DNA from: Escherichia coli
GTDB taxonomy: Bacteria; Pseudomonadota; Gammaproteobacteria; Enterobacterales; Enterobacteriaceae
Reading direction: 5' to 3' (one strand)
Assembly (NCBI RefSeq): GCF_003334355.1
Contig: NZ_QOWP01000005.1
Length of the DNA stretch: 64,000 bases
Shown here: positions 1 to 64,000 of the stretch, in pieces
Numbering within the stretch: position 1 is the first letter of the stretch
How the letters are laid out: each line of letters opens with the position of its first letter
Made by a program: the position numbers and the translations under genes
The notes under the pieces: model-generated
The model's input: the letters and a program-made list of their open reading frames with translations, nothing else
What the model was told of the DNA's origin: nothing
Databases searched by the model: none

Positions 1-64
1 CAGAGTTGAGCGCAACGTCAAGCATTGCGGTCACGGCATAGCGCCCTTTAGATGTCAGTCTCAT
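1..64 (-). CDS. iscR: IscR Fe-S cluster regulator, N-terminal 21 codons only (gene continues beyond window start)
   Basis: Reverse complement of 1-64 reads ATG AGA CTG ACA TCT AAA GGG ... = MRLTSKGRYAVTAMLDVALNS, recognised as the IscR N-terminus; GAGGTGA ribosome-binding site just upstream at 68-74. Confidence 0.8.
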   Translation of the reverse strand, partial: MRLTSKGRYAVTAMLDVALNS

Positions 65-99
65 GTCTTACTTCACCTCAAACTCGCCCCTGCCCGGGG

Positions 100-200
100 T
101 TTTTTATTGTAAAAGTGGGGGTATTGCATAGCAGGGTCAAGTCTGACATTCCCGAGTAAATTGGTCAACTATTTACTTGACTGATTTAGTCGGGTATTTA
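100..200 (-). promoter_or_regulatory. iscR promoter region with IscR-type operator-like sequence (ATACCCGACTAAATCAGTCAAGTAAATAGTTGACC on minus strand)
   Basis: Sequence at about 161-197 matches the remembered type-1 IscR site pattern; position is immediately upstream of the iscR start. Confidence 0.5.
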
Positions 201-241
201 ACCTTCAGTGCCATTTTTTTATCGTGGTGTTTGTACCTGTT

Positions 242-422
<181 letters not shown>

Positions 423-424
423 TG

Positions 425-1165
425 TTATTCGGCCTTGTTACCTTTATTCTGCTGCTCAATAGAAGCCAGAATCCCGCGCAGGATATTCAACTCCTGGCTT
501 TCCGGGCGCGCACGGGTAAACAGACGGCGCAATTTATTCATCACCTGCCCCGGATGGTTTTCACGGATAAAACCGGTTGCCAGCAGCGTTTGTTCCAGAT
601 GACCATAAAAACGCTCCAGATCATCGACCAGCGGATACGGCGTCTCTTCATGCTCGACCTGCTCGCCATTTTCCTGAGTTGCCAGCCAGGCCATGCGCAC
701 TTCATAGGCAATAACCTGAACCGCCATCGCCAGGTTCAGCGAGCTGTATTCCGGGTTAGCCGCAATCGCGACATGATAATGGCATTTCTGCAACTCTTCA
801 TTGGTCAGGCCGACACGTTCGCGACCAAAAACCAGCGCCACCGGGGTATTTGCCGCTTCAGCAACGCTTTTCAAACCGCATTCGCGCGGGTCGAGCATCG
901 GCCACGGCAGCGTGCGGGAACGTGCGCTGGTGCCCACCACCAGGCTACAACCGGCTAACGCTTCGTCGAGCGTATCGACGATGTGAGCATTACCAATCAC
1001 ATCGCTGGCCCCCGCCGCCAGGGCAATCGCCTGGGAGTCAGGTTTCACCAGTGGATTAACCAGCCACAGATTGGTTAATCCCATTGTTTTCATGGCACGG
1101 GCAACAGAACCCATATTGCCGGTGTGTGACGTCTCCACCAGCACAATTCGAATATTTTGCAGCAT
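425..1165 (-). CDS. trmJ: tRNA (cytidine/uridine-2'-O)-methyltransferase TrmJ
   Basis: 246-aa [32 protein letters not shown]..., SpoU-family methyltransferase; divergent from suhB. Confidence 0.9.
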
Positions 1166-1283
1166 TGTCTTTCTTCGTCTAAAGATTATTCGCGCATCTT
1201 ATCATAAAACGAAGACAGATGCCGATCTCGCTGCTATACTCTGCGCCGTTTTCCCGTTCTTTAACATCTAGTGAGAGAGACCG

Positions 1284-2087
1284 ATGCATCCGATGCTGAA
1301 CATCGCCGTGCGCGCAGCGCGCAAGGCGGGTAATTTAATTGCCAAAAACTATGAAACCCCGGACGCTGTAGAAGCGAGCCAGAAAGGCAGTAACGATTTC
1401 GTGACCAACGTAGATAAAGCTGCCGAAGCGGTGATTATCGACACGATTCGTAAATCTTACCCACAGCACACCATCATCACCGAAGAAAGCGGTGAACTTG
1501 AAGGTACTGATCAGGATGTTCAATGGGTTATTGATCCACTGGATGGCACTACCAACTTTATCAAACGTCTGCCGCACTTCGCGGTATCTATCGCTGTTCG
1601 TATCAAAGGCCGCACCGAAGTTGCTGTGGTATACGATCCTATGCGTAACGAATTGTTCACCGCCACTCGCGGTCAGGGCGCACAGCTGAACGGCTACCGT
1701 CTGCGCGGCAGCACCGCTCGCGATCTCGACGGTACTATTCTGGCGACCGGCTTCCCGTTCAAAGCAAAACAGTATGCCACTACCTACATCAACATCGTCG
1801 GCAAACTGTTCAACGAATGTGCAGACTTCCGTCGTACCGGTTCTGCGGCGCTGGATCTGGCTTACGTCGCTGCGGGTCGTGTTGACGGTTTCTTTGAAAT
1901 CGGTCTGCGCCCGTGGGACTTCGCTGCAGGCGAGCTGCTGGTTCGTGAAGCGGGCGGCATCGTCAGCGACTTCACCGGTGGTCATAACTATATGCTGACC
2001 GGTAACATCGTTGCTGGTAACCCGCGCGTTGTTAAAGCCATGCTGGCGAACATGCGTGACGAGTTAAGCGACGCTCTGAAGCGTTAA
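1284..2087 (+). CDS. suhB: Inositol monophosphatase SuhB
   Basis: 267-aa ORF MHPMLNIAVRAARKAGNLIAKNYE... with the IMPase WVIDPLDGT motif. Confidence 0.92.
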   Translation: MHPMLNIAVRAARKAGNLIAKNYETPDAVEASQKGSNDFVTNVDKAAEAVIIDTIRKSYPQHTIITEESGELEGTDQDVQWVIDPLDGTTNFIKRLPHFAVSIAVRIKGRTEVAVVYDPMRNELFTATRGQGAQLNGYRLRGSTARDLDGTILATGFPFKAKQYATTYINIVGKLFNECADFRRTGSAALDLAYVAAGRVDGFFEIGLRPWDFAAGELLVREAGGIVSDFTGGHNYMLTGNIVAGNPRVVKAMLANMRDELSDALKR

Positions 2088-2231
2088 TGACTCAGGCGGG
2101 TGATATCACTCACCCGCCCTCGCCTTTCAGGCGCTATTCCGAAATACTTCCTCACTGCTTTACTTTCTTTCGTCACTCTCCCACCATCTTTCCCCGATTA
2201 ATGGATGATAAAGAAGTCGCAAGGAAAGGTT

Positions 2232-3086
2232 ATGGCACTGCCAGTGAACAAACGCGTTCTCAAAATTCTGTTTATTCTCTTTGTTGTTGCCTTCTGCGTT
2301 TATTTAGTGCCGCGCGTTGCCATCAACTTCTTCTATTATCCCGACGATAAAATTTACGGTCCCGATCCCTGGTCGGCGGAATCCGTCGAATTTACGGCTA
2401 AGGACGGTACTCGTCTGCAAGGCTGGTTTATCCCTTCTTCGACGGGCCCTGCTGACAACGCCATCGCAACCATCATTCATGCTCACGGCAATGCCGGAAA
2501 TATGTCCGCCCACTGGCCGCTGGTCAGTTGGTTACCCGAGCGTAATTTCAACGTTTTTATGTTTGATTATCGCGGGTTTGGTAAATCAAAAGGCACGCCG
2601 TCCCAGGCCGGATTGCTGGACGATACGCAAAGCGCCATCAATGTGGTGCGCCATCGCAGTGATGTAAACCCACAACGGCTGGTGCTGTTCGGGCAGAGTA
2701 TTGGCGGGGCGAATATTCTTGCTGTTATTGGTCAGGGTGATCGTGAAGGCATACGTGCGGTGATCCTCGACTCCACATTTGCCTCTTATGCAACCATCGC
2801 CAACCAGATGATCCCCGGCAGTGGCTACTTACTTGATGAGAGTTACAGCGGCGAAAATTACATCGCCAGCGTCAGCCCGATCCCGCTTTTACTCATTCAC
2901 GGTAAAGCCGATCAGGTTATCCCATGGCAGCACAGCGAAAAGTTGTATAGCCTGGCAAAAGAGCCAAAACGGTTGATCCTAATCCCGGATGGCGAACACA
3001 TTGATGCTTTTTCCGATCGTCACGGCGATGTTTATCGCGAACAGATGGTGGACTTTATCCTTAGCGCGTTGAATCCGCAGAACTAA
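2232..3086 (+). CDS. yfhR: Alpha/beta-hydrolase family protein YfhR (alternative upstream ATG at 2205)
   Basis: ORF 2205-3086; N-terminal membrane anchor and GQSIGG serine-hydrolase motif; start placed at MALPVNK to give the 284-aa form. Confidence 0.8.
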   Translation: MALPVNKRVLKILFILFVVAFCVYLVPRVAINFFYYPDDKIYGPDPWSAESVEFTAKDGTRLQGWFIPSSTGPADNAIATIIHAHGNAGNMSAHWPLVSWLPERNFNVFMFDYRGFGKSKGTPSQAGLLDDTQSAINVVRHRSDVNPQRLVLFGQSIGGANILAVIGQGDREGIRAVILDSTFASYATIANQMIPGSGYLLDESYSGENYIASVSPIPLLLIHGKADQVIPWQHSEKLYSLAKEPKRLILIPDGEHIDAFSDRHGDVYREQMVDFILSALNPQN

Positions 3087-3276
3087 CCCATGATCGCTAG
3101 CACGATAATCATTCACAAAACCACCTTAAGACATGCTAATCCACTGGTCAGAACAGTTTAAGATGAGAAAAATTCTGTGACGCTTGCCAACATTTCTGAT
3201 GATTAGCATTCCCTTCGTCATTTCCCTGAGCAAACTTTAGCTATTCTTATCAATTATGCTTATGGGAGATCTACAG

Positions 3277-4557
3277 ATGATGCCTACGCTTGCTCCACCA
3301 TCTGTCCTTTCGGCTCCCCAGCGCCGCTGCCAGATCTTGCTGACGCTCTTTCAGCCGGGGTTGACCGCCACCATGGCAACCTTCAGCGAGCTTAATGGTG
3401 TGGATGATGATATTGCCAGTCTTGATATCAGCGAAACAGGACGGGAGATCCTGCGCTATCATCAACTCACACTGACGACTGGTTATGACGGTAGCTACCG
3501 GGTTGAAGGTACAGTGCTTAACCAACGTTTGTGTTTATTTCACTGGCTACGACGTGGTTTCCGTCTGTGTCCGTCATTTATTACCAGCCAATTCACCCCC
3601 GCCCTGAAGAGTGAATTGAAGCGGCGCGGAATTGCGCGTAACTTTTACGACGATACCAATCTACAAGCGTTAGTGAATCTCTGCTCCCGACGGCTGCAAA
3701 AACGCTTTGAATCGCGCGATATTCATTTCCTGTGTCTGTATCTGCAATATTGTTTGCTGCAGCACCACGCTGGAATGACGCCTCAGTTTAATCCGCTCCA
3801 ACGTCGCTGGGCGGAATCCTGCCTTGAATTTCAGGTAGCGCAGGAAATTGGACGCCACTGGCAGCGTCGGGCGCTCCAGCCTGTACCGCCTGATGAGCCA
3901 CTGTTTATGGCACTACTTTTTTCCATGTTGCGGGTTCCCGATCCACTGCGGGATGCGCATCAGCGAGACAGACAATTGCGTCAGTCTATCAAACGTCTGG
4001 TAAACCATTTTCGTGAGCTGGGAAATGTTCGTTTTTATGATGAACAGGGGTTATGTGATCAGCTTTATACCCACCTCGCCCAGGCGTTAAATCGCAGTTT
4101 GTTTGCCATCGGTATTGATAATACCCTGCCGGAAGAGTTCGCCAGACTGTACCCACGCCTGGTGCGCACCACCCGCGCGGCGCTGGCCGGATTTGAAAGT
4201 GAATACGGCGTCCATCTTTCTGATGAGGAAAGTGGTCTGGTCGCGGTGATTTTCGGTGCCTGGCTAATGCAGGAAAACGATCTGCATGAAAAACAGATTA
4301 TTCTACTGACCGGGAATGATAGCGAGCGAGAAGCGCAGATTGAGCAGCAGTTACGCGAACTAACGTTACTGCCGCTCAACATTAAGCATATGTCGGTAAA
4401 GGCATTTTTGCAGACAGGCGCTCCGCGTGGCGCGGCACTGATTATTGCGCCTTATACCATGCCATTACCGCTCTTTTCACCACCGCTGATCTATACGGAC
4501 CTGACGCTGACAACACATCAACAGGAGCAGATCCGCAAAATGCTCGAATCAGCATGA
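3277..4557 (+). CDS. csiE: Stationary-phase inducible protein CsiE
   Basis: ORF 3256-4557; start placed at MMPTLAPPSV for the 426-aa product; 3' end overlaps the convergent hcaT by 9 bp. Confidence 0.8.
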   Translation: MMPTLAPPSVLSAPQRRCQILLTLFQPGLTATMATFSELNGVDDDIASLDISETGREILRYHQLTLTTGYDGSYRVEGTVLNQRLCLFHWLRRGFRLCPSFITSQFTPALKSELKRRGIARNFYDDTNLQALVNLCSRRLQKRFESRDIHFLCLYLQYCLLQHHAGMTPQFNPLQRRWAESCLEFQVAQEIGRHWQRRALQPVPPDEPLFMALLFSMLRVPDPLRDAHQRDRQLRQSIKRLVNHFRELGNVRFYDEQGLCDQLYTHLAQALNRSLFAIGIDNTLPEEFARLYPRLVRTTRAALAGFESEYGVHLSDEESGLVAVIFGAWLMQENDLHEKQIILLTGNDSEREAQIEQQLRELTLLPLNIKHMSVKAFLQTGAPRGAALIIAPYTMPLPLFSPPLIYTDLTLTTHQQEQIRKMLESA

Positions 4558-5688
4558 GGGAACAACTTTCGGGCGCAAAAACATTGCCGGCAGCGCCACC
4601 AGCGCCATTACCCAGAACACGCCGTGGCCCAGATATTGATACAGGAAACCGGCGAAAACGGTCATGATAGCGATACTGCCGCCCATCGCGACGGCAGAGT
4701 AAACCGCCTGTAAACGGATGACTTCGCTACCCTGGCGAGCAGCAATATAACGCATGGCGGCCAGGTGGCAGACCGTGAAGGTGCCGCAATGCAGAATTTG
4801 CACCACTATCAACCACGGCAACGCCGTAGTTGCTCCCATAATGCCCCAGCGCACTACGCCGCAAATCGCCGAGATCAACAGCATATCGCGTGCACTACAA
4901 CGGCGGAAAAGTTTATTACTCAGCGCAAAGATAATGACTTCCGCCACCACGCCCAGCGACCACAAATACCCCACCGCCGAGGCCGAGTAGCCAGCTGCCT
5001 GCCAGTAAATGGCGCTAAAACCGTAATAGGCCGCATGTGCCCCCTGCAATAAACAAACGCAGGCCAGAAAGCGCCAGTTCTGGCGAACCAGCGCCAACCA
5101 CGCTGACCAACCGGTGCTCTCCTGCTGGCGGCTTGCCCCTTGTGGCTGAATCGTCGGACGGATGAGAAAGCCGAGCAGCATGGATGCCACGCCCAACGTC
5201 AACAGCGCGAGGATCACCCGATAATCAAACATAGTGACCAGTTTGCCCGTCAGCGCCGAGCCAATGACAAACGCCACCGAGCCCCACAGTCGCACTTTGC
5301 CGTAATCAAGCGGGAACTGCTTTTGCCACGTATTCGCCAGTGCATCGGTCAACGGTACCAGCGGTGAGAAAAAGAGGTTAAAGCCAATCATCACCAGCAT
5401 CAGCCACGCTACGTGCGCCCCCGCCCAGAAGGCGACAGCAAAGAGAAGTGTCAGCAGTGCCAGCACGCGCAAGGCGAAAATCAGGCGGGAAGGATCGCTG
5501 ACGCGGGGCGCGATGAGCAAACTCCCGAGAAAACGGGCAACCAGACCTGCCCCCAATAACAGGCCGATGGTTTCTGGCGTTAAACCAATCCCTTTAAGCC
5601 AGACGCTCCAGAAAGGTAGAAAAATGCCGTAACTAAAAAAGTATGTGAAATAGCCGAGCGCCAACCAGCGCGTGGATTGCAAAACCAT
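4549..5688 (-). CDS. hcaT: MFS transporter HcaT (putative 3-phenylpropionate transporter)
   Basis: 379-aa hydrophobic multi-pass ORF next to the hca operon. Confidence 0.85.
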   Translation of the reverse strand: MVLQSTRWLALGYFTYFFSYGIFLPFWSVWLKGIGLTPETIGLLLGAGLVARFLGSLLIAPRVSDPSRLIFALRVLALLTLLFAVAFWAGAHVAWLMLVMIGFNLFFSPLVPLTDALANTWQKQFPLDYGKVRLWGSVAFVIGSALTGKLVTMFDYRVILALLTLGVASMLLGFLIRPTIQPQGASRQQESTGWSAWLALVRQNWRFLACVCLLQGAHAAYYGFSAIYWQAAGYSASAVGYLWSLGVVAEVIIFALSNKLFRRCSARDMLLISAICGVVRWGIMGATTALPWLIVVQILHCGTFTVCHLAAMRYIAARQGSEVIRLQAVYSAVAMGGSIAIMTVFAGFLYQYLGHGVFWVMALVALPAMFLRPKVVPSC

Positions 5689-5847
5689 GAGTCCCTCCCG
5701 TCAGGAGGCGTTAGTCTGGGGTTAATCGAATGTTGGTGCAAGTTGAAAAATAAGAATATTCGAGCCTGCTTCCCGATGTCTGTAACGCCAGTTCACAAGC
5801 ACTAAAAAACTGAGATCCGCGACGCATGTTGCAAAAATAATGCGTAA

Positions 5848-6738
5848 TTATGCCGTTACGCTTGCCAAACGTTCCTGCACAATGGCGATGAAATCGCGTA
5901 ATGCCGGCTTCATCTCCCCTTTCTTCCACGCCATCAGTAAAGCAATGGAAGGCACATTTCCGGCAATGGGACGAAAAACAACCTGCCCGGTATTAAAATT
6001 ATTCATATAACCGGGTATCAAAGTGACGCCCAGCCCCATGCCCACCAGATTCATGGTCACCAGAATATTCGTTGCCACCTGGACGATATTTGGCTGGCTG
6101 TTTTCTTGCGCAAACCACGCTTTAACGATCGGCGCAAGCGAACCGGAATACGCCGGATCGGTACTGACGAAATTCACGCCATCCAGTTGCGCGGCGGTGA
6201 TCTCTTTTTCATGTGCTAAAGGGTGATCAACCGGTAACACCACCACTAATGGTTCGTCAAAAAGCTCCAGATAATCAATCTCCGGGCTATAAACAGGATG
6301 GCGCATTAAGCCGACGTCGAGTTCACCACGGCGAATTTTTTCCTCCTGTTGCGTGGTGATTAAACTCACCAGCTCAATCAAGGTGTCTGGCTGTCTGAGA
6401 CGAAACATCGGTAATACTTTTGGCAATAAATTCACTTCCGCCGATGGCACAAAGCCAATGGTTAATTGTCTGTCTTCCTGAACAATTTTCCGCGCCCGTA
6501 ATTTGGCATTTTCCGCTTGTTCGAGGATTGCCAGCGCGTCCTGGAGAAAACATTCTCCCGCCGCCGTCAACGCGACTTTGCGCTTATCCCTCACCAGTAA
6601 CGGAACACCGACACAGTTTTCAAGATCGCGGATCTGGCTGCTTAACGAAGGCTGTGAGGTATGCAGTTTTTCCGCCGCACGGGTAAAGTTCAGTGCCTGC
6701 GCCACTGCGACGAAATAGCGTAAATGCCGTAGTTCCAT
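5848..6738 (-). CDS. hcaR: LysR-type transcriptional activator HcaR
   Basis: ORF 5848-6831; start placed at MELRHLRYFVAVAQ (LysR helix-turn-helix N-terminus) for a 296-aa product; divergent from hcaE. Confidence 0.88.
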   Translation of the reverse strand: MELRHLRYFVAVAQALNFTRAAEKLHTSQPSLSSQIRDLENCVGVPLLVRDKRKVALTAAGECFLQDALAILEQAENAKLRARKIVQEDRQLTIGFVPSAEVNLLPKVLPMFRLRQPDTLIELVSLITTQQEEKIRRGELDVGLMRHPVYSPEIDYLELFDEPLVVVLPVDHPLAHEKEITAAQLDGVNFVSTDPAYSGSLAPIVKAWFAQENSQPNIVQVATNILVTMNLVGMGLGVTLIPGYMNNFNTGQVVFRPIAGNVPSIALLMAWKKGEMKPALRDFIAIVQERLASVTA

Positions 6739-6837
6739 CACCTTCTCCTTGTTATCGAAAAAACGTCTCAGCTGGTAGAAATTAACTATTTCACATATTA
6801 GCAACCAACCAGCAACATCCTTATGGCACAAAAATAG

Positions 6838-8749
<1,912 letters not shown>

Positions 8750-8750
<1 letters not shown>

Positions 8751-9070
8751 TGAATCGAATTTATGCGTGTCCCGTTGCGGATGTGCCGGAGGGTGAGGCT
8801 CTCCGGATCGATACCTCGCCCGTCATCGCCCTGTTCAACGTTGGCGGCGAGTTTTATGCCATTAACGATCGTTGCAGCCATGGTAATGCGTCAATGTCAG
8901 AAGGGTATCTGGAAGATGACGCCACGGTGGAGTGCCCGCTACACGCCGCCAGTTTTTGCCTGAAAACGGGGAAAGCGTTATGCCTGCCCGCCACCGATCC
9001 GCTCACCACTTATCCAGTACACGTTGAAGGTGGTGACATTTTCATCGACTTACCGGAGGCGCAGCCATGA
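8750..9070 (+). CDS. hcaC: 3-phenylpropionate dioxygenase ferredoxin subunit (Rieske ferredoxin)
   Basis: 106-aa ORF with CSHG...CPLH motif; overlaps the hcaF stop. Confidence 0.9.
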
Positions 9071-9879
9071 GCGATCTGCATAACGAGTCCATTTTTATTA
9101 CCGGCGGCGGATCGGGATTAGGGCTGGCGCTGGTCGAGCGATTTATCGAAGAAGGCGCGCAGGTTGCCACGCTGGAACTGTCGGCGGCAAAAGTCGCCAG
9201 TCTGCGTCAGCGATTTGGCGAACATATTCTGGCGGTGGAAGGTAACGTGACCTGTTATGCCGATTATCAACGCGCGGTCGATCAGATCCTGACTCGTTCC
9301 GGCAAGCTGGATTGTTTTATCGGCAATGCAGGCATCTGGGATCACAATGCCTCACTGGTTAATACTCCCGCAGAGACGCTCGAAACCGGCTTCCACGAGC
9401 TGTTTAACGTCAACGTACTCGGTTACCTGCTGGGCGCAAAAGCCTGCGCTCCGGCGTTAATCGCCAGTGAAGGCAGCATGATTTTCACACTGTCAAATGC
9501 CGCCTGGTATCCTGGCGGCGGTGGCCCGCTGTACACCGCCAGTAAACATGCCGCAACCGGACTTATTCGCCAACTGGCTTATGAACTGGCACCGAAAGTG
9601 CGGGTGAATGGCGTCGGCCCGTGTGGTATGGCCAGCGACCTGCGCGGCCCACAGGCGCTCGGGCAAAGTGAAACCTCGATAATGCAGTCTCTGACGCCGG
9701 AGAAAATTGCCGCCATTTTACCGCTGCAATTTTTCCCGCAACCGGCGGATTTTACGGGGCCGTATGTGATGTTGGCATCGCGGCGCAATAATCGCGCATT
9801 AAGCGGTGTGATGATCAACGCTGATGCGGGTTTAGCGATTCGCGGCATTCGCCACGTAGCGGCTGGGCTGGATCTTTAA
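9067..9879 (+). CDS. hcaB: cis-dihydrodiol dehydrogenase (short-chain dehydrogenase)
   Basis: 270-aa ORF with [11 protein letters not shown]-binding motif; overlaps the hcaC stop. Confidence 0.9.
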
Positions 9880-11091
<1,212 letters not shown>

Positions 11092-11187
11092 CCAGGATAA
11101 TTAGCGAATATCTCAATGCCTGGGGCGTGGCGAGGTGCAAGAGTGTGTATTACGTTTAAATCACATTATCTTGCAAAGGGATTGGTT

Positions 11188-11610
11188 ATGAACACACTAC
11201 GTTATTTTGATTTTGGAGCTGCCCGCCCCGTTTTGTTATTAATTGCCCGTATCGCCGTGGTCTTAATTTTCATTATTTTTGGTTTTCCCAAAATGATGGG
11301 CTTTGACGGTACGGTCCAATATATGGCCTCGTTGGGCGCGCCAATGCCGATGCTGGCAGCGATTATTGCGGTAGTTATGGAAGTGCCCGCCGCGATATTA
11401 ATCGTGCTTGGCTTTTTCACCCGTCCGCTGGCGGTGCTGTTTATTTTCTACACGCTGGGTACGGCGGTGATTGGTCACCATTACTGGGATATGACCGGCG
11501 ATGCGGTTGGGCCAAATATGATTAATTTCTGGAAGAATGTCAGTATCGCTGGCGCGTTCTTGCTATTGGCAATTACCGGGCCGGGGGCAATTTCTCTCGA
11601 TCGGCGTTAG
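11188..11610 (+). CDS. yphA: DoxX-family inner membrane protein YphA (ORF track begins at an upstream ATG, 11116)
   Basis: Hydrophobic ORF; start placed at MNTLRYFDF for a 140-aa product. Confidence 0.75.
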
Positions 11611-11616
11611 GAAAGA

Positions 11617-11650
11617 TGCCGGATGCGGCGTGAACGCCTTATCCGGCATT
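11617..11650. repeat. REP palindromic unit between yphA and yphB
   Basis: gatgccggatgcggcgtgaacgccttatccggcatt, same family as the REP units at 242-422. Confidence 0.8.
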
Positions 11651-11657
11651 TAATAAA

Positions 11658-12530
11658 TTACAGCCACTCTACCCGCAACGACATCTCTGAAGTTGTTGAT
11701 TCCCCTGGTGCTAGCGCAATGAGATCACCCCCTTCCGGGCGATGATGATCATCCGGCGCATGGCTCATCGGTTCCAGACAGAAGAAATCAAACGCATATC
11801 CTTTATCAAACGCAGGGTCGGAAACAAAGATGAAATAACACGGTGCAGGTGGCGTCGTTTCCATGATGATGGCATAACCTTCCTGCGGCTGCTCGATGCG
11901 GGCCTGACCATTCCATCCGGCAAAACCATTGTTCACCCACTGGCGCGGCAACGGCGCGGGCTGGTTAAAATCCAGTTCCTGCGGTAGCTGCTCGCAAAAC
12001 TCACCCGCCAGCCACTGCTCCCGCTCCAGCCAGTAACCGCTCGCCTGTGCCTGAATCCGCGTTTGCGGCGACAACGGAAAATAAGGATGCCAGCCGGTAC
12101 CAAATGGCAGCGTCTCTGCCCCTTGATTGGTGACAGAGAGCGTCACCGTCAGCGTATCCGCCGTTAAATGAAACGCCTGACTTACCCGATAGTGATAGAC
12201 ACCGCTGCGATGTTCATACACCAGACACAAACTATCATCGCTGTGCGAGACACATTGCCACTCGCCCAGCCAGCCATCGCCGTGTAGATAGTGCGCATCC
12301 CACTCAACATTCGGTTGCAGTTGATACTCACGCCCCTGCCAGACAAAACGATTGCCGCTCACCCGGTTTGCAAATGGCACCAGCGGAAAACATGAGGCAT
12401 CGGTTGCCACACCGCTTTTTTTACCAGGACGTAAGAGCGGCGTCGTATCGCGCCAGAAGCCTTCGATTACGCCGCCCTGGTCAGAAACGTCCAGCTTTAG
12501 CGACCCGTGGGATAAGGTATAGATGGTCAT
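11658..12530 (-). CDS. yphB: Aldose 1-epimerase family protein YphB
   Basis: 290-aa ORF MTIYTLSHGSLKLDVSDQGGVIEGFWRD... Confidence 0.85.
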   Translation of the reverse strand: MTIYTLSHGSLKLDVSDQGGVIEGFWRDTTPLLRPGKKSGVATDASCFPLVPFANRVSGNRFVWQGREYQLQPNVEWDAHYLHGDGWLGEWQCVSHSDDSLCLVYEHRSGVYHYRVSQAFHLTADTLTVTLSVTNQGAETLPFGTGWHPYFPLSPQTRIQAQASGYWLEREQWLAGEFCEQLPQELDFNQPAPLPRQWVNNGFAGWNGQARIEQPQEGYAIIMETTPPAPCYFIFVSDPAFDKGYAFDFFCLEPMSHAPDDHHRPEGGDLIALAPGESTTSEMSLRVEWL

Positions 12531-12541
12531 CCGCTAACTCC

Positions 12542-13603
12542 TTAATCCGGGAAGTTAATCACAACTTTCCCGCATTTGCCGCTCGCCATCAGCGCATAGG
12601 CATCACCTGCCTGTTCCAGCGAGAAGCGATGGGTAATGGCGTTACGCGGCCACAGCTTCCAGTCCGTCAGATCATGGGCGCATTTTTCCATATGGAACAG
12701 ACTGGTCACCCAGGAGCCGATAATCCGCCGTTGATGGTGCATCAGATCGGCGCTGACCTCGAATTCCACTTCTCCGGTTTCACCAATGTAAACCACCCGT
12801 CCCCAGTCAGCGGTGGATTGCAGTGCCAGCAAGCGACCTGCGGCATTACCGGAACAATCGAGCGCAACATCCGCGCCACCGTGGGTGAGTTCGGCGATAA
12901 TCTGCGGCAGACCTTCGGTGGTTGCTAAATAGCCGTGATCCATCACCCCTAACTGTTTTGCCATCGCCAGACGTTCCGGCAGCATATCAACGCCGATGAT
13001 CCGTTTTGCACCGCGACCTTTCGCCAGCATCATCGCCATCATGCCGACCGGCCCCAGACCGACCACCAGCACGTTATCGCTGCCGGAAACTTCGCCGCGC
13101 AAAATCCCTTCATAGGCCGTGCCAACGCCGCAACTGATAAACGCACCATCTTCGTAGCTCAGCGCATCCGGCAGGAGGATCAGATCTTTTTCTTCCGCCA
13201 GCAGATATTCGGCATGACCGCCGTCACGCTGCCAGCCGTAAGCCGCTTTTCCTTTGCCAGTACAAGAGATAGGAAAGCCGCGGCGGCAGTTCGGGCAAAA
13301 ACCACAGCCAGAAATGTGATACACCAGCACGCGGTCGCCCTCTTTAAAATGGCGGCAGCCTTGCCCCATCGCCACAATCTGCCCGCACGGTTCATGACCG
13401 TTGATAAATCCTTGGTATAACGGTTTGTCGGGTGCCGCTGCCGTAGCGCGGTGCTGGTGGTAGATATAGTGGACATCGCTTCCGCAAATTCCGGAAGATT
13501 TCATTTTGATCAGTACCTGGTTAATCCCTGGTGTCGGCACCGCAACTTCCCGTAGATCGACGGTCGAATTTCCTGGTAAATAAGCTGCCAGCATCGTTTT
13601 CAT
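12542..13603 (-). CDS. yphC: Zinc-dependent alcohol/sugar dehydrogenase YphC
   Basis: ORF 12542-13636; MDR-family motifs GHEPCG and GLGPVG; start placed at MKTMLAAYLPG for a 353-aa product. Confidence 0.85.
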   Translation of the reverse strand: MKTMLAAYLPGNSTVDLREVAVPTPGINQVLIKMKSSGICGSDVHYIYHQHRATAAAPDKPLYQGFINGHEPCGQIVAMGQGCRHFKEGDRVLVYHISGCGFCPNCRRGFPISCTGKGKAAYGWQRDGGHAEYLLAEEKDLILLPDALSYEDGAFISCGVGTAYEGILRGEVSGSDNVLVVGLGPVGMMAMMLAKGRGAKRIIGVDMLPERLAMAKQLGVMDHGYLATTEGLPQIIAELTHGGADVALDCSGNAAGRLLALQSTADWGRVVYIGETGEVEFEVSADLMHHQRRIIGSWVTSLFHMEKCAHDLTDWKLWPRNAITHRFSLEQAGDAYALMASGKCGKVVINFPD

Positions 13604-13668
13604 AAATCCCTCATTAACAATACGATTAATTTTCATCCCTGCCGCACCCGCGCCAGGGGCGTTAAGGT

Positions 13669-14667
13669 TTAGCGTTTCGCTTTACTGCTTCGCTGGGTCA
13701 GCAAGATATTCGCCAGCACCGCCACCACGATGATGACGCCGCGTACCACCTGCTGGAAAAAGGAGTTAATACCGAGCAGCACCAGACCGTTACCGATTAG
13801 CGTAATCACCAGCACACCAAGCAATGTACCGAACAGGGAACCGCGACCGCCGGAAAGTGCCGTACCGCCGACCACGACCGCGGCGATGACGTCAAACTCC
13901 AGACCGTTTGCGGCACCTGCGTTACCAGAACCGAGGCGCGCCGCCAACAAAATGCCGGTCACCGCCGCTAATAATCCCGAAAGGGTAAAGATAAGAATGC
14001 GCACCCGACGAACGTTGATGCCGCACAACTGCGCCGCCGTAGCATTACCGCCAACGGCAAAAACCGAGCGCCCGAAGGCGGTTTTGCGGCTGATGAACAC
14101 AAACAGCGCAAACAACACAATCATGATCAGCGCGGATACCGGCACACCGAGAAATTGTCCGCCCAGCCAGTCCAGCACCTCGTTTTCGTCAATCGGCACT
14201 GGCAGGGCGTTCGTCATAAACAGCCCCATTCAGCGCAGGGCGCTCCACAGCCCCAGTGTGGCAACGAAACTTGGTACGTTAAACACGCCGCGCAGCACCC
14301 CGGCGAGCGTTCCCATCAGCGCGCCTAACAGCAACACCAGCAGACAAGCAATCGCCAACGGAACTTCAAATTGCAGCAAAAATGCCAGGCACACCGAGAC
14401 AAAAGCCACCATCGGCCCAACGCTGACATCAATCTCACCGGAGATAATAATCAGCGTCATCGCCCAGGCGGCAATCCCAATGGTGGCGGCATCGCGCAGC
14501 ACGTTCATCTGGTTATTCAATGAGATAAAGCCAGGCGCGTTCAGGGAGAAGACCAGATAAAGAATGGCAATCACCACCAGCAAACCGATCTCATTAATAT
14601 GGCGACTGACAAATTGTTTGAGCGAGACGCTCTTGCCCTGCGGCAATGGTAATGACGAAGCAGACAT
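13669..14667 (-). pseudogene. yphD: ABC transporter permease YphD, interrupted by an in-frame TGA at 14230-14232 followed directly by ATG
   Basis: Two abutting same-frame ORFs (14230-14667, 145 aa; 13669-14229, 186 aa); minus strand reads ...CTG CGC TGA ATG GGG CTG...; 145+1+186 = 332 codons, the length I recall for intact YphD. Confidence 0.7.
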
Positions 14668-14691
14668 CTTCAGGTTCCTCGGTAAAATTCA

Positions 14692-16203
14692 TCAGTGCAC
14701 AGACAGAATGGCGGACATCAGCTCATCCACATTGACCGGCGAGTGAAACTCCTGCGAGAACGTGCCGTGCTGTAATAACAGGATGCGGTCACACACCAGC
14801 GGCAACTCCTCCACTTCACTGGAGATAAACACCACGCTTTTTCCTTCGGCAGCCAGCTCACGGACAATACGGTAAATCTGCTGTTTGGCTTCGATATCGA
14901 CGCCGCGCGTTGGCTCGTCGAGCAACAAAATCTGGCTGGCGGCATAGACCCAACGACCGATCACTACTTTTTGCTGATTGCCGCCAGAAAGCGTGCCGAT
15001 GGGCGTTTCGCTACTGGCGGCCTTGACCGTCATCCGCTGCATCACTTCTTCGGTCAGGCGGCGGATGGTGGACCATTGCAGCACTCCGTTGGCGCTGATT
15101 TTTTGCCGATTGGTCAGCACTGTATTTTCGTCAACGCCCAACCAGGGAATGATCCCCGCTTCTTTGCGGTTTTCTGGCGTATAGCCAATGCCGCGTTTCA
15201 GCATGTCGCCGTAATCGGGGCGCGTGATTTTCTCGCCGTTGATAACAATTTCGCCCTGTTCATACTCCTCCAGCCCAACAATCGCCTTCAGCAATTCACT
15301 GCGCCCTGCCCCCAGCAGACCAGCAATGCCGAGCACTTCGCCACGACGTAGCGTAAAACTGATATCCTCCAGCTTGGGCTTATGGCGTAACGCACGGACT
15401 TCCAGTACGGCCTGATCCACAATTTCCTGAGGGGCAACCGGCGCAATATCAACGTGATCGCGCCCGAGCATCAGCGACACAATATGATGCGTGGAGGTGT
15501 TTTCGAGCATCACATCGCCCGCCACCTGACCATCGCGCATAACGGTGGCACAGGAGGCAATGCGGCGAATTTCTTCCATCCGGTGGCTGACATAAATTAC
15601 CGCCACGCCCAGTGCCGACATCTTTTTCACCGCGCTGATCACCAGTTCAACTTCCGCACTGGCAAGCGAACTGGTAGGTTCATCAAGAATGACCACGCGC
15701 GGCTCGCCCTTCATCACCCGCGCAATTTCCACCAGCTGCTTTTGCGCCGGGCTTAGTGTTGAAACAAGTTGTTCAGGACTAACGTCAACGCCCAACGCCT
15801 GTAAGCAACGTTGGGCATCCTGCGCCATTTGCAGGTAATCAATCATGCCGTTGCGGCGGGGCCACTGACCGAGGCAGAAGTTTTCCGCCACCGTCAGCCC
15901 TTCCACCAGACTTAACTCCTGATAAACCGCGCGTACCCCCAGTTCAGCGGCACGGCGAGTCAGCGTAGCTTCGTCGCCTTCCAGTCGCGTCTCGCCAATC
16001 CAGATATCACCGCTATCCGGACGTTCGCTACCGGTAAGCATTCGAATGAGGGTCGATTTGCCCGCGCCGTTTTTGCCTAACAGCGCACGAACTTCGCCTT
16101 TATTGAGCGTGAAGTTAACGTTATCCAACGCAACGACGCCGGGATAACGCTTATTTCCTGCCACCACTTTTGCTACCGGGACTGCCTCTGTTGCCGTGAA
16201 CAT
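14692..16203 (-). CDS. yphE: Sugar ABC transporter ATP-binding protein YphE (tandem ATPase domains)
   Basis: 503-aa ORF with two Walker A motifs (GKNGAGKST and a second cassette) and an LSGGNQQK signature. Confidence 0.88.
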   Translation of the reverse strand: MFTATEAVPVAKVVAGNKRYPGVVALDNVNFTLNKGEVRALLGKNGAGKSTLIRMLTGSERPDSGDIWIGETRLEGDEATLTRRAAELGVRAVYQELSLVEGLTVAENFCLGQWPRRNGMIDYLQMAQDAQRCLQALGVDVSPEQLVSTLSPAQKQLVEIARVMKGEPRVVILDEPTSSLASAEVELVISAVKKMSALGVAVIYVSHRMEEIRRIASCATVMRDGQVAGDVMLENTSTHHIVSLMLGRDHVDIAPVAPQEIVDQAVLEVRALRHKPKLEDISFTLRRGEVLGIAGLLGAGRSELLKAIVGLEEYEQGEIVINGEKITRPDYGDMLKRGIGYTPENRKEAGIIPWLGVDENTVLTNRQKISANGVLQWSTIRRLTEEVMQRMTVKAASSETPIGTLSGGNQQKVVIGRWVYAASQILLLDEPTRGVDIEAKQQIYRIVRELAAEGKSVVFISSEVEELPLVCDRILLLQHGTFSQEFHSPVNVDELMSAILSVH

Positions 16204-16225
16204 AGGGACCTCTGCGAATCAGCGA

Positions 16226-17209
16226 TTAGGGCAGACCATCAACGTGCGTTGCCAGCCACTGTTTACCGTCTTCCGTTTTGGTATAGAGATCGATAGGCAC
16301 CTGAATCACTTTTTCACCGTCGGCTTGTTTATTGATAACCTTCAATGTTTGCGCGAAAACAGCATTGCCCATTTTCTTACCGGAAATATCCACTACCGCT
16401 TTCAGCACCTGATTGTTTTCCAGCTCCTGAGCAATTTCGGTTGTCATATCCGAACCGAAAACAGCAATTTTTCCGGCCTGATTTTGATTACGTACCGCTT
16501 TTACCGCGCCGAGTGTCGCACCGCCCGATTCCCCCATAATGGCGTTGAGATCCGGCGTGGAGATAATCAGTTTTTCACCAACGGAAATCGCTTTATCTAA
16601 AACAGTCCCTTCCTGATTAGCGACAATTTGCGCGCCGGGAACGCGGGCTTTTAATACTTCTTCAAACCCTTTACGTCGTTGCACACAAACTTCAAAGGCT
16701 TCGCAATTGATGACGGCAATTTTCGGCTGGTCAATTTTATTGGCAATAAAATAATCGGCGGCAGCGTTACCCAGTTTTTTACCAAATTCCAGTGGATCGC
16801 CGACCAGATACGCCGAGACATATTTATCGACACCCTTTTGATTAATACAGGTGTTGTAGCAAATCACCGGAATACCCGCTTCACTGGCGCGACGAACGGT
16901 ACGGCTACTGCCATTTTCAGACACTGCCGATAAAATAATGGCATCGACATTACGCGCCACGAGGGTATCAACAAAGGTACTTTCTTTCGAAATATCACCC
17001 TGGGCGTTAGTTTCAATTAACTGTACCTGTACTGAAGAATCTTTTGCCGCATCCTGAACGCCCTGACGCACTCCAGCGTAATATCCCTGGGTATCAAGGT
17101 ATATTGCACCAATGGTCATTTCTTTATCCGCAGCCCTGGCAAATAGTGCGCTACCTAATAGCGTAGCCATTAATAATAGATTACGGGTTGTTCTCATTTT
17201 TTTAGGCAT
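16226..17209 (-). CDS. yphF: Periplasmic sugar-binding protein YphF of ABC transporter
   Basis: 327-aa ORF with N-terminal signal peptide MPKKMRTTRNLLLMATLLGSALFARA. Confidence 0.85.
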   Translation of the reverse strand: MPKKMRTTRNLLLMATLLGSALFARAADKEMTIGAIYLDTQGYYAGVRQGVQDAAKDSSVQVQLIETNAQGDISKESTFVDTLVARNVDAIILSAVSENGSSRTVRRASEAGIPVICYNTCINQKGVDKYVSAYLVGDPLEFGKKLGNAAADYFIANKIDQPKIAVINCEAFEVCVQRRKGFEEVLKARVPGAQIVANQEGTVLDKAISVGEKLIISTPDLNAIMGESGGATLGAVKAVRNQNQAGKIAVFGSDMTTEIAQELENNQVLKAVVDISGKKMGNAVFAQTLKVINKQADGEKVIQVPIDLYTKTEDGKQWLATHVDGLP

Positions 17210-17305
17210 AGTACCTCCTGTAGGGTTTTTATTAACAACGGCTTATTCTAATTATTTTGTGATGAGCGGCAGCGCATGCCGCTCAAATATTACAGTTAAT
17301 AGGGT

Positions 17306-20300
17306 TTAGTGAACGTAGTTAAAAATAAAAGGCATCACGGTGGTGAATAATGCCGCTTTCGGCCAGGCCGGATTAATCGCCGTCAATTCAGCGCGAGCAG
17401 ATTCATATTGCGCAACCTCCCCGAGTCCCGCGGACGCCAGCATCGCCACCATCAGGCATTTTTCTTTATGCTGCTGTTGTAAATCGCCATACAGCGACAA
17501 CAGGTCAGGTTGTGAAACAGCAAAGAAATCCGCCTCAATACTGGTTTTCGCCATCTCTTGCGCCCACTGTTTCATTTCACTAAACAGTTGCTGTGCGGTT
17601 TGCTGTTCACCCAGCAGTCGCAGCGCCATTCCTTGCCAGAAGAGATAATCAACCGGCTGATCGTTGTAATAACTGTGGATGTTAATGGTGCGATCGCCGG
17701 TCGCCGCCAGACGTAAACAACGCATCGCTTCAGTTTCATCGCCCTGCGCGTTGGCGCATATCGCCTGCCAGAACCAGATGTCGTTATCAGTTTGCCCCGG
17801 TAAACGGCCTTCGCTTAAATTCTCCGGATAATGCAGCGCGGCATGAAGCAGTTCGCTGGCCTGCTGCGGCTCTCTGGCATCAAGATGCTGCCAGGCGCGT
17901 AATAACTGGTTGAGGATAAACTGACTGGTGACCTTCCCTTCCCCGCCTTCCCACGGGTGGAATTTACGCGTGGCGAGAATGTCCGCCGCTTTGTCTGCCT
18001 GACCCGTGAGATGCCACAAATTGAGCAGTTCTGCGGTCATGTCGTCGCGTTTCAGCGCAATTTCCTGATTATTTTCCAGACGCGCCAGTCGTTTCTCCGG
18101 TGTGGCTCCACTTAACTTATCAAGCAAATCCCGTTCGAAAAGCAGACGTGCATCCTGCGGCGCAAGCTGATAAGCATTATCAAGATAACGCGCGGCCAGC
18201 TCATAATCGTGTTGCTTATTCCACGCATGGATCGCTAACCCGCGCCAGCCGTCGGCAAACTCCGGCGACATCTCTACGCAACGTTGCCATAAGGCAATGG
18301 CTTTGTTGTAGCTACGTTTGTTATAGTAGAAGCAGGCCAGTAAATGGCGAGCAAACCAGCACTCTTCAATACTCTCCAGCGCCGCCACTTCTTCCAGCGT
18401 ATTCGGGAAACGGACAAACTGCGGGAAGACATCAATGGCTTTTGCGACCAGTTCGCCACGTTCGGCTTTCGGCAGCAAGCTGGCTTGCAGGTAAAGCGGC
18501 AGCGTGCGCTGGCAGTCCAGTGCGTTCAGCATCTCTGCCGCCAGGGTGGGCATTCCCCAGTTAATCAGTTGCCCGGCGGTCATCAGAGCGTTAACGTCGC
18601 GTCCCTGACACAGACCGCGCCACTGCGCGAGGGCTGATTCGCTACGACCATCGAACCAGTTCAGCCACCACAGAGTGGCGTTCAGCGGATAATCGCGCAG
18701 CAGTTTCTCGCGCTGCAAACGCGCGTTGTCCTGACGACCACTTAACACCAGCAGCAGGTTATGCAGGCAAAGCACTTCCTGATTGGTTGGGCAGGCGCGA
18801 AGACTTTGTTGGCAAAAATCCAGACCCGCATCGAAGTTACCATTACGCGCAGCCAGTCGTGCCAGGCCATAATAGCCACCGGCTTTGCTGTTGCCGCTCC
18901 AGACCGCCCGCCAGAAATCCTCTTCGGCTTGTTGATATTGTCCCTGACGTTCGTAAGCACTGGCGCGAATCAAACTCGCCTGTCCGCACTGCGGATTTTT
19001 GTTCAGCGCATGTGCGCGTTTCAGAGCCTGAGTGGCATACGCCACCGCTTGCGGGAAATCGGCACGGTTATATTCCAGCATCGCCAGCGCCAGGTTACAG
19101 CGGTAATCCAGCGGATCCAGCGCCACGCCGCGTAGGTAGTAATCGAACGGTGAACGGCTGGCGTGATGATATTGCTCCAGATGCTGACCGATAAACCAGG
19201 CTTCATCTGTACTGGTAATGTCTTGTGCTGCCAGTGGCGCTTTGGCGACGTCCGGCAACGGCAACTCTTGCGGCTGATGTTCCTGATAACTCAGTACAAT
19301 ATTGCCGTCGGCATCGGAGAGCTCAATGGTCAGCCTTTCAGGATTGATACCGTGCAACACGCCCTGGATGGCGGTCGCAGGCATCAGTGCCACGGCATCA
19401 TCAAGTAACGCGTTGCATTTGCCGATTTCGCGGATCGCCAGGCGGTATCCGTTCAACGGAGAGATGGCATACAGCCCCCACTCAATCCCCCGCTCACTAC
19501 GCTGGAGTTTTATCACCGCATCGCGGGAGGCATTTTGCACCATGCCCAAAGAATGATAAGGCAGGAAATACTGCTCAAAACGCTTCTCTTCGTAAGCATC
19601 AAGCCAGGTAAAATCAGGCTGGTTATCGGCAAAAATACCGGTCATCAGTTCGATATACGGGCCGTTATTGTCGGTCAGACTCTTATCCCACGCCTGGCCA
19701 AATTCACTGTGTCCCCAGCTCCACTGCTTTTTACCTGGCGCAATATGGTGGTTGGCAACGTGTAGCAAACCACCATCTTCATCGTGACACCACGCGCCAA
19801 CAAAATCGTACTGTGATTTTTCAGCCATATATGAGGTTGGAACGGGCACATTTTTATAGCGAGAAATGTCCACTCCAGCGGAGTAGTCCACTTTGTAGTA
19901 AGTGCCGGTGGCGATGGGGAAAGCGGAGACGGCCCGTTTGCCGTGATCAAACACCGCAGTCACATCCGGCGGGAAAACGCTCTGATGCCCTTCCCCCCCT
20001 TTCACTGCCGGGTTGGCCCACCACAAGAAATGACGCGGCGTGGCGTTGCCGTTATAGACGCGGCTGGCGATTTCCAGCGCCGCCCGGTCAGGGCGCAGGG
20101 TGAAACCTGTCATCACCTGTAAACCATGCATCGGCTCCGTTTCGCCGACCCACACCGTCTGTGCGCCGTCTTCATGGGCTTCGAGGGTGAAATCAACGGG
20201 CATAAAGGTGGTCGGGCGATGGTGTTGCGGCCAGTTAAACTCAATCCCGCCAGAGATCCACGGTCCCAGCAGCCCCACCAGCGCAGGTTTAATGACTTCA

Positions 20301-20587
20301 TTGTGATAGACAAAATCGCGCTGTTTCACTTTATCCCATGCGCGATGCACCCGACCGCCCAGTTCCGGCAGGATCATCACTTTGATGTAGTCGTTTTCCA
20401 GCCACACCGCCTGCCAGGATTTCAGGGTTTTCTGTTCACTCAGCGTATCGGTCACGCCGTAGGGATAAACCGCGCCGGACGATCCCTGATAAACGCGATT
20501 TTCCAGGAACATGGGATGTATATCCTGCGGCCCGGTTTCATAGGTCGGGATCTCAACGCGCTCTTGCCACACTTTTACTGGAGTCAT
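17306..20587 (-). CDS. yphG: Large uncharacterised protein YphG (TPR-like repeats; ORF track extends 31 codons upstream to 20680)
   Basis: ORF 17306-20680; start placed at MTPVKVWQERV for a 1093-aa product. Confidence 0.8.
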   Translation of the reverse strand: MTPVKVWQERVEIPTYETGPQDIHPMFLENRVYQGSSGAVYPYGVTDTLSEQKTLKSWQAVWLENDYIKVMILPELGGRVHRAWDKVKQRDFVYHNEVIKPALVGLLGPWISGGIEFNWPQHHRPTTFMPVDFTLEAHEDGAQTVWVGETEPMHGLQVMTGFTLRPDRAALEIASRVYNGNATPRHFLWWANPAVKGGEGHQSVFPPDVTAVFDHGKRAVSAFPIATGTYYKVDYSAGVDISRYKNVPVPTSYMAEKSQYDFVGAWCHDEDGGLLHVANHHIAPGKKQWSWGHSEFGQAWDKSLTDNNGPYIELMTGIFADNQPDFTWLDAYEEKRFEQYFLPYHSLGMVQNASRDAVIKLQRSERGIEWGLYAISPLNGYRLAIREIGKCNALLDDAVALMPATAIQGVLHGINPERLTIELSDADGNIVLSYQEHQPQELPLPDVAKAPLAAQDITSTDEAWFIGQHLEQYHHASRSPFDYYLRGVALDPLDYRCNLALAMLEYNRADFPQAVAYATQALKRAHALNKNPQCGQASLIRASAYERQGQYQQAEEDFWRAVWSGNSKAGGYYGLARLAARNGNFDAGLDFCQQSLRACPTNQEVLCLHNLLLVLSGRQDNARLQREKLLRDYPLNATLWWLNWFDGRSESALAQWRGLCQGRDVNALMTAGQLINWGMPTLAAEMLNALDCQRTLPLYLQASLLPKAERGELVAKAIDVFPQFVRFPNTLEEVAALESIEECWFARHLLACFYYNKRSYNKAIALWQRCVEMSPEFADGWRGLAIHAWNKQHDYELAARYLDNAYQLAPQDARLLFERDLLDKLSGATPEKRLARLENNQEIALKRDDMTAELLNLWHLTGQADKAADILATRKFHPWEGGEGKVTSQFILNQLLRAWQHLDAREPQQASELLHAALHYPENLSEGRLPGQTDNDIWFWQAICANAQGDETEAMRCLRLAATGDRTINIHSYYNDQPVDYLFWQGMALRLLGEQQTAQQLFSEMKQWAQEMAKTSIEADFFAVSQPDLLSLYGDLQQQHKEKCLMVAMLASAGLGEVAQYESARAELTAINPAWPKAALFTTVMPFIFNYVH

Positions 20588-20704
20588 GGTGCCCTCAATA
20601 TTAACAAGACATACTGAATTAAAAGATTTGTGGCAGTGTATTGAACAATCTGGCAATGTTTTCGCGGAATAATCACGCAATTAACTAAACAAGGTTTAGT
20701 GAAG

Positions 20705-21898
20705 ATGAGAGCCTGCATTAACAACCAACAGATTCGCCACCATAACAAATGCGTGATTCTGGAACTGCTGTACCGGCAAAAGCGCGCCAATAAATCAACG
20801 CTGGCCCGGCTGGCGCAAATTTCGATTCCGGCAGTCAGTAATATTTTGCAGGAACTGGAAAGCGAAAAACGGGTGGTGAATATCGACGATGAAAGCCAGA
20901 CGCGCGGGCATAGTAGCGGTACATGGCTGATTGCGCCGGAAGGTGACTGGACGCTGTGTCTGAACGTGACGCCCACCAGTATTGAGTGTCAGGTTGCTAA
21001 TGCTTGTTTAAGTCCGAAAGGTGAATTTGAGTATTTACAGATTGATGCACCGACGCCGCAGGCGCTGCTGTCCGAAATCGAAAAATGCTGGCATCGCCAC
21101 CGTAAATTGTGGCCGGACCGCACCATCAATCTGGCGCTGGCAATCCACGGTCAGGTTGATCCGGTGACCGGCGTATCGCAAACCATGCCGCAAGCGCCGT
21201 GGACAACGCCGGTTGAGGTGAAGTATCTGCTGGAAGAGAAGCTGGGCATTCGGGTGATGGTCGATAATGACTGCGTGATGCTGGCGCTGGCGGAGAAATG
21301 GCAAAATAATTCGCAGGAACGGGATTTCTGCGTGATCAACGTTGATTACGGCATTGGCTCGTCGTTCGTGATTAACGAGCAAATTTATCGCGGCAGTTTG
21401 TATGGTAGCGGACAGATTGGTCACACCATCGTTAATCCGGATGGCGTCGTCTGCGACTGTGGACGTTACGGCTGCCTGGAAACCGTCGCCTCGTTAAGTG
21501 CATTAAAAAAACAGGCGCGGGTATGGCTAAAATCACAACCGGTTAATACTCAGCTTGATCCTGAAAAACTGACAACCGCGCAGTTAATCGCTGCCTGGCA
21601 GAGTGGAGAACCGTGGATCACCAGCTGGGTTGATCGCTCTGCCAATGCCATTGGTTTGAGTCTGTATAACTTCCTCAACATCCTCAATATTAATCAGATT
21701 TGGTTGTACGGTCGCAGTTGTGCCTTTGGTGAGAACTGGCTTAATACTATTATTCGCCAGACAGGATTTAACCCGTTCGACCGCGACGAAGGACCGAGCG
21801 TGAAAGCGACGCAAATTGGCTTTGGGCAATTAAGCCGCGCACAACAGGTGCTGGGAATTGGCTATTTGTATGTTGAGGCGCAGTTACGACAGATTTGA
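20705..21898 (+). CDS. yphH: ROK-family (NagC/XylR-like) transcriptional regulator YphH
   Basis: ORF 20699-21898; N-terminal helix-turn-helix and ROK sugar-kinase-like body with CDCGRYGCLE zinc motif. Confidence 0.85.
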   Translation: MRACINNQQIRHHNKCVILELLYRQKRANKSTLARLAQISIPAVSNILQELESEKRVVNIDDESQTRGHSSGTWLIAPEGDWTLCLNVTPTSIECQVANACLSPKGEFEYLQIDAPTPQALLSEIEKCWHRHRKLWPDRTINLALAIHGQVDPVTGVSQTMPQAPWTTPVEVKYLLEEKLGIRVMVDNDCVMLALAEKWQNNSQERDFCVINVDYGIGSSFVINEQIYRGSLYGSGQIGHTIVNPDGVVCDCGRYGCLETVASLSALKKQARVWLKSQPVNTQLDPEKLTTAQLIAAWQSGEPWITSWVDRSANAIGLSLYNFLNILNINQIWLYGRSCAFGENWLNTIIRQTGFNPFDRDEGPSVKATQIGFGQLSRAQQVLGIGYLYVEAQLRQI

Positions 21899-21915
21899 TG
21901 GCGCGATAACGTAGA

Positions 21916-21937
21916 AAGGCTTCCCGAAGGAAGCCTT
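21916..21937. other. Stem-loop downstream of yphH (9-bp stem, cgaa loop); weak terminator candidate
   Basis: aaggcttcc cgaa ggaagcctt read from the sequence; no strong U-run on either strand. Confidence 0.35.
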
Positions 21938-21957
21938 GATGATCATAAACGAAAAAT

Positions 21958-22055
21958 TGCCTGATGCGCTACGCTTATCAGGCCTACACGGAGATTGCAA
22001 TATATTGAATTTGCAAGATTTTGTAGGCCTGAGAAGGTGTTCATGCCGCATCCAA
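21958..22055. repeat. BIME-type composite repeat (two palindromic units flanking a roughly 33-bp central motif)
   Basis: gcctgatgcgctacgcttatcaggcctac...gcaatatattgaatttgca...ttgtaggcc; near-identical copy at 52142-52244. Confidence 0.8.
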
Positions 22056-22095
22056 CATGAACAACGAGCACATTGTCAGCAAATCACCGTTTCGC

Positions 22096-23349
22096 TTATG
22101 CGTAAACCGGGTAACGTGCGCAGATGTCGAGAACTTTACCTTTGATGCGCTCGATAACGGCTTCATCATTGATGCTGTCCAGCACGTCACACATCCAGCC
22201 AGCCAGTTCTTTCGCTTCGGCTTCTTTGAAGCCGCGACGCGTAATTGCCGGAGTACCCACGCGAATACCGGAGGTCACAAACGGGCTCTTCGGATCGTTC
22301 GGTACGCTGTTTTTGTTGACGGTGATGTTAGCACGGCCCAGAGCGGCGTCTGCTTCTTTACCGGTCAGGTTTTTATCAACCAGATCAACCAGGAACAGGT
22401 GGTTATCAGTGCCGCCGGAAACGACTTTGTAGCCGCGCTCGAGGAACACTTCTACCATCGCTTTAGCGTTTTTCGCGACCTGCTGCTGGTAAGTTTTGAA
22501 CTCAGGCTCCATCGCTTCTTTCAGAGCAACCGCTTTACCGGCGATTACGTGCATCAACGGACCGCCCTGACCACCAGGGAAAACGGCAGAGTTCAGTTTT
22601 TTGTACAGCTCTTCGCTACCACCTTTCGCCAGGATCAGGCCGCCGCGCGGACCCGCCAGGGTTTTGTGAGTGGTGGTAGTAACAACGTGAGCATGAGGAA
22701 CCGGGTTCGGGTAGACGCCAGCAGCAACCAGGCCCGCAACGTGCGCCATATCAACGAACAGGTAAGCACCGATGCTGTCAGCGATTTCACGCATTTTCGC
22801 CCAGTCAACCACGCCGGAATATGCAGAGAAGCCACCGATAATCATTTTCGGCTTGTGTTCTTTGGCTTGTTTTTCCAGATCGGCGTAGTCGATATGACCG
22901 GTAGCATCGATACCGTAAGGAACGATGTTGTACAGTTTACCGGAGAAGTTAACCGGAGAACCGTGAGTCAGGTGACCGCCATGCGCCAGGTTCATACCCA
23001 GAACGGTATCACCTGGTTCCAGCAGCGCGGTGTAGACCGCAAAGTTAGCCTGGGAGCCGGAGTGCGGCTGGACGTTAGCGTAGTCAGCGCCGAACAGTTC
23101 TTTCGCACGATCGATCGCCAGTTGTTCAACGATATCAACATACTCGCAACCGCCGTAGTAGCGTTTGCCCGGATAACCTTCAGCATATTTGTTGGTCAGC
23201 TGAGAACCCTGCGCCTGCATTACGCGCGGGCTGGTGTAGTTTTCGGAGGCGATCAGTTCGATGTGCTCTTCCTGACGTACTTTTTCCTGCTTCATAGCCT
23301 GCCACAGTTCGGCATCATAATCGGCAATGTTCATTTCACGCTTTAACAT
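22096..23349 (-). CDS. glyA: Serine hydroxymethyltransferase
   Basis: ORF 22096-23355; start placed at [17 protein letters not shown] for a 417-aa product; PLP-lysine context [14 protein letters not shown]. Confidence 0.93.
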
Positions 23350-23676
23350 CCGCATCTCCTGACTCAGCTAACAATAAAATTTTTGGCCTTTATAGGCGGT
23401 CCTGTTGGACAACGGCGAACAGTATAACCGAATCATTGTGCGATAACAGGTCTTGACAAAGGAATTTACGCAAACGATTACCTTCAGGCTACGCAAGGCT
23501 TTGGAGAATAAAGAGCTTGCAACCGGAAACGGATTTCTTTTCAGGTTTGTGATGCAAATTTTTCACTTCATCACATTCTTTCTGAAAAACACCAAAGAAC
23601 CATTTACATTGCAGGGCTATTTTTTATAAGATGCATTTGAGATACATCAATTAAGATGCAAAAAAAGGAAGACCAT

Positions 23677-64000: not shown

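Follow-up and report, generated by a model that had tools for sequence, protein, structure and literature searches.

The yph locus of Escherichia coli: a candidate ROK-regulated sugar operon with the DUF5107–TPR protein YphG as its possible committed enzyme

Gene content and integrity of the yph locus

The yph cluster occupies positions 11188–21898 of the window, i.e., the whole 64-kb stretch of E. coli DNA analysed here, and is flanked by hcaD (9889–11091) and glyA (22096–23355, minus strand). An earlier reading made from the sequence alone had located the yph genes between the hca operon and glyA; all eight were found there (Table 1), and its account of the gene content and of the families of YphB, YphC, YphDEF, YphG and YphH holds. 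The RefSeq annotation of the region gives identical gene names and, being annotated genes, the gene calls are not due to chance. Six genes, from yphG to yphB, follow each other on one strand with intergenic gaps of 11–96 bp. The region was matched in all 5426 complete E. coli genomes, with at least 80% of it covered in 5371, and throughout the species the cluster has its full length. The yph locus is an ordinary, species-wide E. coli locus that is already annotated as a sequence feature.

Table 1. Genes and other features of the yph region (positions in the window).
Feature	Position	Strand	Description
yphA	11188–11610	+	DoxX-family membrane protein, 140 aa; RefSeq annotation
REP-like imperfect palindrome	11616–11649		yphA/yphB convergent gap; 16-nt arms, 88% complementary, 2 nt apart
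yphB	11658–12530	-	Aldose-1-epimerase-family protein, 290 aa; PDB 3NRE match
yphC	12542–13636	-	Zn-dependent medium-chain dehydrogenase; motifs and family matches
yphD	13669–14667	-	CUT2-type ABC permease, RbsC/AraH-like; interrupted here
Premature TGA	14230–14232	-	yphD codon 146, GGA to TGA, Gly146 to stop; in-frame ATG directly after
yphE	14692–16203	-	Fused two-domain ABC ATPase, 503 aa
yphF	16226–17209	-	Class-I periplasmic binding protein, signal peptide
Perfect 9-bp stem-loop	17263–17285	-	yphG–yphF gap; no T-run after
O2, second 17-bp palindrome	17294–17310		Candidate YphH operator; overlaps yphG stop codon, ends 85 nt upstream of yphF start
yphG	17306–20587	-	1093 aa, cytoplasmic; DUF5107 and TPR repeats
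Conserved non-coding block	20663–20703		Immediately upstream of yphH; contains O1 and invariant TCACGCA; kept from E. coli to Aeromonas
O1, 17-bp palindrome	20684–20700		ACTAAAC-AAG-GTTTAGT; candidate YphH operator
yphH	20705–21898	+	ROK-family regulator, divergent from yphG

All eight Yph proteins were compared with the curated NCBIfam cut-offs of substrate-defined families (Rbs, Ara, Xyl, Als, Mgl, Ytf, Lsr, Tdh, IolM, GalM, NagC, Mlc) and scored below every equivalog cut-off. YphE is a fused double ATPase of the expected size (~500 aa) with one Walker A and one LSGG motif; the AraG, XylG, AlsA and MglA models matched it at 414–454 bits and RbsA at 384 bits, full length and all below cut-off. 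The intact YphD of a relative reached 227 bits with RbsC and 222 bits with AraH. YphF, with the N terminus MPKKMRTTRNLLLMATLLGSALFARA and a signal peptide, is a secreted class-I binding protein with many Peripla_BP-type relatives in the PDB, the best of which is 5HSG (E = 3e-24); a ligand is not transferable. Its resemblance to allose and rhizopine binding proteins is weak; transferring ligands from Firmicute CUT2 binding proteins was rejected, as identity is just 22–26%. YphF was up alongside MalE, XylF, MglA and YtfQ in a proteomics study (PMC8753852). We rejected levoglucosan as a clue to its substrate and read the co-rise of these proteins as general catabolite-repression relief.

YphB is the protein of PDB entry 3NRE (deposited as “Aldose 1-epimerase”; E = 5e-210) and belongs to this family by sequence and fold; in 14 related loci, a YphB-like gene comes after YphG or after the transporter. 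YphC possesses the catalytic Cys/His/Glu zinc ligands, structural cysteine cluster and GxGxxG NAD(P) site of a medium-chain dehydrogenase (motifs GICGSDVH, GHEPCG, CGFCPNCRRGFPISC and GLGPVG). Its best NCBIfam matches, Tdh (172 bits) and IolM (169 bits), are both far under cut-off; in the PDB, it is closest to an alcohol dehydrogenase and a xylitol dehydrogenase.

The sequence-only reading had treated yphA to yphH as one unit. However, yphA, which is convergent to yphB, is a transcription unit of its own and may or may not belong to the system. The Aeromonas, Serratia and Citrobacter clusters have no yphA. Next to the ROK gene of Klebsiella and Enterobacter sp. Ag1 is a DoxX gene that encodes a YphA orthologue (87% and 75% identity, respectively); Limnobaculum has a DoxX gene (Pfam DoxX) near its ROK gene, and Budvicia a similar 147-aa ORF in the position of the DoxX gene of relatives, to which we assign no identity. 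In Klebsiella and Citrobacter, hcaT follows yphB. It was considered as the ancestral yph transporter and rejected, as the Aeromonas and Serratia clusters lack it and it is far better conserved than the yph module; more likely, hcaT is just a stable neighbour.

A disruption of the permease gene had also been noticed, and it is real. The TGA at codon 146, which is GGA in relatives, splits yphD into ORFs of 145 and 186 aa; the intact RbsC/AraH-type permease (~330 aa) of a CUT2 importer is not encoded by yphD here, and yphD is intact in the compared relative. The contig is identical to the window, stop included, in six samples, and the substitution is also found on a second haplotype; the stop is a genuine shared allele. 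It occurred in none of the 3119 complete E. coli genomes reached by the probe. The other seven yph genes are intact in the window, and 42 kb of flanking DNA is colinear with ordinary genomes at 99.9% and contains no IS elements, on which grounds a Shigella-like erosion of the region was rejected. Because the remaining genes and the 42-kb flank are intact, the stop is a tip-level lesion and not locus decay, and the suggestion that the locus is decaying in this lineage was overstated, the more so with the cluster at full length species-wide. In this window, sugar uptake through the system would be expected to be lost or crippled, and the stop may also be polar on yphC and yphB.

The regulator YphH and a repeated palindrome

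YphH, which had correctly been seen as a ROK regulator encoded divergently from the operon, comprises an N-terminal winged helix and a ROK domain with the zinc motif CDCGRYGC at residue 250. In its size (~400 aa) and in this architecture (winged helix, ROK domain, CxCGxxGC zinc motif) it resembles NagC, Mlc and Bacillus XylR, and the likeness extends to the divergent position of the gene relative to its presumed target operon and to an AT-rich palindromic candidate operator in two copies. In contrast to this likeness, YphH reached only 112 bits with NagC and 109 bits with Mlc over residues 9–342 (cut-offs 650 and 530, respectively), and the candidate palindrome has 17 bp with 7-bp arms. YphH has been called the “third uncharacterized ROK repressor” and placed in its own small, long-branched ROK clade without the conserved GR linker motif (PMC4288165), and is listed as a transcription factor of unknown function (PMC9308461). 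YphH orthologues with 58–96% identity flank every Enterobacterales and Aeromonas variant of the locus; Pfam ROK is matched in the orthologues, with an additional weak MarR-type match in that of Aeromonas.

The palindrome (consensus ASTWAAC-N3-GTTWAST) matched three times in the 64 kb, compared with 0.06 matches expected, and three matches were reached in 0 of 100 shuffles. Two copies lie within the yph cluster, one before yphG (O1) and one before yphF (O2). All 15 Enterobacterales and Aeromonas loci contain O1. Ahead of the transporter module, a second box was found in the E. coli window and in three of the four other ABC-type loci; boxes equivalent to O2 are located at the yphG–yphF junction of Klebsiella, E. 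albertii and Budvicia. In Citrobacter, the second box precedes a GPH–GH36 operon, i.e., a separate GPH transporter and a GH36 enzyme would belong to the presumed yph regulon there.

About 60 nt downstream of O2, a lone weak −10-like hexamer precedes yphF, and a consensus promoter scan of the yphH–yphG gap yielded no promoter. The consensus scan for promoters and terminators was discarded, as it returned no more sites than shuffled sequence. A CRP site in the TCACGCA block was rejected by inspection, the left half-site not fitting TGTGA, and so was the idea that the palindrome acts as an RNA hairpin sequestering the yphH ribosome-binding site, as the differences between species are not compensatory.

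YphG and its relatives in other genomes

YphG consists of an aldose-1-epimerase-fold domain (residues 1–345; 19553–20587), a small beta domain (residues 357–435) and a TPR solenoid of ~630 residues (residues 460–1092; 17312–19210). It is a member of the DUF5107 family (Pfam PF17128, E = 3e-55, residues 39–324), and the N-terminal domain has the mutarotase fold. By fold, YphG is nearest to stand-alone epimerases and not to any glycoside hydrolase catalytic domain. The family comprised 1159 representatives at E≤1e-30, in which the full ~1100-aa architecture is kept; full-length relatives reach down to about 28% identity. Invariant or near-invariant polar and aromatic residues concentrate in the epimerase-fold domain (E116, H122, H123, R124, H215, K287, D306, E313 and D325), and the helical part has a conserved R782 and a PWEGGEG motif. 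Judged by these patterns, YphG looks like an enzyme.

Compared with the GalM/YeaD/YphB superfamily, YphG has the small beta domain and the TPR solenoid in addition, shows E116, H122, H123 and R124 as new invariant residues and has no sequence similarity detectable by profile methods: hhalign comparisons with the GalM and YphB profiles were not significant (probabilities 0.1 and 1, respectively). The catalytic set of E. coli GalM is H104, H175 and E309. Mapping mutarotase catalytic residues onto YphG failed in these comparisons, and only a DUF5107-like intermediate could be aligned. The conserved Glu of this stand-alone neighbour protein aligns with E313 of YphG (hhalign probability 96%), and its conserved His with Asn192. 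With Asn192 at the His position and no significant GalM or YphB alignment, canonical mutarotase catalysis by YphG therefore remains only a candidate.

A Foldseek search of AFDB50 returned only unnamed DUF5107 or TPR proteins. PDB 5CD6 (BDI_1685 of Parabacteroides distasonis, a “TPR-domain containing protein”) has about half the length of YphG (575–580 residues), with a TPR part that is much shorter; we found no function described for this structural-genomics entry, and literature searches for 5CD6 or BDI_1685 gave only noise. A full-text search found DUF5107 or PF17128 in a single paper, in which it serves only as an unknown-function marker, and no characterised member was found in this family of more than 1000 clusters at 50% identity.

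The comparison set comprised 85 related loci from five or more phyla. A monosaccharide-type transporter lies no more than three genes away in 55 of them, and 61 have an AraC or ROK regulator equally near; GH2 (BT4151-like), GH35, GH36 or GH97 enzymes occur within the same distance in 37, and GalM-like, YphB-like or DUF5107-like mutarotases within 10 kb in 28. The remaining neighbours include GH53 and LacZ-type enzymes, and the neighbourhoods are heterogeneous, with GH95, GH115, GH30, sulfatases, a xylulokinase-like kinase and tagaturonate reductase as well. Lachnospiraceae loci have the order GalM, CUT2 ABC, AraC, YphG. The clusters of Aeromonas, Serratia and Limnobaculum combine a ROK gene, YphG, an XylE-like MFS transporter and an epimerase and are without the ABC importer and YphC, and two-gene MFS–YphG units occur without any other catabolic gene.

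By synteny over the 85 loci, the conserved unit consists of YphG together with a regulator and a monosaccharide-type importer, and YphC and the ABC importer are accessory, lineage-specific additions. The sequence-only reading had proposed import, oxidation and anomer conversion as the core chemistry and YphG as a passive “TPR-like protein”; neither fits a gene that is the invariant partner of regulator and importer. The co-occurrence with catabolic genes that it had proposed to look for was found for the galactosidase-type GH genes. YphC is present in just 9 of the 85 loci. AraC-regulated monosaccharide loci of Bacteroidota and Firmicutes (e.g., of the rhamnose type) contain a divergent AraC gene, a sugar-porter MFS or CUT2 ABC transporter and a committed cytoplasmic enzyme, often beside sugar-releasing glycosidases. 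By analogy, the yph relatives appear to share this layout, with YphG in the place of the committed enzyme.

A candidate sugar pathway and its alternatives

The explanation that we prefer, a YphH-repressed sugar operon with YphG as the committed enzyme, has as a whole a probability of roughly 0.4. Most likely, yphGFEDCB would form one sugar-inducible operon, repressed by YphH through the 17-bp palindromes in the yphH/yphG promoter region and before yphF. The imported substrate would be a monosaccharide-sized sugar, probably galactose-configured, which would enter via the CUT2 ABC system YphDEF in E. coli and via an XylE-like proton symporter in relatives. YphG would then catalyse the committed cytoplasmic step, using ring-opening acid/base chemistry at the anomeric centre by its divergent aldose-1-epimerase-type domain for an anomer or ring-form conversion or an isomerisation, with the TPR solenoid as a cap. 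YphB might equilibrate the anomers for YphG, and YphC, as a lineage-specific addition, could oxidise or reduce either the product or a co-substrate. A mutarotase partner beside a mutarotase-like enzyme looks redundant, which counts against this explanation. So do the heterogeneous neighbourhoods, the Asn at the aligned His position of YphG, the promoter scan that gave no site in the yphH–yphG gap and the ~60 nt between O2 and the weak −10-like hexamer.

On the level of the family, we tentatively suggest, at somewhat lower confidence, that YphG represents a new enzyme class of the aldose-1-epimerase superfamily: a TPR-capped catalyst of ~1100 residues that may perform an as yet unassigned step on a galactoside-derived monosaccharide, always beside a monosaccharide importer, in organisms from E. 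coli to gut Bacteroidota and Lachnospiraceae.

The closest parallel is mglBAC with galM/galETK. Both systems have a CUT2 ABC importer with fused double ATPase, RbsC-like permease and class-I binding protein, and both pair the importer with an aldose-1-epimerase for free hexose; in addition, relatives of yph are found among galactosidases. However, the yph regulator is of the ROK type and not of the LacI type as GalR/GalS, yph encodes no kinase or transferase, its central 1093-aa DUF5107–TPR protein has no gal counterpart, and all Yph proteins score under the Mgl and GalM equivalog cut-offs. E. coli already possesses complete galactose, arabinose and galactofuranose systems, and the real yph substrate may therefore be something else. 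That no substrate is known had been said before, and this agrees with our results: no protein reached a substrate-level family cut-off, and full-text searches of the literature found no substrate assignment, most matches for yphC, yphF and yphG being an unrelated Bacillus GTPase, Helicobacter MLST loci and a Klebsiella PCR marker.

Alternatively, YphG could be a glycosidase or phosphorylase of a new kind, cleaving a small galactoside (such as a galactosyl-polyol or a disaccharide) in the cytoplasm, after which the mutarotase would convert the released anomer and YphC oxidise the polyol aglycone. Several conserved carboxylates and aromatic residues lining the YphG beta domain are consistent with this, as are the galactosidase-rich neighbourhoods and the polyol-dehydrogenase-like YphC, and a hydrolase followed by a mutarotase would repeat the logic of lacZ and galM. 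We consider it unlikely: the importers linked to YphG belong to monosaccharide-carrying types (CUT2 ABC and XylE-like sugar porters), the GPH transporter and GH36 of the Citrobacter regulon would already perform the galactoside step there, and the fold of YphG points to epimerases rather than glycoside hydrolases.

The sequence-only reading itself, in which YphDEF imports a sugar or polyol, YphC oxidises it, YphB converts its anomers and YphG is peripheral, draws on YphC as an intact Zn-dehydrogenase whose best matches include scyllo-inosose and xylitol dehydrogenases, and on the weak resemblance of YphF to allose and rhizopine binding proteins. YphC is moreover 90–99% conserved from E. coli to Budvicia and 48% identical in a Dorea MAG, where it stands beside YphG; this MAG encodes a xylulokinase-like kinase as well. 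Yet most clusters that keep YphH, YphG and YphB are without YphC and the ABC system, and the largest and most conserved gene is left without a role, which makes this reading distinctly improbable.

The ~630 residues of TPR repeats, typical protein-interaction modules, and the Asn at the aligned catalytic-His position would also suit a YphG that is no enzyme but a sugar-binding sensor or scaffold, docking a transporter, the regulator or other enzymes through its solenoid. Across phyla, YphG is found with regulators that are unrelated to each other (ROK or AraC) and with equally unrelated transporters (ABC or MFS), which makes it difficult to point to a conserved docking partner. The two-gene MFS–YphG units suggest that YphG supplies chemistry, and conservation is concentrated in its sugar-pocket domain; we regard such a role as more doubtful still. 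Least of all do we expect yph to be a cryptic, decaying remnant with no current function: the yphD stop of the window, this or other yphD lesions in draft assemblies (two of them with a split yphB in addition), an IS1 in the yphF start of the closest complete genome, an IS1397 in another genome and one genome that keeps yphH only are set against the essentially full-length cluster in nearly all complete genomes, the lack of the stop in those probed, 95% identity of YphG in E. albertii, conservation of the YphG family across phyla and a YphF protein that is detectably expressed and upregulated (PMC8753852).

Among the carbohydrate loci of the E. coli core genome, yph is one of those still uncharacterised, and our results move the question from the polyol of YphC to the action of the DUF5107–TPR protein. 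The natural yphD-null allele and the candidate YphH operator are ready genetic handles and, if YphG indeed represents a new enzyme class, the E. coli yph operon would be the handle for finding its reaction and substrate. In major gut phyla, the YphG family is found within loci for galactoside degradation; a defined YphG reaction would annotate the whole DUF5107 family and could fill a gap in the processing of galactoside-derived sugars.

YphG, its family and its probable sugar

The RefSeq gene order is hcaD, yphA, yphB, yphC, yphD, yphE, yphF, yphG, yphH, glyA, and the eight yph ORFs lie where the sequence-only reading had placed them; its family assignments were likewise confirmed by motifs and family matches. 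YphB is the protein of PDB entry 3NRE, YphC shows medium-chain dehydrogenase motifs for zinc and NAD(P), YphD is RbsC/AraH-like, YphE is a fused double ABC ATPase, YphF is a class-I binding protein with signal peptide, YphG combines DUF5107 with TPR repeats, and YphH is a ROK protein with the zinc motif CxCGxxGC. None of the eight proteins reached the curated cut-off of a substrate-defined NCBIfam model. YphC Glu289 is Lys in the two closest complete genomes and YphE Phe109 is Leu in one; both residues also occur in L090, a contig identical to the window.

Features of the window and of compared loci from other genomes (L-numbers, own coordinates)
Feature	Position	Strand	Remark
hcaT	4549-5688	-	
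yphA	11188-11610	+	
REP-like imperfect palindrome	11616-11649		convergent yphA/yphB gap
yphB	11658-12530	-	
yphC	12542-13636	-	
YphC missense site	12772		Glu289
yphD	13669-14667	-	
yphD codon 146	14230-14232		identical nonsense G-to-T in L090, L096, L098, L102, L103
yphE	14692-16203	-	
YphE missense site	15879		Phe109
yphF	16226-17209	-	
Stem-loop	17263-17285		between yphG and yphF, directly after O2; perfect 9 bp, TGAGCGGCA-N5-TGCCGCTCA; no T-run
O2	17294-17310		overlaps yphG stop codon; 85 nt upstream of yphF
yphG	17306-20587	-	
O1	20684-20700		yphH-yphG gap
yphH	20705-21898	+	
Third palindrome match	48247-48263		ACCAAACCGTGTTTAGT, one mismatch; just upstream of nadB
nadB ORF	48280-49902		
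DoxX gene, Klebsiella	L007:8195-8617		yphA orthologue, 87% identity
DoxX gene, Enterobacter sp. Ag1	L017:8126-8548		yphA orthologue, 75% identity
DoxX gene, Limnobaculum	L008:6632-7063		near ROK gene
hcaT orthologues	L007:19115-20248; L005:14271-15428		
c20 family members	L005:412-3339; L021:6335-8563	-; +	three further loci
IS1 in closest complete genome	L002 (NZ_CM136169.1):6998-7695		5′ end of yphF

In a full-library search, 5774 YphG relatives passed E<=0.001 and 1159 passed E<=1e-30; the majority retain the architecture of ~1100 residues, down to ~28% identity. The AlphaFold model, built with 79 sequences, is very confident (pLDDT 95.4, pTM 0.93) and comprises a beta domain (1-345), a small beta domain (357-435) and helical repeats (460-1092). 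Conservation centres on the epimerase-fold domain (W-I-S-G-G-x-E116-F-N-W-P-Q-H122-H123-R124, H215, K287, D306, N-Q-P-D325, with E313 invariant), accompanied in the helical part by R782 and a PWEGGEG motif. In several Firmicutes and Ktedonobacter, the YphG gene adjoins one for a distantly DUF5107/DUF4432-like protein of 332 aa, which aligns with the YphG domain at 96% probability, its conserved Glu matching E313 and its His matching Asn192. Direct profile alignment of YphG to GalM or YphB was not significant; judged from these alignments, nothing beyond a related but remodelled putative catalytic machinery can be claimed. YphG lacks a signal peptide, its Foldseek matches in AFDB50 were exclusively unnamed DUF5107 or TPR proteins, and the one paper in which a literature search located DUF5107/PF17128 gives it as an unexplained marker of phagotrophic stramenopiles.

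We compared the neighbourhoods of YphG orthologues and 80 more distant homologues, one genome per species, with all neighbouring ORFs clustered (85 loci). A galactosidase-type enzyme lay within three genes of YphG in 37 of them. The neighbours included GH2 enzymes related to the exo-beta-1,4-galactosidase BT4151 (29/85), GH35 beta-galactosidases and GH36 enzymes (8 each), GH97-like retaining alpha-galactosidases and GH95 enzymes (4 each) and GalM-like epimerases (10), with GH53 galactanase, LacZ-type GH2, GH30 and GH115 among the remainder. The annotated families thus point mostly to galactosides, and together with monosaccharide-type importers they suggest as the substrate of YphG a free, galactose-configured sugar that galactosides release. 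The picture is mixed, as some loci hold a xylulokinase-like kinase, tagaturonate reductase or sulfatases, and E. coli already possesses galactose, arabinose and galactofuranose systems. With no more than 22-26% identity to YphF, the binding proteins of Firmicute ABC systems give no basis for transferring a ligand.

The most likely mechanism, to which we give a probability of about 0.4 as a whole, is the following. YphH would repress the operon until induced by the sugar; the operon would import a galactose-type monosaccharide, and YphG would perform the committed cytoplasmic step, a mutarotase-like ring-opening chemistry under the TPR lid, on the right anomer supplied by YphB, with YphC as an add-on redox step. 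In the strain of the window this system would be disabled at uptake. The same galactosidase-rich neighbourhoods could accommodate YphG as itself a glycosidase for small galactosides, which, considering its epimerase-fold domain, we regard as unlikely.

The unit conserved around YphG

The E. coli layout, with the ROK gene divergent from YphG and followed by YphF, YphE, YphD, YphC and YphB, was found in Escherichia, Klebsiella, an Enterobacter species and Budvicia. In Aeromonas, Serratia, Limnobaculum and some Citrobacter and Enterobacter, the cluster consists of ROK, YphG, a XylE-like sugar-porter MFS and an epimerase; the ABC system and YphC are absent there. Other Citrobacter have two groups of genes, one to either side: ROK, YphG and epimerase in the first, and GPH transporter, GH36 alpha-galactosidase and porin in the second. 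The standard unit in Bacteroidota is a divergent AraC regulator, a sugar-porter MFS and YphG, and in Lachnospiraceae GalM, a CUT2 ABC system, AraC and YphG. Across the 85 loci, a monosaccharide-type importer (55) and an AraC or ROK regulator (61) occurred within three genes, and a mutarotase-like partner of three non-orthologous kinds (28) and a YphC-like gene (9) within 10 kb. Therefore, the invariant payload is formed by YphG, a monosaccharide importer and a regulator, whereas YphC and the ABC system are accessories. The sequence-only reading had treated yphA-yphH as one unit, which has to be narrowed accordingly, yphA being a separate, convergent unit. Its polyol route centred on YphC, compatible with the dehydrogenase motifs, appears rather improbable for a gene present at so few loci.

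Comparison of yphC with the loci L007, L010 and L011 gave 90% identity between the E. coli and Budvicia proteins, vs 80% for YphF, 73% for YphE, 66% for YphG and 58% each for YphB and YphH. A DoxX gene lies beside or near the ROK gene in both ABC- and MFS-type clusters of several genera, on the side opposite to yphA's position in E. coli; it is absent from the Aeromonas, Serratia and Citrobacter clusters, and Budvicia has an ORF of similar size at its position. Furthermore, a family of 740-975 aa (cluster c20), without sequence matches in Pfam, NCBIfam or PDB, recurs beside YphG in Bacteroidota and in Citrobacter is part of the GPH-GH36-porin operon. Klebsiella and Citrobacter loci without neighbouring hca genes have an hcaT orthologue (82-83% identity) immediately downstream of yphB, in the same orientation. 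By this comparison hcaR-hcaEFCBD-yphA appears to have been inserted between yphB and hcaT in E. coli, which makes adjacency a weaker argument for naming HcaT the 3-phenylpropionate transporter.

Candidate operators of YphH

The 117-bp yphH-yphG gap holds a block conserved from E. coli to Aeromonas, with a 17-bp palindrome, ACTAAAC-AAG-GTTTAGT (O1), as its core, abutting the yphH start. The pattern ASTWAAC-N3-GTTWAST, with one mismatch allowed, had three matches in the 64-kb window vs 0.06 expected; the one near nadB is probably part of nadB's own operator region, of AAAC/GTTT type, rather than of a YphH regulon. O1 was found in all 15 Enterobacterales and Aeromonas loci, and a box equivalent to the second copy, O2, at the yphG-yphF junction of Klebsiella, E. 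albertii and Budvicia. The second box of Citrobacter lies upstream of the GPH-GH36 operon, and this candidate site ties the alpha-galactoside module to YphH as well. Each transporter module thus has its own box, as a YphH regulon would be expected to look. The six genes from yphG to yphB share a strand and are separated by 11-96 bp, as a single operon would allow, and the stem-loop between yphG and yphF might serve in mRNA processing or stability or act as a partial attenuator. YphH binding to the boxes, its effector, the promoters and co-transcription are predictions from sequence. The TPR repeats might also make YphG a non-catalytic sensor or scaffold, a role that we consider slightly more doubtful than the polyol route, given the conserved epimerase-fold residues.

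The yphD stop and the standing of the locus

Codon 146 of yphD is TGA, where relatives have GGA, and gene callers give products of 145 and 186 aa because an in-frame ATG directly follows; with TGA as the stop and the ATG adjoining it, read-through or re-initiation might occur to some extent. None of the complete genomes reached by a 61-nt probe spanning the site, 3119 of 5426, had the stop. Public assemblies contain the exact truncated products, and a 9-kb contig present in six sequencing samples matches window 11618-20667 at 100% identity, stop included. In four further assemblies, two of them with yphB split too, the G-to-T change recurs on another yphD haplotype, which differs at 10-11 other sites of the gene. 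The allele is not an artefact, and its presence on two haplotypes implies recurrent mutation or short-tract recombination. Other assemblies have yphD lesions of different kinds. Several draft contigs of other backgrounds end exactly at codon 146 with the G intact, and among complete genomes, besides the IS1 in yphF, one has IS1397 in the cluster and another retains only yphH.

The disrupted permease had been read as a possible sign of decay. The disruption is real, but the other seven yph genes are intact and the downstream 42 kb are colinear with ordinary E. coli in a single piece at 99.9% identity. The window is chromosomal E. coli DNA, and its interval 11188-21898 was matched in all 5426 complete E. 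coli genomes of the collection, with >=80% covered at 95-100% identity in 5371. We conclude that the core locus is conserved and the stop a tip-level loss-of-function allele within it; a functionless, decaying locus is very improbable.

As the sequence-only reading held, this is not a novel system; the locus is an ordinary, already annotated part of the E. coli core, its system uncharacterised but of a familiar kind. The point worth a second look is narrower, namely YphG, whose large, cross-phylum family combines a confident, unusual architecture with a consistent genomic association and has no characterised member. For its study, the yph locus supplies a candidate operator and natural null alleles.

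Follow-up and report, generated by a model that had tools for sequence, protein, structure and literature searches.

The closest described systems to YphD are the RbsC/AraH-type permeases of CUT2 sugar ABC importers. Like YphD, these permeases have a PF02653 domain, and they are encoded in an operon along with a Peripla_BP_4 protein and a double ABC ATPase. YphD differs from them in that it scores below all of the equivalog cut-offs, and the copy that we discuss here is also truncated. Together, yphF, yphE, and yphD make up a CUT2-type sugar importer, which has been little studied and is non-essential, and yphC and yphB come next. A yphD deletion strain of BW25113 is viable and shows reduced starvation-induced antibiotic tolerance (PMC8597633).

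As for the lesion itself, the nearest parallels are the single-lesion nonsense pseudogenes among the accessory genes of Escherichia coli and Shigella. In these, a syntenic and otherwise intact gene has one in-frame stop where relatives have a sense codon, and under laboratory conditions the cell can do without the gene. All of this applies to the yphD that we studied, and nothing material sets it apart; the next codon just happens to encode methionine. Because of that methionine, other systems should also be considered. A stop codon that lies next to an in-frame AUG could let the terminating ribosome restart, as in the classical restarts of lacI and of T4 rIIB, and in yphD too an in-frame AUG adjoins the stop. 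However, the junctions of natural coupled gene pairs are conserved, whereas the junction in yphD is a rare allele (in 0 of 5,375 complete genomes) and does not have a well-placed Shine-Dalgarno sequence. Another parallel is the split lactose permease, where, as one might imagine for yphD, two halves of a polytopic transporter could assemble. Work from the Kaback laboratory in the 1990s reportedly found that lactose permeases split in a loop will complement and that those split within a helix will not. The functional splits are in loops, while the break in yphD is in a predicted transmembrane helix and at an invariant glycine.

The DNA that we analyzed is a stretch of 64,000 nucleotides (the window). 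Read directly from the minus strand, its yphD contains ...GGG CTG TGG AGC GCC CTG CGC TGA ATG GGG CTG TTT ATG ACG... An earlier note on this DNA had placed an in-frame TGA followed by ATG within 14221-14240, and that is where both of them lie (Table 1). The open reading frames on the two sides of the stop are in one frame, and together with the stop they add up to the length that the note had given for intact YphD (145+1+186 = 332). In four strains (HS, WCHEC020031, OW1E2, and AR_0369), the intact gene is annotated as 999 nt encoding an "ABC transporter permease" of 332 amino acids (WP_001276663.1), with yphE and yphC on its two sides. The note had also guessed that the wild-type codon was GGA (Gly), and this is indeed codon 146 in the reference alleles. 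Within yphD, the window differs from those reference genomes at two bases, 14232 and 14206. If YphD from AR_0369 is compared to the window with tblastn, residues 1-332 align at 99.7% identity, with one stop, at codon 146. The lesion is a single G:C>T:A transversion that converts GGA to TGA. No chance test applies, as the sequence itself directly shows the in-frame stop in this conserved gene.

Table 1. Features of the yph region, in coordinates of the window
Feature	Position	Strand	Remarks
yphB, aldose 1-epimerase, intact	11658-12530	-	downstream of yphD
yphC, zinc alcohol dehydrogenase family, intact	12542-13636	-	downstream of yphD
Whole yphD frame, 332 codons, BPD_transp_2 / RbsC-AraH-type permease; very probably a pseudogene here	13669..14667	-	one internal stop; tblastn; Pfam
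C-terminal fragment ORF, 186 aa, starts MGLFMT... at Met147 and runs to the native stop	13669..14229	-	matches RbsC profile positions 156-317
Synonymous change GCA>GCC at Ala154; polymorphic in other haplotypes	14206	-	second difference from the nearest complete genomes
ATG right after the stop, native Met147 codon; possible restart site	14227..14229	-	wild-type alleles read RGMGLF
Premature stop TGA, codon 146; wild type is GGA (Gly)	14230..14232	-	G>T on the coding strand, or C>A at 14232 on the + strand
N-terminal fragment ORF, 145 aa plus premature stop, ends ...GLWSALR	14230..14667	-	matches RbsC profile positions 11-135 (of 321)
GGAG, sole Shine-Dalgarno-like motif 5' of ATG147	14243..14246	-	13 nt before the A of ATG
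yphE, fused double ATPase of the importer, intact, 503 aa	14692..16203	-	two ABC_tran domains
yphF, periplasmic binding protein of the importer, intact, 327 aa	16226..17209	-	Peripla_BP_4 domain

We think that yphD is very probably a nonsense pseudogene in this strain and that the importer is inactivated by it. This was one of the options in the earlier note, and it is the one that we favor: in relatives this is a sense codon, and the protein's single domain is cut at an invariant glycine. More generally, a premature in-frame stop in a gene that is otherwise collinear with its intact orthologs, together with a sense codon at that position (here, 146) in relatives, is what identifies a pseudogene. 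We regard the lesion in yphD as having produced an ordinary pseudogene and not a new type of split gene.

We first consider the protein. When the intact sequence is reconstructed, YphD matches PF02653 (BPD_transp_2) at residues 55-316 with E = 1.7e-36. This covers positions 4-268 of the 269 in the model, so it is a significant match to the whole domain, which places YphD in this family. YphD also matches the profiles of RbsC and AraH from end to end but scores below their curated cut-offs; for the RbsC equivalog (NCBIfam NF007067), it scores 226.6 bits against a cut-off of 398. Its identity to RbsC, AraH, and YtfT is 33-37%. Because YphD is below the cut-off of every named equivalog, we consider it to be a paralog and not RbsC.

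Residues R145 and G146 are invariant in nine orthologs of YphD (from Budvicia, Entomohabitans, Serratia, and others, at 78-89% identity) and in RbsC, AraH, and YtfT from E. coli. A search by sequence for a solved structure of a relative of YphD found none at E ≤ 0.001, and we used an AlphaFold model in its place. The model was made from the alignment and has a mean pLDDT of 84.8 (above 90 around the site) and a pTM of 0.82. It places residue 146 inside a helix (133-152), which means that the stop cuts the sole PF02653 domain at an invariant glycine within a predicted helix. Judging from the alignment and the model, the truncation would remove parts of YphD that are needed for its function, and we infer that this function is lost.

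The TGA allele of yphD is rare and lineage-specific. The yphD region is present in 5,405 of 5,426 complete genomes of E. coli; the best matches have two mismatches, and none of the 5,405 matches the window's yphD region at 100%. A 61-nt probe centered on the stop is exact in none of the 3,097 genomes that it matched. A 34-mer with TGA is exact in none of the 5,375 complete E. coli genomes matched, while the 34-mer with GGA is exact in 4,820 of the 5,377 complete genomes that have the site. (There were 4,821 genomes with one-mismatch matches to the TGA probe as opposed to 4,820 exact matches to GGA, which points to one genome with some other variant in the 34-mer. We checked if this genome might be of the L144Q+TGA type that is described below, and it is not.) We also scanned contigs from metagenomes, with N at the variable base, and all 98 of the contigs returned have G (i.e., GGA). 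The earlier note had proposed a comparison to reference alleles, on the grounds that functional copies of yphD with TGA would speak against a lesion. None of the complete genomes has a functional annotated yphD with TGA, so the pseudogene reading survives this comparison.

Is the T at 14232 (on the coding strand) real? Comparisons of assemblies give good evidence that it is real in this lineage. A Logan contig that was built from public reads (ERR4578542_127, 10.4 kb, with the same contig in 6 samples) is 100% identical to the window's 11618-18667. These 7,050 nt include both the TGA and the GCC, and the contig is unbroken at the site. Furthermore, the fragment proteins of 145 and 186 amino acids both occur verbatim in a large protein collection. 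Because this six-sample contig was assembled independently and is identical across the site, an error in base calling is unlikely. The earlier note had raised this concern, i.e., that the strain truly has GGA and that the T is a miscall, and it is not hard to see why one might worry. Confusion of G and T is a typical type of Illumina error, the allele is in no complete genome, the two differences in yphD from the nearest genomes (G>T and A>C) are only 26 nt apart, and a small inverted repeat overlaps the site. Nevertheless, the six-sample contig has both changes and does not break, which argues against a mixed signal, and the TGA is also found in unrelated projects, on a second haplotype that is represented in several draft assemblies. 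The site of the A>C change is an ordinary polymorphism elsewhere. And although contig ends do pile up at this codon, they occur at every offset and are an artifact of the search. Given all this, we consider a sequencing or assembly error to be improbable.

The A>C change at 14206 strengthens a small hairpin in the predicted RNA fold. We considered whether it might be part of a multi-base event or be a compensatory change in the hairpin, and we rejected this idea: other haplotypes commonly have GCC at this codon, and the fold is not significant.

It had also been suggested that the lesion was engineered, with the stop codon put in deliberately to give a laboratory construct. A clean single-base nonsense change is what one would expect to see in such a construct. 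But the background is like that of a wild type: relative to its best match, the window has 30 scattered changes in 25 kb, and ordinary SNPs separate it from all of the complete genomes. The isolates most closely related to it are environmental, animal, and clinical. The window contains no scar, no cassette, and no second engineered change, and the same allele is shared by several public samples and also by wild assemblies. We find it exceedingly hard to believe that this lesion was made in a laboratory.

By looking up the 186-amino-acid product, we found the identical GGA>TGA change at four more loci: L005 (from a metagenome), L007 (GCA_049980845.1), L011 (GCA_049980425.1), and L012 (GCA_015731305.1). 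These four loci have a yphD haplotype that is not the window's; within yphD, the two are different at about 10 sites. At 14278 and 14188, the window has the bases of haplotype I, and at 14206 it differs from haplotype II. Since the window's own haplotype is retained to either side of the stop, an independent mutation is more likely than a transfer. We also considered that the window might have acquired its TGA from haplotype II by short-patch recombination, and we rejected this, as the tract would have to be less than about 26 bp. It appears from these haplotypes that codon 146 was hit at least twice independently, and selection could explain this. We caution that a look-up with the 186-residue product will find only those lesions that cause gene callers to start at Met147, so recurrence at this spot is biased upward.

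Some of these loci have other changes as well. In L012, at around 2990-3000, the TGA is accompanied by CTG>CAG (L144Q), two codons 5' of the stop. In L007 and L011, yphB is split into ORFs of 105 and 162 amino acids (4700-5572). The same 186-amino-acid ORF has also been called in public assemblies with varied upstream lesions. L006, L008, L009, L013, and L126 have +1 or -1 frameshifts at around codons 125-146 of yphD, no more than about 60 nt 5' of codon 147, and many public contigs have a form of yphD with 129+186 amino acids. As for the contigs that end at codons 145-146, this is because an exact-length look-up of partial products selects them. We rejected the ideas of a hotspot for insertion sequences, an IS insertion of Shigella sonnei, or a site of systematic sequencing error at codon 145/146 where assemblies would break: the ends have offsets of +0 to +5 nt and involve at least six haplotypes. 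In strain HS, IS1A is directly upstream of yphF, where other strains have yphG (L001, 1-1525). The yphF of HS is annotated as being shorter (945 nt instead of 984 nt); here, too, the yph cluster has been hit independently. The yph sugar-utilization cluster shows recurrent decay in natural E. coli, and the window is one more example.

One point against our reading of yphD as a pseudogene is that UGA followed directly by AUG is the layout that most favors reinitiation, so the C-terminal fragment may well be made. But the ATG was not created by the lesion. It is the native Met147, within the wild-type R-G-M-G-L-F. At this position, close orthologs have Met, and others, along with RbsC, AraH, and YtfT, have Leu or Val. 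UGA and AUG adjoin, as they can at the junction of a coupled split gene, but the only GGAG is 13 nt upstream. This spacing is too far for efficient independent initiation in E. coli.

Could yphD nevertheless function as a split gene, as the earlier note had offered as its other option? This would require that translation terminate at UGA and restart at AUG147, that the pieces of 145 and 186 amino acids assemble, and that the importer then work. Besides the juxtaposition of UGA and AUG, which favors termination followed by reinitiation, it could be argued that both fragments still match the permease profile, that yphE, yphF, yphC, yphB, and yphG are all intact, and that the same TGA is found on two haplotypes. 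The recurrence, however, is just what an exact search with 186 residues would select for, one of the TGA lineages also has a broken yphB, and the allele is absent from the complete genomes. The native origin of Met147 and the location of the sole Shine-Dalgarno-like GGAG weaken the idea further. So does the location of the break, which is at the invariant glycine of a family-wide R-G motif and in a predicted helix instead of a loop; within-helix breaks of lactose permease reportedly fail to complement. Finally, the split is not conserved: YphD orthologs at 78-99% identity are single ORFs of 326-335 amino acids, and no ortholog or paralog that we retrieved is split here. We view a functional split gene as very unlikely. 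We are even more doubtful about the more specific proposal that the TGA allele is a selected two-piece permease, with UGA146-AUG147 coupling, retained or altered function, and an origin on two haplotypes that is due to selection.

Another way to obtain a functional protein would be recoding, in which UGA146 is read as selenocysteine or is efficiently read through to give the full-length protein. Of the stop codons in E. coli, UGA is the leakiest, and there is a modest hairpin just downstream. Yet 13500-14900 has no match to SECIS or to any other family in Rfam (E ≤ 1), and the local RNA fold near the stop is not significantly more stable than those of shuffled sequences (z = -1.88). Also, the ancestral codon encodes Gly and not Cys or Sec, and background read-through, at about 1% or less, would put Trp at the invariant glycine. 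We see virtually no chance that UGA146 is recoded. A consensus scan for internal promoters or terminators gave site counts no higher than those for shuffled sequence.

We also looked for such lesions elsewhere in the window. For this, we mapped the annotated CDSs of AR_0369, which is the nearest complete genome, onto the window, with glnB and the cut iscR left out. Of the 57 proteins, 56 align from end to end without an internal stop, and the only stop is the one in yphD. In particular, yphB, yphC, yphE, yphF, yphG, and yphH are intact. The earlier note had asserted that all of the other genes in the window are full length, and for these 56 CDSs that is correct. The nearest genomes have lesions of their own. 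In OW1E2, yfhR is frameshifted (L003, 2232-3085), and in AR_0369, yfiE has an internal stop (L024, 10821-11702); both genes are intact in the window. Single-lesion pseudogenes are commonplace, as the two nearest complete genomes have one each in the same 64 kb.

We noticed two other things at the ends of the window. First, in the gap between iscR and trmJ (around 283-375), the window has an extra 91-bp palindromic unit of the REP/BIME type (TGTCGGATGCGGCGTGAACGCC... / GCCTGATAAGACGCATTACGCGTCGCATCAGGC) relative to AR_0369, while OW1E2 has the same copy number of REP/BIME in this gap as the window does. This difference is ordinary copy-number variation in a REP array. Extra copies of REP/BIME are also why there are many extra matches per genome to the window. 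Second, collinearity with AR_0369, in which rrf is just beyond kgtP, predicts a 5S rRNA gene that is cut by the end of the window (63929-64000).

What would this lesion do to the cell? Ribosomes would stop after Arg145 and release a fragment of 145 residues that would lack about two thirds of the single BPD_transp_2 domain. YphD is the only membrane subunit of YphDEF, with YphF as the binding protein and YphE as the double ATPase, and the permease is presumably a homodimer, as in RbsC. Because yphD is the sole permease gene of the system, we predict that the YphDEF importer is most likely inactive in this strain. A restart at Met147 may, at some level, yield the C-terminal piece of 186 residues, and a trace amount of G146W protein could arise if tRNA-Trp rarely reads through the UGA. 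We do not expect either of these to restore transport. In other words, it is plausible that the 186-residue restart product is made, but it is unlikely to be useful, and a working two-piece permease is unlikely. It is also possible that the stop exerts polarity on yphC and yphB.

The operon is otherwise intact, i.e., decay has not spread, which fits with a recent lesion, although it is still compatible with a retained function. Greater interest would attach to the locus only if both pieces proved to form an active transporter. Some public records annotate the ORFs of 145 and 186 amino acids as separate permease genes, which should be avoided. Instead, annotation of this strain should mark yphD as a pseudogene with an internal stop and treat the YphDEF importer as probably inactive.

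Follow-up and report, generated by a model that had tools for sequence, protein, structure and literature searches.

Two intergenic repeats, one downstream of yphH and the other downstream of srmB, lie 30,184 nt apart in the 64-kb stretch of Escherichia coli DNA analysed here (the window). A preliminary description regarded them as near-identical composite repeats of the BIME type (bacterial interspersed mosaic element) and as potential partners in recombination. This raises the question of whether the two copies form a pair with a function of its own or are two of many copies of a dispersed family. Our answer, to which we assign a probability of about 0.93, is that both belong to the BIME-1 family (RIP, repetitive IHF-binding palindromic element, or RIB), that they were placed independently and inherited, and that they have no function as a pair.

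A repeat finder and pairwise alignment agree on a collinear direct pair of 136 nt (21947-22082 and 52131-52266), so that two repeats are indeed present where they had been reported, with the reported genes next to them: yphH(+)/glyA(-) for copy 1 and srmB(+)/yfiE(-) for copy 2. Ungapped identity amounts to 84% (114/136); the full units agree at 118/148 positions, the family alignment gives 0.77 (about 77%), and inside 21958-22055 the two copies match in register at 84/98. The similarity is therefore real, but “near-identical” overstates its degree. Likewise the intervals given before are at the right place but too short: the true units extend over ~21938-22086 and ~52120-52271, roughly 150 nt each, and have inverted-repeat ends. 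Agreement is uneven along the unit. The Y palindrome is identical (29/29) and the same as the consensus of 82 copies, the central linker matches at 29/37 positions, the Z palindrome at 27/33 (6 substitutions), the left flank at 10/12 and the right flank at 19/25. Both palindromic units and the central motif are thus common to the pair, as had been stated. The similarity is not limited to the generic REP palindrome, because a 20-nt core (TGCAATATATTGAATTTGCA) is exact in both linkers. Beyond the units the outer flanks of the two copies are unrelated to each other by alignment. Both strands of both copies fold better than shuffled sequences (z = -3.2 to -5.4), and in the predicted minimum-free-energy folds the Y side is paired with the Z1 side across the linker, giving one long hairpin. 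The stretch 21742-53360 is 99.4% identical to MG1655 (NC_000913.3), from which it differs over 31.6 kb by 179 substitutions and a single 18-nt gap. The feature table of the MG1655 record has no repeat_region feature at either site, which leaves the curated RIP numbering unmatched.

Table 1. Features of the two repeats and their immediate surroundings (positions in the window)
Feature	Position	Strand	Basis or remark
yphH stop codon	21896-21898	+	convergent with glyA; copy 1 lies between the two stops
Terminator hairpin GGCTTCC-CGAA-GGAAGCC plus TT	21918-21937	+	read from the sequence; directly left of copy 1
BIME-1 (RIP) copy 1, whole unit	21938-22086	+	filled-versus-empty alignment (O157, ST131, CE0032f) and 82-copy consensus
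Y-type palindromic unit (REP), copy 1, GCCTGATGCGCTACGCTTATCAGGCCTAC	21959-21987	+	comparison with copy 2 and family consensus
L linker, copy 1	21988-22024	+	exact core at 21996-22015
IHF-consensus match with one mismatch, copy 1 linker	21998-22010	-	
Z1-type palindromic unit, copy 1, decayed	22025-22057	+	comparison with copy 2
glyA stop codon	22096-22098	-	
srmB stop codon	52088-52090	+	convergent with yfiE; copy 2 lies between the two stops
Left copy of duplicated srmB terminator hairpin, AATGCCAGGTTTAAGCCTGGTATT	52095-52118	+	T-run absent after it
BIME-1 (RIP) copy 2, whole unit, 152 nt	52120-52271	+	flank-to-flank alignment, empty alleles
Y-type palindromic unit, copy 2	52143-52171	+	segment alignment with copy 1
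L linker, copy 2	52172-52208	+	exact core at 52180-52199
IHF-consensus match with one mismatch, copy 2 linker	52182-52194	-	
Z1-type palindromic unit, copy 2, intact, GGCCGGATAAGGCGTTCACGCCGCATCCGGCA	52209-52241	+	100% complementary to the REP at 11616-11647
Right copy of duplicated srmB hairpin, ATGCCGGGTTTAATCCCGACATT, plus T-run ATTTTTAT	52272-52302	+	hairpin at 52272-52294
yfiE stop codon	52299-52301	-	

BIME-1 is defined by one Y and one Z1 unit in inverted orientation, separated by a long conserved L linker with an IHF site (PMC3333891), and has been described as about 140 bp long and present or absent among isolates (PMC1187871). At each of the two sites we found a solitary unit of about 150 nt, located between the stops of two convergent genes. 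In both linkers the minus strand reads ATTCAATATATTG, a predicted IHF site with one mismatch from the consensus WATCAANNNNTTR. The classification as BIME-type repeats can therefore be narrowed to BIME-1, with Z1 (rather than Z2) assigned by its association with the L linker (PMC3333891) and not by comparison with reference Z1 and Z2 consensus sequences. Binding of IHF and gyrase, which had also been put forward, is reported for the family (PMC3333891) and would be predicted for the present copies; for IHF the source is Boccard & Prentki 1993 as cited in that article, and for gyrase a lower affinity is given for BIME-1 than for BIME-2 (PMC1475751).

The 82 aligned copies give a consensus of ~155 nt with inverted-repeat ends TGAGACTGATGACAAACGC ... 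CACTTTGTCAGCAATCTGA, in which the left end TGAGACTGATGACAAA and the reverse complement of the right end, TCAGATTGCTGACAAA, agree at 13/16 positions. The order Y, L, Z1 is kept in the other family members of this alignment as well. Copy 2 matches the two consensus ends at 13/17 and 14/19 positions and copy 1 at 10/17 and 13/19. Copy 1 is the more degraded of the two: its left end is truncated (G followed at the junction by ATGATCATAAACG in place of TG followed by AGACTGATGACAAACG) and its Z palindrome has decayed to GCCTGAGAAGGTG...CATCCAACA, compared with the consensus GCCGGATAAGGCG...CATCCGGCA, so that the outer stem is broken and the inner stem has changed from GCG/CGC to GTG/TGC. Unlike copy 1, its orthologues (L022) keep the intact Z1.

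All 5,426 complete E. coli genomes contain linker matches; copy numbers per genome, which are a lower bound given the E-value of a BLAST search in a 28-Gb database, reach a median of at least 7 and a maximum of at least 19. When one genome per bacterial species was scanned for exact matches of the 20-mer TGCAATWTATTGAATTTGCA, 86 stretches were obtained, nearly all from Escherichia and, more surprisingly, from Pseudocitrobacter, together with a few chance matches. The carriers within Escherichia are E. albertii, E. whittamii, Escherichia sp. E1V33, Escherichia sp. MOD1-EC7003 and divergent genomes named E. coli, and this exact-match scan gave nothing from Salmonella, Citrobacter or Klebsiella. 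Pseudocitrobacter faecalis, P. vendiensis and a Pseudocitrobacter MAG (L023-L039, L079-L082) contain many complete BIME-1 units with the exact linker core. Escherichia-type BIME-1 was also seen on tiny contigs assigned to Desulfosporosinus sp. OT (L019, 262 nt), Methylobacterium frigidaeris (L048, 261 nt), Alkalicoccobacillus (L069, 720 nt) and a Collinsella MAG (L068). Such copies on small contigs of unrelated organisms are most simply explained by contamination of the assemblies with E. coli DNA. In MOD1-EC7003 (L092 4790-5390, L091, L086) we observed tandem Y-L-Z1 arrays with a period of 115 nt, five linker cores being present in L092, so the L linker occurs also in multi-copy “atypical BIME” arrays and not solely in solitary BIME-1. 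The window itself holds further members of the REP superfamily: a BIME-2-type tandem repeat at 229-422, consisting of two 91-nt units that are 95% identical and overlapping an Rfam naRNA4 (CssrE) match (292-363, minus strand), and single REPs at 11605-11650 and 29449-29494.

Both sites are polymorphic within the species. Of the 5,426 E. coli genomes, 1,933 carry the element at yphH-glyA, empty alleles being 134 bp shorter, and 2,525 carry it at srmB-yfiE, with about 176 bp missing from the empty alleles. This presence or absence matches the published behaviour of BIME-1 (PMC1187871). The family, its IHF site and the polymorphism of these repeats are already known. One filled srmB-yfiE allele is itself interrupted: in E. 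coli SCU-313 (L008 1880-3320, corresponding to window position ~52226) the loop of Z1 holds IS1397, an element of the IS3 family, flanked by a 4-bp GTTC duplication. This is consistent with the specificity of IS1397 for BIMEs, which is already known according to an entry in the reference list of PMC3333891.

Could the central motif instead mark a small RNA gene read from the minus strand, rather than an element acting at the level of DNA? This is suggested by the Rfam family RF02751, ES036 (CssrF), which matches copy 2 with 49.9 bits at 52164-52206 (minus strand), above the gathering score of 37.6, and copy 1 more weakly with 33.9 bits at 21980-22022 (minus strand), below that score. In Shigella, cssrF has been detected by Northern blot as a band of ~290 nt and maps between dacB and yhbZ (PMC3071730). 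In both copies, however, what the 43-nt ES036 model covers is the L linker together with the GTAG end, and this linker belongs to a repeat present in dozens of copies. ES036 effectively models the BIME-1 linker, and a match therefore shows homology to the repeat and not a gene. A promoter scan found no promoter-like site near either copy. Since both copies are located inside the 3’ UTRs of convergent genes, any RNA would most simply be a 3’-UTR fragment. We therefore consider a small RNA gene improbable, and prefer to read the linker as part of BIME-1.

The preliminary description further proposed that the two copies are potential substrates for recombination or inversion. Taken further, they would act as a pair that drives the intervening 30 kb to be deleted, duplicated or inverted. 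A similarity of 84% over 136 nt on one chromosome and the general association of BIMEs with rearrangements (PMC1187871, PMC3184786) speak for such a role, but the arrangement of the copies does not. Because they are in direct orientation, an exchange would give a deletion or a tandem duplication, and a simple inversion is ruled out. The minimal efficient processing segment for RecA is about 23-27 bp. The longest perfect identity between the copies, 30 nt direct and 10 nt inverted, is near or below this length. The interval contains glyA, hmp, glnB, glrRK, glmY, purL, mltF, tadA, pgpC, acpS, pdxJ, recO, era, rnc, lepB, lepA, rseABC, rpoE, nadB and yfiC. Among these tadA, acpS, era, lepB and rpoE are reportedly essential in K-12 (Keio collection), so that a deletion would be lethal. 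Three synthetic junctions, corresponding to the deletion, the tandem duplication and the inversion, were queried against the 5,426 complete genomes. The best 40 pieces per record were kept, with which a full-length match of 700 nt would show, and each junction was found in 0/5,426 genomes at ≥80% coverage. Rearrangements between the two copies were thus absent from the complete assemblies, and the suggested risk is not borne out. A functional pair is very improbable in our estimation, and family membership accounts for the similarity.

A recent local duplication or gene conversion could in principle also have produced two copies with a common central motif, and the exact 20-nt core and the identical Y palindrome would fit. 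These are, however, the parts that are invariant across the family consensus. The identity of the pair corresponds to the 61st percentile of all pairs among the 82 copies and is therefore average, and the flanks of the two copies are unrelated. Moreover, closer relatives exist elsewhere. For both copies the nearest relatives come from other Escherichia species; they are orthologous by synteny and occupy the same junction. For copy 1 these are L022, L090 and L012 (0.92-0.88), its orthologues being found in E. albertii, MOD1-EC7003 and strain SCPM-O-B-8794, and for copy 2 it is L074 from Escherichia sp. E1V33 (0.955; 95.5%). Even to non-orthologous copies in other species, copy 2 shows an identity of 0.87-0.88, above its identity to copy 1. 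Since the closest relatives are orthologues in other species and not the partner copy, each copy is old and was placed independently; duplication or conversion within this interval is even less probable than a role in recombination. By sequence comparison, copies 1 and 2 are average family members and not a special pair. Chance or low-complexity resemblance, for which nothing but the AT-rich core could be cited, can be dismissed, given the 136-nt collinear alignment, the family-wide conservation and the 19-mer GCAATATATTGAATTTGCA, which occurs exactly twice in the window, even when 3 mismatches are allowed, against 0.03 occurrences expected from shuffles.

Both elements fall within 3’ untranslated regions, each between two convergent genes, and immediately adjoin terminator hairpins. 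At srmB-yfiE, empty alleles contain one hairpin, AATGCCGGGTTTAAGCCCGGCATT, followed by the T-run, which is one canonical terminator and was called as the srmB terminator by a terminator scan in an empty allele. In the filled allele the hairpin is present on either side of the element, and the T-run to the right of copy 2 overlaps the stop codon of yfiE. The two hairpin copies of Escherichia sp. E1V33 form a perfect repeat of 24 nt. The scan called nothing in the filled alleles; it also missed the yphH hairpin of the empty allele, where an extension of the stem absorbs the T-run. Two further junctions show the same relation, with exactly one hairpin in the empty and two in the filled allele, as for srmB-yfiE: agp-yccJ, filled in E. 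whittamii and E. coli 1919D3 and empty in E. coli VTB96777v and O157, and metE-ysgA, filled in E. albertii and empty in E. coli SC418 and O104:H4. For L065 (argG and secG-tRNA-Leu flanks) no collinear E. coli counterpart was found for a comparison of filled and empty alleles.

The 60-nt left and right flanks of 80 BIME-1 copies were compared by local alignment, with flanks taken from different copies as control. The 99th percentile of the control scores was 21, and 25 copies scored above this value. Leaving aside six copies that belong to tandem arrays, we found a direct duplication abutting the element in 19 of 74 solitary copies; it is 11-29 nt long (median 21), and in all 19 it represents a GC-rich stem-loop specific to the locus (L013, L029, L035, L037, L039, L050, L056, L060, L062, L065, L071, L072, L074, L080 and others). 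An A-tract is located to the left in 11 and a T-tract to the right in 9, with both in 3 and neither in 2. Lying outside the duplication, these tracts identify the duplicated object as the stem-loop of an intrinsic terminator, without fixed polarity; a fixed polarity of insertion with respect to the terminator T-tract was rejected on the same counts. The junction consensus reads T (82%) G (84%) followed across the left junction by AGACTGATGACA, and CAATCTGA up to the right junction. A hairpin of -8 kcal/mol or better abuts 67% of the left and 54% of the right junctions, in comparison to 14% of control windows. Frequent bracketing of BIME-1 by two copies of the terminator hairpin belonging to the locus is well supported. 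This signature is not mentioned in the BIME, REPIN and RAYT literature surveyed, a survey outside which the primary papers of the 1990s fall, and it may be previously undescribed.

Copy 1 is atypical in this respect: it has the left hairpin and no second hairpin copy. In empty alleles the yphH hairpin is followed by a run of six T (TTTTTT, ...GGAAGCCTTTTTTCAACAGATTAACC), which the element cuts to TT. The same empty alleles (L001-L003, ~573-590) contain TTTTCAACAGATTA after the hairpin, to be compared with window positions 21936-21951. Its similarity to TTTGTCAACAATCTGA, the right inverted-repeat end of the element (11-12 of 16 positions), might reflect a remnant, a preference for such targets or coincidence. 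As a speculation, a secondary deletion between TTTTCAACAGATTA and the similar right end might explain the single hairpin of copy 1. Two other variants were observed around this junction. The empty allele of E. coli CE0032f (L003 ~541-560) carries a 9-nt tandem duplication, CGCGATAAC, directly after the yphH stop codon. In Escherichia sp. MOD1-EC7003 (L090 5895-6040) a segment of ~16 kb corresponding to window positions 5807-21871, which by K-12 gene order we take to be the hca and yph gene clusters, is absent, and the junction is situated 27 nt inside the 3’ end of yphH, immediately beside the glyA-side BIME-1.

One possible explanation of the bracketing, which we put forward tentatively and still regard as doubtful, is that BIME-1 is a mobile element targeting structure: it would insert at the foot of a terminator hairpin and duplicate the whole hairpin, the stem-loop setting the length of the duplication. 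Canonical junctions would then read hairpin-TG followed by AGACTGATGAC on the left and CAATCTGA followed by the hairpin on the right, A- and T-tracts would stay outside a duplication of the observed length, and strand transfer might be staggered, taking place at both feet of a hairpin or cruciform that has been extruded. If true, this would provide a testable signature for the spread of REPs and BIMEs, a question open since the 1980s. Insertion would also split a terminator, leaving a stem without U-tract followed by a complete terminator ~150 nt later, which is the pattern shown by the srmB copy. The hairpin bracketing would explain why the elements are located at the 3’ ends of transcription units and, if indeed undescribed, it would give a direct indication of how REP-derived elements insert.

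Returning to the two copies as BIME-1 members, we summarise as follows. BIME-1 is a non-coding Escherichia repeat of ~152 bp, MITE-like or REPIN-like, made up of an inverted-repeat end (TG AGACTGATGACAAACGC), Y, the ~37-nt L linker with its IHF site, an inverted Z1 and the opposite end (CACTTTGTCAGCAATCTGA). Each copy was placed independently where two convergent genes meet, beside a terminator hairpin, and has been inherited at its site since before the Escherichia species split, with many E. coli lineages carrying the empty allele. From the family literature, the L linker is expected to be bound and bent by IHF, and the REPs may bind gyrase weakly as well as Pol I. Transcribed in the 3’ UTRs of glyA, yphH, srmB and yfiE, the palindromes would form RNA stem-loops, which, by analogy with other family members, might slow 3’ exonucleolytic decay, stabilise the upstream mRNA or attenuate read-through. 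According to Plamann and Stauffer, the REP-containing 3’ region of glyA reportedly affects glyA mRNA stability. The spread of the elements may be attributable to the single-copy REP-associated tyrosine transposase TnpA-REP/RAYT (yafM; PMC3333891; PMC2817692), whose gene lies outside the window. The E. coli enzyme cleaves y, z1 and z2 REPs in vitro (PMC3333891), and the C^T dinucleotide described as essential in the same article is present at both unit ends (AGAC^TGA and AATC^TGA), which is compatible with cleavage without being evidence of it. Copies 1 and 2 are related solely as family members and do not act as a pair. The repeat family to which both belong has been known since the early 1990s, and recognising two of its members again is of little consequence; the useful outcome is a negative and clarifying one, namely that the pair is ordinary, that inversion is not to be expected and that the ES036 match is a match to the repeat.

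Several known systems resemble the unit described here. Bacterial MITEs such as Correia and ERIC/IRU elements share with it a length of ~150 bp, terminal inverted repeats, flanking direct repeats, an intergenic location and co-transcription, and Correia elements also have an IHF site in the core. Whereas MITEs produce target duplications of a short, fixed length (2-10 bp), the segment duplicated here has 11-29 nt and corresponds to the locus-specific hairpin, and copy 1 has no duplication; the terminal inverted repeats of a MITE are thus present but not its fixed short target-site duplication. To our knowledge there is no cognate DDE transposase for BIME-1. According to a review, REPs “do not display MITE signatures” (PMC3184786). 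With REPINs the unit shares two inverted REPs plus spacer, folding into a long hairpin, vertical inheritance and tens of copies. For REPINs, however, neither terminal inverted repeats outside the REPs nor target duplications are reported (PMC3337134, PMC3116915), in contrast to the ~16-nt inverted ends beyond the REPs and the long flanking duplications at many loci found here. BIME-2, for example the repeat at 229-422 in the window, is likewise assembled from REP palindromes of this superfamily, the Y unit among them, but is distinguished by Z2 units, short S, l and r linkers, tandem arrays, the lack of an IHF linker and a higher gyrase affinity (PMC1475751). With BIME-1/RIP the agreement extends to one Y and an inverted Z1, an L linker with IHF consensus, solitary occurrence strictly outside genes at the 3’ ends of transcription units, a length of about 140-150 bp, presence or absence among E. 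coli isolates and use as a target by IS1397. Nothing essential separates the two repeats from this family, the yphH copy being a degraded member with a truncated left end and a decayed Z1 stem.
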